Part shown: positions 1-64,000 of the stretch, one piece after another
How the letters are laid out: the number at the start of each line of letters is the position of its first letter
How positions within the stretch are numbered: position 1 is the first letter of the stretch
Translations under genes and position numbers: made by a program
Notes under the pieces: model-generated
Seen by the model: only the letters and a program-made list of their open reading frames with translations
Told to the model about the DNA's origin: nothing
The model's database searches: none
DNA from: Proteobacteria bacterium SG_bin7
GTDB lineage: Bacteria; Bdellovibrionota; Bdellovibrionia; Bdellovibrionales; SG-bin7
Direction: 5' to 3'
Length of the DNA stretch: 64,000 bases
Assembly: GCA_002083485.1 (NCBI GenBank)
Contig: LWDK01000044.1
Span: 12,613-76,612 of the forward strand

Positions 1-1362
1 AGTAAAATCTCGCAAGAAGCAATCGCGGCTTACACTGCGGGTGACTTTGTAAAAGCCGAAACGCTGTTTCGAGAATCCGTTGATCTTGATCCCTCAAATA
101 CGAGCTATTACTACTACTATGGAATTTCTTTATTCCGTAACGACAAAAATAACGAATCCGTTGTTATTCTTCAGCAAGTCAAAGAAGGAAACAATTTTGA
201 TCCCATCGAAAAAGATTATTATATTGGGCTTAACTATATAAAACTTAAAGAATTAAAAAACGGGATCGAAATCTTTCGCAAAATTAAAGCCACAAATCAC
301 AAGACGCTATCAGCATCCGCGGCTTTTTATGAGGGGGTAATCTTATTTCAGGAACTTAAATACGAAGAAGCAAAAGGCCCCTTTCAAGAGGTTCTTGATA
401 ATCAAAATTCGGATCCAAAACTCGACGCGCAGGCCGAAAAATATTTAGAGCAAATCGCCGGCATTCTTTATTTTGCAGCACAAAAGGCAAAACGTATTCT
501 GACTTCGACATCTTTCGGACTGCAGTACGATTCGAACATTCTATACACTTCAGATTCGGTACTTGATCAAGGAACAGCTTCTGATGTCGGTGGCGCCCGG
601 ACCCTCTTAATGACTTCTGCACAATTTCGCCCAATCTACGAACAAGATAAAGAATTCAGCTCAAAACTTTCACTTCTTTATATGTATTCCGCGAATTCAA
701 CACATGCTAAGGCCGATCCAATGTTAATTGCTCTTGCGTTCCCTTACGTTAGCAAGGGTACTTTGCTGGAATACGGCTCTAAGTGGGACCTGACTCCCAG
801 CGTGGAGGTTCTATACATGGACGCAGATGCCGACGGTACTCGGGAAAATTTATTGAACTCTGGCGTGCTCTCTATCGCGAACACCCTTGTTTTAAATCCC
901 GAAAGAATCTCAACAATCACGGCGACAATGCGCCAGGACGAGTCCCCTACGACCGCTGATTCATCTGCATTCAAATTAATATTGGCAACAACTCAAATGA
1001 AATTTCTAAACGTAAAAAAAGACCAAATTGCCAGTGGCGATTTAGGCTACTCAATAAATAATGCTCGTGGAAACGATTACTATTATTCGCGTCTTGACTT
1101 AAAAGGCACCTATATTGCGCCTTGGAAGTGGGGATCAACAGGAGTCGCTTCGCTGGGTTATTATCTTACTGACTTTAGCAAGAAGACGACACCGAGATCT
1201 GACAGTAATTATTCGCTCAATCTAGCGATGAGCAAACCTATTAATGATGCTATTCAAGGAACACTTACGGCAAATTACACAATTCAAAAATCAACGGACT
1301 CAGGGTCCACTTTCAACAAGTGGTCCCTGATGTATTTAATTACAGCAAATTATGATTTCTAG
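1..1362 (+). CDS. TPR-repeat protein with C-terminal outer-membrane beta-barrel-like domain (5' end outside window)
   Basis: Frame 1 is open from base 1 (SKISQEAIAAYTAGDFVKAETLFRESVDLDPSNTSYYYYYGISLF..., TPR-like helix pairs) and continues into track ORF 610..1362. The C-terminal half is strand-like and ends ITANYDF; a terminal Phe is typical of OM barrels. Confidence 0.6.
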   Translation, partial: SKISQEAIAAYTAGDFVKAETLFRESVDLDPSNTSYYYYYGISLFRNDKNNESVVILQQVKEGNNFDPIEKDYYIGLNYIKLKELKNGIEIFRKIKATNHKTLSASAAFYEGVILFQELKYEEAKGPFQEVLDNQNSDPKLDAQAEKYLEQIAGILYFAAQKAKRILTSTSFGLQYDSNILYTSDSVLDQGTASDVGGARTLLMTSAQFRPIYEQDKEFSSKLSLLYMYSANSTHAKADPMLIALAFPYVSKGTLLEYGSKWDLTPSVEVLYMDADADGTRENLLNSGVLSIANTLVLNPERISTITATMRQDESPTTADSSAFKLILATTQMKFLNVKKDQIASGDLGYSINNARGNDYYYSRLDLKGTYIAPWKWGSTGVASLGYYLTDFSKKTTPRSDSNYSLNLAMSKPINDAIQGTLTANYTIQKSTDSGSTFNKWSLMYLITANYDF

Positions 1363-1374
1363 AGACCTGCCACC

Positions 1375-1869
1375 TTATTGCGCCTCAACCAGCGGTTTAC
1401 ACTCTCCCGAATAATCCACAACCTCTCCGTCGCCATGGTTTCCTAAGTGCGCTCTCAATGCAGCAACACTAATGACGATCGTGTGTTGGGCATCAGGATT
1501 TCCAGGAGGTACATGGCATACTTTTACACAGTGCCCGGCGTTGTATTTGCCACTGTTATTTTCTTCGTGAGGTCGGCTCTTGGAATGATTGGAGTCCGGG
1601 CCATATTCTGCCATCAAATCCACTTCGGGATCCCGAGCCTCGGATTCAGGTATATTTTCGCAGCGATCCCCTTGCTCAGCCCCGTCATTGTCATCATCAC
1701 CAACATCGTCGCCAAGATTTCCATTTCCACCCTCAGGATTCTCCGTCGGCACCCCCGATGCCTTCGCTGACGTCGCATTACTAAATCCAACTTCACTGCA
1801 GTTATTAAACGCCACTCCTCCTATGACCATCGACGCCACTAGAACTAGTATCAATTTAACATTTTTCAC
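1375..1869 (-). CDS. Probable lipoprotein with acidic linker and Cys/His-rich C-terminal module, unknown function
   Basis: Hydrophobic signal followed by AFNNC (lipobox-like). D/E/G/N-rich linker. C-terminus is CVKVCHVPPGNPDAQHTIVISVAALRAHLGNHGDGEVVDYSGEC. Confidence 0.55.
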   Translation of the reverse strand: MKNVKLILVLVASMVIGGVAFNNCSEVGFSNATSAKASGVPTENPEGGNGNLGDDVGDDDNDGAEQGDRCENIPESEARDPEVDLMAEYGPDSNHSKSRPHEENNSGKYNAGHCVKVCHVPPGNPDAQHTIVISVAALRAHLGNHGDGEVVDYSGECKPLVEAQ

Positions 1870-1920
1870 AGAATTCTCCTTTGTTATATCGGAGACGTAC
1901 CGCTGGTTATTATTTTTTAA

Positions 1921-2547
1921 TTAATCAAGTTCCCCAAAAACTGATTGTATTTTATCTTTGATCTGATCGCCGCCCGTCACAGTCGATAACTCCTCAACGA
2001 TGGCTTGAATTTTTAACGCAATCTCCTGTGTTGAAAAATCCACATGTTTGACTCCATTAAATTTCATTTTAATCCCTTCGTTGGTGCTAAAATCTCCGTG
2101 AGAATTTGAAACTGTCACGCTCGCTCCACTCGAACATTTAGCGTTATTCAAATCCATTTCTACTTGGCGATATTCTTCAGGCGGCAAACTAATAAAATCT
2201 AAATCTGTTCCTAATGGTGAAAGCGCAACTTGTCGTGCAATAAACTGCACATCTTGTCCTTCATCTTGATCATCGTCATGGTCAATTGTCTTAAACTTGA
2301 TTTTAGAAATACAGAAAATAACAGTGACATTCTGTAAAGAATCGCCGACAGTTACCACGGTTTTTTGTAATTGAGCACCCGTACCTGCGGCACCATAAGC
2401 AGCGAAAGATAAATGTAACGAAGGATTACCAGTGGACGTTCCTCCTTGGCCAAGTAGAGCATTACAATTTTGAAAACAAATTGAAGTTAGAAGTGAGAAA
2501 CTAAAAAAGAATATTATAATTTTAGCTTTACTCATTTGATTCCTCAC
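1921..2547 (-). CDS. Exported protein / probable lipoprotein, unknown function
   Basis: N-terminal signal (IIIFFFSFSLLTSICFQNC). Its start overlaps the end of upstream ORF 2528..3385 by 20 nt, suggesting co-transcription. No catalytic motif recognised. Confidence 0.5.
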   Translation of the reverse strand: MRNQMSKAKIIIFFFSFSLLTSICFQNCNALLGQGGTSTGNPSLHLSFAAYGAAGTGAQLQKTVVTVGDSLQNVTVIFCISKIKFKTIDHDDDQDEGQDVQFIARQVALSPLGTDLDFISLPPEEYRQVEMDLNNAKCSSGASVTVSNSHGDFSTNEGIKMKFNGVKHVDFSTQEIALKIQAIVEELSTVTGGDQIKDKIQSVFGELD

Positions 2548-3385
2548 TTAATGGAAAAAATGACATTTCGACATGGTAGACAGCATTGGCTTTTTTTTGT
2601 TTTTGTTCAAGCTCAACGATCTTAGTTTGGGCCTCCGCCAATATTTTCTTCACATCATCGATGTTGTCCTTATTAACCGCAAAAGTATAACCTGTTAAAC
2701 TGCGTAAATCTTTTTCAGTCTTATCTATAGACTCTGAAGCAAGCATCAACATTTCACGGTGGTAATCCGCCAAGGCCAGCTGAAAAACTCCGCCTTCACA
2801 ATTTAATTTCTTATTTGGGACGGTTGCCACACCAAATTTGCTGACTGCGACAAAACCATGTTTTCCCAAAAAGTCCATAGCTTTTTCGATTTCAATTATC
2901 GGCACATGGCGCTTGAGTTTACTTTGAATCCATTTTGCGTCCCAGCGAAAACCAGATACTGAAACGAGTTCACGAATAGCTACCAAATACCAGCGCGATA
3001 AATATTTATGAACTTCAAGTTCAATACTGTTTCTATTTTTATAGGAACCAAATCTTTGAATTTGTTTAAGCGCAAATGATCGCTCTTCTTGTGAGCGCGC
3101 TTCATTTAAATTTACAAGCAATTTTAAATACGACTGCTCACTACGCTTTAAATTTAACGAGGGCATGAGCTTTTTCAAAGATTTTAAAGTTAAACTTCGT
3201 TGTCCGGAAAGCACCAAGGGAAGGTAGCCGGCCGACAGATCAGCATTACGGCTAATCGCACGCAGGGTTTTGCTGTCATCAGCGGTCTTAATGTAATTAA
3301 ACCAAGTAACCAAGAATTCACGATAGTCATGAAATGAGAAAATATCTGGACGTGATTTATTATTTATCACCAAGCCCGCGCTCAA
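2528..3385 (-). CDS. TIGR02147 family protein (Fibrobacter/Bdellovibrio paralogous family, probable HTH-containing)
   Basis: N-terminus PDIFSFHDYREFLVTWFNYIK...LRAISRNADLSAGYLPLVLSGQRSLT matches my recollection of the family signature (DYRxFL ... S.gyL..V..GkR.Lt). Length of about 285 aa fits. Confidence 0.6.
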   Translation of the reverse strand: MSAGLVINNKSRPDIFSFHDYREFLVTWFNYIKTADDSKTLRAISRNADLSAGYLPLVLSGQRSLTLKSLKKLMPSLNLKRSEQSYLKLLVNLNEARSQEERSFALKQIQRFGSYKNRNSIELEVHKYLSRWYLVAIRELVSVSGFRWDAKWIQSKLKRHVPIIEIEKAMDFLGKHGFVAVSKFGVATVPNKKLNCEGGVFQLALADYHREMLMLASESIDKTEKDLRSLTGYTFAVNKDNIDDVKKILAEAQTKIVELEQKQKKANAVYHVEMSFFPLSEESNE

Positions 3386-3565
3386 GATCCCCCCTACATC
3401 TTAAATATTACAGAAAATCGTTGAAGATTTCCATATCCAAGAATTTGACATATATTAAAATGAAATCATTTATTTTTAATTTAACAATAACTTCAATATG
3501 TTACAAATTATTATATTTTTTGATCTGATATTTTTGTAATCACGAAATGTTTCTATATGAGACGT

Positions 3566-4162
3566 TTAAATTTCAGCGTACTCGGCGAGAACATTTCTAA
3601 CTTGCGTCTGCAGCTTTAATATTGAATCAGAATTTAATTCGACAAGACTATGGCTTGCAAGAGGGGCCATTAACAAGTCATCAGCGCCTTCTAGCTTTGG
3701 CAATACTCCCTGTAACGCCAATAGTTTTAATTCAAATTGTAGTTTCAATTTTCTAAGATCCGTACTCAACTCTAAATTTTTAAGCACGTGCCCAAATAGA
3801 TTAAAGAGTGGCTCATTATCTAAAGCATCAGCTTGCGCGACCTTTAAAATTAATTTCACAAAATAAAATGCCAACTCCAAACGGTCATAATCAGTTCGAA
3901 TTTTTGGAAAACCATTGATAAATGTCGCTTCACTTAATTGCCCTAAAGAATCAAGATCTTCACCACTTCCCGGCCTATACACCAACTGCACAAAATTAAG
4001 GGGCTCTAGAGTTGCTCCTCCAAAACGTTTTTTACTTTTAGCCGCTGCTTTGGCAAAAAGATTGAGTTTTGCCCCTTTAGTATTAATCGCATGCACGATG
4101 AGATTAGAGTCCATGTGCTTAATCGTTTTTAAAATGATGGCTTTTTCAGTGAATTGGTTCAT
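3566..4162 (-). CDS. recO: DNA repair protein RecO
   Basis: AIILKTIKHMDSNLIVHAINTKGAKLNLFAKAAAKSKKRFGGATLEPLNFVQLVY... is the typical RecO N-terminal OB fold with the skkrf..l.pf pattern. Size is about 200 aa. Confidence 0.8.
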   Translation of the reverse strand: MNQFTEKAIILKTIKHMDSNLIVHAINTKGAKLNLFAKAAAKSKKRFGGATLEPLNFVQLVYRPGSGEDLDSLGQLSEATFINGFPKIRTDYDRLELAFYFVKLILKVAQADALDNEPLFNLFGHVLKNLELSTDLRKLKLQFELKLLALQGVLPKLEGADDLLMAPLASHSLVELNSDSILKLQTQVRNVLAEYAEI

Positions 4163-5129
4163 GTTGTTTAGTTGTAAGGTATATATACCCGCCTCCTAAA
4201 CCAAACACAAAACAAATAATTTGATAAAGTGTAATAGAATTGGGACCCAATTGCGATTGCGTCCCCAAATACGTGTTAAACAGAGCAAAAAATGCCATTT
4301 GGCCAATACCAATTCCACCTGGGGTAATTGGCAACGACGAGGCCACAAACCCAAGTGGCACTAAAAACATGTAAGCACCAATGCTCATGTTAATTCCCAT
4401 GGAGTTTCCCACGACATAAAAAAACACAATCGAAGATATCTGTAAAAATATCGAAAGGACAACGGCCTTACCAATAACTGTGAGCTTCGTACAGTAGGCA
4501 TGAACTGCCGCGTAAGACTCTACCACGGCTTTGCCATAAGGAAGACTGCCAAACTTTTTAAACATCCATCCTGAATCATAAAAACGATCGGAAAACCCAA
4601 TTAACAACATGGTAGTAAAAATTGTTCCTGCTATGACAACACCTCTATAGGTATAGGAGAGTTTCGGATTTTCCATAATATCATTACCAATCAGTGGACC
4701 CGAAGCCACAACTAATAAAACGATCGTCCACAGCCCAAGCAACCTATCCATGACAATACTAGTAGCGGCTAAAAATTTTCGATCGTCGTTTTGCTTTACA
4801 AGGTAATATCCCTTGACCAAATCCCCACCCACTCCACCAGGAACGACAAAATTAAAAAATAGTCCGACCAACTGAAGTTTGAAAACATTTTTCATGCTAA
4901 TATTAAAGCCCTGACCATGCAGTAATAGTGACCACCTCAATGCCGACAGATAAATTCCTAATAGCACTAACACGACACAAAAAAAGAGCTCACTGAGAGT
5001 AATTGTTTTTAAAAGGTCTTCTGGATTAAACAAATTCTTTTCGATCATTATGTAAATGATCAGGACGGCAACGCCGACCTTAAAAAAGGGGACTAAATTC
5101 CCCTTTGTTCGCACGAAGATTTTGCTCAT
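4146..5129 (-). CDS. Flippase-like / lysylphosphatidylglycerol-synthase TM-region family membrane protein (UPF0104)
   Basis: Polytopic membrane protein of about 8 TM segments, with the VPGGVGGDLVKGYYL motif typical of the LPG_synthase_TM family. Confidence 0.6.
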   Translation of the reverse strand: MSKIFVRTKGNLVPFFKVGVAVLIIYIMIEKNLFNPEDLLKTITLSELFFCVVLVLLGIYLSALRWSLLLHGQGFNISMKNVFKLQLVGLFFNFVVPGGVGGDLVKGYYLVKQNDDRKFLAATSIVMDRLLGLWTIVLLVVASGPLIGNDIMENPKLSYTYRGVVIAGTIFTTMLLIGFSDRFYDSGWMFKKFGSLPYGKAVVESYAAVHAYCTKLTVIGKAVVLSIFLQISSIVFFYVVGNSMGINMSIGAYMFLVPLGFVASSLPITPGGIGIGQMAFFALFNTYLGTQSQLGPNSITLYQIICFVFGLGGGYIYLTTKQHEPIH

Positions 5130-5186
5130 CTCCTATGAATCGCTCTAATACGGCGATTAGACAAGCACTATTTTACTCGAAGTGAC

Positions 5187-5819
5187 CTACTCAGACTTTA
5201 GGCCACTGTAACGATCATAGGTAGATTTAGAATCATCCGCTTGACTCTTCCATTTCTTGACTTCTTTTTGGTAAGAAGCTTGTTTTGAAATCCAATTGGC
5301 CCGCTCACCTTCTGTAGCCTTTACACGCAAATCAATTTGGGTTCTTAATTCTGCCACATTTTTTCGCTGCTGATCCCATTCCATTTTTTCTTGATCAATC
5401 TGAACCAAACGCTCCTGGTAAGCATGAATGTTTTCTTCGCGCTTCATTTTATTGGCTTGAAGTTTATTGACTGCCTCTTGAAGTTTAGCGAGCTGCTCCT
5501 CCTCATTTTTTAATTTTTTATTCTCTTCTTCGATATGGGTGCCAACAGTAACTTTCTGCTTATCAAGCTCTTTTTTGTTAGCCTCGATCTGCTTGTCACC
5601 AAGATTTAACTGTTTACGCTGCTCTTTAAATGTATTTATGGCCTTGTCGATCTCAGCAATATTCTTATCGACCCTATCAAGATTTTCTTTGTACTGGTCA
5701 TAGTTATGACTACTATTTTCAGCGTTGCTTTTTAATTGGTCGAGTTTTTTATCAACATCTGTTCGCGACCACGCCGTTAAGCTTATCAACGAAACCAAAA
5801 TTATTAATAAGTCTCTCAT
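5187..5819 (-). CDS. Exported coiled-coil protein, unknown function
   Basis: Signal peptide MRDLLIILVSLISLTAWS followed by K/E/Q-rich heptad-like sequence. It lies 9 nt downstream of the 823-aa ORF on the same strand. Confidence 0.55.
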   Translation of the reverse strand: MRDLLIILVSLISLTAWSRTDVDKKLDQLKSNAENSSHNYDQYKENLDRVDKNIAEIDKAINTFKEQRKQLNLGDKQIEANKKELDKQKVTVGTHIEEENKKLKNEEEQLAKLQEAVNKLQANKMKREENIHAYQERLVQIDQEKMEWDQQRKNVAELRTQIDLRVKATEGERANWISKQASYQKEVKKWKSQADDSKSTYDRYSGLKSE

Positions 5820-5828
5820 AAAATCCTC

Positions 5829-8300
5829 CTACAAACTCGCACTTTTTTTCTTATCTTTAGGACAGTTGTTCTCAAGCGACGACCTGAAATTACCAATTTC
5901 GTCTTCCCAAATTTCACCATCAAAATTCCAATTCATATTTTTCTGTGTGTCTTTAACATGTTTTGGCTTGGTCGCGGCTCCCTTTTCGCCTCCGGCAACC
6001 TCAAAACGAATATTCTCTCCGCTGCCAGCGTAAACCTCGTACTTTAATAACTCGTTGTTGGCAAAAATCTCGTCGAGCTCTTCCTTAACGGCTTTAAGTC
6101 TTTTTACCAAAACTTTTTCGGCACGTGACCTTTGGTCATTCTTCTTATTCACCGCTAGAGTCACGCCTTTAGATTTTAAATCACGAAAATTACTTTGAGC
6201 CTTTTTTACCATTTCGACTCGAAACTCTAAACTTCCAAGTCTCCTATTGACCGCGGCAAGCTGAGATTTCATCTCGTTTACCTCGATTGGACTCAATTGC
6301 AGCTCCCCTTTTGTATTGGGTGTTTTTGTCAGCTTCGCTGTTAAAGTCCGAGACTCATTTTTTAAATTCGCTATTTTTGTACCAATGCGATTTAAATCCC
6401 GGGCGAAAAAGTTTTCAACAAAACGCCATTGCTCCACTTCATCCACCATTTCATTAACCGCATTTTGGGCGTTAATAAAATCACGGTGTCTTGCCATCTC
6501 ACGCACAACCTGCATCGGTAGTCCGTCCACACTTATTAGATTTTGATTTAGCAAGTGCAATTTGACGGTGTCGTAGTATTTTGCCGGCGATTTGTGCTCC
6601 GTAATGTATTTGCTAATAGCTTGCGACCAACCCCCATGAATACGCTCAAACAGATTGATAGACTGAAAAGCATCACCATACTGACAGAGATTGATATAAC
6701 CAATCGTGCGCACGGCGAATGATTCTGGTTTATAAACCTTAGCAAATATATTTGTTTGCACACTGAACATATTTCCGATCGCCCCAGCCGGGTCATTACT
6801 CTGCAATTGCGCCCAACCCTGCTCAATTAAACCCTGAACCCATTGCGGATGATCTTTTTTTATTTTTAAAAAGGACTGACTGGCCTCAGCATATTGCTTA
6901 CTATTGTAATAGGTCCTCCCCATATTTAAATGCACCAGCGCTTCAATTTTATGGGGATCACCTTTTTTATTCAGATACGCAATTAAATTTTTTCCTGTTT
7001 CAATGCTGTCTTTGTTATTGCCCAGCAAAACTTCCGAACTAAAAACAATAAATTGCGCGCGCGTGTAGTACTCACTCTTTTCTGAAACTTTTTTTGCGTG
7101 ATTTAATGCGGACTCGGCGTTTCCATCATGAGCCGATACTTTTGCCAATAAAAAACTTATCGCGTCGTATGTAGATGCCGTTAAATCTTTAAACTTTTCT
7201 TTACCAGCTCGCACAATTTCTGCGACGTCATCTTCGAAGGCAAATTTAACGTTGTCAGCAATGGAGGTCATGGCTAATTTTCCGTATTCATCATCTTCGT
7301 TCTTGATGACCGCTCTCATATCATCAACATATTGAGCATACAAACCCATTTCTTTTTCGCATTTTCCCGCCAGATACTTTGCTTCGGCCGCGTATTGGCT
7401 TTTGTCTTTTACCGACTGTAGCAAACCAACCATGTTGTGACAGGACTTGTTGTCATCGTTGATCATGTAAGATGCGATCATTATTAATTCCGGCTCAGAG
7501 AGAGGTTTTGATTCTTTCTCGATAATTTCATTTGGTTGTGCCAGGGCATAGTTTACGGCATCAATCTTTTCTTTAGTAACTGGAAAATCGCCAGTTTTTA
7601 TTTTTGAAACGACAGCCTTTGCGTCCGCGACTTTTTCAATCACCTTGGGAATATTTGCCTCTGACTTTTTACGGTCAACTAAGTCTGGAGACGCAAGCGC
7701 CTTGAATGGTTTTAGTTTAATCGCTTTAAAATCGACTTTTTCACCAACAATATCACGTGCAGAAATTTTGTCCTCGGTTCCGATGTCAAGACGAGGAATT
7801 TCCTTTTTGATTTTTCCAATAACGACAACACCGGATTTGTTTCTCGTCAAGGTGCTGTCGCCCTTTCGACCGGCTTCAACGGCCATAGGCTTAGTTTCTT
7901 TGGCTTGACGTACCATTGCCTTAAGTTGTTCTGAAGTTGTACCCCGATCTTCAGACTCAACAATACTTTCGCGTACAGGCGCTGGACTTGGTTTTACTTC
8001 CGCCGCGGAAGTGGAAGTCGTTGGTGGCGAAGTTACTGCCGCCGTAGCAGTAGACACATCATTTGCGGGGCCTCGATTTTGCCCAGTTTGCCCGACTTGA
8101 GTTTTTGTTTCATCTTTTTTCTCATCTTTTTTCTCAAATAAATTATTTGCCCAGGTACGCACTTTCACTTCGATTTTTTTGGCTTGATTCTTAGCTCGAG
8201 TGACTAAATTACTCCAACGCGCCCCCCAACCTTCGTCGGCGAGAGCTGCGCTTGAAAAGCTCAATGCGCAAATGAAAATTACCAAACTAAGCTTTTTCAT
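5829..8300 (-). CDS. Large exported TPR-like / coiled-coil protein, distal member of the Agl/Glt-like cluster
   Basis: Signal peptide ...SFSSAALA|DEG, a P/T/S-rich spacer, a helical-repeat (TPR-like) central region and a C-terminal coiled coil. It lies 12 nt downstream of the OM barrel gene. Confidence 0.6.
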   Translation of the reverse strand: MKKLSLVIFICALSFSSAALADEGWGARWSNLVTRAKNQAKKIEVKVRTWANNLFEKKDEKKDETKTQVGQTGQNRGPANDVSTATAAVTSPPTTSTSAAEVKPSPAPVRESIVESEDRGTTSEQLKAMVRQAKETKPMAVEAGRKGDSTLTRNKSGVVVIGKIKKEIPRLDIGTEDKISARDIVGEKVDFKAIKLKPFKALASPDLVDRKKSEANIPKVIEKVADAKAVVSKIKTGDFPVTKEKIDAVNYALAQPNEIIEKESKPLSEPELIMIASYMINDDNKSCHNMVGLLQSVKDKSQYAAEAKYLAGKCEKEMGLYAQYVDDMRAVIKNEDDEYGKLAMTSIADNVKFAFEDDVAEIVRAGKEKFKDLTASTYDAISFLLAKVSAHDGNAESALNHAKKVSEKSEYYTRAQFIVFSSEVLLGNNKDSIETGKNLIAYLNKKGDPHKIEALVHLNMGRTYYNSKQYAEASQSFLKIKKDHPQWVQGLIEQGWAQLQSNDPAGAIGNMFSVQTNIFAKVYKPESFAVRTIGYINLCQYGDAFQSINLFERIHGGWSQAISKYITEHKSPAKYYDTVKLHLLNQNLISVDGLPMQVVREMARHRDFINAQNAVNEMVDEVEQWRFVENFFARDLNRIGTKIANLKNESRTLTAKLTKTPNTKGELQLSPIEVNEMKSQLAAVNRRLGSLEFRVEMVKKAQSNFRDLKSKGVTLAVNKKNDQRSRAEKVLVKRLKAVKEELDEIFANNELLKYEVYAGSGENIRFEVAGGEKGAATKPKHVKDTQKNMNWNFDGEIWEDEIGNFRSSLENNCPKDKKKSASL

Positions 8301-8312
8301 AAGCCTTACCCC

Positions 8313-9179
8313 TTAAAAGAAGTACGTTAAACCAAACAATAAGAAGCTTGAGTGAAACATTTCGTTGCGGAGTTCAGATCCCGTAGCAGCACCGCCACCA
8401 CCATTGCGATATTTCAGAACTTTTTGTTGTTGCCAGCGATTTTTGAAATCAATTCTTAAGGCAAATTCTTTCGACAAGAAAAACTGTTGACTGAAATCCA
8501 GAGCGTAGGCAATCGTGCTTTCCGTTTTATTCCCCACAGCAGGATCCACAAACTGTTCATAAGTTACCATTGCCAGACCTGGAGACACCGCGAAATCAAA
8601 ATACATAATTTTACTTCCAAGCAAACTTGCTTTCGCATAAATAGGAACAAAGTTATAGTTCACTCCTATTGCGTACTTGTCGCGATTCATATCTGGAAGC
8701 GCGCCGTTAGAAGTACTGAAGGTATCAACAAGAGTACTGTTTTTAAATGGATAGCTAGAGTAACTAACTTCTACACCGTGGCGTTCGTCAAAATAGTAGT
8801 TCACAGCGCTATTCACAAAAGTTCCAGAGCTGTAGCTATCGTTAGTGGGTAGTCCGGCCGACAGTGACAGCGAAACTCTCTTTGCTTTCGTATAAGTTCG
8901 ATTCTGCACTACGGTAAAATCGGTGTCTTGCGACGACCAATATTTTTCTTCCAGACCACTTACATCTAACTTTTCATCCTTACCAACGTTGGCTGCAGGA
9001 GCGCCCGCAGCTTTTTTGTCGGCAGGGGCACCTGGCGCAGGATTAGGATTTGCCGCCGCTTCCGCATTCGGTGCGGATTTCTTTTTTCTTTGATATTGTG
9101 ATGACTGCGCGAGCGCATCGCTGGTCATCATGTTGCAAATCAATAGCAGCACCACAAAAAACATATTCTGACGGCCCAT
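8313..9179 (-). CDS. Outer-membrane beta-barrel domain protein (GltH-like position)
   Basis: Signal peptide, Ala/Pro-rich spacer, alternating strand pattern and C-terminal ...LLFGLTYFF. Resembles the myxobacterial-type OM beta-barrel domain family. Confidence 0.65.
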   Translation of the reverse strand: MGRQNMFFVVLLLICNMMTSDALAQSSQYQRKKKSAPNAEAAANPNPAPGAPADKKAAGAPAANVGKDEKLDVSGLEEKYWSSQDTDFTVVQNRTYTKAKRVSLSLSAGLPTNDSYSSGTFVNSAVNYYFDERHGVEVSYSSYPFKNSTLVDTFSTSNGALPDMNRDKYAIGVNYNFVPIYAKASLLGSKIMYFDFAVSPGLAMVTYEQFVDPAVGNKTESTIAYALDFSQQFFLSKEFALRIDFKNRWQQQKVLKYRNGGGGAATGSELRNEMFHSSFLLFGLTYFF

Positions 9180-9212
9180 AGGCTATCCTTTCCTTAAGAA
9201 TTACCAACTGTA

Positions 9213-10841
9213 TTAGTTAGTGCTCTTAAATAAAAACGGATACGAAACAAGCACGGTTGTTCCCCCTTTTGGAGTTGGAAACACCCAGCTTGCAACACGC
9301 TTCAGAATACATCCTTCGACTACAGCGTCTTGTAAGGTTGAAGATCCAATCTTTGATTGGACGACAGAACCCGTCGCACCAATCGTAAACTGTACTTTTA
9401 TTTTCCCATATAAATCTGGTTTCGCGCTCAACTGGCGCTCATAGCAATAACGAATATGGCCAATTTGAGTACTAATGAATTGCGAAATCACTTCGCGATC
9501 CAAACCACCTTCGACATCAGTTTCTTCATCAATCGTGGCGACATTTCCGGTACCAACACTACCCGGAGTCAAAGCGCCGTAAGTTCTATAGGAACTTGCG
9601 CCACCAGCACCGACTGTACCAACACCACCGATTTTATGTGTGCCGCCACCACCAGTACCCGTTCCCGTACCTACACCAACAGCACCAAGTCCAGTACCCT
9701 TACCAACATTAGCGAGACCAGCGACAGCAACTGCACCTGCAGGAATTCCACCAGTTACGTTATTATTATCAGTATTGTTTACCCGCACCAACGTGCCAGA
9801 CGTTGTTCGCTTTGATAGTCTTCCTATTAAACCGCCGAGATTGGCTGCTTTGATAGACCGAATTGCCGCTTGTCCACCGCCAGCCGCCTTACCGTTACCA
9901 CCAGCAGGACCAAGTCCTGGAGCAAGATCATAACTTAGATTCTTCCCACTCGGATTTTTTGTCGGTGACAAAATGTCTACGGGTGAATTTGGGTTTGGGT
10001 TTGGACCCATCGGCTTACCACGATTTATAATAGACGCCCCGAGTTTCTCAGCTTTAGCTATTTTCTTCTTAACAACTTTCGCGTCATAAATCATTTGTGT
10101 GTAAGGATTTAACTCCTTGGGAATCTCAACAACTACTTCTTCTTTTTTGTCAGTACTGCCGTAAGGAATGGAGAGCGCTCCGATTAAAACCGCCATCGTC
10201 ACCATAGCACCGATTAAACTTCGACGAATATCTTCTGGAAAGAATTCTTTCCAGGTATCGGGTTTATAATTATTTCGGCGGGCCAAACCCACCAAGCGCT
10301 GTTGAATCGTCAAATTACCAAACTCGTGCCAAACCCACTGTTTTGTTTTGGGTGCTGGCAATGACTCTCTTTTTATTCCATAACCAAAGTCATAGTTTGC
10401 ATTCGCTGGTAAAAAAATTGTTTCTACCACATGACCTTTTTGGCGTACGACAACTTGATGGGCAAGTTCGTCAGACCTTGAACTGTTGATATCTCTTTCT
10501 TCCTTTTGGAAAAGCACTCGTCTTACTTCATGAGGACGCACATCAATCGTATGCCCGCAAATTTCAAATTTCATCGGGCCAGTGATTTTATGTTCCACAA
10601 TATCGGTTTTTTTCTGTTCGCTATCCATTGAGCCCTTAATCGAACCAACATCACTGACATACCAAGCATCCTCACGAAAATCGATAATGGCATGAATACC
10701 CATGACATTGTCGCCCAACAAACGAAAATCAGCGTCACGCGACGATCCCACCGTAAAATAGCGATTACCCGGACGCAGATGGCGTTGCTTTAAAAATTTA
10801 TTTTGGTGTCTATGTTCGACCTTTAATTGTACGCTCTTCAT
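9213..10841 (-). CDS. FHA domain / single-TM / Gly-rich linker / AgmX-PglI (TonB-C-like) C-terminal domain protein (GltG/PglI-like)
   Basis: FHA-like N-terminus GSSRDADFRLLGDNVMGIHAIIDFREDAWYVSDVGSIKG. TM segment LIGAMVTMAVLIGALSI. G/T/V low-complexity linker. C-terminus IRYCYERQLSAKPDLYGKIKVQFTIGATGSV...VSYPFLFK is typical of the AgmX/PglI tail. Confidence 0.7.
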   Translation of the reverse strand: MKSVQLKVEHRHQNKFLKQRHLRPGNRYFTVGSSRDADFRLLGDNVMGIHAIIDFREDAWYVSDVGSIKGSMDSEQKKTDIVEHKITGPMKFEICGHTIDVRPHEVRRVLFQKEERDINSSRSDELAHQVVVRQKGHVVETIFLPANANYDFGYGIKRESLPAPKTKQWVWHEFGNLTIQQRLVGLARRNNYKPDTWKEFFPEDIRRSLIGAMVTMAVLIGALSIPYGSTDKKEEVVVEIPKELNPYTQMIYDAKVVKKKIAKAEKLGASIINRGKPMGPNPNPNSPVDILSPTKNPSGKNLSYDLAPGLGPAGGNGKAAGGGQAAIRSIKAANLGGLIGRLSKRTTSGTLVRVNNTDNNNVTGGIPAGAVAVAGLANVGKGTGLGAVGVGTGTGTGGGGTHKIGGVGTVGAGGASSYRTYGALTPGSVGTGNVATIDEETDVEGGLDREVISQFISTQIGHIRYCYERQLSAKPDLYGKIKVQFTIGATGSVVQSKIGSSTLQDAVVEGCILKRVASWVFPTPKGGTTVLVSYPFLFKSTN

Positions 10842-10856
10842 ATTGTCCTCAATGCC

Positions 10857-11099
10857 TCAATGGATATATTCCAACGACTCTTTGACGCCATCGTTAAGTT
10901 TCTTTTTTACTTTATACATGGGCGCAAACTCCATTCCACGCTTCTGCACTAAATATGATCCATCAGGACTTCTTACTTTACCATTTACGTCCGTATCGCC
11001 AAAATCCACTCGCTGTACTTTTCCAGTTTTAGTCCCTTCTGCACTTACAGTTGCTGACATAAAACTAATGATGATGAAAGACAAAATTAGGAATCTCAT
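10857..11099 (-). CDS. Small exported protein (GltF-like position)
   Basis: 80 aa with a signal peptide (...SATVSA|EG). Its start overlaps the stop of the upstream TPR gene by 4 nt (translational coupling). Confidence 0.5.
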   Translation of the reverse strand: MRFLILSFIIISFMSATVSAEGTKTGKVQRVDFGDTDVNGKVRSPDGSYLVQKRGMEFAPMYKVKKKLNDGVKESLEYIH

Positions 11100-11983
11100 C
11101 TTTTACCTCCCGCGACTTTACGAGTTGTTTTGATTAATTTCTCTAACTCCTGAATTCGCTTCTGAAGCTGGTTTTTGTTATCTGAGTTTATTAATAAATT
11201 TTGATACTCTAAAAGAGCTTCCTCGTAGCGCTGAAAGACAGTTTCAAGCACGACAGCCCTTTCGTAACGAGCCTCAAAGTCTTTTTTATCTTTTGCAACA
11301 ACTCTGTCAAAAAAATCCAGCGCAAGTTTTGGGTCACCATTGACGACCATACATCGAGCTGCCCCCAGTAGTGCATCTCGGTGGAATGGAACGAATTTCA
11401 AAACATTGCGAAAACTTCTTTCTGCTGCCACGTAATTTCCTGAGCGTAAGCGAATTTGAGCGATGAATAGATCTGCTTCGTACAGACCAGAATCAAGCTT
11501 CAAAGCTTTTTCAAATTCAGCCATCGCCATATCCGTTTCGTTGTTCTTTAAGTAGATTCGCCCGCGCTGGTAGGGAAAAAGAGCTAAGCTTTTGTCTTTT
11601 TCACTTGCCTGCTCGAGCATCCAAAACGACCGCGTCACATCACCACGCGCATCCGCGCTCAAACTCATAAAGTAAAATCCCCATGGGGCCGTCGGAAAGC
11701 TATCCGCCAGGTGCTGACCAATGAACTCAACGCTACTCCACTTTTCTTTCGCCGCACAAGCCGCTCCCAACTCTAAGTGTTCGCGCCAAGTTCTGTTTTC
11801 GACTTCTTTAACATTCAACGGGCACTTTTTATTCGATTCGCGGGCCAACTGTGCGGCCGATATATTGATTGCTTCTACGGTGAAGCTTTTGCCAGCAAGC
11901 TGCGGGTCTTTACTCATAAGCTGCGGATTAGTGACGCAGCCAACTCCCAATAAAGCAATGAAACTCACCCTTAATGTCTTCAT
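11096..11983 (-). CDS. TPR-repeat lipoprotein (GltE/AglT-like)
   Basis: Signal plus lipobox LLGVGC. TPR-like repeats (YQRGRIYLKNNETDMAMAEFEKALKLD..., AQIRLRSGNYVAAERSFRNVLKF). 4-nt overlap with the upstream gene. Confidence 0.6.
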   Translation of the reverse strand: MKTLRVSFIALLGVGCVTNPQLMSKDPQLAGKSFTVEAINISAAQLARESNKKCPLNVKEVENRTWREHLELGAACAAKEKWSSVEFIGQHLADSFPTAPWGFYFMSLSADARGDVTRSFWMLEQASEKDKSLALFPYQRGRIYLKNNETDMAMAEFEKALKLDSGLYEADLFIAQIRLRSGNYVAAERSFRNVLKFVPFHRDALLGAARCMVVNGDPKLALDFFDRVVAKDKKDFEARYERAVVLETVFQRYEEALLEYQNLLINSDNKNQLQKRIQELEKLIKTTRKVAGGKR

Positions 11984-14937
11984 GTGCTCACCTCACGCAA
12001 TTTCGGTAGCACTAAACTGGGTGGAGTTACTCGGATATTAAATTGAGGAACGGTTGAATTTTGAGCGCGATTTAAAGCTTGACGCAATTCTTCAGCAGTA
12101 TTGTCACTTAATCCTGCCTTAGCAGCCTGACTTACGCCAGAACTTAAAGTACCAAGCCCCTTATCTTCAATTGGAGAAGCAAGCTCCTCGAGCTGGGCAC
12201 GAAAGGCTTTTTCGTCTTCTGCGCTTGTACCTTCAGGAGTCTCGATTCCGCGAACTGACTGAGCAAAGTGAAGATAACTTTCTCCTAAACGCTTTAGCGC
12301 CATTAAACCCACTTTTGTATGCCCCATCTTTATCACCGACTCATACGCGCTCTGAACTTTTTCTAAGCGTTGGGTTTTTAATTGAATCACCAAAGCCAAT
12401 CTCTCTGGTTTCGCTTTTAAACTTTGATTTTTAAATTCTTCCTCTAAAACAATACCCTGATAGTATCTCGCCATGGAACGTACGTAATTTAGATCTGCAC
12501 CGTTCATTCCTAAAATTCTTTTAGCAGTATCGAATGCTTTACCGTAATCTCTACGGTCCATTTCATCCTCTAACTGGGTCAAAGTGATTTGGCCTAATAA
12601 CGGTTGGATCCCATGACTTACTATTATACCCTGCACCTTTCTCAAATTGCCTTTTGCACCCATAGACTTTTCCATAACAAACCATCGGCCAACAACTTCA
12701 CCATCCACACCTTTACTGTTTTTTACATGCTTTTCGTATAGCCTTCGCGCTGTATCTTTATTTTCTGAGATCGAGAAGAAATTTGCTGCCATCAACTCCC
12801 ATTTACGCCCTTCTTTTGGATCACGCTTCGCCACATCTAAAAGTACGGCGCCAGCCTCTTGAACACGACCTGTTTTTTCGAATGCTTGTGCAGACCGCAA
12901 GAGAACATCTTTGGCATTTTTGTCATCAGGATATTGGTTTACATATTGATGACCTTGAGCCGCTGCCTCGTAAAACTTTCCGGTTTTGTAGTACAACTCG
13001 ATCGCATTCCACCATGCACGACTTGCCAGCGGAGACTTCATATTTTGCTTGGTGAAGACTAAATACTCCGCAATTGCTTTCTCCAAATTGCCCTTTTCTT
13101 CCATAACCTGAATCTCTGCAAAATAAGATTCATGGTAAATTTTTGTTAATTTCTCTTTTCTTTCTGAGTTGTTCTCCTTAGCTGCTAGGTTCTTAGAGTA
13201 CCCCTTCAGTTCGGTAAAAGACTTTTCTTTGTTGTAAATGTCCATTAGCAAATCTTGGGAACGGTTTGCTAACTCCACATTTTCTTTTTGTGTTCCAATC
13301 TCGCTAAACATTTTTTTGGCTTCGACAAAATTATTCTGAGTAAAGGAGATAAATCCAATTTTATATTTAGTATCAATAACGAATTTGCCTTTGGGACTTC
13401 CCCGAAAATATACGCCCGCTAAATTTTTAAATAGTTTTGTATCGACGTCATTCCAGGACTTATCCCCAACGGCTTTCTCAAGCGCCACAAGTGCCCCGTA
13501 GCCAGCATCGTGGCGCAGCTTTTCGTCCTTACTTTCGCTGTTGGCAACAAGCGCATAGTTTTCACTGGACTCACGAAATTTTTCGTTTTGAAAAAGTAAC
13601 TCGGCAAAGTTAAATCGCATCGGATTTAGACTGTCTGTTGATTTCGTGCCGTCAAGGTACAGTCTATAGGCCGCTTCTGCCGCAACTGACAATTCTTTAA
13701 ATTGTTGTTGCTTTCGCCACATGCGATGCCATTTTGTAGCAAGTCGCAGACTTGTTTCGTCAAAAATCCCACGACAGTCAAGATCCGCCGTAATTGTAAA
13801 CCCTTTTGAAATGTCTTCTAGTTTATTGTCTTTGTGTGCTTGTGACCATCTACTGTTGGGTCTACAAATTTCGTGAAAGTTCTGTAGCTCGCGAACGGCC
13901 AGCGTTCTATCCTTTAGAGTTTCGTAATTGTTTACCAACTCCATATATGCCGTAGCTAAATATACAGATTTTGGAGAATTATTTATGAGATCATGGAGAA
14001 CAACAGACAAATCTCGGTAACGACTATGCGCCTTGTAAAGCTCGGTCAGACGCAGTAGTACAGGAGCAACACCAAACGCTCCCGCAGGTTTTCTGAAATA
14101 TGAGTAAGCTTTTGCCGCGGGATATACATCTTCGAAGAACAAAGCCATATCTTCGAGAGCTTCTTTTCTTAAATCAAGTCGCGAGTCCTGCCCCTCACGC
14201 TGAGCTTTTTCACCGAATTCCACAAGTGTTTCAAGTTCGCTTAATCCCGCCTTTGCATCTCGCAAGTTATAGTGGGTCCATGCCGTTTTATATAGTCCGT
14301 AAGGATAAACGCGTGATTCAGGAAACTTTTTTATGTCATTAAAATACTTTAAGGCTTTCTCGAAGTTTCGCTCTTGAAAAAACATTTCCCCCACAGAAAG
14401 ATAGGCATCTGGAATGGCCCCAGACTCGGGGTATTCCATGATTAGTTTATTAAACAAGATTTTTGCTTTGCTGTGGTTATCAATACCTTGATTAGCAAAG
14501 CCATTATTAAATAAAACCATGTCCATTTGCTCGTAGCGCGGAAACTGACGACCTATATGATCGTAAATCTCAATGGCATTATGAACTGCCGCCTTCTCGG
14601 TTGCTTTTTTACCAAAGTTAGGAAGTATGTCCCTGATTTTATCATTTGACTTATTGAGCTCAAAAAAGCGATTTGACTTAGCCTGACGCATATACAATTC
14701 CGCTTTTCTAAACAAAAGATCGGCCTCCATCGAAGTGCCACGCTTTTGCTTTAAAAGCTTATCTAATTGAGCCATCGCCCGGGCCTCCGTGGCCTTGACT
14801 AACATTTCTGTTTTCAACGCACGGACATCCTGCGCATCATCGCCAGGATTACCTTTAAGCTCTTTCATAACGGAACTATCTTTAGCATTGGCTTTAGCAA
14901 ACCCGCAAAAAATAACTCCCAATAAAATCAGTTTCAC
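11980..14937 (-). CDS. Large periplasmic TPR-repeat protein (GltD/AgmU-like)
   Basis: 985 aa with signal peptide ...FAKANA|KD and helical TPR-like repeats throughout. It sits immediately after the two ExbD-like genes and before the GltE-like gene, as gltD does in M. xanthus G1. Confidence 0.6.
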   Translation of the reverse strand: MKLILLGVIFCGFAKANAKDSSVMKELKGNPGDDAQDVRALKTEMLVKATEARAMAQLDKLLKQKRGTSMEADLLFRKAELYMRQAKSNRFFELNKSNDKIRDILPNFGKKATEKAAVHNAIEIYDHIGRQFPRYEQMDMVLFNNGFANQGIDNHSKAKILFNKLIMEYPESGAIPDAYLSVGEMFFQERNFEKALKYFNDIKKFPESRVYPYGLYKTAWTHYNLRDAKAGLSELETLVEFGEKAQREGQDSRLDLRKEALEDMALFFEDVYPAAKAYSYFRKPAGAFGVAPVLLRLTELYKAHSRYRDLSVVLHDLINNSPKSVYLATAYMELVNNYETLKDRTLAVRELQNFHEICRPNSRWSQAHKDNKLEDISKGFTITADLDCRGIFDETSLRLATKWHRMWRKQQQFKELSVAAEAAYRLYLDGTKSTDSLNPMRFNFAELLFQNEKFRESSENYALVANSESKDEKLRHDAGYGALVALEKAVGDKSWNDVDTKLFKNLAGVYFRGSPKGKFVIDTKYKIGFISFTQNNFVEAKKMFSEIGTQKENVELANRSQDLLMDIYNKEKSFTELKGYSKNLAAKENNSERKEKLTKIYHESYFAEIQVMEEKGNLEKAIAEYLVFTKQNMKSPLASRAWWNAIELYYKTGKFYEAAAQGHQYVNQYPDDKNAKDVLLRSAQAFEKTGRVQEAGAVLLDVAKRDPKEGRKWELMAANFFSISENKDTARRLYEKHVKNSKGVDGEVVGRWFVMEKSMGAKGNLRKVQGIIVSHGIQPLLGQITLTQLEDEMDRRDYGKAFDTAKRILGMNGADLNYVRSMARYYQGIVLEEEFKNQSLKAKPERLALVIQLKTQRLEKVQSAYESVIKMGHTKVGLMALKRLGESYLHFAQSVRGIETPEGTSAEDEKAFRAQLEELASPIEDKGLGTLSSGVSQAAKAGLSDNTAEELRQALNRAQNSTVPQFNIRVTPPSLVLPKLREVST

Positions 14938-14939
14938 TT

Positions 14940-15449
14940 CTATTCTCCACTTAAACTAGCTAATTTCACATTCGCGAAGCCAGCCGAGGTCGCTGTGTAC
15001 ATGACTTGACGAATTACTTCGTAATTTAATCTCGCATCTGCAAGCACAACTACTTTACCGTCGAATTCAATTGTTTCGTTTACTTTTGCTATCTTTTTTG
15101 AGTTTTCAGCTTCCTTATCAAGCTCATCATATAGGGCAGGAATGAATAATTTATCTTTTGGGTCGAGCACACTAGCTGGCAGCCTTCCATTTTCAACGTC
15201 CGCGACCTTCTTATCGCCAACAAAAATTCCTTTTTTACTAACTGTCAGTTTCAACGCTTCAACGGGACTTCCGTTGGTTGTGCTGACTGGTAAATCTAAA
15301 CCCTCAATAGGAGTAATTTGTGTTGCGCTCATCGATTGCTGGTTCAATAAGAAGGCGAGAAGTATCGTCATCATATCGCACATCGAAGTTACTTGAACCA
15401 CAAACGTGCTTTTCTTGTTATACTTTCGCATCGTCTCTAAAATATTCAC
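14940..15449 (-). CDS. ExbD/TolR family biopolymer-transport protein (AglQ/AglS-like)
   Basis: Short cytoplasmic N-terminus, then VQVTSMCDMMTILLAFLL, the ExbD/TolR TM signature with conserved Asp, then a periplasmic domain. Abuts the next ExbD gene with no gap. Confidence 0.7.
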   Translation of the reverse strand: MNILETMRKYNKKSTFVVQVTSMCDMMTILLAFLLNQQSMSATQITPIEGLDLPVSTTNGSPVEALKLTVSKKGIFVGDKKVADVENGRLPASVLDPKDKLFIPALYDELDKEAENSKKIAKVNETIEFDGKVVVLADARLNYEVIRQVMYTATSAGFANVKLASLSGE

Positions 15450-15998
15450 TTAGCCCTCCAACACGTTTCCGAAAAAGATATCAACAAACAAATAAGGAGA
15501 TTCGACTTTCTCATTAGTTTTGGGATCCACCACATGAAGCTTTGGATCTCCTTCTTTGAGTTTTCGCGCACTATCCATAATTTTTATAATATTGTCGTAT
15601 GGAACATCATCCGTTGGCCGAAGTTCCAAGCGAAAAACCATCGGATTCGCAGTCTTAAACTCTACAAGCTCTTTATGAAGTGCCACATAATCAAAGTCAT
15701 TATTTACAAGGTTAATTACCTTCTTCGACAATTGACCATTATTAGTCACCTCTAAAATAAATCCTTGAGATTTGCTAACCTCTAACTTCACACTCGTTTT
15801 CGGCGTTTCATCTTTGCGTTCTTGCTGAACTGCCTCGTTAATAATTTGAGGAAGCTGAGTTTCGATGACTCCAATGCGAATAAACACCGCTGTTGCTAAA
15901 AATATAGGAACAAGCGCTACGACCACTGACAAGACGGGGGCCAAGTCGAGATCGAATGTTTCATCTTCATTTTTATAGAACGCAAAATCTTTCGCCAT
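15450..15998 (-). CDS. ExbD/TolR family biopolymer-transport protein (AglQ/AglS-like)
   Basis: DLDLAPVLSVVVALVPIFLATAVF TM segment plus a periplasmic domain. Lies 4 nt after the MotA/TolQ gene. Confidence 0.65.
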   Translation of the reverse strand: MAKDFAFYKNEDETFDLDLAPVLSVVVALVPIFLATAVFIRIGVIETQLPQIINEAVQQERKDETPKTSVKLEVSKSQGFILEVTNNGQLSKKVINLVNNDFDYVALHKELVEFKTANPMVFRLELRPTDDVPYDNIIKIMDSARKLKEGDPKLHVVDPKTNEKVESPYLFVDIFFGNVLEG

Positions 15999-16002
15999 AA
16001 AA

Positions 16003-16743
16003 TTAAACCGCCTTTAATTTTCCCGGGGGTGGAGGGGATTTCCGACCAGTTCCATTACCGCCACCATTTCCCTCTTCGTTCGGATACACAGAATTTACAT
16101 GAAAAGGCTGATAATGGCGCGTGGACAGCCAGTCTACGAGCTTCGATGAGTTCTCAATAATTTCTTCAAAATGCTTGTTCTGTCTTGCAAACAAAAATGA
16201 ATAAACAATCATTGCGGGAATCGCGATCATCAAACCAAACGCGGTCGTGTACATCGCCATCGAAATACCTTGAGTCAAAATTAATTGTTTTTGGGCTGGG
16301 TCAGCTTTGGCAACGGCCGCAAATGCCATGATTAGACCTTGAATAGTACCTAGTAGCCCAAGAAGAGTACAAACGTTCGCAATCATCGAGAGGTAACCCA
16401 AGCGTTTGCCAATGAGAGGCATTACCTCAGCAATAGCAATTTCCTGGCCCTTTTCTATAGACTCGTCATCGCGGTCTGATCTTTCTAAAATCTTTTTAAT
16501 AACCGCAACAAGGGGAATTTTTTCTTTTCCTGCACAATGAGTTACGGCTTCCTCTATTTTATCAGATTGTACAAGGCTGCGAATATTACTCATAAATTCA
16601 TTCGCATTTATCGCATAATTAAAATAAAGAGCTTTGACTCTGTCTGCGACGACAACAATCGCCATAAAGCCCATCACTACAATCAAGTACCCGGCAAAAC
16701 CGGCATCATGTATCGACTTTAAACCTTCTCTCAAATGTTCCAT
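16003..16743 (-). CDS. MotA/TolQ/ExbB proton-channel family protein (AglR-like)
   Basis: Three TM segments and the conserved GLLGTIQGLIMAFAAV motif. Gly/Pro-rich C-terminal tail. Confidence 0.85.
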   Translation of the reverse strand: MEHLREGLKSIHDAGFAGYLIVVMGFMAIVVVADRVKALYFNYAINANEFMSNIRSLVQSDKIEEAVTHCAGKEKIPLVAVIKKILERSDRDDESIEKGQEIAIAEVMPLIGKRLGYLSMIANVCTLLGLLGTIQGLIMAFAAVAKADPAQKQLILTQGISMAMYTTAFGLMIAIPAMIVYSFLFARQNKHFEEIIENSSKLVDWLSTRHYQPFHVNSVYPNEEGNGGGNGTGRKSPPPPGKLKAV

Positions 16744-16762
16744 ATTATTGACCCCCTTAATC

Positions 16763-17725
16763 CTACTTAGTTCCTATTGGTTGATAAAAAATATCTATTT
16801 TTACATCCGTGCGAGCTATCGCGTTTCCGTGTAATTGAATGCTGTTGTCGGCTGCGATGTAAGTCCAGCCATTAACCGGATCATTTGGAATTTTGTTACC
16901 GTTAATTAGAACCTCAATCGAAGAAACATCTGGTACGCGATCTAAATAAAAACGAGAAGCGGTGTCATAAATTCTCTTTTCAACGCCCGCCAAAGCTGCA
17001 CTAAAATCGCCCGTGCAAATTGTAGTTTTAGCACCACCAGAATTATCAACTAACTGCATGTAGCGATAACCTGGCTCAGTATAGTTTCCATATGTAGAAC
17101 AATTTTCTCCCGCGGCACCGGTTACACCAATCATATGAAAAACCCAATTTCTCTCGCCAATGGGAGTGCGTGGTTTAATTGTGTCCAGAAAACTAATGTA
17201 GTCGCTGGGATTACCCGGACTGCCGTCATCTTCGTTCGTTACAACAATAACCACCAACAATGCATCACTACGAAAAAAACCAGTATTTGTTGAACTACGC
17301 AACTCAAGTGCTCGCTTCATCCCACCTAAACCTTGTTCTAAGTCATAGGCCGCTTCGGCAACGGTGATTTTTTGATTAAATGCAGCAGCTATGTTAGGAG
17401 TCGATTTGGTAAGTACCGCAGGGCTTCCGATAAATTTTCCCTCAGTTCCTCCAGAGCGCATATCAACTGTCGTGGCGGCGATTCTAAAATCAAGGTTACG
17501 AGATAAAAGTCCGTTCAAGAAGGCACCTGATTTTTGTGCGAGCACAGTCTGGTGCTGGGCCATACTTGGTGTGTTGTCGATGACCCAAAGAATGTCGACT
17601 TTATTGTTCCATGTGATACTCGATGAATGACTTTCACTGGCCGGTGCCAACAAGAATGCTTGTTGTTCGCACGCGCTCAAGAAAACCGCCGCGATCACAA
17701 AAAATATTCTTGCCATTTTTAACAC
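16763..17725 (-). CDS. von Willebrand factor A domain lipoprotein
   Basis: GTG start preceded by AGGAG. Lipobox FLSAC. vWA core DILWVIDNTPSM (MIDAS-like DxTxS) and LLVVIVVTNEDD. Confidence 0.65.
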   Translation of the reverse strand: MLKMARIFFVIAAVFLSACEQQAFLLAPASESHSSSITWNNKVDILWVIDNTPSMAQHQTVLAQKSGAFLNGLLSRNLDFRIAATTVDMRSGGTEGKFIGSPAVLTKSTPNIAAAFNQKITVAEAAYDLEQGLGGMKRALELRSSTNTGFFRSDALLVVIVVTNEDDGSPGNPSDYISFLDTIKPRTPIGERNWVFHMIGVTGAAGENCSTYGNYTEPGYRYMQLVDNSGGAKTTICTGDFSAALAGVEKRIYDTASRFYLDRVPDVSSIEVLINGNKIPNDPVNGWTYIAADNSIQLHGNAIARTDVKIDIFYQPIGTK

Positions 17726-17849
17726 GCGTACACTCCTAAGTTAGTTAATAACTCATTGCTCGGAGCGTACATTCACAGGTTAGAGCAAACGGGAACCAAA
17801 CCAATTATAATTTTAAATACAATAGCCTACTTCTTTACTTCCTTTGTCT

Positions 17850-18653
17850 TTATGCGGCCTTCTTGGCGTACTCCGCAAATTCAGTGACAAAGCCTTTTGC
17901 TTTTTCACCAATATTCGTAAATTTCACACCATAGTGAATAGATTGTTCTTTATGTTTAATGCCCTTTAGGAAACGTTTCGATACAACTTCACAAACAGCA
18001 TTAAACGGCGGAACACCATCACCGGGCTTAAAATGTAAAAATAGAGTCTGACCAGGGATGATCATTGAATTCTCAATAACGAGACCTGCACCGCCAGCGC
18101 TTATTTCTATACTCTGACCCTTCCAAACTTGTTTATTGTCGTGAACGATAATTGACCCATCAAATTTTGCACGCTTATGGCGACGACGAAAAAAGAGCTC
18201 GCTGACGCCTTTTTCTCCTGAATTTTTGAGATCACGAATTTTATCGGCCTTAAACTCGTCGACTTCGGCAACCCGTTGCCAGGTGGCCATTCCACTTCGC
18301 CACACGTATTCATATTCAAAAAGGGATTTTTCCTGAAGCATTTTAACAACATCAGTAAATGAAAATGGACCATAGCGGTTTTCGCCTTTGAGCGTATACC
18401 ATTCCTGTTCGCTATTTTCGGCAACGGGGGAGGTAATCTCTGATTTCATAGGTTTAGCAATTTTGGGAGTTGAATGTTTGGCTGTCTCACTTAAAGGTTC
18501 AAAGTCGACCACAGAAACCCAATCAGATTTTGACTCTAAGTAGATAAAATCGCTCGGCGCCATTTCGCCACCCCTTAATTTCCCCTCGACCTCTTTAACG
18601 CTAAAAGGCCCCTGCTGCTGACCATTTATATAGACATAGAACTGTGTTTGCAT
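17850..18653 (-). CDS. Tandem GYF_2 domains + C-terminal PilZ domain protein (putative c-di-GMP receptor)
   Basis: Two GYF_2-like repeats (FYVYINGQQQGPFSVKEV...SDWVSVVDF and EWYTLKGENRYGPFSFTDV...GMATWQRVAEVDEF). PilZ motifs RRRHKR (RxxxR) and EISAGGAG ((D/N)xSxxG-like). Confidence 0.7.
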   Translation of the reverse strand: MQTQFYVYINGQQQGPFSVKEVEGKLRGGEMAPSDFIYLESKSDWVSVVDFEPLSETAKHSTPKIAKPMKSEITSPVAENSEQEWYTLKGENRYGPFSFTDVVKMLQEKSLFEYEYVWRSGMATWQRVAEVDEFKADKIRDLKNSGEKGVSELFFRRRHKRAKFDGSIIVHDNKQVWKGQSIEISAGGAGLVIENSMIIPGQTLFLHFKPGDGVPPFNAVCEVVSKRFLKGIKHKEQSIHYGVKFTNIGEKAKGFVTEFAEYAKKAA

Positions 18654-18825
18654 AAACCTATCCCCTTTGTCTCTCTCTCTGGACTATCGGGAGGTCGAGG
18701 CACAGACTTTAGTAAATAAATCTAGACAAACCTTGTGAATCTTTGAAGTTTTGTGGAACTAATTGACGTTTTCTCAATTTGAAATAGTTACATGGTATAT
18801 TAAATCTCATTATAGTACGAAGAGT

Positions 18826-18903
18826 TTAATACGATTGGAAATTATGATTCAGTGCGTGTATCTTGTCATTGTTGCAGCGATAGGCATTTAAATTATTTTT
18901 CAT
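18826..18903 (-). CDS. Candidate 25-aa mini-ORF (MKNNLNAYRCNNDKIHALNHNFQSY)
   Basis: Hand-translated. The ATG is preceded by AAAGGAG with a 4-nt spacer, directly after a long hairpin. There is no other support. Confidence 0.2.
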   Translation of the reverse strand: MKNNLNAYRCNNDKIHALNHNFQSY

Positions 18904-18915
18904 GATCTCCTTTAA

Positions 18916-18967
18916 CGAACGAAGCCGGCGCGCAACTCATGGGGGGTACGCGCCCCGGTTTCGTTCG
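18916..18967. terminator. Long GC-rich hairpin downstream of the prolyl oligopeptidase gene (probable terminator, possibly bidirectional)
   Basis: CGAACGAA-GCCGGCGCG ... CGCGCCCCGG-TTTCGTTCG. The outer 8 bp are perfectly complementary and the inner GC stem has a bulge. On the plus strand it is followed by GTTTTCTC; on the minus strand it is followed directly by an SD. Confidence 0.5.
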
Positions 18968-18992
18968 GTTTTCTCAAAACGAGAAGAAGACC

Positions 18993-21056
18993 TTAGTCCC
19001 TACCTAAAAAATACTCTAAGAAAGTAAACGACAAAGCCGTCATTTTTGCTTGCTGAATATTGTCCGCACTTCCGCCATGACCACCTTCGACATTTTCGTA
19101 AAGGTAAACGTCTTGACCCGCTGACAACATTTTGGCAGTCATTTTACGCGCATGCCCCGGATGAACGCGATCATCGCGGGTCGAGGTTTGGAAGAAGATA
19201 TAAGGGTATTTCACATCCTGACGAATGTTTTGATAGGGCGAATACTTCTCAATAACTTTCCGCATTTTTTCATCGGCGGGATCTCCATACTCACCTATCC
19301 AGCTTGCGCCAGGGGGCAATTGTGTATAACGAATCATATCTAAAAGGGGCACTTTACAAATCACAGCTTTAAATAAATCTGGTCTTTGCATAGCCACTGT
19401 GCCAACGAGTAATCCGCCGTTGCTACCACCCTCGATCGCAATATATTTGGGGCCTGTAATTTGTCTCTTTACCAAATCCTCACCGACAGCAATAAAATCA
19501 TCATAGGCAACCTGCCTCTTTTCTTTCAGAGCTGCCAAATGCCAGGCGGGACCAAACTCACCGCCTCCACGAATATTCGCTACGACATAAACTCCGCCAC
19601 GCTCAAGCCAAGCCTTTCCCACCACAGGGTTGTAATAGGGGGTTAGAGAAATTTTAAAACCACCATAACCGTAAAGCAATGTGGGGTTACTTCCATTTAA
19701 TTTATAATTTTTTGCGTGCACGATTGTATATGGAATTTTTGTTCCATCTTTACTAGTCGCCCAAAGCTGTTCTTCTACTAAGTCATTTGAATCAAAGAGT
19801 GGTGGCAACTGACGTAGCACCTGCACTTTACTTTTGCCCGCCAAGTACAATGTCGTTGGCGTGAGGTAACTGCCGTACCTTACTATGACTTCACTCTCCG
19901 TTTCGGCAACAAAGTCTAGCTCGGAGTGACCTTCTTCCGGTAAGTTGACCTGATACACGTCCCAATTTTTTTGACCACGAGTTAGACGCAAAATTTTTCC
20001 ACGAACATTATCTAAGACCCCAACATAGATCGCATCTTTAGATATGTTAAACCTTTCAATCACGCGCTTCTCAGTCGGAGCGATGACCAAACTGTACCGT
20101 GGTTTCTGTTTGCCAAGAACACTTCGCAAATCCACTGAAACCACTGAACCAGCAACATATTTGTTCCAGTCACTGCCGAGCTTGAAGAATAATTCTCCGT
20201 CCATTACTCCGCCGCCTTCAGAATCAAGAGGAATCGGAATCGGTAACAATTTTCCAGATTCGTCCACAACAAATGATTCGGAGGTATAAAAATCTATTGC
20301 TCTGCCGACAACGACGTACTTCTTGTTGTTGACCTCGATACTCATGGAGTAAACGGAAACATCAGTCACTTGACCTTCGTAAGTTGCGGCGACCTTTTTT
20401 AAATCTTCGCCGCGCTTCCATATCTTAACTGTGCGTGGGTATCCTGACGTGGTACGCGCATTCTCCTCAAGATCGTAGTCGACAAGCAAAGTATTTTCAT
20501 CGTGCCAAACTACGTTCGTTTTACTTTCTGAAATAAAGAAACCATTTTTTTTAAATTCCTTCTTTACTAAGCTAAATTCGCGCTTAACATTCGCGTCCTT
20601 TCCGCCACGCGATAAACTCACAATACAGTGGTCAGACGATTTTTTATGGCAATTCATGCCGCCATAAACCCAACTCTCATTTTCGGCCCTACCAAGTGCA
20701 TCTATATCTAAAACGGTCTCCCAGTTTTTTGATTTATTTTTATAATCTTCAATTTTCATGCGGCGATAAAGGCCACGAATATGTTCCGCGTCCGTATAAA
20801 GATTATAAATATATCCGTCACGAATACTCACGTCTGGAATTTTATCGGGGTTGTTTAAGACGTTCAGTGTTTCATCATAGGTTCTCTTGAAAACTTGTCT
20901 GTTTTCTAAAAGATCAAGCGAGCGTTGATTTTGTTCCTGTACCCAAGTTAATGCCTCCTTTTCTTGGACTTGTTCCAGCCAAAGAAATGGGTCAACCTCG
21001 TCACCCCGGACAACAAACGCAAAGCCTAAAGAAATTAAGAGTGTTTTTGAACGCAT
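18993..21056 (-). CDS. Prolyl oligopeptidase family serine peptidase (S9A), exported
   Basis: Signal peptide, beta-propeller-sized N-terminal region and catalytic Ser motif EGGSNGGLLVG. Asp/His region near the C-terminus (DDRVHPGHARK). Confidence 0.85.
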   Translation of the reverse strand: MRSKTLLISLGFAFVVRGDEVDPFLWLEQVQEKEALTWVQEQNQRSLDLLENRQVFKRTYDETLNVLNNPDKIPDVSIRDGYIYNLYTDAEHIRGLYRRMKIEDYKNKSKNWETVLDIDALGRAENESWVYGGMNCHKKSSDHCIVSLSRGGKDANVKREFSLVKKEFKKNGFFISESKTNVVWHDENTLLVDYDLEENARTTSGYPRTVKIWKRGEDLKKVAATYEGQVTDVSVYSMSIEVNNKKYVVVGRAIDFYTSESFVVDESGKLLPIPIPLDSEGGGVMDGELFFKLGSDWNKYVAGSVVSVDLRSVLGKQKPRYSLVIAPTEKRVIERFNISKDAIYVGVLDNVRGKILRLTRGQKNWDVYQVNLPEEGHSELDFVAETESEVIVRYGSYLTPTTLYLAGKSKVQVLRQLPPLFDSNDLVEEQLWATSKDGTKIPYTIVHAKNYKLNGSNPTLLYGYGGFKISLTPYYNPVVGKAWLERGGVYVVANIRGGGEFGPAWHLAALKEKRQVAYDDFIAVGEDLVKRQITGPKYIAIEGGSNGGLLVGTVAMQRPDLFKAVICKVPLLDMIRYTQLPPGASWIGEYGDPADEKMRKVIEKYSPYQNIRQDVKYPYIFFQTSTRDDRVHPGHARKMTAKMLSAGQDVYLYENVEGGHGGSADNIQQAKMTALSFTFLEYFLGRD

Positions 21057-21266
21057 TTTCTCTCCTTAGTAAAAAATTTTTATATTACGGAGAAAAAATC
21101 CAGTCCATCGATTTTGATGAGAATGAAAACAATGTAGTATCCAGACACTTTTTGTCTTATTTGATTTATCTGACCCGATATATTCGTAACAAAAATTTAT
21201 AGTACGGAAAAAAGCTTTAGTCCAAAGAATTGACGCACCATGGACTGGAAAAAGTCTCAGGCACCT

Positions 21267-21275
21267 TGGTATAAC
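21267..21275 (+). promoter_or_regulatory. Extended -10 element TGgTATAAC; predicted start site would fall at or next to the HAD ATG (leaderless-type)
   Basis: TGGTATAAC ends 7 nt before the ATG at 21283. No SD is present in the intervening cagacaat. Confidence 0.3.
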
Positions 21276-21282
21276 AGACAAT

Positions 21283-22032
21283 ATGACCAAACATCTACAG
21301 TCTGTCGATCACATTTACGATGCCCTCTTAAATGAAATCAAGGAACATAAAACCAAAGGCGAAAATGTCATGGCAGTTTTTGATCTTGATTCTACTCTCA
21401 TCGAAGTCGGCCCGCGCATGACACAAATCCTACGTGACTTTGCCAAGGAAAAAAAACATCTAGGAAAGTATCCCAAAGAATGTCGAATACTCGAAAAATA
21501 CAACCATCACCCCGAAGATTGGGGCATTGAACACTGCATCGAACGCATTGGATTAGCCTCAAGCTCATTTGATTTTTTCAAAGACCTCACTCGCTATTGG
21601 CGTGGAAGGTTTTTTTCTAATGACTACCTTCAGTTTGACGAACCTCTACCTGGTGCCAACGAATTTTTACAGGAACTCCACAAGAACGGAGTACATATTT
21701 CTTATCTAACGGCACGTGAGTCTAAAGCTATGCTTGAAGGAACAGTCCAATCCCTAAAAAAACATGGTTTTCCCTTAGAAGAGAAAAATGAAAACCTCTT
21801 TTTAAAAGAAAAAATGGAAAAGCCAGATCCAGAATTTAAACGCGATATCTTAAAAGACATGGTTAATAATTATGGAAGCGTCTGGTTTTTTGAGAACGAA
21901 CCTATCAATCTTCGCGTTGTTCGCGAAACCTTACCACAAGTCCGCCTAGTCTATATTGACTCGGTTCACTCTGGTCGCGAAGCTCCACCTACGGAGCTTG
22001 CAGTAATTACTCATTTCCAGCGCCAGAAGTAA
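21283..22032 (+). CDS. HAD-superfamily hydrolase
   Basis: Motif I VFDLDSTLIE (DxD) and HAD-like later motifs (YLTARES; FFENEP). Confidence 0.7.
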   Translation: MTKHLQSVDHIYDALLNEIKEHKTKGENVMAVFDLDSTLIEVGPRMTQILRDFAKEKKHLGKYPKECRILEKYNHHPEDWGIEHCIERIGLASSSFDFFKDLTRYWRGRFFSNDYLQFDEPLPGANEFLQELHKNGVHISYLTARESKAMLEGTVQSLKKHGFPLEEKNENLFLKEKMEKPDPEFKRDILKDMVNNYGSVWFFENEPINLRVVRETLPQVRLVYIDSVHSGREAPPTELAVITHFQRQK

Positions 22033-24691
22033 TTGACTTTAGCGCTAGCTCACGAATTTTGACGCATCGATCATCTTCCTGATGAGCAACTAAAAACGCT
22101 TTTTTAACCGGATATTCAAGATTCCTTTCTTTTACGACGAAACCTTCAATACGCTCTCTACTTTCTTTCGTACATTGCCGTGGTATTAGATTTTCGGCAA
22201 AGTCCTCCACAAAATCTCGGTCACGAGCTCCATCTCTGTTAGCGACAACTTCAAAATATGTCTGGACATGCGGTTCAAATAATTCTTCTTGCCCCGGAAG
22301 ATTCAAATTTCGCATAATCGTTCTCATTTGGGCCATTGACATTTTCGACTTCGTTTTAGGTTCCAGTAATTTTGTGAGCCACTCAGTTTTTACAGTCGCA
22401 TCGGGAATAGCAGCTGCGCATCCAAGCGCATAACGTTGACCTCTTTCGGATTTGTCATGTTTTGATTCCTGAGCGATTAGACCTTTACAACTTGCGCTCC
22501 CCCTTCGGCACAATGTCCAAATCATTTGCCAACGCAAATCAGGATCGATTACTTTATTTATTTTTAGTTGCTCTTGCAAACTCAGAAGTCCGCCTGGTGA
22601 CTGGGCAACTTTAGCAGCCATGGTAAGCCAGAATTTATTTTCGTCGCTGCCTGGTTTGCTATTTTCAATTTGTTTTAAGAAATAGCCTTCAAAATAAACC
22701 ACCAGCTCATTCTTTTCCACCGATGCTGGCATATAGTAGAGGGCGCTACCTACTTCTGACCACCAACGGCCAACAAGATTTTCTAAAACCTTTTTAAGTA
22801 TCATTAAATCCTTTTCACTGCTAATTTGCGCCTTTACCGCCTGTGCATACTTTTGGATTGGCATTTTCTGATCAATAACCATATTCCATAAATTATTCCA
22901 AACCATTAAGCGCATAAGTGGATCATTTACTTGGCTCAAATTCTGAAATACAAACTCTAAGCTACGTGGATCAAAATAAGTTTTAAGATAAGCGTAGTCG
23001 TTATAATTAGGAAAAATCAGTTTCGGGCACTTCCTGCCAGCAAGCCCTTTTAACTCATACGAGCTGCCCTCCATTGTAACATCAATCACTTCACTAATTC
23101 GCAAATTTTTCCCCTCACCATCAAAAACTCCCACTTGAAATGCATGTGGGCGATAAGAAGAAGTCGCTGATTTTAAACTTAAAGTTGCTGTTCGTACTTT
23201 TTCATTTTCGCAATCTAAATTCACAGTCAAAGAATCAACACCAGCTTCCTGCAACCAAAGCTTCGTCCACGATTCCAAATTATGTCTCGTATGTTCCTGT
23301 AGGGAGTTGATAAAATCTGCTAGGGAAGCATTTTGGAATCCGTATTTCTTTATGTAGTTGCGCACGCCTTTTTGAAAGGCTCCTTTACCAATATAGTAAG
23401 AAAGCTGTTTTACGACGGAGGCGCCCTTACCGTAGGTGATGCCATCAAAAGTTCCACGCGCGTCAGACGTCGAAGTGACGGCTTTGGCTTCAATAGGATG
23501 GGTAGTCACCAACTGGTCTTCCCAATAAGCCCACTGTTTGTCGCTACCGAAGAAGTCACGCCAAATTTCCTTAAACTCAGTTGCTTCAAACTGAGCATGT
23601 GCTGCCATGTAGGTCGCAAAACTTTCGTTTAACCACAAATCATTCCACCACTTCATGGTAACGATATTACCAAACCACATATGCGCCATTTCGTGGAGAA
23701 TTACATTTGAAGCGTCCAATAACTGTTCCCGTGTTGGTTTTGATCGCGAAAAATACCTTTCGTTGAAGGTCACATTCGCAACATTTTCCATAGCCCCAGA
23801 AACTGCTTCGGGAACAACGGTCTGATCATATTTTCCAAACGGATATTCATAGTCGAAATATTTATTGTAGAAATTGAGACCTTGTTTTGTAATTTTAAAC
23901 CAAAACTCGTGATTCACATATTTTGCAAATGACTTACGTGCGAATAACCGCAATGGTAGCTTTCCGTGATGATCATTCCAAACCGTAAATGGTCCCGCTG
24001 CAAGAGAAAATAGATAAGTGCTGACTCGTGGTGAAGTCGCAAAACTCCATCGTTTCGTGCTCCCCTTATTTTTTTTCTTTTGTTCAGCCCCTGTGGAAAC
24101 AACCTTCCAATGGCTCGGAGCTGTGACCGCCAACGTCAACGTGGCCTTCAAATCTGGCTGGTCAAAGCAGGGAAAAAATCGATTCGCATGATAAGGTTCG
24201 AAGTGTGTATAAATATAGGTTTCGCCATCGGCGGGATCTCTGTAGCGATGGAGCCCTACACCGTCACTCGCGTAAGGATGTTGATAAGTGATCTCAACAA
24301 GATTGAGGCCTTTTACTAAAGTACTGCTCGACAAATAAATTCCTGTTCCATCGTAACGGTAATCAGTTATTGGAGTCTTATTAATTTTGATTTTTTCAAC
24401 AGTACCACCATCGAAATCGAAACGTAGCTCATTCGGAACCTCGCTTAAGCTAAATCCAGCTTTCAAAGTGCCAGAAAATTTTTCATCGCGGGAACCAACA
24501 CTAATGTCCAAATCATAGACGACTTCACTTAAGATTTTGCTGCGGGCTCGGGCCTCAGACAGAGTCAATTCATGTTTTATGGATTCTGAGGCAACGTCGG
24601 GAGTTAGGTTATTAATGGTTGGAAAGTTACCAGCAGTTGAACAACCTGCAACCCAAATAAGAATTAGGAATCCTAATACGCGAAGCTTCAT
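22007..24691 (-). CDS. pepN: Aminopeptidase N (M1 family), probable lipoprotein
   Basis: GAMEN motif (VSGAMENV) and zinc site HEMAHMWFGNIVTMKWWNDLWLNESFA (HExxH-18-E). I moved the start to MKLRVLGFLILIWVAGC (ATG at 24691) because GGAGG lies 4 nt upstream and a lipobox follows. Confidence 0.9.
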   Translation of the reverse strand: MKLRVLGFLILIWVAGCSTAGNFPTINNLTPDVASESIKHELTLSEARARSKILSEVVYDLDISVGSRDEKFSGTLKAGFSLSEVPNELRFDFDGGTVEKIKINKTPITDYRYDGTGIYLSSSTLVKGLNLVEITYQHPYASDGVGLHRYRDPADGETYIYTHFEPYHANRFFPCFDQPDLKATLTLAVTAPSHWKVVSTGAEQKKKNKGSTKRWSFATSPRVSTYLFSLAAGPFTVWNDHHGKLPLRLFARKSFAKYVNHEFWFKITKQGLNFYNKYFDYEYPFGKYDQTVVPEAVSGAMENVANVTFNERYFSRSKPTREQLLDASNVILHEMAHMWFGNIVTMKWWNDLWLNESFATYMAAHAQFEATEFKEIWRDFFGSDKQWAYWEDQLVTTHPIEAKAVTSTSDARGTFDGITYGKGASVVKQLSYYIGKGAFQKGVRNYIKKYGFQNASLADFINSLQEHTRHNLESWTKLWLQEAGVDSLTVNLDCENEKVRTATLSLKSATSSYRPHAFQVGVFDGEGKNLRISEVIDVTMEGSSYELKGLAGRKCPKLIFPNYNDYAYLKTYFDPRSLEFVFQNLSQVNDPLMRLMVWNNLWNMVIDQKMPIQKYAQAVKAQISSEKDLMILKKVLENLVGRWWSEVGSALYYMPASVEKNELVVYFEGYFLKQIENSKPGSDENKFWLTMAAKVAQSPGGLLSLQEQLKINKVIDPDLRWQMIWTLCRRGSASCKGLIAQESKHDKSERGQRYALGCAAAIPDATVKTEWLTKLLEPKTKSKMSMAQMRTIMRNLNLPGQEELFEPHVQTYFEVVANRDGARDRDFVEDFAENLIPRQCTKESRERIEGFVVKERNLEYPVKKAFLVAHQEDDRCVKIRELALKSITSGAGNE

Positions 24692-24714
24692 ATGACCTCC
24701 AAAAATCATTCGAA

Positions 24715-24744
24715 TTGACATCATAGCGACTCATTTTCTAAGTT
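24715..24744 (+). promoter_or_regulatory. Candidate sigma-70 promoter for the yfbR-like gene (TTGACA-18-TAAGTT), very short leader
   Basis: Perfect -35 TTGACA at 24715-24720, an 18-nt spacer and TAAGTT at 24739-24744. The ATG at 24754 has no SD. Confidence 0.4.
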
Positions 24745-24753
24745 ACAAACAAG

Positions 24754-25344
24754 ATGAGCCATTTTTTTGCCTACCTATCGCGCATGAAACACATTCAACG
24801 TTGGGGGCTCATGCATTGCACCCATAAAGAAAATGTCCAAGAGCACAGTCTACAAGTTGCGGTTATTGCCCACTCACTGGCCCTGATAAAGAATAAATAT
24901 TTTGGCGGTACAGTGAATCCCGAGCGCGTCGCTCTTCTAGGAGTTTTTCATGATGCCACGGAGGTAATTACGGGTGATTTGCCGACACCAGTCAAATATT
25001 TCAGTTCTGATATTAAACAGGCCTATAAGAATATTGAAAAGTTTGCAGCTGATCGCCTGCTCGAACTGATTCCGAAAGAATTTCAAGAGGAGTACAAGAC
25101 ACTTCTCTATAGCCAAGATAATTCCGAACACTTGGCCCTCGTCAAGGCAGCAGATGCGATCTCAGCATATATTAAATGTTGTGAGGAGCAAGCAACAGGC
25201 AACGCTGAGTTTGGGAGAGCGAAAAGAGCAATTGAGGAAAAAATTAAATCTACGGCAAGTCCTGAAGTAAAATACTTTATGCAGCACTTTGTACCGAGCT
25301 TTTCGCTTTCACTTGATGAAATCAGCGCCCCGCTAAATATTTAG
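24754..25344 (+). CDS. yfbR: 5'-deoxynucleotidase, YfbR-like HD-domain phosphohydrolase
   Basis: SHFFAYLSRMKHIQRWGLM...ENVQEHSLQVAVIAHSLA...FHDATEVITGDLPTPVKYF is near-colinear with E. coli YfbR as I remember it. Confidence 0.85.
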   Translation: MSHFFAYLSRMKHIQRWGLMHCTHKENVQEHSLQVAVIAHSLALIKNKYFGGTVNPERVALLGVFHDATEVITGDLPTPVKYFSSDIKQAYKNIEKFAADRLLELIPKEFQEEYKTLLYSQDNSEHLALVKAADAISAYIKCCEEQATGNAEFGRAKRAIEEKIKSTASPEVKYFMQHFVPSFSLSLDEISAPLNI

Positions 25345-25727
25345 CTTTTACACTTCTGCATGGTTTGAGGGTCAAAATAATCGCCAACCCCGCCGATGTT
25401 CTCAAGATTCGTAAAACCCCGTTTTTCTAAAATGGCGATGACTTTTCTGGAGCGATTTCCAGAACGACAATAAACTATAATTTTTTTTGACTTGTCGTTA
25501 CCAACTAAAGCCGAGACCCGAGCGATTGCGCTATCAGGAGCGTTCACAAATTCATCAATTGAAATAAGATTGGCACCCTTGACATAGCCATTACAGGCTT
25601 CTTGGCGAACGTCAATTACAGGAGTTCCTTCTGAAATTGCCGTTCGAGCTAATTCAACAGTAGCCTTCTCGTTAGCTCCCGCATGCGTAGAAAAAAACAA
25701 AAACAAAGAAAAAATAAATTTTTTCAC
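25341..25727 (-). CDS. Rhodanese-like domain protein (exported)
   Basis: Signal peptide and active-site loop VYCRSGNRS. Confidence 0.8.
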   Translation of the reverse strand: MKKFIFSLFLFFSTHAGANEKATVELARTAISEGTPVIDVRQEACNGYVKGANLISIDEFVNAPDSAIARVSALVGNDKSKKIIVYCRSGNRSRKVIAILEKRGFTNLENIGGVGDYFDPQTMQKCKS

Positions 25728-25736
25728 GAGTGCCCC

Positions 25737-26435
25737 TTAAAAAAGAAAGCTCGCCAAAATCGAAAACGAGCTCATTTTAACTTCACCATTTTTGACGTTA
25801 ACATTTTTGTTCGTCAAGAGACCTGTCAACAAAAAGCGTGTTTCGGGGCTTATTGGCCAAGAATAACCACCACCAAGGTCAATTCCGCCCCCACGTGCAG
25901 AACCCATTGTAGTTGAAATGCTGCCATCGCTCAAAGTTTCAGTGGCTGATGCAATTCCAACATCACCGCGCAAAAACCATCCGTCGCCAATATTGGCACC
26001 AAGAAAATGTTGGATACTGTAGGCTAACAAACTTTGTGAAAGACTATAACTTGACCCAGTACCATAAGTATAGGAATCACCTTGGCTACAAACTATTATC
26101 CCATGTATCGTGTGATGCGAACTCCACGGCCAATAAAATCCTAAAATGTCGACAGCTACCTGGGTGCGCGGACCCGCGGTGAAAACCGAACTTAATTGAG
26201 GTTCGTACTTGTTGCTAGAAAGCCCTACGCCCCACTGTGTATACCAAGTTTCGTTCTTTGAGGGCAACTGCGCATCCAGTTGCTCGTACACGGCAGTTTT
26301 CTCGGGCGCCTCCGGTTTTTTTATTTCTTTTTCTTCTGACACTGTCTTTGCCTTTTCCCAAGTTTGTTCCTGTGCGAAAACACTTACAGAAAAAACCAAA
26401 ATAAAAATAAGTGTAGATGTAGAAGAAAGTTTCAT
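25737..26435 (-). CDS. Exported protein, probable small OM beta-barrel
   Basis: Signal peptide ...SVSVFA|QE, a G/S/T/Y-rich strand pattern and C-terminal ...ILASFLF. Confidence 0.5.
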   Translation of the reverse strand: MKLSSTSTLIFILVFSVSVFAQEQTWEKAKTVSEEKEIKKPEAPEKTAVYEQLDAQLPSKNETWYTQWGVGLSSNKYEPQLSSVFTAGPRTQVAVDILGFYWPWSSHHTIHGIIVCSQGDSYTYGTGSSYSLSQSLLAYSIQHFLGANIGDGWFLRGDVGIASATETLSDGSISTTMGSARGGGIDLGGGYSWPISPETRFLLTGLLTNKNVNVKNGEVKMSSFSILASFLF

Positions 26436-26476
26436 TTTTAGACTCTCCCAGTGATAAAGGAAAGTCTAAAGTCTAC

Positions 26477-26689
26477 TTAAATTCCTTTACGAGTCAACGC
26501 ACTGACTTCTTTGTTCTTGCGGCCCTGGCGCAAATCGCTCTTCACGACCTCACTCATTATTTTTTCCTCCAGGCCATTCCAGTATTCTTCCTCGACAGGA
26601 AGGCCTTCGTTTTTAGATAGTTTTACGGCAAGTTGCCACTGCCACTCCCAATTATCGAGCTCATTTGATGAATCATTACCTAGACTCAT
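26477..26689 (-). CDS. Small Trp/acidic-rich protein translationally coupled to the ECF sigma factor (candidate anti-sigma)
   Basis: ATGA overlap with the sigma gene stop. 70 aa with no TM segment and no HxxxCxxC motif. The call rests on position only. Confidence 0.35.
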   Translation of the reverse strand: MSLGNDSSNELDNWEWQWQLAVKLSKNEGLPVEEEYWNGLEEKIMSEVVKSDLRQGRKNKEVSALTRKGI

Positions 26690-27351
26690 TGTTCTATCCC
26701 TTCTGTGTGGCTCACGAATCCAAGGCTCGAGACCACATCTTTTCTATTAAATAAAGTTAATAAATTCTTATCCGAAATCCTACTCTTCAATTTTATTAAA
26801 GCATGACGATAATTGGCCTTTGCTGTGTCGTAGGGGCATTCCATAATCTGAGCAACTTCCTTGAAACTCAGATCTTCATACACCCGCAACACCAACGCCA
26901 TCTTCTGTCTTTCGGGAAGCTCATCAATTGCTTGATTCAAAGCCTCTTTTAAGTCCACGCCCTCTAAATCGCTCTCAGCTTCTGGCGAAACTGCGATATT
27001 AACTTTGCTAATATCGAGAGCTTCATGCCTTTTTCCCCGCAATTTATTTTTTGCAGTGTTAATTGAAATTTGAAACAACCAACTTTTAAAGGCGGCTCTT
27101 CCTTCGAAGAGATGTAGCTTCTGATATGTTTTCAAGAAAGTTTCTTGCACTACATCCTCCGCGGTTTCAAGATCTCGCACAATTCGCAAGGCCATCCGCA
27201 GAACCGATTTTTGGTATTTACGCACCAAAATCGAAAAAGCGGCTCGATCACCTTGGCGAATCCGAGCTATGATCGTTAAGTCTGAAGCGTTTTCTTCAGA
27301 ACCGATGCTTAGACCCGACTTGTCCTTAGTCGGGTTAATATCTCTTTTCAT
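26686..27351 (-). CDS. ECF-type RNA polymerase sigma-70 family factor
   Basis: Region 2 (FSILVRKYQKSVLRMALRIVRDLETAEDVVQETFLKTY) and region 4 HTH (ELPERQKMALVLRVYEDLSFKEVAQIMECPYDTAKANYRHALIKLK). Confidence 0.85.
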   Translation of the reverse strand: MKRDINPTKDKSGLSIGSEENASDLTIIARIRQGDRAAFSILVRKYQKSVLRMALRIVRDLETAEDVVQETFLKTYQKLHLFEGRAAFKSWLFQISINTAKNKLRGKRHEALDISKVNIAVSPEAESDLEGVDLKEALNQAIDELPERQKMALVLRVYEDLSFKEVAQIMECPYDTAKANYRHALIKLKSRISDKNLLTLFNRKDVVSSLGFVSHTEGIEQ

Positions 27352-27561
27352 AACTTCCTCCGCACCTAAAAGTGGTTAATAATGTTGAGGAATTTCGTGT
27401 TGTGCTTCACTGCTGAGGCCTAGGGACTTCATGTCCCCGGGGCATCCCTCTGCGCGTAGTTATTTCAAATGATATGCCTGAAAAAAATGCACCACTTGAA
27501 CGCCAGCTACAATACAAAGTGCCTGACACTCTTTTCCGTCTACATCGTGTCAATATGGTTT

Positions 27562-27837
27562 CTATTCGCCCCACCTTAAAGTGCCTGAGACTTTTTCCAG
27601 TCCATAGCGCGTTATTGCAGCCCGCCCTACTTCCTTTACATGTCTGAAATCGAGAGTCACAATCTTGTATTTCTCAAGTCCGCCAGTAAGTGCTTGGATT
27701 GAGAGCGGGAAACTAGCCTGTTTTGGTTTTAAGGTGACGTAGACATCACCGCGATCAAATTCATAATCATCGTGGGTATATTCGCGAAACAAGTCCTTTA
27801 AAATTTTTCGGGACCTGACTTTTAATTTCAAACTCAA
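27562..27837 (-). CDS. Hypothetical 91-aa protein
   Basis: ORF only. It has a TTG start with no visible SD and no recognisable motif. Confidence 0.3.
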   Translation of the reverse strand: MSLKLKVRSRKILKDLFREYTHDDYEFDRGDVYVTLKPKQASFPLSIQALTGGLEKYKIVTLDFRHVKEVGRAAITRYGLEKVSGTLRWGE

Positions 27838-27944
27838 TTCGTTAGGTAATTGTAAACATCTAAAATTAAATTTTTAGGAGTTTACAGTTGAGTTTTACTA
27901 ATGGGCTGTATTTTTACCGGGCCCAGAACTGGCAAACTTTCTAA

Positions 27945-29306
27945 TTACAAATCTACCCGTTGCTGTTCAACCACGACTTTTCGCCCATTAACCTCATAAA
28001 CCCCTGGTTCTAGCAAAATATGAAAATTCCCATTCATATCAGCTTTATAAGTATAGTCCGTCCAAGATTTTTTTGCCGAAAGATTCTTAACGACAACTTC
28101 TTGTTCTCCACTAACTTTTCCACGTACTCCTGAACCATCCAGCAAATCTAGTAATGTCATCCATGCGACTCGCAATTTCTTCACTGTTTTATCGCGATAT
28201 TGTGAGTAACTCGGCTGAAACTCTTGATTCATCTCGATCACAAACGGCATCACACCAAAATCCGAATACAGCCAGTCAATATCACCGCCATCAACTGAAT
28301 ACAAAAGCTCCCAAGGAGTTCCAGAAGTATAAGTATCTCTACCGCCGCCATCCACCGGAATCTGCTTAGCGATTCCGCCACCCACACGCATAAAGAAGTC
28401 TTTATGAGCAGCATGCTGTCCCTGACAACTCATCGGATAAAGAACTAGTTCGCTATAAGAATGAAGCGATAAGCTTGCGACTGGACGAATATTTTTTATT
28501 AACTCAACAATCGCGTTCGTTTCATTTTCTGATCCCGCACTTGGACCACGATAGTCATCAGCGCCTTTATTTCCACTGGAACCGCGACACTGCCCCCACA
28601 TATATGGATAGTTTCTGTTGATATCAACACCATACCCTCGCGAAACATTTTTTCGCCACCAATTGTTGTTTGTCCACACAACATTATTGCCGTCGGGATT
28701 TACCATAGGCACCGCATAGATTTCGTTTTGATCTACCCAGTGAGTAACTTTTCTATCAGCTCCATAATTTGCTAGTAGATACTCAATCATGTCTAGAGGA
28801 ACTTCTGGACTCATAACTTCGCGCGCGTGGTGCATACCATTGATATAAAAAGTCGGCTTTTTAAATTTCGAAAAACTATTTTTATTCGAAATTTTCAGCG
28901 CCCAGATATCTCTGCCTTGCTCGGTTTTACCAAGACTCATCAAGCTGGTGAGGTTGGGATATTTATCCGCAAATCCTCTTAAAATCGACTCGATTTCACT
29001 TGGATCCTTGAATTCTGTGTCAAGACTCGCTCCAATTAGACTTTCTTTCGTAATAGCGAAGCCTTCATTTCTCAAAATTCTTAAATCTTCGCGACTTACA
29101 ACCAGACCGACTTCACTGGCTTTCAAGCTTACACCAGCGATATCGAAATGACGATCTCGAAACTTTTGTAGCTCATCCTTAAATTTAGTGGCTTCTATTT
29201 TTATTTTGACATGAATTTTTTCTTCAGTTTGTGGGGAAAAACTCCCAGCTGCTCCCAATAACAAAGCCGTTCCCATTGCTGCCATGACCATCTTTCTGAT
29301 GTCCAT
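27945..29306 (-). CDS. M14 family zinc carboxypeptidase, exported
   Basis: Signal peptide, zinc-binding INGMHHAREVMSPE (HxxE) and a later ...SLHSYSELVLYP (His ligand region). Confidence 0.85.
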   Translation of the reverse strand: MDIRKMVMAAMGTALLLGAAGSFSPQTEEKIHVKIKIEATKFKDELQKFRDRHFDIAGVSLKASEVGLVVSREDLRILRNEGFAITKESLIGASLDTEFKDPSEIESILRGFADKYPNLTSLMSLGKTEQGRDIWALKISNKNSFSKFKKPTFYINGMHHAREVMSPEVPLDMIEYLLANYGADRKVTHWVDQNEIYAVPMVNPDGNNVVWTNNNWWRKNVSRGYGVDINRNYPYMWGQCRGSSGNKGADDYRGPSAGSENETNAIVELIKNIRPVASLSLHSYSELVLYPMSCQGQHAAHKDFFMRVGGGIAKQIPVDGGGRDTYTSGTPWELLYSVDGGDIDWLYSDFGVMPFVIEMNQEFQPSYSQYRDKTVKKLRVAWMTLLDLLDGSGVRGKVSGEQEVVVKNLSAKKSWTDYTYKADMNGNFHILLEPGVYEVNGRKVVVEQQRVDL

Positions 29307-29326
29307 ATATACCTCTTAAGTTGTAG

Positions 29327-30271
29327 TTACGAAGATTTATGTTTCGTTGTTTGATTTCTACCGTTATTTTTTGACCGATACAAAGCCTCGTCAGCAGCTT
29401 TAAATAAATCATCCCACCCGGCCATAGTTGCGCTTTTTTCAGCTACGCCTAATGAAATCGTAATAGGAAGTTTTTTACCTTCATATTCAAAAACATGGGT
29501 TTGTACCGCCTGACGAGCGCGTTCCGCAATATCGGCTCCTTGCTGTAAATTACTACCGTGGAGAATCACAACAAATTCTTCACCACCGAAGCGTGCAAAG
29601 AAATCATCGCCGCGAATCACTTTGGCTTTCACAAGGTCCGCAAGGGTTTTTAACACGTAATCTCCGGCCAAGTGCCCAAAGTTATTATTCACCTGCCTGA
29701 AGTGATCTAAATCAAACGCAATCGCCGTCAAAGGAAATTGCATTAGTCCCGATCGTTTAAATGCCTCTTTACCATGCTCCAAGAGAGCTGCCTTATTAAA
29801 TATCTGTGTGAGCCCATCGATTTGGCCACGATCATATGTGCTCTTTGTAGTCATGGATTCAATGTTACCGCTCTCTAAAAATTTAAAGATGACATTTCCA
29901 GTCTTTATCTGATCATTGTTTTTCAATTTTACCAGAGTAAGTGGTGGCACAACTCTTCCGTTAATGACAGTTTTATTTGTCGACTCTAAATCCATTATGG
30001 AAACTTCTTTTCCAGAAAACACAACCTTGGCGTGTGACTTACTAACACTTTTATCGTCGACAAACACGTGCGAGCGCGGGTCTCTACCAACAACAACGTC
30101 TCCCGCCGTAAGCGGCCACTGCTTACCAATGTAAGAATTAGGACCGACCAATAATACTAAACTCGGAGGAGCATTCGTCGCTTCAGCGAGACGACCTTTG
30201 AAGGTGTCACTCGAGATAACGCTTGTCTTATCTCCCGCTGTTATTTCGTCGTCTTTAGGATCTTCGCTCAT
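29327..30271 (-). CDS. FHA domain-GGDEF diguanylate cyclase (DgcB-like architecture)
   Basis: FHA region VVVGRDPRSHVFVDDKSVSKSHAKVVF...STNKTVINGRVV. GGDEF domain with active site RFGGEEF, I-site RGDD and the canonical base-specifying Asp (FGHLAGDYVL). Confidence 0.85.
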   Translation of the reverse strand: MSEDPKDDEITAGDKTSVISSDTFKGRLAEATNAPPSLVLLVGPNSYIGKQWPLTAGDVVVGRDPRSHVFVDDKSVSKSHAKVVFSGKEVSIMDLESTNKTVINGRVVPPLTLVKLKNNDQIKTGNVIFKFLESGNIESMTTKSTYDRGQIDGLTQIFNKAALLEHGKEAFKRSGLMQFPLTAIAFDLDHFRQVNNNFGHLAGDYVLKTLADLVKAKVIRGDDFFARFGGEEFVVILHGSNLQQGADIAERARQAVQTHVFEYEGKKLPITISLGVAEKSATMAGWDDLFKAADEALYRSKNNGRNQTTKHKSS

Positions 30272-30311
30272 TATCTAATAAGTATAGGGAATTGCTGGGG
30301 CACAGACAAAT

Positions 30312-31541
30312 TTAGTTTTTTAAGATTTGTTTAGCTAGTCTTTTTCCTAGTTCCACACCGGGCTGGTCAAAAGCATTAATATTTAGATGCTCGCCTAGAC
30401 CTGCGACCACAACTTGAAACAACATAAAAAGAGCCGCTAATTCTTTTTCTCTAATTTGACCCACACGCAGACTCAAACTTTGCACACCCATTTGCTCTAA
30501 GCCCTGTGCTGTCGCGCAGGCTTGCGCTGCAAAAACTCGACCAAGGTTTTTGTTTTGAAAACCTAAACCACTCTCAAAAATATCCTTTTTTAGCTGTGTA
30601 CCATAATCTTCACTTTCCGAGGCGCGCAAAAACCAAATGAATTTGTCCCGCGGCCCCTCGGCAATTTGTTGGAGTACCGAGTGTTGGTCACAACTCCCTG
30701 TCAATGGAATCGGCGTACTCGCGCGAGCCGCAGGATTATTTTTGCGATCGACCTTTTTCGCCAAAGACTCTGCCCATAACTGCTGGTACCATAAACCAAA
30801 ATTCCTAAGAGCATCACAATAAGTCCACAAACAGGTAATCCATTCTTCGCGCCTAAAACTCGCAATACTTTGAGCAATCAACTGAACCGTGACGTCTTGT
30901 TTTTGGATCCCCCAAAGCGCCCCTTGACGAATGTCTTCTAAATTTAAACCCATAAACGCCGCTGGCAATAATCCAACGGGGGTTAAAACAGAAAACCTGC
31001 CACCCACATCCACCGGAATTTCAAGAATGGGAACATTATTTTTTCCTGCCCAGTTTGTTAAAATATTTTCTCGGGCCTCAGAAATGACAGTACACTGCTT
31101 CGCAAATTCCTTTTTTGTTTTCTTCTTTAACCACTGCGCTGCAAAATTTCCCATTGCCAGTGTTTCCACAGTATTTCCACTTTTTGAAACAAGTACGAAA
31201 TGGGTTTTTTGTGGTTTTTTTATTTGCTCTAATTGTTTCCAAAAATAATTCCCATCAATATTATCTATAAACTCAACGGTAAACTTCTTAGCCTTAAAAC
31301 CTAACACTTCCACGATAGCTTTTCCACCCATTGAACTGCCACCAATACCAAATACTACCATGTGATCAAATTTCTTCTGAATCTCTTTAGCCCGCTTTTT
31401 ACTCGTCTCGAATAAGTATTTTCTTTCAGGGATTTGATGGAACCCAATATCTGTTCTTTTTAAAAATTTTTCCAGAGCAGCTTCAGCCGCCTTGAGATCA
31501 CCAGCTTTTGGTTGACTGGTAGAATGAGTCAAGAAAATCAT
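30312..31541 (-). CDS. pgi: Glucose-6-phosphate isomerase (short bacterial type)
   Basis: SIS-domain motifs VVFGIGGSSMGGKA and VLVSKSGNTVET. Size is about 410 aa. Confidence 0.8.
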   Translation of the reverse strand: MIFLTHSTSQPKAGDLKAAEAALEKFLKRTDIGFHQIPERKYLFETSKKRAKEIQKKFDHMVVFGIGGSSMGGKAIVEVLGFKAKKFTVEFIDNIDGNYFWKQLEQIKKPQKTHFVLVSKSGNTVETLAMGNFAAQWLKKKTKKEFAKQCTVISEARENILTNWAGKNNVPILEIPVDVGGRFSVLTPVGLLPAAFMGLNLEDIRQGALWGIQKQDVTVQLIAQSIASFRREEWITCLWTYCDALRNFGLWYQQLWAESLAKKVDRKNNPAARASTPIPLTGSCDQHSVLQQIAEGPRDKFIWFLRASESEDYGTQLKKDIFESGLGFQNKNLGRVFAAQACATAQGLEQMGVQSLSLRVGQIREKELAALFMLFQVVVAGLGEHLNINAFDQPGVELGKRLAKQILKN

Positions 31542-31555
31542 TGAAGCTCTCCAAG

Positions 31556-32635
31556 TTACGCAATAACGACATCTTCTTCAATTCGATGATAACCACGCCA
31601 CTCTTTCAGGCGCCCGCGAGGTCGCGAGCCGTCGTCAGGATACTCAACCATAACATAAGTAAGCTTAGTGATTTTGCCAAGGGATGGCATGTCGAGTGAA
31701 GTTAATTCTGTCCAGGTACCAGTATTGAAATATTCCATGTCATTTCCCCACTGACGATATTGGTAGACATGTGTATGACCAAAAATACAAGTGTGCACTC
31801 GTTCATCCATCAGAATTTTTTTTGCTTGCTCACTGAGATCTGGAAAAACTGCGCTTTCTAGAAGCACCTCGACAACTTTGCGAACAGTGACCTGTCGTCG
31901 GGGGTCTCTAAAAAATAATATAGATGCAAAATAAAGTATCAACTGGACAACGCCCTTTAAGAAAAACATCGTTTCTGAAAACAAAGCCCAGCGAAGCATC
32001 TTGCTAAACGGACGAATTTTATCAACATAAGGATAATTGTTTTTCACTTTCAACACGAAATCGACAAAAAAGTGGGAACCGAGTGGCAAATTTAATATCG
32101 GCTCAGGCAAATCTTTCTTCAAAAAGAATCTCTTTGGGTCAAGTCGGTTGGCCGCCTCATACATATGCCCGTGCTCAATATGAACACCATCAAAGAAATA
32201 AACGATGTTTCGATATTTAATTTTTTTACCGATGACTTCATCCAAATAATTTCGGCACGCTGGCCAAAACATTCCTTGGTCATGGTTACCAACAACATAG
32301 GTAACTTGGTTTCCCTCTCGAGCGGCAAACTCCTTTAACGCATTAAAGAACTGGGGATGCCCCTTCACGATAGCCTTCATTACTGAAAGAGTTACTCCTT
32401 CAGTCAATACCGTTAAAAAATGACCGCGGTAATCGCATTGAAGAAAGTTAAAAATGTCGCCATTCAAAATTAATTCAATTTGGTAGTCCCGATACTCACC
32501 GGACATGTAGTAATTGATAAACTCGACAAACTTTTCAGCGTAATAGAATTCTTCTAGTGAATTTAAAGCCCCACCCTCCAGTATTCTCCCTTTACCAAGG
32601 TGCAAATCGCTAACGACAAGTTTCATCTTTTTCAT
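31556..32635 (-). CDS. Calcineurin-like metallophosphoesterase (LpxH-like motif set) with C-terminal extension
   Basis: Motifs VVSDLHLG, LNGDIFNF, VVGNHD, HIEHGH and FGHTH. Lies 12 nt downstream of the GGDEF gene with a GGGGGAAG SD. Confidence 0.75.
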   Translation of the reverse strand: MKKMKLVVSDLHLGKGRILEGGALNSLEEFYYAEKFVEFINYYMSGEYRDYQIELILNGDIFNFLQCDYRGHFLTVLTEGVTLSVMKAIVKGHPQFFNALKEFAAREGNQVTYVVGNHDQGMFWPACRNYLDEVIGKKIKYRNIVYFFDGVHIEHGHMYEAANRLDPKRFFLKKDLPEPILNLPLGSHFFVDFVLKVKNNYPYVDKIRPFSKMLRWALFSETMFFLKGVVQLILYFASILFFRDPRRQVTVRKVVEVLLESAVFPDLSEQAKKILMDERVHTCIFGHTHVYQYRQWGNDMEYFNTGTWTELTSLDMPSLGKITKLTYVMVEYPDDGSRPRGRLKEWRGYHRIEEDVVIA

Positions 32636-32647
32636 AAAACTTCCCCC

Positions 32648-33664
32648 TTAGCTCGCTATATAAATACAGTTGCGTCCCGAGTTTTTACTTTGGTACATGG
32701 CCTGATCCGCAAGACTAATCAGTGAGTCTCTAGATTCCGCATGCTCCGGAAAAGCGGCCACTCCGATACTTGTGGTAATCTTATAAGTTCTTCCATCGAC
32801 GATAAAATCTTTTCTGGAGATTAAAGCACGAATTCTCTCAGCAGCGACGTTAGCGTTAACAGCGTTTGCTCCCACAAGCATTAGTAGATACTCATCTCCA
32901 CCATAGCGAATACCGACATCATTGCCGCGAATGTTCGTTTTTAACATTTGCCCAAGTTGCGAAAGAATTTTTGACCCAATGATATGGCCGTGTTGATCAT
33001 TCACTTCTTTAAAATGGTCGATATCCAAAAATAATACTGAAAAACAGTTTTTTTGTCGCCGCGAAAGAGAAATCTGTCGGTCGAGCGCCATAGCTAAATA
33101 ACGTTGGTTAAACAAACCCGTCAAGTCATCAACATATGCCAACTCTCTCGCTCTTACAAAGCGAAGCGCTTCCGTCAAATTACGGGCAACGACTTGCCGC
33201 ACGTAAACGATACTTTCAAAAACCCAGGTCGTTTTCCAGTCTTTACGTGGCTTTTCAATTAAAATATCACCTATTTTTTCCTGATTCACATGACCATAGA
33301 TGGGCCATATCAGAAATTCACTGTCCGTTGTCTTGATGTGAACAAAATCATTTAGATCAAATTGTATAAGGCCCTTCGCTAAACCAGCAATGAGGGAATT
33401 CAGCTCACCTTGCGATTTCGATCCAGTGGTTAAATATTGAGGACAGGCTTCACCCAAACGCGCGCGCGGAATTTGAATGCTGCCTTGCTCAAATTGAGTC
33501 CGAATCATGACCTCAAGGCGTTCGCCCAAAAACCAATACACCTCTTGGGCCTCAAATTCATTTTGAAAGAGCTTCATAGTTTTCAATACAACTTCTCGGC
33601 AGTTGTCGAGCTCAAGATCAGATTCAAAATTTAGTAGCTTTTGCAATACTAGTATGTCGCCCAT
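32648..33664 (-). CDS. GAF-like N-terminal domain + GGDEF cyclase with Hypr-type Ser substitution
   Basis: GGDEF domain LFLDIDHFKEVNDQHGHIIGSKIL aligns without gaps to PleD DIDFFKKINDTFGHDIGDEVL. Ser231 (codon 32972-32974) replaces the guanine-specifying Asp. Active site RYGGDEY, I-site RGND. Confidence 0.8.
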   Translation of the reverse strand: MGDILVLQKLLNFESDLELDNCREVVLKTMKLFQNEFEAQEVYWFLGERLEVMIRTQFEQGSIQIPRARLGEACPQYLTTGSKSQGELNSLIAGLAKGLIQFDLNDFVHIKTTDSEFLIWPIYGHVNQEKIGDILIEKPRKDWKTTWVFESIVYVRQVVARNLTEALRFVRARELAYVDDLTGLFNQRYLAMALDRQISLSRRQKNCFSVLFLDIDHFKEVNDQHGHIIGSKILSQLGQMLKTNIRGNDVGIRYGGDEYLLMLVGANAVNANVAAERIRALISRKDFIVDGRTYKITTSIGVAAFPEHAESRDSLISLADQAMYQSKNSGRNCIYIAS

Positions 33665-33676
33665 GCCACTACTACC

Positions 33677-34429
33677 TTATTTTACTTTCTTTAATGGGGC
33701 TGCACTTGCGTTGTCTTCTTCTTCGAGTAGCGATAGCGCCAAACGCATCGCCTTCACCACGCGACGGATTTTCTCACCTTCTTTTTCGATGCGCTCACTT
33801 AGGCCACCTTCGCGCGAACGATGTTGTTCAACATCTAAGTTCATCTGATCGATGCGACGCTTGAGATCCATAATAATTTCATCCTTATTGCGAATAACAG
33901 CGGCACCTTCCATTTTCATGATCTCGAGCCGATTTTCAAGTTCACGTTCACGGACCCGGATCTTTTTTAGATCTGTGGCTAAGCGCATTTCTAGCTCATC
34001 GACCTTGTTCACCAAACGACCCATCTCGCGATCTTTGGCTTGAATAGATTCTTCCAATAATCTTTTCTCATCAGAATAATTTTCTTGCAAATCGCTAAGT
34101 TGTCGAGTGGCTTTTTCTGAACGCGTCGTTAACTCTTCCACGCGTTGATTCAGTGTCCGTCCTGCAGCAATCAATTGTTCGTTCTCGCGGCGTAAACGAT
34201 CAATTTCTTCTTCTAGTTCTAAAATTCTTGTCTGTGCGACCCGTAAATTTTCAGATTGGGCAAGCGCGGCTTCGGTGGTCGGCAACTGGCCAGAGGGAAA
34301 TGGATTTCGCACCGGATTTAATCCGGTTTTAAAGTCAGGAAGCGCATCGGAAGATTTCTGTTGGTCTTTACCCAACAATGCATCCACGATTCCCATCGCA
34401 AATTTACCGCTGTTTTTATTATCAGCCAT
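33677..34429 (-). CDS. Coiled-coil protein, unknown function (first gene of the GGDEF operon)
   Basis: E/R/L-rich heptad sequence through most of its 250 aa. There is a 12-nt gap to the GGDEF gene. Confidence 0.5.
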   Translation of the reverse strand: MADNKNSGKFAMGIVDALLGKDQQKSSDALPDFKTGLNPVRNPFPSGQLPTTEAALAQSENLRVAQTRILELEEEIDRLRRENEQLIAAGRTLNQRVEELTTRSEKATRQLSDLQENYSDEKRLLEESIQAKDREMGRLVNKVDELEMRLATDLKKIRVRERELENRLEIMKMEGAAVIRNKDEIIMDLKRRIDQMNLDVEQHRSREGGLSERIEKEGEKIRRVVKAMRLALSLLEEEDNASAAPLKKVK

Positions 34430-34627
34430 CTACGTAAAATATCGGAAATTCAGGGAGTATTCTTAATTTTCAGTGACACTTTCAAGGCGTAACTGGGCCT
34501 TTGATGAGTCCATATTTAGGAAAAATTAGACCATCGTCTCCTCGACTAGCATTTCTACAGAACCAATATCCGGCGATCTTTTAAATAAAGCGCCATCTCG
34601 GTGAACTTTTGCTGAATAACGGCGGCC

Positions 34628-35536
34628 TTAAGAAACCGTGACAACCTTCATATATTCTTTAAAACGCTTTTCAACCTGCGCTTCGGTAAGATTCAGAAGC
34701 GCGCGTACCGAAAAATCCTGTACCGTGAAACTTGCCATCAAACAGCCTTGAACGCATGCGCGTTTCAAGGTTTCTAAATCTAAGCCGCTTCCCGATTTCG
34801 CAAGGTAACCAATAAATCCACCCGCAAATGTATCTCCCGCTCCCGTTGGGTCCACAACTTTTGAAATAGGGTAGGCTGGTAAAATAAAATAATGTTTGTC
34901 ATAGAAAAGTACAAAGCCATACTCACCGCGCTTAATTACGACCGCCTTTGGACCGAGTTCTATCAATTTGTATGACGCTGCGATCGCATTGGCTTCCTTG
35001 GTCAAAATTTTGGCTTCGCCTTCATTTATCAAAAGTACATCAACCTTTTTTAAAACACTTTTCAAATCCGAAAGCTTTGAAGAAATCCAAAAATTCATAG
35101 TGTCCATTGCCACGAGTTTTGGTTTTTTCACCTGCTCAAGCACTGACATTTGCAAAACCGGATCGATGTTCGCTAAAAATACATATTCGGCATCTCTAAA
35201 TCCATCAGGAAGCGTCGGCTTAAATGACTCAAAAACATTTAATTCTGTAGTCAACGTCTGTGCTTCGTTCAAATCGCCCTCATAACGACCGGCCCAATGG
35301 AAGGTTTTACCTTTTTCTCTTTTAATTCCAGAAACATCAACACCACGCTCTTTTAACATATCGATGTCAGAAGCATGGTAGTCTTCGCCGATTACGCCAA
35401 CCACTCCCACCTTCGAATACATGCTCGCCGAAAGTGAAAAATAATTTGAACTCCCACCGAGCGCGCGCTCAGCAGCTCCACTGGGAGTATAAATCGAATC
35501 ATACGCCAAACTTCCGATAACAATAATTTTAGGCAT
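34628..35536 (-). CDS. PfkB-family carbohydrate kinase
   Basis: N-terminal GSLAYD and C-terminal DPTGAGDTFAGGF signature. Confidence 0.8.
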   Translation of the reverse strand: MPKIIVIGSLAYDSIYTPSGAAERALGGSSNYFSLSASMYSKVGVVGVIGEDYHASDIDMLKERGVDVSGIKREKGKTFHWAGRYEGDLNEAQTLTTELNVFESFKPTLPDGFRDAEYVFLANIDPVLQMSVLEQVKKPKLVAMDTMNFWISSKLSDLKSVLKKVDVLLINEGEAKILTKEANAIAASYKLIELGPKAVVIKRGEYGFVLFYDKHYFILPAYPISKVVDPTGAGDTFAGGFIGYLAKSGSGLDLETLKRACVQGCLMASFTVQDFSVRALLNLTEAQVEKRFKEYMKVVTVS

Positions 35537-36596
35537 GAACTTCTAACCTTTCCGGTCGGTTCTTGTAAAGAGATGTTAGTTGGCCACAAGCTGCGAAAAT
35601 ATCGCGTCCCATTGTCTTACGAATAAGAACATGCGCGCCGAGCTTCATCAATTCTTTCTGAAACCGATCCACTTGCGATGAACTTGGTCGCAAATAGTCT
35701 GACCCAGGATGCTCATTGTAAGCAATCAAATTTATTTTGCACGGCACATTTTTGGTCAGGTGATAAAGTTCGTGCGCCTGCTCTAAGCTGTCAGTCACAC
35801 CTTTGAGCAAAACATATTCAAGAGTAACTTTATCACCTGTTTCCTCGCAATGCGCACGACAGGCATCTAAGAGGACATCGATAGGATATTTTTTGTTGAT
35901 TGGCATGACTCTGGATCTCACTTCGTCATTTGATCCGTTTAAACTCACCGCAAGCCTTACACCTGATTTAGTGATCAAAGGAATCTGCGGAACCAAACCA
36001 CTTGTCGATACCGTGATCTTTTTCCGCGAGAGTTTTATTCCCCACTCGCTATGCAAAATATCAATCGCCCTAAAAACATTGTCAGGGTTGTCGAGCGGCT
36101 CACCCATTCCCATAAAAACTATATTCGTAATACGCACATTTTCTGGAAGAGCTTCTTTAGCAATCAAGTACTGACCAACAATCTCGCTTGTTGAAAGCCT
36201 TTTGCTAAGTTTGGTTTTTCCCGTATAACAAAAACCACAAGCCATATTGCAGCCGACCTCACTCGACACACAAAGAGTTAGACGATCATTGTCCGCAGGA
36301 ATCAATACGCACTCAATGGTTTTACCATTTCCCATGTCCAGTAAAAATTTTTGGGTACCATCAACACTTTTTAAATGTTGAACCACCCCCGGAAGAGTGA
36401 AATGAAATAGACTTTTTAATTCATCGCGAGTTTTTTTGGCAATATTGGTCATCAAATCGAAATCAGTAATTCTATCAACATAAACCCATTTAAAAAGTTG
36501 CTGTGCACGAAACTTTTCCTTACCAAATGAGACCAAAAGGTTCTTGAGATCTTCTAAAGAATAGTCGTAAAAATTGTACTTTGGCATGAAGGCCAA
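35529..36596 (-). CDS. rlmN: 23S rRNA/tRNA (adenine-C2)-methyltransferase RlmN (radical SAM)
   Basis: FRAQQLFKWVY N-terminus, CNMACGFCYTG (CxxxCxxC), MGMGEPLDN and C-terminal ...IFAACGQL. Confidence 0.9.
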   Translation of the reverse strand: MAFMPKYNFYDYSLEDLKNLLVSFGKEKFRAQQLFKWVYVDRITDFDLMTNIAKKTRDELKSLFHFTLPGVVQHLKSVDGTQKFLLDMGNGKTIECVLIPADNDRLTLCVSSEVGCNMACGFCYTGKTKLSKRLSTSEIVGQYLIAKEALPENVRITNIVFMGMGEPLDNPDNVFRAIDILHSEWGIKLSRKKITVSTSGLVPQIPLITKSGVRLAVSLNGSNDEVRSRVMPINKKYPIDVLLDACRAHCEETGDKVTLEYVLLKGVTDSLEQAHELYHLTKNVPCKINLIAYNEHPGSDYLRPSSSQVDRFQKELMKLGAHVLIRKTMGRDIFAACGQLTSLYKNRPERLEVHA

Positions 36597-36630
36597 TTCA
36601 TAGCCGAATTAGCCAATTTCCTCAAAGATT

Positions 36631-37653
36631 TTATGCATTTTCCTGAAAATTTTTTAGATTTTGGAGCGCGGTTTGTGCCTCATCAAAATGGCAAGGAACA
36701 CAACCGATCTTAGCCACAACCACCCCCGCGGCCGCATTCGCTAATAGCGCTGCCTCGGCCAAATTGAATCCAGAGACCCAACCCAGCGCCAAACTCGCTA
36801 TAACCGTGTCACCCGCACCCGTCACATCAAAAACTTCACGCGCAAATGTTGGAACTTGGGCAAGCTGACCGTTTTCGTAAATCGTCATCCCGTGTTTTCC
36901 TCGAGTTACCACAACTCGACCAAAATTTCCTTGCTCCGTAATAACACGAACAACTTCTGGCAACAGATTTTTGTTCACATGCAAATCGTCTTCAGTCATT
37001 TTTGCCAGTGCCAAAGCTTCCTGAAAATTGGGTTTAATTAAGTCGGCACCCCGGTAATATCGGAGTGGGGTTGTGCGATGCGGGTCCACTAAAACTTTTT
37101 TTTCTTTTTCGCGCGCCATTTTAATTAATTTTTGCGCAACATTCTCGCTAAAAATTCCCTTAGCATAGTCTTGTAAAATAACCCCATCCACTTTCGGAAT
37201 AAGATCGGCCGCTCGCTGCAATAAATCTTTTTCGGCCACCGAGTTTAAAAACTTTCGATGCTCAAAATCTACCCTAACTATGTGGTGATGCTGAGCCATC
37301 ACTCTCAATTTGCGCGTCGTGGGACGGCTATTATCAACAATCAATCCCGAATCATCGACTTTTTCTTTTTTCAGTAAGTTTCTGAGTTGGTCCGCCGCTG
37401 GATCATTTCCCACGACTGAAAGCAAAATCGGCTGGCTGAACAAACTCGCAATATTTTGCGCAACGTTTGCCGACAACCCCAAACGCAATGACTCTTCGGT
37501 GACATCGAGTACTGGTACAGGAGCCTCAGGGCTAATACGATTCACATCACCAATGACGTATTCATCGACACCCACATCCCCTACAACTAATATTTTTTTG
37601 TTTTTTATCAGTTCTAAGCGCCGAAGGACGTCCTCTGCCATTTTGCGAATCAT
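36631..37653 (-). CDS. D-glycero-beta-D-manno-heptose-7-phosphate kinase (RfaE domain I / HldA-type, PfkB family)
   Basis: ILVVGDVGVDEYVIGDVNRISPEAPVPVL is typical of the RfaE kinase domain. C-terminal DVTGAGDTVIASL. Confidence 0.75.
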   Translation of the reverse strand: MIRKMAEDVLRRLELIKNKKILVVGDVGVDEYVIGDVNRISPEAPVPVLDVTEESLRLGLSANVAQNIASLFSQPILLSVVGNDPAADQLRNLLKKEKVDDSGLIVDNSRPTTRKLRVMAQHHHIVRVDFEHRKFLNSVAEKDLLQRAADLIPKVDGVILQDYAKGIFSENVAQKLIKMAREKEKKVLVDPHRTTPLRYYRGADLIKPNFQEALALAKMTEDDLHVNKNLLPEVVRVITEQGNFGRVVVTRGKHGMTIYENGQLAQVPTFAREVFDVTGAGDTVIASLALGWVSGFNLAEAALLANAAAGVVVAKIGCVPCHFDEAQTALQNLKNFQENA

Positions 37654-37671
37654 ATTTACCTTCTTACTACT

Positions 37672-38526
37672 TTATTTCTCTCGAAGATCTTCCAATTCCT
37701 TCAAAAGTTTTTCTTTTATCGCCTCAAGCTCCCGTCGTCGCGTTTCCTGTCCTACTGACAATTCAGAACTCGCTCGCACCCCGCTTTTACGATAGAGATC
37801 GTAAATTTCTGTTCTTAGATTTTTATACTGGTCTTCTCGGCTTTGCAACTCACGAAATTGCAATTCATCTACGGCATTTACAGCAGCGACGCTCCTGAGC
37901 TGTAAAATGCGACTAGCGTAAAGTTTTTTCTCCCGATTTAACCTCTCCTTCAGACGAATTTCCGTTTCTAAATGCATACGCACGGCTAAAAACTGCTCCT
38001 GATAATCGGGAAAAATTTGAAAATCAGCATCCTTATAAATTTTCTTAAAGTCCAAACCAAAAAGAAATTCGCGCTTATCTTTAGATTTCAACTCGTGCAG
38101 CATAGCTTCGGCTTTTTCTTTTGCTGATGCTCTTTGATTGCGAATCTTCTTACGAGCAATATCTTCGCGCTTTACAAACACCGCTCCCACCGATGCCAAG
38201 TCTTTCTGCCATTTCGTTTCTGGCATCCCTGTGGAATTCATAATGTAAAGAGATTGGCCCTTTTTCAGGAGCAAATTACAAAGCTTATTAATGACCTCTC
38301 GTATGCCCGCCACTTGTGCATCGTCTTCTGGTAACTCAATATATATCTTGCTAACGCGCCGGGCAAGTGACTCTTGAATAGATTCGACAAGTGTCTCAAC
38401 AATTTTATGTGGACCTTGAAAATGAATCAGGGCCGCTGTGTCGACAAACTCCAAGTAAAACGCCATGTGAAATAGAGTAATTTTACTGGACAAATCTTGC
38501 AAAAGAATTTCAATTATTGAAATCAC
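37672..38526 (-). CDS. Hypothetical protein with C-terminal coiled coil
   Basis: ORF with a plausible globular N-terminal half and a K/E/R-rich helical C-terminal half. The true start may be the internal MAFYLEF. Confidence 0.45.
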   Translation of the reverse strand: MISIIEILLQDLSSKITLFHMAFYLEFVDTAALIHFQGPHKIVETLVESIQESLARRVSKIYIELPEDDAQVAGIREVINKLCNLLLKKGQSLYIMNSTGMPETKWQKDLASVGAVFVKREDIARKKIRNQRASAKEKAEAMLHELKSKDKREFLFGLDFKKIYKDADFQIFPDYQEQFLAVRMHLETEIRLKERLNREKKLYASRILQLRSVAAVNAVDELQFRELQSREDQYKNLRTEIYDLYRKSGVRASSELSVGQETRRRELEAIKEKLLKELEDLREK

Positions 38527-38542
38527 TATTTAAGGAGCTGTC

Positions 38543-39802
38543 GTGGAAGCTTTATATTCTGGACCTTTTTATGAAAACGTTATTCGCAATATCGAAACTG
38601 CAGGCAAAGTTGCTAACATCGACCCTAACATTTTAGAAAGGTTAAAGACCCCGCGCCGATCCATATGCGTCAGTATCCCTGTCAGGATGGACGATTACTC
38701 GGTAAAAGTCTTCCAAGGTTACCGCGTCCAACACAACCAAACACTTGGTCCGTTTAAAGGCGGCATTCGATTTCACCCCGACGTAAATCTCAGTGAAGTT
38801 GCGGCTTTGTCAGCCCTCATGACCTTTAAAAACTCCCTTCTACAATTGCCCTTGGGCGGAGCCAAAGGCGGCGTGACTGTTGACCCCACAAAACTTTCGC
38901 GTACTGAACTACAAAATTTAACACGAAGGATGACATCAGAATTCGCACCATTCATTGGCCCCACAAAAGATATTCCTGCGCCCGATGTTGGTACAAATCC
39001 GCGAATTATGGCATGGCTAATGGACACCTATTCTCAACAGCAAGGATATGCAATTCCTGGAGTGGTAACAGGTAAGCCCGTTGAAATTGGTGGCTCAGTT
39101 GGTAGAGAAAGTGCAACTGGTAAAGGTGTTGTTTACGTCGCTTTCGAAATTGCCAAGCGGAAAAATATTCCCCTCTCTGGTGCCACGATGGCCATTCAAG
39201 GTTTCGGCAACGTAGGCTCCTATGCGGCCCTCACTGCTTCCAACATGGGGGCAAAAATAGTTGCGGTTAGTGACGTAGGGGGTGCGATCTATAACCCTGA
39301 GGGATTTAAAATTGTCGACCTCATTGATTACATTAAAAAACAAAATCCCATACAAAACTTTCCGGGATCACAAAAAATATCTAATAACGATTTACTCGAG
39401 CTCCCCGTTGACTTTCTTCTGCCTTGTGCTCTTGAAAATCAAATTACTGAAAAAAACGCGGATCGCATTCGTGCAAAAATTATTGTTGAGGGTGCGAATG
39501 GTCCGACAACTCCGGCAGCAACACAGATTCTTCATAAGCGTGGAGTCACCGTTGTGCCTGACGTACTCGCTAACGGTGGCGGCGTCATCGTAAGTTATTT
39601 CGAATGGGTCCAGGACATTGCTTCTTATTTCTGGGATGAAGATGAAGTCGACCGCAAGCTACGCACGGCGCTTGTAAAAGCCTTTGAACTCGCCTGGGCA
39701 ATGACGAGCGAAAAAAATGTTGATATGCGCACAGGAGCAATGGCGGTAGCGTTGAAGCGTTTAGAGACAGCAATGCTTCTTCGCGGTTTGTATCCCCGTT
39801 AA
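38543..39802 (+). CDS. gdh: Glutamate dehydrogenase (Glu/Leu/Phe/Val dehydrogenase family)
   Basis: GTG start 5 nt after AAGGAG. Catalytic motif LPLGGAKGGV and Rossmann IQGFGNVG. Confidence 0.9.
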   Translation: MEALYSGPFYENVIRNIETAGKVANIDPNILERLKTPRRSICVSIPVRMDDYSVKVFQGYRVQHNQTLGPFKGGIRFHPDVNLSEVAALSALMTFKNSLLQLPLGGAKGGVTVDPTKLSRTELQNLTRRMTSEFAPFIGPTKDIPAPDVGTNPRIMAWLMDTYSQQQGYAIPGVVTGKPVEIGGSVGRESATGKGVVYVAFEIAKRKNIPLSGATMAIQGFGNVGSYAALTASNMGAKIVAVSDVGGAIYNPEGFKIVDLIDYIKKQNPIQNFPGSQKISNNDLLELPVDFLLPCALENQITEKNADRIRAKIIVEGANGPTTPAATQILHKRGVTVVPDVLANGGGVIVSYFEWVQDIASYFWDEDEVDRKLRTALVKAFELAWAMTSEKNVDMRTGAMAVALKRLETAMLLRGLYPR

Positions 39803-40773
39803 TGAAACCCTGGTTATGGATTCCGCCAAAGTGGGCACATAACTTAAGCGATATATTTTTAAAATCGTACGGCCAATTTATTCATGGGGAAATTCCAAAG
39901 TGGAGATCCTTTCGGTGGCGTGGAATTGAGTTTGCTAATCGCCTGGGAATTGCCGGTGGCGTCGATAAAAATGGCGACTACATTGATTCGCTCTGGAGTT
40001 TAGGTAGCGGCTTTCTTGAAATCGGCACAGTAACTCCCAGACCTCAAGACCCCAATCCAGGAAAAGTAATGGATCGCGATAACAAAGAATTGGCGATCTG
40101 GAACAAAATGGGATTTCCTGGCAAAGGTGCGGACTACGTGCAAAAAATATTAGAAAACTCAAGTAAGACAGAAAATAAAAAAACCCCGATTTTTATTAAC
40201 ATTGGAAAAAATCGTTCCACCAGAAATGAAGACGCTTATCAAGATTATCTCTATTGCATGACCAAACTCTCACCTCTAGCTGATGCTTTTGTTATTAACA
40301 TCAGTAGTCCTAACACCAAAGATTTGCGTAAAATTCAAGAACAGGACGCTCTCCATCAATTTCTAAAACAACTTGTAGGTAAACAAAGAAAACCACTCCT
40401 TTTAAAACTCAGCCCTGACGTGACCGAGGTGGAGCTCTCAAATATACTAAATACTTCAGCGGATCTCGGAATCGATGGCTGGGTTCTTAACAACACCACT
40501 GTTTCACGCCCCCCTGGCCTTCCTTTTCCCAGCGAAGGCGGTATGTCGGGCAGACCACTTGCAGAAATTTCTAAGCGCCAGCTAAAACTAGCGATATCTA
40601 TCTTAGGACCAAAACGCCGCGACAAACTTATAATTAGCGTTGGAGGTGTTTTAACTCCAGAGAATGTCAAGGAGCGCCTAGATTTAGGCGCTGATCTTGT
40701 CGAAGTCTATGCTGCTCTCATATTTGATGGACCCTTCTTTTTCAAAAAAACTGCGAGTTATTTCAACACCTGA
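39802..40773 (+). CDS. pyrD: Dihydroorotate dehydrogenase (quinone), class 2
   Basis: GIAGGVDKNG, GFLEIGTVTPRPQ.GNP-like, NISSPNT and the VGGV region. TAATG overlap with gdh. Confidence 0.85.
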   Translation: MKPWLWIPPKWAHNLSDIFLKSYGQFIHGEIPKWRSFRWRGIEFANRLGIAGGVDKNGDYIDSLWSLGSGFLEIGTVTPRPQDPNPGKVMDRDNKELAIWNKMGFPGKGADYVQKILENSSKTENKKTPIFINIGKNRSTRNEDAYQDYLYCMTKLSPLADAFVINISSPNTKDLRKIQEQDALHQFLKQLVGKQRKPLLLKLSPDVTEVELSNILNTSADLGIDGWVLNNTTVSRPPGLPFPSEGGMSGRPLAEISKRQLKLAISILGPKRRDKLIISVGGVLTPENVKERLDLGADLVEVYAALIFDGPFFFKKTASYFNT

Positions 40774-40817
40774 AGTCGACATGACAAAGCATTGTGCGTC
40801 AGTTAGTATGGAAAGTT

Positions 40818-41225
40818 ATGAAAGCGAAACGTCCAAATTGGATTCCCGTTGTTACGGGTTTGATTATGAAAGGCGACCAAGTTCTAGTTGGTCTACGCCC
40901 TGAGGGAAAAAACCTCGCGGGGCAATGGGAATTTCCAGGTGGAAAAATCGAAGCTAATGAAACTCCTGAAGGTGCTCTGCAAAGAGAACTCAAAGAAGAA
41001 TTAGGAATTGAAGCTGAAGTCGGTGCAATTGTTTTTGCAGGAACACACTCCTATGGCGAAACAGGAATCTTACTTCTTTTTTACATCGTGAAATATTGGA
41101 AGGGCGAACCAAAACCATTTTATCATCGCGAACTCAAATGGGTGCACCTGAAGGATTTACAAGATCTCGATATCCCAGGAGCTAATAGAAAAGTTCTCCC
41201 ACATATTGTGCAACTTTTGCCATAA
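40818..41225 (+). CDS. mutT: NUDIX hydrolase, MutT-like (8-oxo-dGTP diphosphatase family)
   Basis: Nudix box GGKIEANETPEGALQRELKEELGI. I chose the ATG at 40818 (MKAKRPNW) rather than the track start 40794 because GGAAAG lies upstream. Confidence 0.75.
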   Translation: MKAKRPNWIPVVTGLIMKGDQVLVGLRPEGKNLAGQWEFPGGKIEANETPEGALQRELKEELGIEAEVGAIVFAGTHSYGETGILLLFYIVKYWKGEPKPFYHRELKWVHLKDLQDLDIPGANRKVLPHIVQLLP

Positions 41226-41348
41226 ATATTTTTAAAAATGTAGCCATTGTGAAACCAGTGGTATCAAAAAAGCTGTTTGTTTTTTCATCATCAGTGATTT
41301 AATGGCTCCATAAAATATCGAAAATGTCCCAACTTTAGCCTTTACGCG

Positions 41349-41365
41349 TTGGCAGTGTTGTTGCT
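41349..41365 (+). promoter_or_regulatory. Sigma-54 (RpoN) -24/-12 promoter TTGGCAGtgttgTTGCT
   Basis: The GG and GC dinucleotides are spaced exactly as in TGGCAC-N5-TTGCW. It lies 108 nt upstream of the ATG at 41473. The same core occurs at 49902-49918 on the minus strand. Confidence 0.6.
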
Positions 41366-41472
41366 ATAGCTAAAAATGCAATAACGAAAAGGGGATGCGT
41401 TTAAAGTTTTCAAAAGGATTTACTTTGGCTGCGTCCAGTTAATTAACCACCTAAATAAGAGAAGGAGAAAAT

Positions 41473-42357
41473 ATGAAAAGAACTCTTATTTCATTAATCG
41501 CGAGCGCAGCAGTTGCTGTTTCGCTTTCTGCTAACGCCCACGAAGGACACGGTCTTCCCGGCCCATCTGCTGGCGAAATCATTCAAACAGGAGTCAACGT
41601 CGTTGTAAACGTTGGTGACCTCGTAGTTAGTTTTGGCCAAACAGCTTTGGTTCGTTTTCCAAAGTCAGCTGCTGAAACTGCAAAAAATTTGGCAAAATGT
41701 ATTCATGACGGAATCCATGCAAATACAGCTGGCCAAGTAGTAACTACTCCAGTTCTTTGTCCGGTAACAATTGGAACTGAAGCCGCAACCGCAATCGTGC
41801 TCACTGGCCTTGCTGGTGCACAAGCAGTTGTTGCCGTTCCATCTAAATTTGCAAAAGAGATCGCTGCGATCTTTTTGAAATCCAGTAAAGAGGCGTGGGA
41901 TGCTTTGGCAAATTACAACCAAAACCCAATTTTCTGGCTTTTAAATCTTGGTGTTTGCGTTACTAACCACGTGATCGGCCGCGCTGCTCAATTAGGCGCT
42001 GCGGTGATCGATCTAGTTTCAACGACAGTTGGCGCAGTTGTAGAACTTGCCGTTGCTGGTGTTAGAACAGGCATTAAGTACGCTTCTGATGCAGTTATCA
42101 TGGTAGCTGATTGTGTTACTACTAAGGTAAAATTCCTTGGCAAAGAGCTATATGGCCTTGGCAAAGGAGTGTTGGTGTCGGCAGTAAAAGCTGGTCACCT
42201 TGATGTTAAGGGCGCTGCTCAATACTTTATGGATAACGTTGTTGCCCGCCTTGTAACTCTTCCTATTCGCATCATCACTGGTGAAGCATTAGGTACAGTG
42301 ATTGCGGGTTCATATCCAAAATACGAAGATGCTCGAGGCCCTATTTCTACTTACTAA
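41473..42357 (+). CDS. Secreted Ala/Gly/Val-rich protein of unknown family (P1)
   Basis: AAGGAG SD, signal peptide ...SLSANA|HEGHG and four Cys. C-terminal KYEDARGP resembles PYADARMG of the 316-aa protein at 47911. A/T-ending codon preference suggests high expression. Confidence 0.6.
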   Translation: MKRTLISLIASAAVAVSLSANAHEGHGLPGPSAGEIIQTGVNVVVNVGDLVVSFGQTALVRFPKSAAETAKNLAKCIHDGIHANTAGQVVTTPVLCPVTIGTEAATAIVLTGLAGAQAVVAVPSKFAKEIAAIFLKSSKEAWDALANYNQNPIFWLLNLGVCVTNHVIGRAAQLGAAVIDLVSTTVGAVVELAVAGVRTGIKYASDAVIMVADCVTTKVKFLGKELYGLGKGVLVSAVKAGHLDVKGAAQYFMDNVVARLVTLPIRIITGEALGTVIAGSYPKYEDARGPISTY

Positions 42358-42384
42358 ATTAGACATTCGAGTTCTTCACTCTTC

Positions 42385-42419
42385 GAGGGCCGACCTGATG
42401 GTTGGCCCTTGTTATTTTT
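42385..42419 (+). terminator. Rho-independent terminator after P1
   Basis: GAGGGCCGAC-ctgatg-GTTGGCCCTT (10 bp including 2 G-U pairs) followed by GTTATTTTT. Confidence 0.75.
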
Positions 42420-42428
42420 AGGGGTGTT

Positions 42429-43538
42429 ATGATTCCTTACCAAAAAATTCCCAAAGGCTTTTTAGCTGGACGATTGGTAGCTCAAGATATTTTACTTTTG
42501 CCTAATGGAGAAAAGCAAAATATTGGATCTATCGCAAAAAATGTTGGAGATATTGGAGATGTGATCGCGGTAAGTTCCGATTTGAAATTAGCGGTACTTC
42601 TTGCCCCTTCACTAGAAGAAACAAAATTAATTGATAGCCATCACTGGGCCCTTCAATGGCCGAAGTTTCTTCAATCTATTCGCGATTATTTTAAATCGGA
42701 AGAGTTTAACGAAGTGAATACGCCGACCCTCGTTCAAAGTTCGGGCGCCGAAACACATTTAGATCCATTCACGACAGCTTTTAAAGGCAAGACCTACTAC
42801 TTGCCAACGAGCCCAGAGTTCCATTTAAAGAGATTGTTGTCTTCAGGAATAAATAAAATTTTTGAAATTAAAACTTGCTTCCGCCAGGACGAAGCTTCAA
42901 TCACCCATAGCCCGGAATTTACAATGCTGGAGTGGTATCGCGGCTATGCTGGAATTGACGAAATCATCAAAGACGTCAAGGGACTTTTAAAATACGTTGG
43001 CGAACAAACAACGACCGATGTCGTTTCTATGAAAGATCTCTTTAAGAGATATCTAGATTTTGAATTAAGTCCACAGATAACAATTGAGGAATTAAAAACA
43101 ATCTGTCCCGAAAGCGAAAGTACCGATACTTGGAGTGATGTCTTTTTTCGAATTTTCTTAGAAAAAATTGAACCCCAAATTGGAATAGAAAGACCGATCA
43201 TTGTTCGCGATTTTCCCCCGACCATGTCAGCTCTTGCAAGAATTAATGAACAAGGGTGGGCTGATAGATTTGAAGTTTATTGGCGTGGCTTAGAATTAGG
43301 AAATGCTTATGATGAATTGAACGACCCCGTCGAGTGCGAGAAAAGACTAAAGCAATGGAATCAAGAAAAGAAGTTTTTAGGAAAGGCCTCCGTTCCGCTC
43401 TCAAAAGAGTTAATAAGCGCGTTGCGTTCGGGAATGCCACCATCAGGCGGAATCGCCGTGGGCCTTGAACGTTTGTTTATGGCAATTAACAACATCAACG
43501 ATATTAATAAAACTCGGTTCTTTAGTTCCGAAAAATAG
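42429..43538 (+). CDS. epmA: EF-P lysine aminoacylase EpmA (GenX/PoxA, class II LysRS paralogue) with N-terminal extension
   Basis: Colinear with E. coli EpmA from FKSEEFNEVNTP...LPTSPEFHLKRLL...CFRQDE...HSPEFTMLEWYR to ...GMPPSGGIAVGLERL. The track start 42402 lies inside the P1 terminator, so I used the ATG at 42429 (AGGGG 4 nt upstream). Confidence 0.8.
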   Translation: MIPYQKIPKGFLAGRLVAQDILLLPNGEKQNIGSIAKNVGDIGDVIAVSSDLKLAVLLAPSLEETKLIDSHHWALQWPKFLQSIRDYFKSEEFNEVNTPTLVQSSGAETHLDPFTTAFKGKTYYLPTSPEFHLKRLLSSGINKIFEIKTCFRQDEASITHSPEFTMLEWYRGYAGIDEIIKDVKGLLKYVGEQTTTDVVSMKDLFKRYLDFELSPQITIEELKTICPESESTDTWSDVFFRIFLEKIEPQIGIERPIIVRDFPPTMSALARINEQGWADRFEVYWRGLELGNAYDELNDPVECEKRLKQWNQEKKFLGKASVPLSKELISALRSGMPPSGGIAVGLERLFMAINNINDINKTRFFSSEK

Positions 43539-43680
43539 AGAGAAGTTGCCCGTTAGCAAAGCTCAGCGTTCTTCTTTCCACTATAATGACTCTAGGGTTT
43601 GCTGCTGTAAGTTTGGTCATTAAATTTAACTAAAACGACTTTACATTCATAGAGAGCCATTCTATCAGTCGTTTCGCTCT

Positions 43681-44043
43681 ATGATACTACGACTTTCAAC
43701 CCTAATGCTATTTTTCGTCATTTCGTGTGCTTCCTGGCAAAAAGGAAATTACATCGAGTCAGGAAACGCGTCTTGGTATGGCAAACAGTTTCATGGACGG
43801 CAAACCGCGAATGGGGATAAATACAATATGTTTTCAATGACGGCCGCACATAAAACTTTACCCTTTAACTCGCAAGTCAAAGTCGTCCGCCGTGATAATG
43901 GAAATTACGTGATTGTACGTATCAACGATCGCGGGCCCTTCATTCGCGGTCGAGTGATTGATCTCTCTTACGAGGCCGCAAAAGCCCTTGGCATTGTCGA
44001 TATAGGTGAAGCTGCCGTCGAGCTTTACCTTATCAACAATTAA
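43681..44043 (+). CDS. rlpA: Septal ring lytic transglycosylase RlpA family lipoprotein (DPBB domain)
   Basis: Lipobox FVISC, then ASWYGKQFHGRQTANGDKYNMFSMTAAHKTLPFNSQVKVV...VIVRINDRGPF. Confidence 0.85.
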   Translation: MILRLSTLMLFFVISCASWQKGNYIESGNASWYGKQFHGRQTANGDKYNMFSMTAAHKTLPFNSQVKVVRRDNGNYVIVRINDRGPFIRGRVIDLSYEAAKALGIVDIGEAAVELYLINN

Positions 44044-44049
44044 TTTCAT

Positions 44050-46152
44050 TCACGCGGCGTTTCTAGAGTTCAAAAAACTACTGAGTTGAACGCCCAGTTC
44101 ATTGATATCACCTTCAGCAGTGTTAACAAGTTCACCTATATTTTCCCAAGAAAGATTTTCGGCGTGCTCGATAACGTCAAGCTTTTTACAAATGTCATTT
44201 GCAAAGAAGTTGGCGATAGTTCCACGTAACGTATGCGCTGATATTCGCAAGAGTTTGGCATCTTTTTTAGTAACAGCAGTTTGCAAATTTCCAAGAAGAT
44301 TCGGAACTGTTTTTAAATAGCCGTTTATAAATTTTATCAAAATTTCTTCGTCGCCGGCAAAATGCTGCAACAAAAGATCTTTATTCAAGTGAACTGTTTT
44401 TTGAGTCTGAACCTTATTGGTCTTGGCTTCTTCGTTAGCCATCGTTGTATTCGAACGAACCCTTAAAATCGCCTCAGCTAGGGAGATCACTGTAAAGGGT
44501 TTCGGAACAAAGTCATCCATACCGGCATCACGACAATACTTTTGATCTTTCATTGTGGCACTCGCGGTCAAAGCTATAATCCAAGGCTGTCTCTCTACCG
44601 CTAGTCGCCGTCGCAAGGTTTTAGTCGTAATATAACCATCCATTTCCGGCATCTGCCCGTCCATAAAAATAACGTCGTAAAATTTAGTATCAATGGCATC
44701 TAAGACTTCAAGTCCGTTTCCAACAGCATCCACGCGATAGCCTAGCATTTCCAGATACTGCTTTGCTAAAAGCTGGTTCGTAGAGTTATCGTCGGCAACT
44801 AAAATACTGTAGGGCTTCTTCCTGGCAAGATCTCTATCAAATTCAAAGCCATCAACCTCACCAGCATTTTTGCGATTTCCTTTTCTGGCTGAAACCTTAA
44901 ATGAAAAGGTCGTCCCAACCCCGAGCTGACTTTCAAAACCGATTGACCCGCCCATGGATTCGCAAATTCCCTTACAGATTACAAGGCCAAGACCAGTGCC
45001 ACCATATTTGCGTGTGGTCGATGCATCAACCTGAGTAAAGGATTGAAATAGCTTGTCCTTCACATCATCTGGGATGCCAATTCCAGAGTCTTTTATCGAG
45101 ACATTGATTTCAATTTTATCGTCCGATACCTCTTTAATAGAAGTAATAATGCAAACTTCTCCTTTTGGAGTAAATTTTATTGCGTTACCCACAAGATTAT
45201 TTAAAACCTGTCTTAAACGCGTTGAGTCCGTTAGAACCCAAAAGTCGTCAGGAATACTTGATTTCAGTGAGAGTCCTATTCCTTTATCTTTGGCGCGCGA
45301 GTTAAAAAGGATGATGACATCTCGTAAAAGCATATTCACGTTAAAATTAACATCTTCCAGTATTAATTTACCAGCTTCCATTTTTGAGAAATCCAAAATG
45401 TCATTTATTAAAGTTAAGAGTGTGTCTCCGCAGGTCGTCATTATATTTAAATAGTTTTTACCATCGTCTGAAAGGTTTTCTTTACGTAAGAGATTTGCCA
45501 TTCCTAAAATTCCGTTAATGGGTGTGCGAATTTCATGACTGACATTGGCAATAAACTGCGATTTGACATTCGCGGCTCGGTCGAGCTGAAGGTTTTTTTC
45601 TTTGAGCGTGTCTTCGATCTGTTCTCGCTCTAGATATTCGCGAGCTTGTGTACGGATTTGCAAAATCAAAAATAAGTAGTACGTAATAAGCATAAGTGCT
45701 AATGGCTCACCGGCAGAATGGGTTGCACTTAAAAAAAAAGGCGGTAATAACAGAAAGGTCAAAAAAAGCACCGCCCCGACAAAACTAGGAACCAAGGCTG
45801 TGAGTGCCGCTGCGGCTACCCCACAAGTCACAAGCAACAAAACTAATGTCGATGAATGTTGAATTCCATATTGATGAATTGCAAAGGAACAGAAACCACC
45901 CCATCCGAATGCAATCAAAGCCAATTGGATAAAAAATATCCGACTCTTAAAAATTCCGAAACGCAATAGTCGGGTCACATTTACAATTACAATGAGAGCA
46001 ATAAATGAGTGCGCAACTAACGGAAAATCTCTTTCAAGATCCGTAAAAAAATAAACCACGGTCGCTAGAACCATATGCCCAAAGGAACTACTGACAGCTC
46101 TTTTTGCGAGTTCTTTTTTGGATCTCGGAGAAATTGAAAAAAATGCCGACAT
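44050..46152 (-). CDS. Hybrid sensor histidine kinase / response regulator with C-terminal HPt domain
   Basis: Multi-TM N-terminus. HisKA SHEIRTPINGILGM. HATPase (DSGIGIP, GGTGLGL). REC (ILVADDNSTNQ...FMDGQMPEMDG). HPt (SAHTLRGTIANF). Confidence 0.9.
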   Translation of the reverse strand: MSAFFSISPRSKKELAKRAVSSSFGHMVLATVVYFFTDLERDFPLVAHSFIALIVIVNVTRLLRFGIFKSRIFFIQLALIAFGWGGFCSFAIHQYGIQHSSTLVLLLVTCGVAAAALTALVPSFVGAVLFLTFLLLPPFFLSATHSAGEPLALMLITYYLFLILQIRTQAREYLEREQIEDTLKEKNLQLDRAANVKSQFIANVSHEIRTPINGILGMANLLRKENLSDDGKNYLNIMTTCGDTLLTLINDILDFSKMEAGKLILEDVNFNVNMLLRDVIILFNSRAKDKGIGLSLKSSIPDDFWVLTDSTRLRQVLNNLVGNAIKFTPKGEVCIITSIKEVSDDKIEINVSIKDSGIGIPDDVKDKLFQSFTQVDASTTRKYGGTGLGLVICKGICESMGGSIGFESQLGVGTTFSFKVSARKGNRKNAGEVDGFEFDRDLARKKPYSILVADDNSTNQLLAKQYLEMLGYRVDAVGNGLEVLDAIDTKFYDVIFMDGQMPEMDGYITTKTLRRRLAVERQPWIIALTASATMKDQKYCRDAGMDDFVPKPFTVISLAEAILRVRSNTTMANEEAKTNKVQTQKTVHLNKDLLLQHFAGDEEILIKFINGYLKTVPNLLGNLQTAVTKKDAKLLRISAHTLRGTIANFFANDICKKLDVIEHAENLSWENIGELVNTAEGDINELGVQLSSFLNSRNAA

Positions 46153-46223
46153 TCACTAAATACATCGGGTTTTTTAGAGTACGTCTTTATGAGTTCTGGA
46201 TCTAAGGCGAGTACGAAAAACCT

Positions 46224-46505
46224 TTAGGTACCCTTATTAATATCTTCCCTTAGTTCTTTGCCAACTTTAAAAAATGGAAGTTTCTTTTCGCCCACATTGA
46301 TGACTTCTCCAGTTCGTGGGTTTCTCCCTTGGTAGGAACCATAAGCGCGATTTACAAACGATCCAAAACCACGAATCTCTATGCGGTCATCCTTTAACAA
46401 AGCTTCCGTCATTGTATCAAAAATAGTATTCACAACGGTTTCGGCTTTAACTCGAGTTATTCCAGCTTTTTCAGAAATAAGGTTGATTAGATCCGCTTTC
46501 GTCAT
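46224..46505 (-). CDS. ihfB: Integration host factor beta subunit (HU/IHF family)
   Basis: MTKADLI...RIEIRGFGSF...GRNPRTGE...PFFKVGKELRE closely parallels E. coli IHF-beta. Confidence 0.85.
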   Translation of the reverse strand: MTKADLINLISEKAGITRVKAETVVNTIFDTMTEALLKDDRIEIRGFGSFVNRAYGSYQGRNPRTGEVINVGEKKLPFFKVGKELREDINKGT

Positions 46506-46622
46506 GCATTTCCTCTGGTTGCTCTAGGCGAGATTAAGTTATTGAAACTACTAAAAGTATATCTACTTCAATTTGATCATGGAAAGAAATAATTTTAAGA
46601 AATGGTGCGTAAAAAACTTTAC

Positions 46623-47873
46623 CTAAGCCCTGTACCATCCAGTTCGCATTAGAATACTTTTATATGCACTGATCGTTTCATCCACCATTTTCTTAGTATC
46701 AAAAAGATCGACGACTTTTTTTCGAGCGCTTTCCCCAATTTCTGACGACAAAAGTGGAAACTCGAAAATATCGATAAGCAAAGTGCTTATACTTTGAGTA
46801 TCGGCAGGCCGAACCAGAAATCCGTCGCGGCCATCTTCAACAATATTTGCAATTGGATTTACTTCGGATCCAATAATAACTTTTTTCTGTGCCATAGCTT
46901 CTAGCATAGTTGGTTCAAAACCACTCGAACGCGCACTCAAATCAATGTAGACATCACACAAGCTAACATAGTCAGTGAGTAAGTCAGTATGCACAGGGCC
47001 CGCAAAAACCACGCGACTCCCGAGAGCTAGACTCAACATTTCGTATTCAATTTGGTGTTTAAGTGGACCTTGACCGATGATAATAAGACGCGTGTTTGGC
47101 TTTTTAATTGCAACCTTTTGAAAGGCCAGGAGCAAATTTTTTACCTCTTCAAGTTCGGTCATATCCGTCAATGTCACAATGATTTGAGCATTGCTTGGAA
47201 TTCCCAACTCTTTGAGCAAGCCTTCAGATTTTGGTCTTGGCTCAAAATTTCTAACTTCAATTCCATACGGCACCGTGTACACGCGCGAGTCAGGATAAAG
47301 ATAATATCTTTCTAAAGAAATTCTCTGCTGCGGACTAGTAACGAAAACGCCATCGGCAGTTTTCAAAAGTGCGCGATCGCCACCTAAAAACGTCGAAATA
47401 AACTTGTAAGCAAGAGCAACCCCAGTCGTAACCAAGCTACTGAGAGATTCCTGAGCCATTCCCAGAATAGAAAACACCTGCCCCATTTGTGTTGCCTCGA
47501 CATCATACGCAATCGCCAAGTGATTTTCTTTCTTAGTTTTACCGAGGAGAATGGCCGAATTATCAAGCGAGTGTAAAATATGAAATGGCTGTTTATGATG
47601 GGTTTCTAAAAATCGAGATCTTAATAGCTCGCCAAAAGGGGTGGGCGATGTAACAACGCCTTCATTCAAATAATACGCATGCACCCCGCTATCAACAATT
47701 TCGGCTTTCCCTAACGGATTGGTCGATGAAAGAATCGTCACGTGATGACCGCGATTGGCAAGGCCGCGTACGATTGGCCAAAGGTAACCATGATGATCTG
47801 GGCGTGACGCTATGGGGAAATTACGAGAAGTAACACAAATATTTAGTTTTTCAGGGAGCGAAGGTCGAGCCAT
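46623..47873 (-). CDS. Glycosyltransferase family 4 (GT-B fold)
   Basis: The N-terminal GG-less GT4-type region and the C-terminal ...SGFEPTMLEAMAQKKVIIGSEV...DGRDGFLV (E-x7-E region) are typical of GT4. Confidence 0.75.
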   Translation of the reverse strand: MARPSLPEKLNICVTSRNFPIASRPDHHGYLWPIVRGLANRGHHVTILSSTNPLGKAEIVDSGVHAYYLNEGVVTSPTPFGELLRSRFLETHHKQPFHILHSLDNSAILLGKTKKENHLAIAYDVEATQMGQVFSILGMAQESLSSLVTTGVALAYKFISTFLGGDRALLKTADGVFVTSPQQRISLERYYLYPDSRVYTVPYGIEVRNFEPRPKSEGLLKELGIPSNAQIIVTLTDMTELEEVKNLLLAFQKVAIKKPNTRLIIIGQGPLKHQIEYEMLSLALGSRVVFAGPVHTDLLTDYVSLCDVYIDLSARSSGFEPTMLEAMAQKKVIIGSEVNPIANIVEDGRDGFLVRPADTQSISTLLIDIFEFPLLSSEIGESARKKVVDLFDTKKMVDETISAYKSILMRTGWYRA

Positions 47874-47910
47874 AATAGAATTATTATGGCTGAACTTTTA
47901 AACTTGGCAA

Positions 47911-48861
47911 TTAGTTGCTACGAGGGTCACGGTATCCTTGTGTATTGACTCCAGGAAATCGGGGGTCATAACCCATTCTTGCATCTGCATATGGAATCAC
48001 AACAGTCACCATTCCTGGTTGACCAATGTCGTTAGGCATACATCCAAGAAGAGCACCGTACACAAAGTTAGGAATAGTTTCCATAAGTTTGGAGGCTAGT
48101 GGTCCTGGCTGACTATTTCCGTCTTTATCTACGATTTTAATTTCTTTATAAGCCTCTGCTAAATCTGCACCCAGAACTGCGCGACCAAGACCTCGTATCA
48201 TATGTTGCGGAATATGTGGCAATTGAAAGGTCACATTTATAATAGCAGAAACGCGTTTTAAAATTTCTCCGCCAGCTTGCGCGAAAAGGCCAAGACCAGA
48301 AGACCCAAGGCCCAACATTGAGCTAAGTCCACCCATGAAAAAGTTTCTCGACTTCGCGGCTTTTTGCATGCTTTCTCCAGCTACCCCCAAGCCTGCTTGA
48401 GCTAAATTAACGGCATCGATATTAAGAGCATCGGCACTGTACTTAACAATGCCTTCGGTGAGATTACCAACTCCATCAGTAACATTGATGGTAGTATCGG
48501 TGATGCTTTGTAGAAAACATTCCACACGGCGCTGAAAACGAGTACCAAACTTTTTATAGTCTTCGGTGTTCAGTGGAGTTTTTGTGTCAATATTTCCGTC
48601 TTGATCTTTCAAGCCATCAAATGTTTTAAGCAGACAGCTTCCTGTACCGGTGACGTTCCACGCAATGCCTTGGTATTCGGCATTGCCTTTAGCGATTCTA
48701 ATAAAGTTATCTGGTAATTTATTAAATAGCGCGTCGCCAGTGCGTTCCAATAAGTTTCCGGGATCTTTTACTTTCGTATCATCAGGGCATCTATCTAAAG
48801 CTACGGCCAAGTTTGAAGTTAGAGAGAAGACAACTAAAGATAATGTCGCAAGACTTTTCAT
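47911..48861 (-). CDS. Secreted protein of unknown family (P3), paralogue of P2
   Basis: Signal peptide ...SNLAVA|LD. Block C76-C115 (CLLKTFDGLKDQDGNIDTKTPLNTEDYKKFGTRFQRRVEC) shares 17/40 ungapped identities with P2 C73-C112. GGAG SD. Confidence 0.6.
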   Translation of the reverse strand: MKSLATLSLVVFSLTSNLAVALDRCPDDTKVKDPGNLLERTGDALFNKLPDNFIRIAKGNAEYQGIAWNVTGTGSCLLKTFDGLKDQDGNIDTKTPLNTEDYKKFGTRFQRRVECFLQSITDTTINVTDGVGNLTEGIVKYSADALNIDAVNLAQAGLGVAGESMQKAAKSRNFFMGGLSSMLGLGSSGLGLFAQAGGEILKRVSAIINVTFQLPHIPQHMIRGLGRAVLGADLAEAYKEIKIVDKDGNSQPGPLASKLMETIPNFVYGALLGCMPNDIGQPGMVTVVIPYADARMGYDPRFPGVNTQGYRDPRSN

Positions 48862-48889
48862 AAAATCTCCATTACTGGTAGTTAATTAA

Positions 48890-48911
48890 CAGCTCCACCG
48901 AAGTGGAGCTG
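48890..48911 (-). terminator. Perfect 9-bp hairpin with UUCG tetraloop between P2 and P3 (attenuator / partial terminator)
   Basis: The minus-strand RNA is CAGCUCCAC-UUCG-GUGGAGCUG followed by UUAAUUAA. It lies 24 nt after the P2 stop and 29 nt before the P3 ATG. Confidence 0.55.
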
Positions 48912-48934
48912 TCGTTAAATACCAGAACTAAGAA

Positions 48935-49798
48935 TTAGTTCTTTTTAAGTTCAATTGAATATTGAGCTCTGTTAACGATTTCAAGAAGCTCTTTATCGTC
49001 TTCAGCAAGAAGTACGTTTGGAGCTAAGTTGAAAATGCCAGCGATAGTTGAGATTGCATCTGTAGCGGCATTGAATGGTTCGAAAGTAGCTAGCTCAGTA
49101 CCAACATAAGTCGCATTTTTAACAACGCCTTTTGAAGTTTGAACTACTAAGTGAAGGCGTTTAGCGGCTTCGATAGTAAGAGTGTATCCAGCTTCGCCGA
49201 GAACTTCAATCATAGCACCGCCGATAACACCCGCAGCTGGAGCAGCTACAAGAGGTAACGCAGGAGCCATGAATACTAAATCAGTACCACGGATAATCCA
49301 ACGCCACATTTTTGTAACTCCACCTTTGCTTTCTTCTTTAATGTGGTGACCAGCGCGTCCTACGTAGTGAAGAGCTTTTCCACCAAGAACAAGAGCTTTA
49401 ACCGCACCTGCAGTTGAATAATCCAAGAACACGAAAGCAACACCTTCAGCAGTTTGAATTACGCAAGTTGCAGTTTTTTGGAAACGTTTTGCAAACGCAA
49501 TGTACTCTTGAGCAGTAAGAGGAGAGTTAACATCGATGTTTCCGTTTTGATCTCTTTTACCATCACGAGAAGCAACAGCGCACTGAACTCCTTGAGAAGC
49601 AGTGTTCAAAACGTCTTCAACAAGTTTCATACCCAATGAAGCTTCTAATCCAGAAACTAGAACTGACTTAACAGTTACATTTTGCATCGCAGGTATTTTA
49701 GATGCATTTAGCTCAGCATTCATAGATGCAGAGTCATGAGCTAAGGCTGATGTAGCCAAAGCAATAGTTGCTACAACAGCAAATATTTGTCTTTTCAT
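48935..49798 (-). CDS. Secreted Ala/Gly/Val-rich protein of unknown family (P2)
   Basis: AAGGAG SD and signal peptide ...TSALA|HDS. Conserved Cys-bounded block shared with P3. A/T-ending codon preference suggests high expression. Confidence 0.6.
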   Translation of the reverse strand: MKRQIFAVVATIALATSALAHDSASMNAELNASKIPAMQNVTVKSVLVSGLEASLGMKLVEDVLNTASQGVQCAVASRDGKRDQNGNIDVNSPLTAQEYIAFAKRFQKTATCVIQTAEGVAFVFLDYSTAGAVKALVLGGKALHYVGRAGHHIKEESKGGVTKMWRWIIRGTDLVFMAPALPLVAAPAAGVIGGAMIEVLGEAGYTLTIEAAKRLHLVVQTSKGVVKNATYVGTELATFEPFNAATDAISTIAGIFNLAPNVLLAEDDKELLEIVNRAQYSIELKKN

Positions 49799-49845
49799 AA
49801 TTACGCTCCTTTAAAAAACGTATATATTGTTAGTAAAAATTACTT

Positions 49846-49866
49846 GGCGCGGGCCCATCCCACGCC
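49846..49866 (-). promoter_or_regulatory. GC-rich hairpin in the P2 5' leader
   Basis: The minus-strand RNA is GGCGUGGG-AUGGG-CCCGCGCC (8 bp including 1 G-U pair) followed by AAGUAAUUUUUA. It lies between the sigma-54 promoter and the SD. Confidence 0.4.
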
Positions 49867-49901
49867 ATAAAAACGAGATAACTCGATTCGGATGGTTCTT
49901 A

Positions 49902-49918
49902 AGCAAGTCTGCTGCCAA
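49902..49918 (-). promoter_or_regulatory. Sigma-54 (RpoN) -24/-12 promoter TTGGCAGcagacTTGCT
   Basis: The reverse complement of 49902-49918 reads TTGGCAGCAGACTTGCT with consensus GG/GC spacing. It lies about 104 nt upstream of the P2 ATG. The core is identical to the promoter at 41349. Confidence 0.6.
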
Positions 49919-50033
49919 TTGCCTTGGCAGTTGGTTGACGAAAATTGTCTTTTCAGACCTAAACTTTTGTAATATTTGTAGAGTTTAGCCGTCAAAACTC
50001 TAATGAGTTTGCGACATTTTTTGGAAATAAGCG

Positions 50034-50378
50034 ATGATCATTTACGAAGTCACACTCGAAATAGATTTTGAAATCATTGAAGAATTTCAAAATTGGTTGA
50101 TTGAACACGTCAACGAAATGTTGGCCACAAGATGCTTTACCTCTGCTGAAATTTTTACGGAAACGCCGAAGCTTTTACCTGCTGATGGCGCGAACAGCAG
50201 AGATTCAAATCACTTAAATCAATCTAAAGCGGTAGTTATACACTACAAAGTGGGGTCAGAAAGTGACCTAAATGAGTATTTTTTACGGCACGCTAGCCGC
50301 TTGAGGGCACCGGCAGTGCGCCAATTTGGCGCTAAATTTCGCGCCAAAAGGCGCGTTCTAAAATTGGGTCTTTCCTGA
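50034..50378 (+). CDS. DUF4286-like small protein
   Basis: MIIYEVTLEIDFEIIEEFQNWLIEHVNEMLATRCF resembles the DUF4286 N-terminal pattern (MIiYnVTv.id..i..eWl.Wm..eHip.ml.tg.F) as I recall it. Confidence 0.45.
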   Translation: MIIYEVTLEIDFEIIEEFQNWLIEHVNEMLATRCFTSAEIFTETPKLLPADGANSRDSNHLNQSKAVVIHYKVGSESDLNEYFLRHASRLRAPAVRQFGAKFRAKRRVLKLGLS

Positions 50379-50418
50379 TACCCCCGAAGTGTTTATACTC
50401 GGAACACGATTTTAATAT

Positions 50419-50823
50419 ATGGAGGCTAATGTGACATTAGGTGATTTCAAAATAAATAAGGATAAAATCAATAAACTCAAAAATGAGTTATTGAAGTACA
50501 ATTCGATCGACGCTGTAAAAACAGAAGTCACGCGTCTTGCCAACGATTTTCGCAAGGTTGATTTACAGTCTAAGCTTAGCGAGCGCAATAAAGAGCGAGT
50601 CCGCAAAATCGAAACGCGTTATAATGAAGTGGTTAAAACTATCGCAAAAATTCAAAAACAGCTTGATAAAGAAATTTCTCAAGTGATCAGCTTATTCCAA
50701 AAATCACGAACAGAAGCTAAGCAGAAATTTTCTGACGTGAAAAAACGAGCGGAGAGCCACAAAGAGAATATTTCGAAAAAAATAAAGACCACTCTAAAAA
50801 AGCAAAAAAAGGGTAAGAAGTAG
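50419..50823 (+). CDS. Lys-rich coiled-coil protein, unknown function
   Basis: K/E-rich helical ORF. The GTG at 50431, 5 nt after GGAGG, may be the true start. Confidence 0.45.
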   Translation: MEANVTLGDFKINKDKINKLKNELLKYNSIDAVKTEVTRLANDFRKVDLQSKLSERNKERVRKIETRYNEVVKTIAKIQKQLDKEISQVISLFQKSRTEAKQKFSDVKKRAESHKENISKKIKTTLKKQKKGKK

Positions 50824-50857
50824 ACAATAATATTGAGGCCATGCTAGACGTATTGGC

Positions 50858-53716
50858 ATGGAAAAAACTCAAGATTTTATAAGTCGGCATCTCGGCCCTT
50901 CTCCGTCTGAAATTCAAACCATGTTAAGTTATCTGGGTTATAAAAATCTGGATGAGTTAACAAATGCAACACTGCCTAATGCAATTCGCACCAAAGAGCG
51001 CCTTCACATCGGTGAAGGTTTTGGTGAAAAAAAATTGCTCAGAAAAATTCGGGCGATTTCAAAAAAGAATAAAATTTTTAAATCTTACATAGGGCAAGGT
51101 TATTACGGCACAATTACTCCCACGGTCATTCAAAGAAATATTTTGGAGAATCCAGGATGGTATACAGCCTATACTCCGTACCAAGCAGAAATTTCGCAAG
51201 GACGCATGGAAGCTCTTTTAAATTTCCAGACTTTGATTATGGAGTTGACCGGTTTCCCAATCGCGAACGCAAGTTTGCTAGATGAAGCGACGGCCGCTGC
51301 CGAAGCCATGGCGATGGCTTTTCACTTACAATCTCCGAAAGCTCCCAGTTCAAAAATTTTTGTGGATGAAAATATTTTTCCACAGACAATTGACGTCATT
51401 AAAACACGCGCCAACCCTTTGAAAATTGAGGTTGAGCTGGGGAAATTCCAAAGCTTTGATAATTCTCAAAAAGTTTTCGCCGCGGTTTTGCAGTATCCAA
51501 ACGCCCAAGGATCGATCGAAGACTACTCAAACATCGTGAAAGCAGTGAAGGCCAATGGTGGTTTTGTAATTTTCATTTGCGATATCATGGCACTAACCCT
51601 ATTAAAGGCACCCAAGGAACTTGGAGCTGACATTGCAGTGGGTAGCACACAACGCTTTGGTGTCCCTATGGGGTTTGGAGGTCCACACGCAGCTTACATG
51701 GCGACGACCGATGAGTTTAAAAGACTCGTGCCAGGAAGATTTATCGGAGTATCCAAAGACGCCCATGGCAAACCAGCACTTCGGCTCGCGTTACAGACCC
51801 GCGAGCAACACATTCGTCGCGAGAGAGCCACGAGCAATATTTGTACGGCCCAAGTACTTCTTGCCGTCATGGCTTCAATGTACGCCGTCTATCACGGTCC
51901 TCAGGGCCTAAAAAATATTGCTAACCGCATCGCCAGGATGACAGCGCTACTAAAGGGTGAGCTAGAAAGTCTTGGCTTTAAAGTTAAAAATAGTTCCTAC
52001 TTCGATACCCTCACTGTTGAGTCGAAAAGTGTCTCTGAAATTTTCAATGAAACCCTAAAAGCCGAAATAAATTTAGGAAAAATAACTGGCGGTAATGGGT
52101 TCTCAATCGCAATTGATGAAACAGTTACAATTGAAGACCTAAATCTATTAATAAAAGCACTCTCTAAAAATAAATCCAAAGAACTCACGGAAAATGATTT
52201 AGAAAAAGTAATCATTGGAATTCCAAAAAACTTTTTACGCCAGAATGAAATTCTGAAACAGAAAGTTTTCAATCGCTACCACTCAGAAACGGAGATGCTA
52301 CGCTATTTAAGGAGGCTTGAGGCTAAGGACCTTTCACTCACCACCTCAATGATTCCACTTGGCTCTTGTACCATGAAGTTAAACGCAACTACAGAAATGT
52401 ATCCCATTACTTGGGGTGAGTTCTGTCATATTCACCCATTTGCGCCGGGTGAGCAATCCCAAGGCTATCAAGAAATTTTCGCGGATCTTGAGAAGTGGTT
52501 AGCTGACATTACCGGGTTCTACGCCACAAGCCTACAGCCCAACGCCGGTTCGCAGGGAGAATATGCTGGACTACTTGTCATTCGGGCTTACCATGAAAGT
52601 AAAAATGAGGGTCATAGAAATATCTGTCTTATTCCTGCGAGTGCTCACGGCACCAATCCCGCAAGTGCCGTTATGGCGGGTTTAAAGGTTGTTGTGGTTA
52701 ACTGTGACAACAACGGAAACGTCGACATTCCTGATTTAAAAAAGAAAGCCGCGGAACATTCTAAAAATTTATCATCTTTGATGATCACCTATCCTAGTAC
52801 TCATGGCGTGTTTGAAGAAGGTATTGTTGAAATTTGCGAAACTATTCATAGCCACGGCGGTCGAGTTTATATGGATGGTGCAAATATGAACGCGCTTGTA
52901 GGCCTATCACGTCCTGCCGAGCTGGGCGCAGACGTTCTTCATATAAACCTTCATAAAACTTTTTGTATCCCTCATGGCGGTGGAGGACCCGGAATGGGGC
53001 CCATCTGTTGCACGAAACAGCTTTCTGAATTTTTGCCCGGTCATTGCGTGGTTACAAAAATTAATAGACCAAAAAGTATAGGTGCAATTTCCGCAGCTCC
53101 GTGGGGATCGGCAGGAATTCTACCGATCTCTTGGACCTATATTCAAATGATGGGTGACGAAGGACTAAGATTCGCCTCTCAAGTCGCAATTCTAAACGCC
53201 AACTATATTGCGAAAAAACTAGAGCCTTATTTCCCGGTTCTTTACAAGGGCGCCGGAGGAAGAGTTGCCCACGAATGTATTGTCGACCTTCGCCCCATTA
53301 AGGCCGACACGGGAATAAGTGTCGATGATGTTGCCAAACGCTTGATGGACTATGGTTTTCATGCTCCGACAATGTCCTTCCCGGTCGCTGGAACACTGAT
53401 GATTGAACCGACAGAAAGTGAGTCACTTTATGAACTCGATCGCTTTTGTGAAGCCATGATTAGCATCCACGGTGAAATTCAAGATGTCGCCAAGGGGAAA
53501 TTTGATAAAGCGAATAACCCGCTCGTAAACGCCCCACACACCTCGGCACTCGTCGTTTCCGACAAATGGGATCGCCCATATTCCCGTGAAAAAGCGGCAT
53601 TTCCAAAACCATGGTTGCACGAACACAAATATTGGCCAACAGTTTCACGGGTCGACAATGCCTACGGAGACAAGAACTTTGTCTGTTCGTGTGAGCCGAT
53701 TGAGTCTTATCAGTAG
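50858..53716 (+). CDS. gcvP: Glycine dehydrogenase (decarboxylating), single-chain P protein
   Basis: 952 aa. [11 protein letters not shown]-terminus, [20 protein letters not shown] and the PLP-lysine region [20 protein letters not shown]. Confidence 0.95.
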
Positions 53717-54555
53717 ATCACTGACATCCATTTTTTTTGGGTGTCACTGAGAGAGGTGATGGGCGATAACAAACCGCTTTTCAAACCGCCAGAATGACAT
53801 TTACAATCTCCGATTTGTTCTTCGTCGACATTGACGATTTTCTCTAAAAGCCGAAAACCTTTTGCCGTATTTTCTTTTAAAATTCGCATAACTTCCTGTT
53901 GTGTCACATGCTCAATATTCAAATCCCAACAATCATAATCGGTGACAAAACACACTGGCAGATAACAAAGACCTGCTTCACGAGCCAATGCAAACTCTGG
54001 ATATTGGGTCATCCCAATAATTTGAGCCCCTAGCTTTTGATAGCCAATCGACTCTGCGTGTGTGGAAAAGTAAGGACCTTCGATACATACATAGGTCTTA
54101 TCAAAATGAATTTTGTGTTCACACTCAGGTTCCATTTCACGCACCACATCGGTCATCGCCTGACAGGCTGGATGCGCCAACGATACATGACCAATTATTC
54201 CATCCCCACAAAAAGTATGAGCTCTTATGCCTTTTGTGCGATCTATATATTGACTGATAACTGCGACATCACCTGGTTTACATTCTTGCTCTAAACTCCC
54301 GACTGCGGAAAATGCAATTAAACGATCAACGCCCCATCTCTTAAGGGCAAAAATATTAGCGCGATAATTCACTTCAGAAGGAAGTTTCTCGTGATGCTCG
54401 CCATGCCGAGACAAATACAGGCATTCCATCCCCCCGATTTTAACGCGTTTAAAATAGGATGATGCCATTCCAAAAGGAGTTTCTCGATCCAAATTTTCGA
54501 GGATTTCAAATCCTTCACACTTTTCAAATCCCGTGCCGCCAATAACTCCCCACAT
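53710..54555 (-). CDS. mtnP: S-methyl-5'-thioadenosine phosphorylase family (PNP/MTAP)
   Basis: [14 protein letters not shown]...[18 protein letters not shown], and the GPYFST and IGMT motifs. Confidence 0.8.
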
Positions 54556-54656
54556 ACCGATCTCCTTGAATGAATTTCATCTTACCCGAGCCAAGACTGG
54601 AGACAACAATTTAACAATTGCGGCATAGCTCCTAATGCAGTAATACGCTCTTATCT

Positions 54657-55670
54657 ATGATTTGGACCTTACCAATTGAGTTTGAAACACGAATTGACCG
54701 TTTGCTCGGCGAGCACAATTTGAGCTTGAGTAAAACGACAAAGCTCGCGGATGCAATTTTAGAACTCTCGGATTTTTATATTCACGAACCGGGAAAGCCC
54801 ACGCCATGGCACCGCCACGGCACCATAGCTGCCCATCTGGCGTATTATTTTCCGCTAAATTATATTCGCTCTCTGGGTTTAGTTCACGAAGCAAAAAAGG
54901 TTGGGTTTTTAGATGACAGTGATGAACTCGTCGACTTTGGAGCCGGCCTGAGTCCTCTGATTGCGGCTTCAGGCCTTACTTCTTCATATTGTGTCGAACA
55001 AGGTGAGCGCTGCGAAGACATTTTTAAGAGGTTAGTCCCAAAAGCAAATACTAAATGGCACTCTGAAATTGAAACAGTTAAGCGCCATAAACGCCACATT
55101 TTGTGCCTGAGCTATTCGCTCAACGAGCTGACTGAAATCCCCGAATGGCTTTATTCTTTTGAGCGCGTTATAATTATGGAGCCTTCTGATCGGATCAGTG
55201 GCCGAAAGCTTTTGGAAATGCGACAAAAATTTATCGAAAAGGGATTTTATATTTGGGCTCCGTGCACACATCAACTGGAATGCCCACTGTTAAAGGAATC
55301 GAAAACTGACTGGTGTCACACACGAGAATTTTGGAACATGCCACTATGGTTTCAAAAAATTGAAAATCATTTGCCGATGAAAAACCGAACTCTTACCTAT
55401 TCCTATCTTATGGTGAGTCGCACTCCTCCGGGCAAAAAAATTTCTGACCACGCACGTTTGACTGGAGATCTACTCAAGGAAAAAGGCAAATCACGTCAAC
55501 TTTTTTGCCGTTCGGATAAGAGAGAGTTTTTGGCTTGGCTTTCGCGCGATGGCGAGGCCCCCGAGTGGAAGCGCGGTGAACTTGTGAAAATAATTGGGAC
55601 ACCAAAAGTTGTGGGGAACGAAATTAGAACGAGTGAAATTTCTTTGATCGAGCAATTATTTTTCCATTAA
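54657..55670 (+). CDS. Rsm22-family SAM-dependent methyltransferase
   Basis: SAM-binding-like LVDFGAGLSP, LSYSLNEL and C-terminal Cys cluster APCTHQLECPL...WCH, characteristic of Rsm22 homologues. Confidence 0.6.
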   Translation: MIWTLPIEFETRIDRLLGEHNLSLSKTTKLADAILELSDFYIHEPGKPTPWHRHGTIAAHLAYYFPLNYIRSLGLVHEAKKVGFLDDSDELVDFGAGLSPLIAASGLTSSYCVEQGERCEDIFKRLVPKANTKWHSEIETVKRHKRHILCLSYSLNELTEIPEWLYSFERVIIMEPSDRISGRKLLEMRQKFIEKGFYIWAPCTHQLECPLLKESKTDWCHTREFWNMPLWFQKIENHLPMKNRTLTYSYLMVSRTPPGKKISDHARLTGDLLKEKGKSRQLFCRSDKREFLAWLSRDGEAPEWKRGELVKIIGTPKVVGNEIRTSEISLIEQLFFH

Positions 55671-56569
55671 TCGACCGAGAGATAGTCCTTAATATATTGG
55701 TAGGTCTTTAAATGGTGGCGTGTCCACTCCGGTGAAACTAACTCATCCCACCGCGAGGCTACTGCTCCTAAACGATGGATGGCGATTTCTGGAGAAAGGT
55801 AGGATAAAAAAAGCTTCACCTTCCTCGCATATTCTTCTAACGAAACGGGAGTAAATTCCCCTCGCCTAAAAATTTTTTCTAATTCCGTATTTTTCAAAAC
55901 ATGAAGATTGTGAAGTTTTATGTTACGTACTCCCAGAGAGTTAGAAATTTTTGCAGTCTCAATAATTTCGTCATCAGTTTCGTTAGGCAAACCAAAAATC
56001 AAGTGAATCCCAACATCAATTTTTGAAGTGGGTCGGGACGCCAATTCACGGATCACTTTTATAGCGCTGGCGGAATTGTGGCCACGCGCTAAAAACTCGA
56101 GATGGTGATCAAAAAAACTCTGTACACCAAATTCTACGCTAAAATAGGAACGCTCAGAAAATTCTTGCCACAATCGAATCAATGCCGGCGACACGCAATC
56201 GGTTCTCGTACCCACGACAATGCCCACAACATCGACCTCTGAAAGGGCTGCCTCAAATTGAATACGGAGTTTTTCGAGCGCAAGGAATGTGCTAGTGTAG
56301 GCCTGAAAATAAATCAAAAACTTATGACCCTTATTTTTCTCCGCCTTAATTTTCTTAACTCGGGCGATCTGATTTTCTAAAGTGTCCTTTTGCTTTTTTT
56401 CATACGCAGCCGAGCCCCATTCATCACAAAAAATGCAAGTTTTCATATTTTTTAGGCCAAGGCGATTCGGGCAGGTATCCACTATGCTAACTGGGATCTT
56501 AACCACTTTGGTGCCAAACCGATTTTTATAATACCTACTTATTGGATAGTAAGGTTCTCTTGCACCCAT
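55667..56569 (-). CDS. TIGR01212 (YhcC-like) radical SAM protein
   Basis: YYKNRFGTKVVKIPVSIVDTCPNRLG...CIFC N-terminal signature, about 300 aa. Confidence 0.75.
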   Translation of the reverse strand: MGAREPYYPISRYYKNRFGTKVVKIPVSIVDTCPNRLGLKNMKTCIFCDEWGSAAYEKKQKDTLENQIARVKKIKAEKNKGHKFLIYFQAYTSTFLALEKLRIQFEAALSEVDVVGIVVGTRTDCVSPALIRLWQEFSERSYFSVEFGVQSFFDHHLEFLARGHNSASAIKVIRELASRPTSKIDVGIHLIFGLPNETDDEIIETAKISNSLGVRNIKLHNLHVLKNTELEKIFRRGEFTPVSLEEYARKVKLFLSYLSPEIAIHRLGAVASRWDELVSPEWTRHHLKTYQYIKDYLSVD

Positions 56570-56602
56570 GTCGCGAAAATAGTAAGTTCTCGCCCATAGT
56601 CA

Positions 56603-57298
56603 ATGGAAACCTACCAAACTCTTATGACTTCTGACGGCTCTCCCACTTTAATTGATCCAAAATCGGGTCAAGCGATGCATGCCCGCGAGGGTGCGGCTTC
56701 TGAAACCTTTTATATTTATGGACAAGGTTATTTAGAGTCGCGAAAAGAGGATGTTTCACATTCTGTCTGTGTTGTAGGCCTTGGGATGGGTTATATTGAA
56801 CTTTGTATTTTGGGCCATTGGCTTACTAGTTTTGGTTCTGACTCATTACCGGCAATTCATTCTTATGAATCTGATATCAAATTGAGAGATGCATTTACGA
56901 CCTGGTTAGCGGGAAAGCCAAATGGCGAACTTGATCTTGTACTCAAAAATGTCAGCAAAAATTTTGGTCTAATGGACAGAGACTTAAAAGATGTTGCGTT
57001 GAACTTCTACGCTACTTTTCAGTGGCAGATTCATGGTGCCTTAAGCAGTGATACAAAGGCTCCCCTAAAATTCGGCCTTATTTGCTATGACCCGTTTAGT
57101 TCCTCTGCCAATCCTGATTTGTGGGAAGAAGATTGGCTTGATATATTTGTTAAAAATTTCGCCGATATAAAATCTGTTTTTACTACCTATGCTTCAAATG
57201 GCCGTCTCAAAAAGGTACTAAATAAATGTGGTTTTAGCCTAAAAAATAAGATTGGTTTCGGAATGAAACGGGAGTCGACGCTTGCGATTCGAAATTAA
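56603..57298 (+). CDS. MnmC-like SAM-dependent methyltransferase domain protein (Methyltransf_30 / DUF752-like)
   Basis: TSDGSPTL...MHAREGAASET N-terminus and YDPFSSSANPDLWEEDWL...TTYASNGRLKKVLNKCGF resemble the MnmC methyltransferase domain. Confidence 0.6.
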   Translation: METYQTLMTSDGSPTLIDPKSGQAMHAREGAASETFYIYGQGYLESRKEDVSHSVCVVGLGMGYIELCILGHWLTSFGSDSLPAIHSYESDIKLRDAFTTWLAGKPNGELDLVLKNVSKNFGLMDRDLKDVALNFYATFQWQIHGALSSDTKAPLKFGLICYDPFSSSANPDLWEEDWLDIFVKNFADIKSVFTTYASNGRLKKVLNKCGFSLKNKIGFGMKRESTLAIRN

Positions 57299-57410
57299 CA
57301 AAATATTAACAAATGGTAGTAAGTTTAGCCCATAAACTCGATAAAAGACTAAATAAACTTGGATTTTTCGCCGAAAAGTTAGACTGTAGAAAGGGAACGT
57401 AGGTAGATAA

Positions 57411-58613
57411 ATGAGTACGTCAGTTCACGATCAGGGACAAGATCGCTCATTTCACGTTGCAATTCTCGCGGCGAGCCCAGGCGATTTGCAGCCAATCGTA
57501 CGCTATTTAGAAAAACGGACTTGGGTCGTAAAAACCTTCGATGCGTTTAACGAACTCGCAAAATACTTAATAGAAAATAATCCCGACTACGTTCTTTTAA
57601 GTTTTAGTATTCAATTGCCTGAAATAACAAAGTATCCACAAATTATTTGGAATAAATTTAAGATACCGGTTATCCCATTTGGAGAGAGCACGGATAATCA
57701 TACCGTTGGGTTACTTCGCGCATTTGGTCACGACGCACTTCTTCCGCCGATTAGCGGTCCGTTGGTGTATTCAAAGATTGCAGGTCACGCCACCGGAGGA
57801 TATCAAACTAAACTTCATATGCATTCTGCGACGGAAACCGCACAGCCAATAGGAGTTAAAAGTCATAAAACCCCATCACAACGCGACTTGCTTAACTTAA
57901 ACCGCATCTATAAAGAAGAAGAGAGGCAGTTTTTTGGTCAACTTGAAAATTCACTTTCAGCGGCATGTGATGCTAGGAATAGTGTTGATACTCCGGTTGC
58001 AAAAACAAAAAAATTAACAGTTTTACCAATTGCCGACGGAATGTTTACGGGCATGCTTGTCTTTGTGATGGGAGACGAGGACTCAGTTGATCCAATGCTT
58101 ATTAATAATATGCGTGAAAAACTTGGTAGCTTAAATACCTTTATCAAATTTGATGGAATTATGACAAAATCATTGAGCATTGAAATTGACGAGGTTGATT
58201 TTAATATCTGGACGTCGCATAAAGCACGTTTTGTCTCGCGTGCTGAGCACCGCGGAAAAGAAGTTATGATGGCTTTCTTTGAAATGGACAAAAAACTCGT
58301 GGAGATCGCTCCATCGATTGATCCAAAAATGGCGAAAATTAACGTTGAGAGCATCACCCCTAATGTTGCCATTGATTTTGACGCCTATCTTTACCTACAA
58401 TCAAATCAAAAATTTCTTAAATACTTACACTCTGGAACAAGAGTCAGCCCGACGCAGCTGCAGAATTTAAAAGAAAGAGAGATCGACTCATTCCATATCG
58501 ACAAAGAAGATCAAAGCACCTATCATGCTTATGTTGCTAAAAACTATTTAAGTTCCACTATCTCTTCGGGACAATCATATTTAACAAAACCCGAAGGAAA
58601 TGAGGAAGAGTAA
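57411..58613 (+). CDS. Hypothetical protein with degenerate receiver-like N-terminal domain
   Basis: HVAILAASPGDL...NPDYVLLSFSI has REC-like topology, but Ser sits where the phospho-acceptor Asp is expected. The C-terminal region of about 230 aa is unrecognised. Confidence 0.4.
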   Translation: MSTSVHDQGQDRSFHVAILAASPGDLQPIVRYLEKRTWVVKTFDAFNELAKYLIENNPDYVLLSFSIQLPEITKYPQIIWNKFKIPVIPFGESTDNHTVGLLRAFGHDALLPPISGPLVYSKIAGHATGGYQTKLHMHSATETAQPIGVKSHKTPSQRDLLNLNRIYKEEERQFFGQLENSLSAACDARNSVDTPVAKTKKLTVLPIADGMFTGMLVFVMGDEDSVDPMLINNMREKLGSLNTFIKFDGIMTKSLSIEIDEVDFNIWTSHKARFVSRAEHRGKEVMMAFFEMDKKLVEIAPSIDPKMAKINVESITPNVAIDFDAYLYLQSNQKFLKYLHSGTRVSPTQLQNLKEREIDSFHIDKEDQSTYHAYVAKNYLSSTISSGQSYLTKPEGNEEE

Positions 58614-58630
58614 AGCGGAATAACAGCCAA

Positions 58631-59575
58631 ATGAAAGTTTCAATCCTCACGCTAGAACAAATCTTAAACCAATTTAAAAAATCGCGTCAAAAAAGCCCTC
58701 AAACTTATTTAGCCATGTATTCAAGTTGGTTAGGGGGCATTGTCACTGATCCTGAACTTATGCTAATTCCCATTGACGACCATTTGGTGCACCGAGGTGA
58801 TGGTGTATTTGAGGCGATGAAGTATTATGAACGGCGACTCTACCTCGCTGACGAACACCTAAATCGTTTGTTGGGTTCAGCTGAGAAAATTTCACTCCCG
58901 GTGCCAAATACCAAGGAAGAAATTCGCACTCTAATTGTTGAAACTTTGAAAGCCGCTAAGACCGATAATGCCGTAATTCGCATGTTCGTTTCTCGGGGAC
59001 CAGGAGGATTCGGTCCAAGCCCATACGACAGCTGCGGGTCACAACTCTACATCATTGTTACCAACCCAAAACCTTTTGATCCCAAAAAGTATGAAACTGG
59101 AGTTAGGGTTGGGATTTCAAAAATAGCAATGAAGGATAAATTTTTTGCTACTGTAAAAACCTGTAACTATCTGCCAAATGTTATGATGAAGAAGGAATCT
59201 GTCGATAACAACTGGGATTTCTCTGTAAATATCTCTCCTGAAGGGTTCGTGGGAGAAAGCGCTACAGAAAATATAGCCATGATTTCACAAAGTAACGAAT
59301 TCTTGATTCCTTCGTTTAAATACACTCTTCGCGGCACTACCCTTCTTCGCATGATGACTCTGGCAAAACCTCATTGCCACTCAGTCAAAGAGCGAGATTT
59401 AACTATTAAAGACTTTCTAAATGCAAAAGAAGTTTTAATGTGTGGTACAACTATGGGAATTGTTGCCGTCACAGAGTTTGATGGAAAAAAAATTAGCAAT
59501 GGAAAGCCCGGAGCTTTTGCTGACCAGTTTGCAAAACTTTTTAAAGAGGACCTTTTATCTTATTCCCAATTATAG
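58631..59575 (+). CDS. Class IV aminotransferase family protein (BCAT / ADC-lyase fold)
   Basis: DDHLVHRGDGVFEAMK and RMFVSRGPGGFG motifs. Size is about 310 aa. Confidence 0.75.
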   Translation: MKVSILTLEQILNQFKKSRQKSPQTYLAMYSSWLGGIVTDPELMLIPIDDHLVHRGDGVFEAMKYYERRLYLADEHLNRLLGSAEKISLPVPNTKEEIRTLIVETLKAAKTDNAVIRMFVSRGPGGFGPSPYDSCGSQLYIIVTNPKPFDPKKYETGVRVGISKIAMKDKFFATVKTCNYLPNVMMKKESVDNNWDFSVNISPEGFVGESATENIAMISQSNEFLIPSFKYTLRGTTLLRMMTLAKPHCHSVKERDLTIKDFLNAKEVLMCGTTMGIVAVTEFDGKKISNGKPGAFADQFAKLFKEDLLSYSQL

Positions 59576-60159
59576 TTAAAGCTAATGCTGATTCGATCTT
59601 GGGTTCCTGAATTTGCCGGAACTTCATGACGAAGCCAACTTTCAAAAAGCACAAACTGACCCTCTTTCGGCATCAATTCAAAATGGAGTTTATTTTTACG
59701 CTTGGGCGAAGCCATAAAGCAGACCATTCGCGGATCCTCAAATTTGATCCCAGCAGATTTTTTTGGAACCTTCAAATAATAGGTGCCACTAATAACACTT
59801 AAGGGATGAATATGTAAACTATGATGAACCATCGGCTTCATGACATTCACCCAACACGAATCCATTTTTATTTTTCCTCGCTTCAACTCTAAACCTAAAG
59901 CCTTCACGTACTTCTTCACATGGACATCGAGGATTCTTTCTAAATCAGCAAAAGTGGGTGACATCTTGTGAAGGTGATCCAGTGACCCATATGAAGTGTA
60001 GCCACCCAAATAATTCTTTGCCGACCACTTATTGCCTTCGATATCTATTTCTTGAATTTTGCGAGTTTCCCGCAAAAGACTCTTATTTAAGTTGCTTTTC
60101 TCCCTTGAAGTTAAGCTTGAGGTATAAATAGAGGTTGGAAAAAGTTGTTTTACCGGCAT
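59560..60159 (-). CDS. TIGR02466-family putative 2OG-Fe(II) oxygenase-like protein
   Basis: LFPTSIYTSSL N-terminus, WVNVMKPMVHHSLHIHPLSVISGTYYL and C-terminal FESWLRHEV. Confidence 0.6.
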   Translation of the reverse strand: MPVKQLFPTSIYTSSLTSREKSNLNKSLLRETRKIQEIDIEGNKWSAKNYLGGYTSYGSLDHLHKMSPTFADLERILDVHVKKYVKALGLELKRGKIKMDSCWVNVMKPMVHHSLHIHPLSVISGTYYLKVPKKSAGIKFEDPRMVCFMASPKRKNKLHFELMPKEGQFVLFESWLRHEVPANSGTQDRISISFNYNWE

Positions 60160-60219
60160 AGAGGAAATTTAGCCTAACTACCCCTTGCCACTCAACGGAG
60201 AATTTGCAAATATTCATGT

Positions 60220-60576
60220 ATGAAAAAAATTATAAATATTGCCCTTCTTCTTGCCTTTATTCCTCTTCTCTCGCTCGCCGCAGATGAAGATAAGTTTTCC
60301 TTGAGCGACACTGACAAGCAACTTCATATGATCGCAAGTTACGGCCTTACTTTCACTTTTACTGACATATATAGACGAATGGGACAAAGTAAGTGGAAAA
60401 GCTTATTATGGGGAAGTCTGTCCACGCTCGCTATTGGTACCATTAAGGAAATTACCGATCCCAAATTTTCTGGCCCCGACATGGCGGCCGATGCGGTAGG
60501 TATCACCATTGGTGCAGGTGTAATAATTTCTTTAGATGCAATTTGGGAGCCTCAGCCCTCATTGAAAGCTAAGTAA
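60220..60576 (+). CDS. Small exported/membrane protein (possibly YfiM/DUF2279-like)
   Basis: Signal peptide ...LLSLA|ADE, a DKQLHMIASY motif and hydrophobic segments. Confidence 0.4.
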   Translation: MKKIINIALLLAFIPLLSLAADEDKFSLSDTDKQLHMIASYGLTFTFTDIYRRMGQSKWKSLLWGSLSTLAIGTIKEITDPKFSGPDMAADAVGITIGAGVIISLDAIWEPQPSLKAK

Positions 60577-60725
60577 CTTCTTTCTCTGTACGATTCTTGC
60601 AATTCTCCAAATGAGCAAGGTCATTCCACGGTAATCTCAGAACAAAAGAAAAGTATCTAAGATTTGAGTCAACTTGCCACGCACCGGGGAATATGTTCGC
60701 GCTGCAGAACTAAGCGGGAGAAATA

Positions 60726-62588
60726 ATGGCAAAGAAAAAAACCGAAAGCAAAGTTTTGAAAGTCAAATGGACGTGGCTAATTGCCACGATTTTTGTTCTC
60801 ATCTTTGTCCAAAACATGTTCGTAAATAACCGTCTTTATACTAAAGTTACTTATAGTGAATTTCTAAATCTCATTGAAGAAAATAAGGTTACCGACCTGG
60901 TGATCAGCGACAATTCCATTACTGGGAAGTACCGAAAATCGCCAGCTAATTCCCCCGAACATTTTTCAACGGTTCCGGTAAAAGATGATAAGCTCATCGA
61001 GCGCCTGACAAAAAAAAATATCTTATTTCAGTCGGAACGGCCAAATCCATTTTGGACAAGTATCTTCTCTTGGTTACTTCCGTTCATAATTTTTTATTTT
61101 ATTTGGATATATTTAGTTCGCGGGATGGACAAAGGTCCCAGCGGTCTACTCTCAATGACGAAGTCAAGAGCTAAGGTATATATGGAAAAAAATGTTCAAA
61201 TTTCCTTCGCTGATGTCGCGGGAGTAGAAGAAGCTAAGGAAGAATTAAAAGAAATCATTAACTATCTACAAAAGCCGACGTTGTACACGCGCCTGGGAGG
61301 AAGAGCGCCCAAAGGGGTTTTGCTCGTCGGACCACCGGGGACTGGAAAGACTTTAATGGCCAAGGCCGTAGCCGGAGAAGCCAAGGTCCCTTTTTTTTCG
61401 ATTAATGGATCAGAATTTGTGGAAATGTTTGTGGGTTTAGGTGCGGCACGTGTGCGAGATCTCTTTGAACAGACGCGGGCGGCAGCTCCGTGTATATTAT
61501 TTATTGACGAAATCGATGCTCTTGGAAAGTCGCGAAGCTTTGGGTTTATGGCGGGTGGTTCACATGAAGAAAAAGAACAAACGCTAAATCAATTACTCGC
61601 CGAAATGGACGGTTTCGATTCTTCCGAAGGCGTAATTATCCTCGCTGCAACAAATCGCCCTGAAATATTAGACCCTGCCCTGCTGCGAGCTGGAAGATTT
61701 GATAAGCAAGTATTGATCGGCAACCCCGATCAACATGGACGCCTACAAATTCTCAAAGTGCACGCCAAAAAGATTAAGCTAGACCCAAACATAAAAGTGG
61801 AAAGGATTGCGGCTCTTACTTCGGGGTTTTCGGGGGCTGATCTTGCCAACCTCGTAAATGAAGCTGCGATAATTGCGACACGACGGAACGCCCCCAACGT
61901 TACCGAGAAAGATTTCGTTGCGGCGATTGAAAGACTTGTGGCCGGCCTTGAACAACGTAAGAAAGTTATGAATCAAGAAGAAAAGCGACGTATTGCATTT
62001 CATGAAATGGGGCATGCCACTATTGGACTTGCCCTCAATACATCCGAAAAAATTCATAAAGTTAGTATCGTTCCTCGCGGGATTGGAGCGCTTGGATACA
62101 CTTTACAAATGCCAACAGAAGACCGCTATTTAATCTCTGAGCTTGATCTTTTAAATCGCATCGCCGTTTTACTTGGTGGCCGCGCCAGCGAACTCATAAA
62201 TTTTAATAACGTTTCAACGGGAGCTACTGACGATCTCGCAAAAGCCACCGATATCGCGCGTGCCATGATCACTCAATATGGAATGAGCGAAAAGCTTGGA
62301 CTCCCAACGTTCGAAGCTTCAAGGCGATCCTTTTTACATGGACCCCTCGAAATGAATAGCCGATTTCAGTATAGTGAAAAAACAGCAGAGGAAATTGATT
62401 TAGAAATTAGGAGAACGCTTGATTCACAATTTGAACGCGTAAGTGGAATTTTGCAACAAAATAAAAAATTTCTGAACGCCGGCGCTGAACTGCTACTTCA
62501 GCAAGAAACTATCGACGAAAAGGAAATTACAGAACTATGGCAAAAGCATGGTAGATATCTGCGAGAAGAAAAGAAATCTCATGGTTGA
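60726..62588 (+). CDS. ftsH: ATP-dependent zinc metalloprotease FtsH
   Basis: Walker A GPPGTGKT, Walker [13 protein letters not shown] region and zinc site HEMGHA. Confidence 0.95.
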
Positions 62589-62602
62589 TATGCAAACAAT
62601 AA

Positions 62603-62628
62603 AAAAACCAGCACGAAGACTGGCTTTT
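62603..62628. terminator. Weak hairpin between convergent ftsH and the 94-aa gene
   Basis: AAAA-a-CCAG-cacgaaga-CTGG-c-TTTT. The GC core is only 4 bp. Confidence 0.3.
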
Positions 62629-62655
62629 AAAAGAAAATTTAAAAGGCTAAAGCTT

Positions 62656-62940
62656 TTATTTTTTGCTACAAACAATCGCGTCGTTACCACCGGCGTGATT
62701 CATGACACAAGTATAATTTAAAGAAACTTCTTTATTATCTTGATTAACATAAACTTTTACCAAAACATCGGCGCCTGCGGGCCAAGCTTTGATACCGCGG
62801 AAGTTTGATTTTACTTGTTCAGTTTCGCCTTTAAAAAGTGTAAGTGCTTCGTGGGAAGCAGCATCCACTGCATCAATGGGCGATCCGTGAGCAAGCGCTA
62901 GCATCGGCAAGCAAATTGTGGCTAAAATAATTTTTTTCAT
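62656..62940 (-). CDS. Small secreted protein, unknown function
   Basis: Signal peptide ...PMLALA|HGS. The mature part has two Cys. Confidence 0.45.
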   Translation of the reverse strand: MKKIILATICLPMLALAHGSPIDAVDAASHEALTLFKGETEQVKSNFRGIKAWPAGADVLVKVYVNQDNKEVSLNYTCVMNHAGGNDAIVCSKK

Positions 62941-63050
62941 CGTTTCTCCTAACTGGTTTCAATAACCTGTTTTGGCTATCTTTAGTCCAGTCACGAAATG
63001 CTGGCAACTCTTTCTTTTACACGGTGACGATCTGCCACCTCCTGAAATCT

Positions 63051-64000
63051 TTACACCTCTAAGGCCGCGCCACGCTTATTAAAATAATCTTCCCAGGGAT
63101 TATCATATTTGAGCATTTGAAAGTTAAAATAACCGCTAATAAGTTCATCGGGAACTTTTAGCATATCCTGAAAGTGAAGCTTGGGTTTTCTGTCTTTGTC
63201 GACTAACAAAGCGCGCACACCTTCAACAAAGTCGCTATCACGGCAAAATTTAGTGGCCATTACCCACTCATGCATAAATGCTTCATGAATGGACCAGTTT
63301 TTACTCTGTTTTAACATTTCAAAAGTGACGGCGACAGAAATTGGCGACGCATTGTAAATATATTCCATATGAGGAAGCGGCGCGTGCACTTTTAGATTTT
63401 CTGAAAAATCGCGCAACGTTTTTCCCTGCATGATCTGATGGATAGTTTCTTTAAATGGAGTCACCAAACCGGTTGCTTTAGGGGCATCATGATAATTTAT
63501 CATTAGGCGATGAACCTGCTCTTTGCGCTCTTGTAAAGTTTCTCCCCACCTGATATTTGCTAAGTCACTTAGAACTTCAGCTTTCTTTTTGTAATCAATA
63601 GCATGAGTAGCAACTTTCCAATCTAGCGCGTCTGTTGTGTTAAAACGAATTCCTGTTAATCCCAAGTAAGAACCAATGCCGTTCGGGATTTGGTGCAAAA
63701 ACCATGAGGCGCCGACGTCAGGAAAAAATCCAATCGCCATTTCGGGCATCGCAAAAATACAGTTTGTCGAAGCAATACGAATATGACCACTCCGAAACAA
63801 TCCCAACCCAGCGCCCATCGATATGCCTTCGGCCCAAATGATGGTTGGCTTCTTATAGGTATAGTTCAAATAGTTAGTAAGATATTCATTAAAAAAGAAA
63901 TCGCGAATTCTGTTAATGGCACCAGAGTCTGTTTTACTTTTTAAAATTGAATCACGAATTTCTTTAACATCACCACCAGCAGAAAAACATTTTTCATCCG
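63051..64000 (-). CDS. Enoyl-CoA hydratase/isomerase family protein, 3-hydroxyisobutyryl-CoA hydrolase-like (5' end outside window)
   Basis: The frame stays open upstream of the track TTG start (DEKCFSAGGDVKEIRD...), giving the crotonase FxAGGD motif. Followed by GISMGAGLGL and an ECH_2-like C-terminal domain. Confidence 0.8.
   Translation of the reverse strand, partial: DEKCFSAGGDVKEIRDSILKSKTDSGAINRIRDFFFNEYLTNYLNYTYKKPTIIWAEGISMGAGLGLFRSGHIRIASTNCIFAMPEMAIGFFPDVGASWFLHQIPNGIGSYLGLTGIRFNTTDALDWKVATHAIDYKKKAEVLSDLANIRWGETLQERKEQVHRLMINYHDAPKATGLVTPFKETIHQIMQGKTLRDFSENLKVHAPLPHMEYIYNASPISVAVTFEMLKQSKNWSIHEAFMHEWVMATKFCRDSDFVEGVRALLVDKDRKPKLHFQDMLKVPDELISGYFNFQMLKYDNPWEDYFNKRGAALEV

Follow-up and report, generated by a model that had tools for sequence, protein, structure and literature searches.

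The closest described counterparts of the locus reported here are the ClyA-family toxins (Nhe/Hbl, AhlABC/SmhABC), which consist of two to three paralogues of about 30 kDa that leave the cytoplasm, with long helical hairpins, a mid-chain hydrophobic Ala/Gly-rich segment and unequal expression of the components; a stem-loop precedes nheC. Other partial counterparts are, from general knowledge, the major/minor fibre operons of the pap/fim type, in which a highly expressed first gene is followed by a stem-loop and then by a lower-expressed paralogue, and the D-region of type IV pilins, where two Cys close a hypervariable loop, with conserved ends and a variable middle. PspA of Escherichia coli is a sigma-54-dependent helical-hairpin protein. 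In the sap S-layer cassettes of Campylobacter fetus, one conserved promoter/leader/signal region stands ahead of different paralogues in each genome, and the genes code for abundant, fast-evolving exported proteins.

The window, i.e. the whole stretch of 64,000 nucleotides from Proteobacteria bacterium SG_bin7 that was analysed, encodes three proteins, P1, P2 and P3, which resemble the ClyA-family toxins in number, size, export and apparently unequal expression, P2 also having the predicted hairpins and the hydrophobic segment. However, they have no sequence or profile similarity to these toxins, their fold matches are non-significant and no better than those to unrelated coiled hairpins, the Cys-closed variable loop of P2/P3 and an acid-Arg-Gly tail are foreign to the toxins, and P1 and P2 have putative sigma-54-type control. 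The likeness to pap/fim fibres and type IV pilins is one of analogy, and P2/P3 differ from both in being predicted all-alpha and in having a signal peptidase I signal, not a class III (prepilin) one. PspA/Vipp1, with which a sigma-54-type promoter and a long predicted alpha-hairpin are shared, was set aside: PspA is cytoplasmic, without signal peptide or Cys pair, and no Pfam PspA_IM30 match was obtained. The organisation also resembles that of the C. fetus sap cassettes, but P2/P3 have no sequence similarity to them and give no evidence of within-genome switching or inversion. P2, P3 and probably P1 are best described, from their sequences, as a probable superfamily restricted to one lineage, a narrow uncultured Bdellovibrionales clade, whose members are Sec-exported and largely alpha-helical.

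Paralogy, export and family range

The genes and the Cys-bounded blocks of P2 and P3 are as follows:
48935..49798, minus strand: P2 gene (OQW48466.1), coding for 287 aa; signal peptide at aa 1-20, loop between Cys73 and Cys112, long helices by prediction and, at aa 172-201, a hydrophobic Ala/Gly/Pro segment
47911..48861, minus strand: P3 gene, 316 aa (OQW48465.1); signal peptide aa 1-21, subfamily-conserved Cys 25, 76, 115 and 274, C-terminal YADARMG tail
41473..42357, plus strand: P1 gene, 294 aa (OQW48459.1); signal peptide and Cys-loop-Cys layout as in P2/P3, probable remote paralogue
49463..49582, minus strand: P2 Cys73-Cys112 block CAVASRDGKRDQNGNIDVNSPLTAQEYIAFAKRFQKTATC, from ungapped alignment to the P3 block and shuffle test
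48517..48636, minus strand: P3 Cys76-Cys115 block CLLKTFDGLKDQDGNIDTKTPLNTEDYKKFGTRFQRRVEC, from ungapped alignment to the P2 block and shuffle test

A preliminary description of the window had presented P2 and P3 as adjacent minus-strand paralogues sharing a gap-free block, and this was borne out. Indeed, both open reading frames are present and P2 and P3 are true paralogues: BLASTP aligns them over 117 residues (E=5e-12), hhalign joins the P2-family and P3-family profiles at 97% (E=7e-11), and the pair of the relative locus L002 (P2' and P3') aligns over 187 residues (E=9e-14). The blocks C73-C112 and C76-C115 share exactly the 17 identities in 40 positions that had been counted by hand, while the best ungapped 40-mer in 2000 composition-preserving shuffles reached 10.1 +/- 0.85 identities on average and 14 at most. 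That the similarity is due to chance is contradicted by this excess over the shuffle maximum; that the open reading frames are not genes is contradicted by syntenic orthologues in at least five other assemblies and by strong ribosome-binding sites on both (AAAGGAG ahead of P2 and GGAG ahead of P3, the strong Shine-Dalgarno sequences previously noted), and the probability of either reading is practically negligible. P2 and P3 are real genes, apparently under strong regulation, to whose products a putative role can be given. Two plus-strand open reading frames (48650..48889; 49454..49639) overlap the P2/P3 genes and were taken as spurious shadows. The link to P1 is moderate: hhalign joins the P1 and P2 families at 74.5% (E=2.7e-5) with both Cys aligned and gives no link between the P1 and P3 families, and P1 is probably a remote paralogue of P2/P3 on this profile comparison.

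The predicted signal peptides are present in P2 and P3, with a K/R-rich N-terminus, a hydrophobic core and an AxA site, and both proteins have the basic n-region, hydrophobic h-region and small residues at -3/-1 expected of Sec export and signal peptidase I cleavage. The cleavage sites read from the motif (cut marked by a slash) are MKR...SALA/HD in P2 and MKS...LAVA/LD in P3; all of 16 family members have Ala at -1, and at least 90% of them have it at -3. Of the earlier wording 'envelope or secreted components of a predator', the export signals stand (AxA, 16 sequences), and an envelope or secreted localisation is what we infer from them.

Three other classes of exported or membrane protein were considered and rejected. 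In brief, these include: lipoproteins, as no lipobox [LVI][ASTVI][GAS]C is present at the cleavage site, an N-terminal Cys is lacking in P2, and in P3 orthologues the first Cys comes after LDR, MKP or LPP; type IV pilins and flagellins, as the AxA signal is of the signal peptidase I type and not class III (G/F-x-x-x-E) and Pfam gave no pilin or flagellin match; and integral membrane proteins, as the Kyte-Doolittle threshold is passed by one of four P2 orthologues (that of the window) and the position of the segment is not conserved.

A profile search for the distribution of the family, proposed in the preliminary description, limited its range to a small Bdellovibrionales clade, and the earlier failure to assign a known family was upheld in Pfam, NCBIfam, PHROG, PADLOC and PDB, so that the family is invisible to family databases. 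Indeed, 1.84 billion representative proteins, scanned exhaustively with HMMER, yielded six members only, all from a narrow uncultured Bdellovibrionales clade; word-indexed homologue searches returned the same small clade only, and a genome-collection scan with P3 patterns returned no relative. Pfam, a library general enough that ClyA/Hbl/Nhe/Ahl toxin models are expected within it, gave no match at E<=10 for P2 and P3 or at E<=1 for eight relatives; the best NCBIfam scores were 11.8-13.9 bits against cut-offs of 249-400; PHROGs and PADLOC gave noise only (E>=0.009); and PDB profile searches gave one designed helical repeat (E=4.8e-4) and otherwise noise. Nothing relevant was found in the literature on the SG_bin7 MAG and on Bdellovibrio pore-forming proteins. 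The genomes with the closest synteny bear the titles Bdellovibrionales or Pseudobdellovibrionaceae, in agreement with the predatory lineage that had been supposed, and no cultured organism carries the family, which is a practical limit. The gene content of the island varies among relatives, and a neighbouring glycosyltransferase is 88-94% identical between loci, against 31-38% for P2 and 26-55% for P3.

The richness of P2 and P3 in Ala, Gly, Val and Leu was recovered: these residues make up 42.5% of P2 (rank 2 of 51 window proteins) and 36.1% of P3 (rank 6), for a window mean of 31.2 +/- 4.6%, and P1 ranks first with 47.3%. The biased codon usage attributed to both genes holds for P2, which has the strongest bias of 52 window genes (ENC 38.0), and not for P3, which is ordinary (ENC 52.3); the second-strongest bias is that of P1 (ENC 46.9). 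A high expression of P2 is supported by this bias, and P3 appears, by the same measure, to be a low-abundance partner. If P2 is truly among the most abundant exported proteins of the clade, a major envelope or secreted component of these predators is wholly uncharacterised.

Promoter motif, leader and intercistronic stem-loop

The following putative regulatory elements were located:
49902..49917, minus strand: sigma-54-type -24/-12 motif TGGCAGCAGACTTGCT, 103 nt upstream of the P2 ATG
41350..41365, plus strand: sigma-54-type motif TGGCAGTGTTGTTGCT, 107 nt upstream of the P1 ATG
49845..49867, minus strand: leader hairpin GGCGTGGG-AUGG-GCCCGCGCC with T-run, downstream of the promoter motif and ahead of the P2 start, with a terminator-like score
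49802..49822, minus strand: TACG...AAAGGAG...CGTA element over the P2 Shine-Dalgarno sequence, identical in four loci, with predicted pairing
48889..48912, minus strand: intercistronic stem-loop ACAGCTCCAC-TTCG-GTGGAGCTGT, between P2 and P3

The pattern TGGCA-N6-TTGCW has two matches in the window (0.35 expected), both upstream of family genes and on the correct strand, and in P1 and P2 it takes the form TGGCA-N6-TTGCT at about 105 nt from the start. The motif is kept upstream of the first family gene in five relative loci (L002, L003, L004, L009 and L090), the GG and GC elements being retained in orthologous loci while the spacer varies, and of 15 strict matches found over 911 kb, 10 precede a first family gene by 26-111 nt. 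Signatures of enhancer-binding proteins (GAFTGA, ESELFGH, Walker A) were found neither in the window nor in the eight loci scanned. To our knowledge, sigma-54 targets are poorly mapped in Bdellovibrionales, in which the conserved promoter and structured leader offer a defined regulatory entry point. An RpoN-like factor is reported in B. bacteriovorus (PMC3464611).

The leader hairpin is kept in four loci with compensatory GC<->AU changes and has no family match in Rfam; together with its T-run it could terminate most transcripts. An exact-match metagenome scan with the 22-nt leader found no occurrence. The TACG...CGTA structure remains predicted only, because no covariation was found in the four loci. 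Different paralogues follow one conserved promoter/leader/signal region, the paralogue being X339 in L004 and P2 in the other three loci (L002, L003 and the window). Furthermore, the 76-nt P2-P3 spacer folds with an energy of -33.1 kcal/mol, and the corresponding site carries a stem-loop or full terminator in L004, in L009 and, with a compensatory change, in L002, which makes four lineages including that of the window.

Under the mechanism proposed, the sigma-54 promoter and a putative enhancer-binding activator would drive transcription through the conserved structured leader. A strong Shine-Dalgarno sequence and a codon bias unmatched in the window would let P2 be made at a very high level, and partial read-through of the stem-loop after P2 into P3 would set a major:minor ratio.

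Predicted structure and the comparison with pore-forming toxins

AlphaFold modelling followed by structure search, also proposed in the preliminary description, predicted long helices in P2 and gave non-specific fold matches. The AF2 model of P2 (16 sequences; pLDDT 57.5, pTM 0.42) is all-alpha with helices 96-171 and 180-237, in line with a dominant alpha-type hydrophobic periodicity, and that of P3 (5 sequences) has a pLDDT of 30; both models are weak. The hydrophobic Ala/Gly/Pro segment of P2 (Kyte-Doolittle 2.04) falls at the predicted turn joining the two longest helices. Foldseek against the PDB gave no match at E<=0.001 for the P2 model, the hits being generic long hairpins.

The main rival to an envelope or surface role is a bi- or tripartite toxin made up of P1, P2 and P3, alpha-helical and either pore-forming or membrane-active, of the ClyA, Nhe/Hbl or AhlABC/SmhABC kind. 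Once exported, its soluble, elongated bundles of helices would each associate with the paralogues and push a central hairpin, hydrophobic and rich in Ala/Gly, into the membranes of the prey. This reading, which we consider doubtful, is favoured by the presence in each genome of two to three exported, predicted all-alpha paralogues (260-340 aa), by the position of the hydrophobic segment at the turn, and by fast evolution in a predatory lineage. SmhB, AhlB and AhlC are indeed among the top Foldseek matches, but at E-values of 0.16-0.6 and TM-scores of 0.13-0.31 on a model with pLDDT 57.5, and the scores of HlyD, F-BAR and SMC hairpins equal or exceed theirs, so that these matches say no more than 'long helices'. 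Likewise, the best hhalign segment against E. coli ClyA pairs the P2-type hydrophobic segment with ClyA residues 179-212, which we take to be part of the hydrophobic beta-tongue, but this pairing is non-significant, with probabilities of 0.1-0.9% for the P1, P2, P3 and superfamily profiles. The empty Pfam result, the transmembrane-like character of the segment in only one of four P2 orthologues and the extreme codon bias of P2 and P1, which fits bulk structural proteins better, also argue against a toxin.

Bulk use is what the preferred, still tentative, reading supposes: P2 (major) and P3 (minor) may be abundant exported, disulfide-stapled helical components of the envelope or surface. The sequences themselves show the paralogy, the export signals, the lack of a known family, the promoter motif and its conservation, the signs of unequal expression and the concerted variation of loop and tail; the disulfide, the helical hairpin fold, the localisation, the co-assembly and any structural role of P2/P3 are what we infer.

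Cys-bounded loop and C-terminal tail

The disulfide-closed loop suggested for both proteins gained weight, as the two Cys are the only invariant residues of the mature proteins in 16 sequences; a disulfide is probable on this conservation. The invariant pair spans relatives of P1, P2 and P3, with an inter-Cys loop of 18 to 38 residues. In contrast, the block between the Cys, described earlier as conserved, is not a family feature: its central part of about 15 residues (DQxGNID..PL...Y) is genome-specific and missing from P2/P3 orthologues elsewhere. What is shared more widely is the two Cys, plus a weak SRD / F..R.Q motif in some members, which is missing from P0002, P0007 and the L004 P3-like protein. 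The DQ[DN]GNID string, lying between predicted helices and closed by the Cys pair, has the D-x-[DN]-G-x-I-D form of an EF-hand-like calcium-binding helix-loop-helix, which would make P2 and P3 calcium-dependent. This is very improbable: neither register fits the canonical 12-residue loop (acidic at 1 and 12, Gly at 6), an acidic residue being missing at position 1 or 12 and Ile standing in place of the required Gly or polar residue, and Pfam gave no EF-hand match. Moreover, the string cannot be the core function of the family, because no orthologue has it.

The loop varies in concert within a genome. Indeed, its length is 38 residues in P2 and P3 of the window and 23 in both L002 proteins, both members of the window pair have RFQ where both of the L002 pair have RDQ, and its within-genome identity is 42% and 60%, against 23-31% over the rest of the paralogues (window, L002; n=2 genomes). 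A similar behaviour was found for the C-terminal tail, for which the following feature was recorded:
47974..47991, minus strand: P3 C-terminal Y-A-D-A-R-M motif, from six-frame scanning of the window; changes together with the P1 tail from genome to genome

The Y-x-DAR-(M/G) motif reported as common to P1 and P3 has its sole window occurrences there and at 42322..42339 (plus strand). The P1 and P3 tails co-vary in the window, in L001, in L009 and in sample SRR32392775 (n=4, one case presuming that two contigs of a sample come from the same genome), and no tail is present in the P3-like protein of L004. This co-variation, which links P2 to P3 by the loop and P1 to P3 by the tail, suggests either an arms race or a specific partner, as far as sequence comparison goes, and gives a handle for tracing the binding partner.

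Two further readings are affected by these data. P2 and P3 could be soluble periplasmic housekeeping or stress proteins (helical chaperone-like, lipid- or ligand-binding), sigma-54-induced and neither assembled nor surface-exposed. The Sec signal without lipobox or consistent transmembrane segment would suit this role, no secretion-system genes were recognisable among the scanned neighbours, and envelope or nutrient signals often drive sigma-54 regulons (general knowledge; a theme of PMC3162934). It is nevertheless quite unlikely, since housekeeping periplasmic proteins are usually conserved, whereas the P2/P3 family occurs in a single small clade, has diverged much more rapidly than the genes beside it, undergoes gene replacement under one conserved leader and shows the loop/tail co-variation. 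An unlikely reading of a different kind is that P1, P2 and P3 form an unprecedented multi-component exported alpha-helical system private to the clade, either a prey-membrane-attacking complex or a surface lattice, with mutual or common-receptor recognition by concerted loop and tail and a sigma-54 activator acting via a new structured leader.

In the envelope or surface reading that we favour, P2 and P3 would be cut at AxA by signal peptidase I and then oxidised outside the cytoplasm, where the Cys pair would staple one helix end to the start of a long helix, closing the variable loop at the tip of an elongated helical hairpin. The loop (P2/P3 of one genome) and the acid-Arg-Gly tail (P1/P3 of one genome) would act as genome-specific docking modules for co-assembly of the paralogues or for binding of one common partner, and the end product would be a fast-evolving component of the envelope or surface, made in abundance. 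Among the scanned neighbours there were no genes for a chaperone, an usher or pilus assembly. The loop similarity is kept at the protein level, because third-codon positions of P2 and P3 match at only 14 of 40; recent gene conversion was rejected as the source of the shared loop and tail, synonymous sites being saturated both in the loop and in the L009 tail, where nearly all codons differ.

The P1, P2 and P3 family and its predicted structure

Three proteins with predicted export signals, all annotated as hypothetical in the MAG 'Proteobacteria bacterium SG_bin7', are encoded in the window:

48935..49798, minus strand: P2, ORF of 287 aa (OQW48466.1)
47911..48861, minus strand: P3, adjoining ORF of 316 aa (OQW48465.1)
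41473..42357, plus strand: P1 (OQW48459.1)

The preliminary description of P2 and P3 as paralogous signal-peptide proteins was confirmed. Indeed, (i) BLASTP aligned them over ~117 residues (E=5e-12), (ii) the 17/40 gap-free identities counted by hand between P2 C73-C112 and P3 C76-C115 were recounted as exactly 17/40, the best ungapped 40-mer of shuffled mature sequences (n=2000) reaching 10.1 +/- 0.85 on average and 14 at most, (iii) both predicted signal peptides run from a basic n-region through a hydrophobic core to an AxA site, whose Ala -1 is invariant and Ala -3 nearly invariant in 16 relatives, (iv) a GGAG ribosome-binding site precedes each gene, in agreement with the strong Shine-Dalgarno sequences reported, (v) the Y-x-DAR-(M/G) motif common to the P3 and P1 C-termini occurs nowhere else in the window, and (vi) the reported Ala/Gly/Val/Leu richness is highest in P1, followed by P2, with P3 in sixth place among 51 proteins.

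By profile comparison (hhalign), the P2 and P3 families are clearly related (97%, E=7e-11), and P1 is probably related to P2 at a distance (74.5%, E=2.7e-5, both Cys in register). The L002 pair (P2', P3') can be aligned over 187 residues. A 339-aa protein of locus L004 (X339) links to P1 (85%, E=6.5e-6). P2 and P3, probably together with P1, form a real, orphan, lineage-private family. Word-indexed searches retrieved one relative of P3 (P0002, 55%) and two of P2 (P0004, 38%; P0005, 31%), an exhaustive HMMER search of 1.84 billion representatives with a P2+P3 profile retrieved six proteins in total, and the P1 family has ten members; the impression that no known family could be assigned held, with zero matches in Pfam, NCBIfam, PHROG, PADLOC and PDB sequences. 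Every relative of the neighbouring glycosyltransferase (GT) in the 42-90% identity range bears a Bdellovibrionales or Pseudobdellovibrionaceae MAG title, which places the lineage, and the family has no cultured host. Near the GT of more distant Bdellovibrionales (GT <=57% identity), no family member was found by ORF listing in five genome-collection loci or by HMM scan in the loci assembled for that scan.

Two Cys are the only invariant mature residues in the 16-sequence alignment, which is the best available argument for the predicted disulfide between them; in P3-type proteins, Cys 25 and 274 are conserved as well. In the structural check proposed earlier, AlphaFold2 with the 16 sequences returned a low-confidence, all-alpha P2 model (pLDDT 57.5, pTM 0.42; helices 56-77, 96-171 and 180-237), and its model of P3, from 5 sequences, was unusable (pLDDT 30). 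In the P2 layout, helix 56-77 would be stapled through the Cys pair to the beginning of helix 96-171. Hydrophobic periodicity is for the most part of alpha type. Foldseek against the PDB returned zero matches at E<=0.001, and its top matches (HlyD, F-BAR, SmhB/AhlB/AhlC, SMC) indicate only a long helical hairpin.

The best-supported reading, put forward tentatively, is an abundant pair of exported helical proteins with disulfide staples, P2 major and P3 minor, which would co-assemble or share a partner at the envelope or surface. The main rival, a ClyA/Nhe/Ahl-like multi-component membrane-active toxin, is compatible with how long the helices are, with a hydrophobic Ala/Gly segment in mid-chain (P2 172-201) and with the paralogous set, but seems unlikely given a null profile comparison with ClyA and non-specific fold scores.

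Loop and tail within and between genomes

The P2/P3 block, initially presented as conserved, is not a family-wide motif. From member to member, the two Cys are separated by 18 to 38 residues.

Residues between the two Cys
Window P2: 38
Window P3: 38
L002 P2': 23
L002 P3': 23
L003 P2: 23
P0007: 22
P0002: 19
L004 P3-like: 18

The string DQxGNID..PL...Y (~15 residues) is found in the window genome only, yet in both P2 and P3. The L002 version, SRDxQDDMxxFxxRDQxSxxC, is 60% identical between P2' and P3', versus 52% between the L002 and L003 P2 orthologues, and far exceeds the 31% of the remainder of P2'/P3'; RFQ is common to both window proteins and RDQ to both L002 proteins. Only 14/40 third-codon positions match between the window blocks, which rules out recent gene conversion and argues that the likeness is kept at the protein level. 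An EF-hand-like reading of DQxGNID was rejected, this genome-specific string departing from the canonical pattern.

The C-terminal tail of P1 and P3 shows the same within-genome matching as the loop of P2 and P3.

C-terminal tails of P1 and P3
Window: P1 YEDARG; P3 YADARMG
L001: P1 YDDARG; P3 YSDARLG
L009: P1 KPYCDVRYGRC; P3 KPYCDVRRGDC
SRR32392775 (two contigs of one sample, assumed to be one genome): P1 ..EEERAGNSF; P3 ..QHERAGSSF

Nearly all L009 tail codons carry synonymous differences between P1 and P3; the L004 P3-like protein is without the tail. L009 belongs to a more distant lineage (GT 66% identical). Its P3-like and P1 genes (4612-5445 and 8519-9421) each encode a tail with two extra Cys (CDVRxGxC), which suggests a small disulfide-closed C-terminal knot replacing the YxDARG tail. 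Loop and tail could be docking modules obliged to match within one genome, judging from this small sample.

A variable slot beside the glycosyltransferase

The GT is 88-94% identical among loci whose P2 is 31-38% and P3 26-55% identical. A soluble periplasmic role, in keeping with the absence of secretion genes from the neighbours that were scanned, fits the fast, concerted evolution poorly and is somewhat less likely than a toxin. The gene set of the slot between DUF4286 and GT differs by assembly.

Slot contents
Window and L002: P2 and P3
L001: divergent P1-like gene and P3
L004: X339, P3-like, two unrelated exported paralogues and an HNH endonuclease
L009: P1-like and P3-like

The HNH endonuclease (Pfam E=6e-11) lies in L004 6823-9941, between the family genes and GT; the L004 exported paralogues (272 and 281 aa) are 50% identical and without family, and another unrelated exported protein (273 aa) is present in the L002 slot. 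Divergently from P2 are encoded a DUF4286 protein (50034-50378, plus strand) and a Lys-rich 134-aa protein without Pfam family (50419-50823, plus strand), both keeping their position across all related loci.

Regulation and dosage of P2 and P3

Regulation and dosage features are newly recognised here, and the regulatory and co-evolution signals of the family are unexpectedly rich. TGGCA-N6-TTGCW has two matches in the whole window (0.35 expected), each on the correct strand.

Sigma-54-type motifs
Window 49902-49917, minus strand: 103 nt upstream of P2
Window 41350-41365, plus strand: 107 nt upstream of P1
L001: 9533-9548, 9959-9974, 19001-19016
L002: 4405-4420
L003: 5712-5727
L004: 4824-4839
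L009: 3350-3365
L090: ~533-548 (one further match)

The strict motif occurs 15 times in 911 kb (window and loci), 10 of these sites preceding a first family gene by 26-111 nt, and essentially all first genes of the family are preceded by a sigma-54-type motif, with GG and GC kept across loci and a variable spacer. Second-position P3-type genes are without it, and the stand-alone L001 P3 has its own. Conservation is higher in the 250 nt upstream of P2 than in P2 itself. In the window (49790-50040, minus strand), L002 and L003, this control region is followed by P2; in L004 (4690-4945), the same promoter and leader precede X339, a different, P1-like paralogue. The gene body has been swapped beneath one common control region.

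Leader and spacer elements, all minus strand
49867..49845: terminator-like hairpin and T-run in the P2 leader, with compensatory changes in four loci
49802-49822: invariant TACG..GGAG..CGTA element covering the P2 Shine-Dalgarno sequence
48912..48889: stable P2/P3 intercistronic stem-loop

The P2 leader matches no Rfam family and so might represent a novel cis-regulatory element, be it an attenuator, a stabiliser or a protein-binding site. At the same position of the P2/P3 spacer, a stem-loop or terminator is found in L002 (with compensatory change), L004 and L009. P2 has the strongest codon bias of 52 genes (ENC 38.0), followed by P1 (46.9), P3 being at 52.3. Together, motif, leader, codon bias and stem-loop fit a sigma-54-driven operon with a high output of P2 and a low one of P3.

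Ahead of the P1 motif, the conserved intergenic stretch (41230-41350, plus strand) contains an ACCA-N-TGGT inverted repeat, in place of which a conserved GTAA-N3-TTAC repeat is found upstream of P2; either could be an activator-binding site. An FHA-GGDEF diguanylate cyclase (29327-30271), an ECF sigma factor (26686-27351) and a hybrid histidine kinase (44050-46152) are also encoded, all on the minus strand, none being an obvious sigma-54 activator. The neighbour of the hybrid histidine kinase in L001 carries an H-NOX (HNOB) domain.

Follow-up and report, generated by a model that had tools for sequence, protein, structure and literature searches.

A conserved sigma-54-type promoter prediction and a structured leader before a fast-evolving signal-peptide gene of a Bdellovibrionales-like genome

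The spacer and its gene cluster

The DNA analysed here is a stretch of 64 kb (the window), 93% of which is coding. The spacer at 49799-50033 is the entire gap between gene 1 (48935-49798, minus strand), whose 287-aa product has a Sec-type signal peptide, and the DUF4286 gene that diverges from it, with its ATG at 50034. It contains a putative sigma-54-type promoter, P2, that faces gene 1. A sister element, P1, precedes the gene for a 294-aa protein (41473-42357) that also carries a Sec-type signal peptide. Judged by its sequence the host lineage of the P2 locus is Bdellovibrionales-like, and the sole relative of a neighbouring 130-aa protein in the genome collection comes from an uncultured Bdellovibrionales MAG. 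Every sequence feature that the sequence-only reading of this DNA had placed in the spacer was found at its coordinates when the minus strand was read.

Gene 1 has few relatives and these are divergent. Neither its product nor the 294-aa P1 protein matched a Pfam or NCBIfam family; a large protein database (5.8 billion clusters) held only three to four relatives of gene 1, and protein-pattern scans for it in genome and metagenome collections gave no match. The AlphaFold model, built from a four-sequence alignment, had a pLDDT of 38, too low for use. Identity between orthologues is 34-41% for gene 1, whereas GcvP next to it reaches 81-91% and the 130-aa protein 84-97%. At the relative locus L005 the same promoter and leader are followed first by the gene for a 339-aa signal-peptide protein without significant similarity to gene 1. 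The idea that the P1 and P2 genes encode paralogues was also considered and rejected when no similarity was found between the products, yet a P1-family paralogue stands behind a P2-like promoter in another relative locus, L006.

A strong hairpin, ACAGCTCCAC-TTCG-GTGGAGCTGT, lies just past the gene 1 stop codon (48913-48888, minus), with a folding energy of -19.8 kcal/mol (z = -5.6). An equivalent hairpin in L002 (~5312-5338) differs from that of the window by a compensatory change, and L005 has a canonical terminator with a U9 run at this position (4283-4345). Because of the strong hairpin after gene 1, P2 mainly serves gene 1; any P2 expression of the downstream paralogue and of the glycosyltransferase, HU and hybrid kinase genes would come by read-through. 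The presence of strong hairpins or terminators after gene 1 in each genome suggests that it is expressed well above the genes downstream. Gene 1 diverges rapidly and stands first in a cluster of secreted paralogues that is itself variable, with a strong hairpin of its own at its end.

Several other features of this cluster were recorded. Gene 1 and gene 2 (47911-48861) share an insertion-like segment, DQ(N/D)GNID..(S/T)PL(T/N)..(E/D)Y, which the gene 1 orthologues of L002, L003 and P0004 lack. At the end of the cluster is a hybrid histidine kinase that is BarA/LuxQ-like and has an Hpt domain (44050-46152). In relatives (L006 13589-16235 and the P0004 contig) an H-NOX (HNOB) gene and small response regulators adjoin the kinase, an arrangement that suggests a gas-sensing phosphorelay; no sigma-54 activator was found adjacent to the hybrid kinase. 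In the Bdellovibrionales MAG the secreted-paralogue genes are interrupted by one for an HNH endonuclease (L005 1298-2380, equal to L007 19730-20812), another sign of a variable cluster. On the other side of the spacer, the 3′ part of the DUF4286 open reading frame contains two G+C-rich palindromes, GCGCCAAATTGGCGC and GCGCCTTTTGGCGC (50318-50332 and 50341-50354), and a copy of GCGCCAAATTGGCGC with its flank (atttagcgccaaattggcgc) is intergenic in L006 (18988-19002).

The putative sigma-54-type promoter

P2 reads TTGGCAGCAGACTTGCT (TTGGCAG-N5-TTGCT) at 49918-49902 on the minus strand, as found by direct reading and by pattern match. Its -24 element is TTGGCA(G) and its -12 element (C)TTGCT, with the GG at 49916-49915 and the GC at 49904-49903; the portion TGGCAGCAGACTTGCT at 49917-49902 matches the pattern TGGCA-N6-TTGC with exact spacing. 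The gene 1 ATG at 49798 is 104 nt from the end of the match. From standard sigma-54 geometry transcription is predicted to start at 49891 (minus), 12 nt past the C of the -12 element, and the leader counted from there would be ~93 nt long. P1, located by pattern match at 41349-41365 on the plus strand, reads TTGGCAGTGTTGTTGCT (again TTGGCAG-N5-TTGCT) and is 108 nt upstream of its gene.

Such matches are rare in the window. The pattern TGGCAN6TTGCW was found twice, against 0.35 expected; allowing up to one mismatch gave nine matches, seven of them intragenic. The two intergenic ones are P1 and P2, and both are perfect, correctly oriented and pointing at signal-peptide genes. A scan of the P2 spacer for sigma-70-like promoters found none, and manual readings of a -35/-10 pair for the divergent DUF4286 gene were unconvincing.

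The P2 spacer was aligned over four orthologous loci from Bdellovibrionales-like genomes (the window and the syntenic L002, L003 and L005); a fourth gene 1 homologue, P0004, is on a syntenic contig whose DNA falls outside this alignment. The block TTGGCA-N5-CTTGCTT is invariant at 15 of 18 positions, compared with 13-22% in the unconstrained stretches of the same spacer. Its N5 portion drifts (two of five positions invariant), so that what is kept is exactly TGGCA and TTGC. Among five distinct P1 orthologues TGGC and TTGCTATAG are likewise invariant around a variable spacer. The proposal that P2 is a sigma-54-type promoter with the core and geometry of P1 is thereby backed by alignment footprinting in four P2 and five distinct P1 loci.

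Three sigma-54-type matches occur in L006. One is the P1 of that locus; another, newly placed there, lies 27 nt before the gene 2 orthologue (55% identity); and from the third it is 96 nt to the gene for a 342-aa paralogue of the P1 protein (E = 7e-17), whose leader ends as that of P2 does (...TTATTAACGTTCTTTAAAGGAG). P1 and these three sites have unrelated flanks around GG-N10-GC, and in each case a start codon follows on the same strand after ~27-112 nt. This recurrence of GG-N10-GC in unrelated flanks before genes for predicted secreted proteins is the signature expected of a sigma-54 regulon.

The L006 locus is also rearranged (18889-19453 and 20560-20604). Gene 2 is preceded at 27 nt by a TGGCAATAAGATTGCA site of its own, and the P1-family paralogue on the opposite strand has the P2-like promoter and leader. 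Directly in front of DUF4286 lies a remnant of the P2 -24 region (TTGCCAACTGCGTTAACA), so that the break seems to have separated the -24 from the -12 element.

The sequence-only reading had drawn attention to a perfect palindrome around the -24 element, CTGCCAA-GGCAA-TTGGCAG in the minus-strand reading (49930-49912), with arms of 7+7 nt and a 5-nt spacer. It is present with perfect arms, the right one being the -24 element itself, which is why that arm is conserved (TTGGCAG in the window, TTGGCAA in the relatives). The left arm is CTGCCAA in the window and CTGTTAA, GTGTTAA or CTGTCAA in the relatives, giving the pattern (C/G)TGYYAA, and Watson-Crick pairing falls from seven of seven positions in the window to four or five of seven in L002, L003 and L005. 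Perfect 7+7 inverted repeats with spacers of 0-10 nt number 103 in the window, against 67 +/- 11 in shuffled sequence. The palindrome was ruled out as a functional site, the dyad being specific to the window and similar repeats being common by chance. On this comparison of sequences we regard it as incidental to P2.

Sites were scored with a matrix made from 29 ChIP-supported Salmonella sigma-54 sites (PMC3844500), a small set from a distant species. With this matrix from a distant species P2 scored 9.3 bits and P1 12.0, the training sites 16.1-23.5, and P2 ranked 11th in the window. The P2 score is low because G/A and C stand at positions -21/-20 in place of C/T and G; the composition of the spacer lowers it too, and all near-invariant positions are matched. 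The consensus of Barrios et al. 1999 is reportedly TGGCAC-N5-TTGCW. No RpoN box or GAFTGA activator signature was found in the 64-kb window or in 10 relative loci. Both Bdellovibrio bacteriovorus (bd0843) and Bacteriovorax marinus encode rpoN (PMC3464611, PMC3526173, PMC11209729). The literature that we searched reports the presence of rpoN-like genes only, with no description of sigma-54 promoters or of a sigma-54 regulon in Bdellovibrio-like predators.

The low matrix score and the lack of a sigma-54 machinery signature in these loci could also be read to mean that TTGGCA...CTTGCTT is the operator of some other protein, or belongs to a promoter class shared with the divergent DUF4286-gcvP operon, with the palindrome as a true binding site. 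The moderate conservation of the left arm as (C/G)TGYYAA, and that of the neighbouring blocks, would agree with this. Against it, the dyad symmetry is kept at only four to five of seven positions, GG-N10-GC recurs in unrelated flanks at P1 and the three L006 sites, and invariance within the block is confined to exactly TGGCA and TTGC while the spacer drifts. We hold an operator or other promoter class to be quite improbable, and P2 is probably a real sigma-54-type promoter. We infer its sigma-54 dependence from sequence only.

Upstream of P2 the block (G/A)(T/C)AAATATTAC (also GTAAATATTAC), at 49969-49979 on the minus strand (~-83), is invariant in nine of 11 columns. In relatives it forms the dyad GTAA-N3-TTAC, for which the window shows no enrichment. 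The block may be an activator site or, equally, the -10 element (TAATAT) of the divergent promoter. A motif shared by the two promoters occurs as AAAATGTCCCAA on the P1 side (41321-41332, plus) and as AAAATGTCGCAA on the P2 side (50009-50020, minus). The P1 copy is 18 nt upstream of the -24 element and invariant in P1 orthologues; the P2 copy, also upstream, is separated from the -24 element by 90 nt and falls in the 5′ part of DUF4286, the divergent gene, next to its start codon. Absent at P2 in L002 and L005, AAAATGTCSCAA was ruled out as a common upstream site of P1 and P2. The caution voiced earlier that a link through AAAATGTC(C/G)CAA was weak was well placed, with the motif invariant at P1 orthologues and missing from two of four P2 orthologues. 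A separate dyad, ACCAGTGGT, lies at 41254-41262, ~-118 of P1, inside the invariant block GTAGCCA..GTG.AACCA.TGGTA.CAAA; conserved in all P1 orthologues, it is a candidate activator site.

If P2 acts as predicted, sigma-54 RNA polymerase would bind at TTGGCA (-24) and TTGCT (-12), the closed complex would persist until an enhancer-binding ATPase bound upstream opens the promoter, and transcription would begin near 49891. As a promoter prediction, P2 is a control region of an ordinary type in an uncultured bacterium of an unstudied, Bdellovibrio-like lineage.

The leader

The predicted leader has three conserved parts: a G+C-rich stem-loop, an A/U-rich tract and a ribosome-binding block. The stem-loop, GGCGTGGG-ATGGG-CCCGCGCC (49866-49846, minus; ~+25 to +47), has 8-9 bp, the ninth pair being gained when it is extended to 49867-49845. 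After it comes AGTAATTTTTAC, whose T5 occupies 49839-49835. In the window it folds at -17.6 kcal/mol (z = -3.5), and energies for the four orthologues are -17.6, -11.0, -10.2 and -10.5 kcal/mol. For the seven stem pairs counted, all 28 of 28 cells in the four-locus alignment are standard pairs. Five of the seven vary, one by a GC<->AU change on both sides in two sequences and four through G.U wobble, although with four sequences the statistics are weak (the observed covariation score was reached in 61 of 500 shuffles). The apex, UGGGAUNGGCC, is invariant in the four loci. Since the opposite strand would have A.C mismatches in place of the wobble pairs, the conserved hairpin is a structure of the sense-strand RNA, and from the alignment we take it to be a real one. 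The hairpin claimed in the sequence-only reading thus folds in all four loci, maintained through wobble and compensatory changes.

Known RNA families did not account for it. A search of the window against Rfam 15 at gathering thresholds gave no match for the leader, and one over 49750-50050 at E up to 10, fourU included, gave chance-level matches only. The leader motifs occurred nowhere else in the 64-kb window, and in the metagenome collection the leader DNA pattern gave one chance match inside an unrelated gene.

The A/U-rich block, (A)AGUAAUUUUUACUAAC (49824-49844, minus), has its U5 run at 49839-49835; 12 of its 22 columns are invariant, with the pattern G.AA.UUUUA.UAAC. The translation-initiation block after it, ATACGTTTTTTAAAGGAGCGTAA (49801-49823, minus), is 23 nt long and identical in all four loci, and 24 of 25 columns are invariant over 49823-49799. 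It includes the Shine-Dalgarno sequence AAGGAG (49811-49806, minus), which is predicted to pair with a U6 run of the same block in a hairpin of 9 bp (-5.8 kcal/mol, z = -3.2). This hairpin is invariant in the four loci, so covariation is uninformative on the pairing.

The hairpin and U-run had been proposed as an attenuator or stability element. As an attenuator, or as the terminus of a short RNA made from the sigma-54-type promoter, they would end most P2 transcripts near 49835, and gene 1 would be reached by regulated read-through. Hairpin and U-run are both conserved, and a permissive terminator scan flags the hairpins of the window and L003, but not those of L002 and L005. Distance also weighs against termination: the U-run starts 5 nt past the G+C stem in the window, 7 in L003, 9 in L005 and 11 in L002, which makes a classical attenuator unlikely, whereas the U8-9 runs of true terminators in these related genomes abut the stem directly. 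RNAalifold can extend the stem to the U-run, where factor-assisted pausing would be possible, but only by weak U-A and U.G pairs and with an internal loop. No conserved alternative (antiterminator) helix was found in the leader, and a 12-codon upstream open reading frame, which in the window begins within the hairpin region, is not conserved, with ACG for AUG in L003 and other frames in L002 and L005. A short RNA would recall the Qrr sRNAs of Vibrio, or GlmY/GlmZ, in that P2 is followed by a hairpin and U-run within ~60 nt and its cluster includes a LuxQ/BarA-like hybrid kinase; it differs from them in its terminator geometry, which is poor and not conserved, and in its continuity with a strong ribosome-binding site and gene. 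We therefore rate a premature 3′ end here as unlikely, so that of the original proposal the attenuator part is weakened. A stability or regulatory role for the hairpin stays plausible, and it is more likely an element for mRNA stability or factor binding than a classical intrinsic terminator.

Control could instead act on translation, with the leader as the target of a CsrA-like protein that binds the invariant apex UGGGAU and AAGGAG, or with the Shine-Dalgarno sequence hidden in a temperature-sensitive hairpin of the fourU type. An invariant apex over a covarying lower stem suggests sequence-specific recognition, the 23-nt invariant block exceeds what a Shine-Dalgarno sequence needs, and the energy of the U6:AAGGAG hairpin given above favours masking. 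The GGA lies in the upper stem and not in a loop, however, the Rfam search at E up to 10 found no match even to the fourU thermometer, and the Shine-Dalgarno hairpin is without variation in the four loci. GGGAU is found in the P1 leader too, but a 5-mer common to two leaders is the chance expectation. Bdellovibrio has a functional CsrA with an implied part in predation (PMC13443453), which adds to the case for the protein option. Taken as the main role of the leader, translational control is doubtful in our view; from the sequence, some control is possible, either by masking of the Shine-Dalgarno sequence or by CsrA or another protein that binds GGA.

We thus prefer to see the stem-loop, with its covarying lower stem and invariant apex, as the part of the leader that would set mRNA stability or bind a factor. 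The E. coli ompA leader is a 5′ untranslated region with a stabilising stem-loop, and fourU thermometers (RF01795) mask the Shine-Dalgarno sequence. Like that of ompA, the P2 leader is long, belongs to the mRNA of an exported protein and contains a conserved stem-loop, but the stem-loop is ~25 nt from the predicted 5′ end and not at the end itself; it resembles fourU thermometers in having a U-run able to pair with the Shine-Dalgarno sequence, but has no Rfam match.

Comparison with known systems and meaning

Activator sites of sigma-54 promoters usually lie at -80 to -120. P2 agrees with canonical promoters of this class in TGGCA, in TTGC and in the spacing of GG and GC by exactly 10 bp, as well as in its intergenic, gene-facing position and its conserved blocks at -80 to -120; it differs in having G/A and C at -21/-20, not C/T and G. 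The genes served by P2 and P1 encode uncharacterised secreted proteins, unlike the nitrogen, flagellar or stress genes of known sigma-54 systems. Genes under sigma-54 for abundant structural proteins of the surface or the secreted fraction include the type IV pilin gene pilA of Myxococcus and Pseudomonas and the flagellins. Gene 1 resembles these in that a sigma-54-type promoter stands before the first, fast-evolving gene for an exported protein, probably highly expressed, with a strong hairpin or terminator after it and a sensor kinase in the neighbourhood. It differs in its Sec signal peptide, in having no similarity to pilins or flagellins and in the lack of an adjoining PilR-like activator.

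We tentatively suggest that the P2 promoter and leader form a conserved expression cassette of a Bdellovibrionales lineage, behind which secreted-protein genes that diversify rapidly or are even unrelated are swapped, and that the leader is a new cis-regulatory RNA that couples a sigma-54 signal to post-transcriptional control. The genes so placed might be the 287-aa family here, the 339-aa protein in L005 and the P1-family paralogue in L006. In the leader, the working parts may be the covarying stem with its invariant apex UGGGAUNGGCC, the A/U tract and the pairing of the U-run with the Shine-Dalgarno sequence. If this speculative reading is true, surface or secreted proteins of a predator would be under post-transcriptional control.

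The conserved P2 leader, known from four sequences only, may be a new RNA element. The conserved sigma-54-type promoters, two or three in number, all stand before genes for signal-peptide proteins of uncharacterised function that evolve far faster than their neighbours, and this set of promoters points to regulated surface or secreted factors that may be relevant to predation or to envelope biology.
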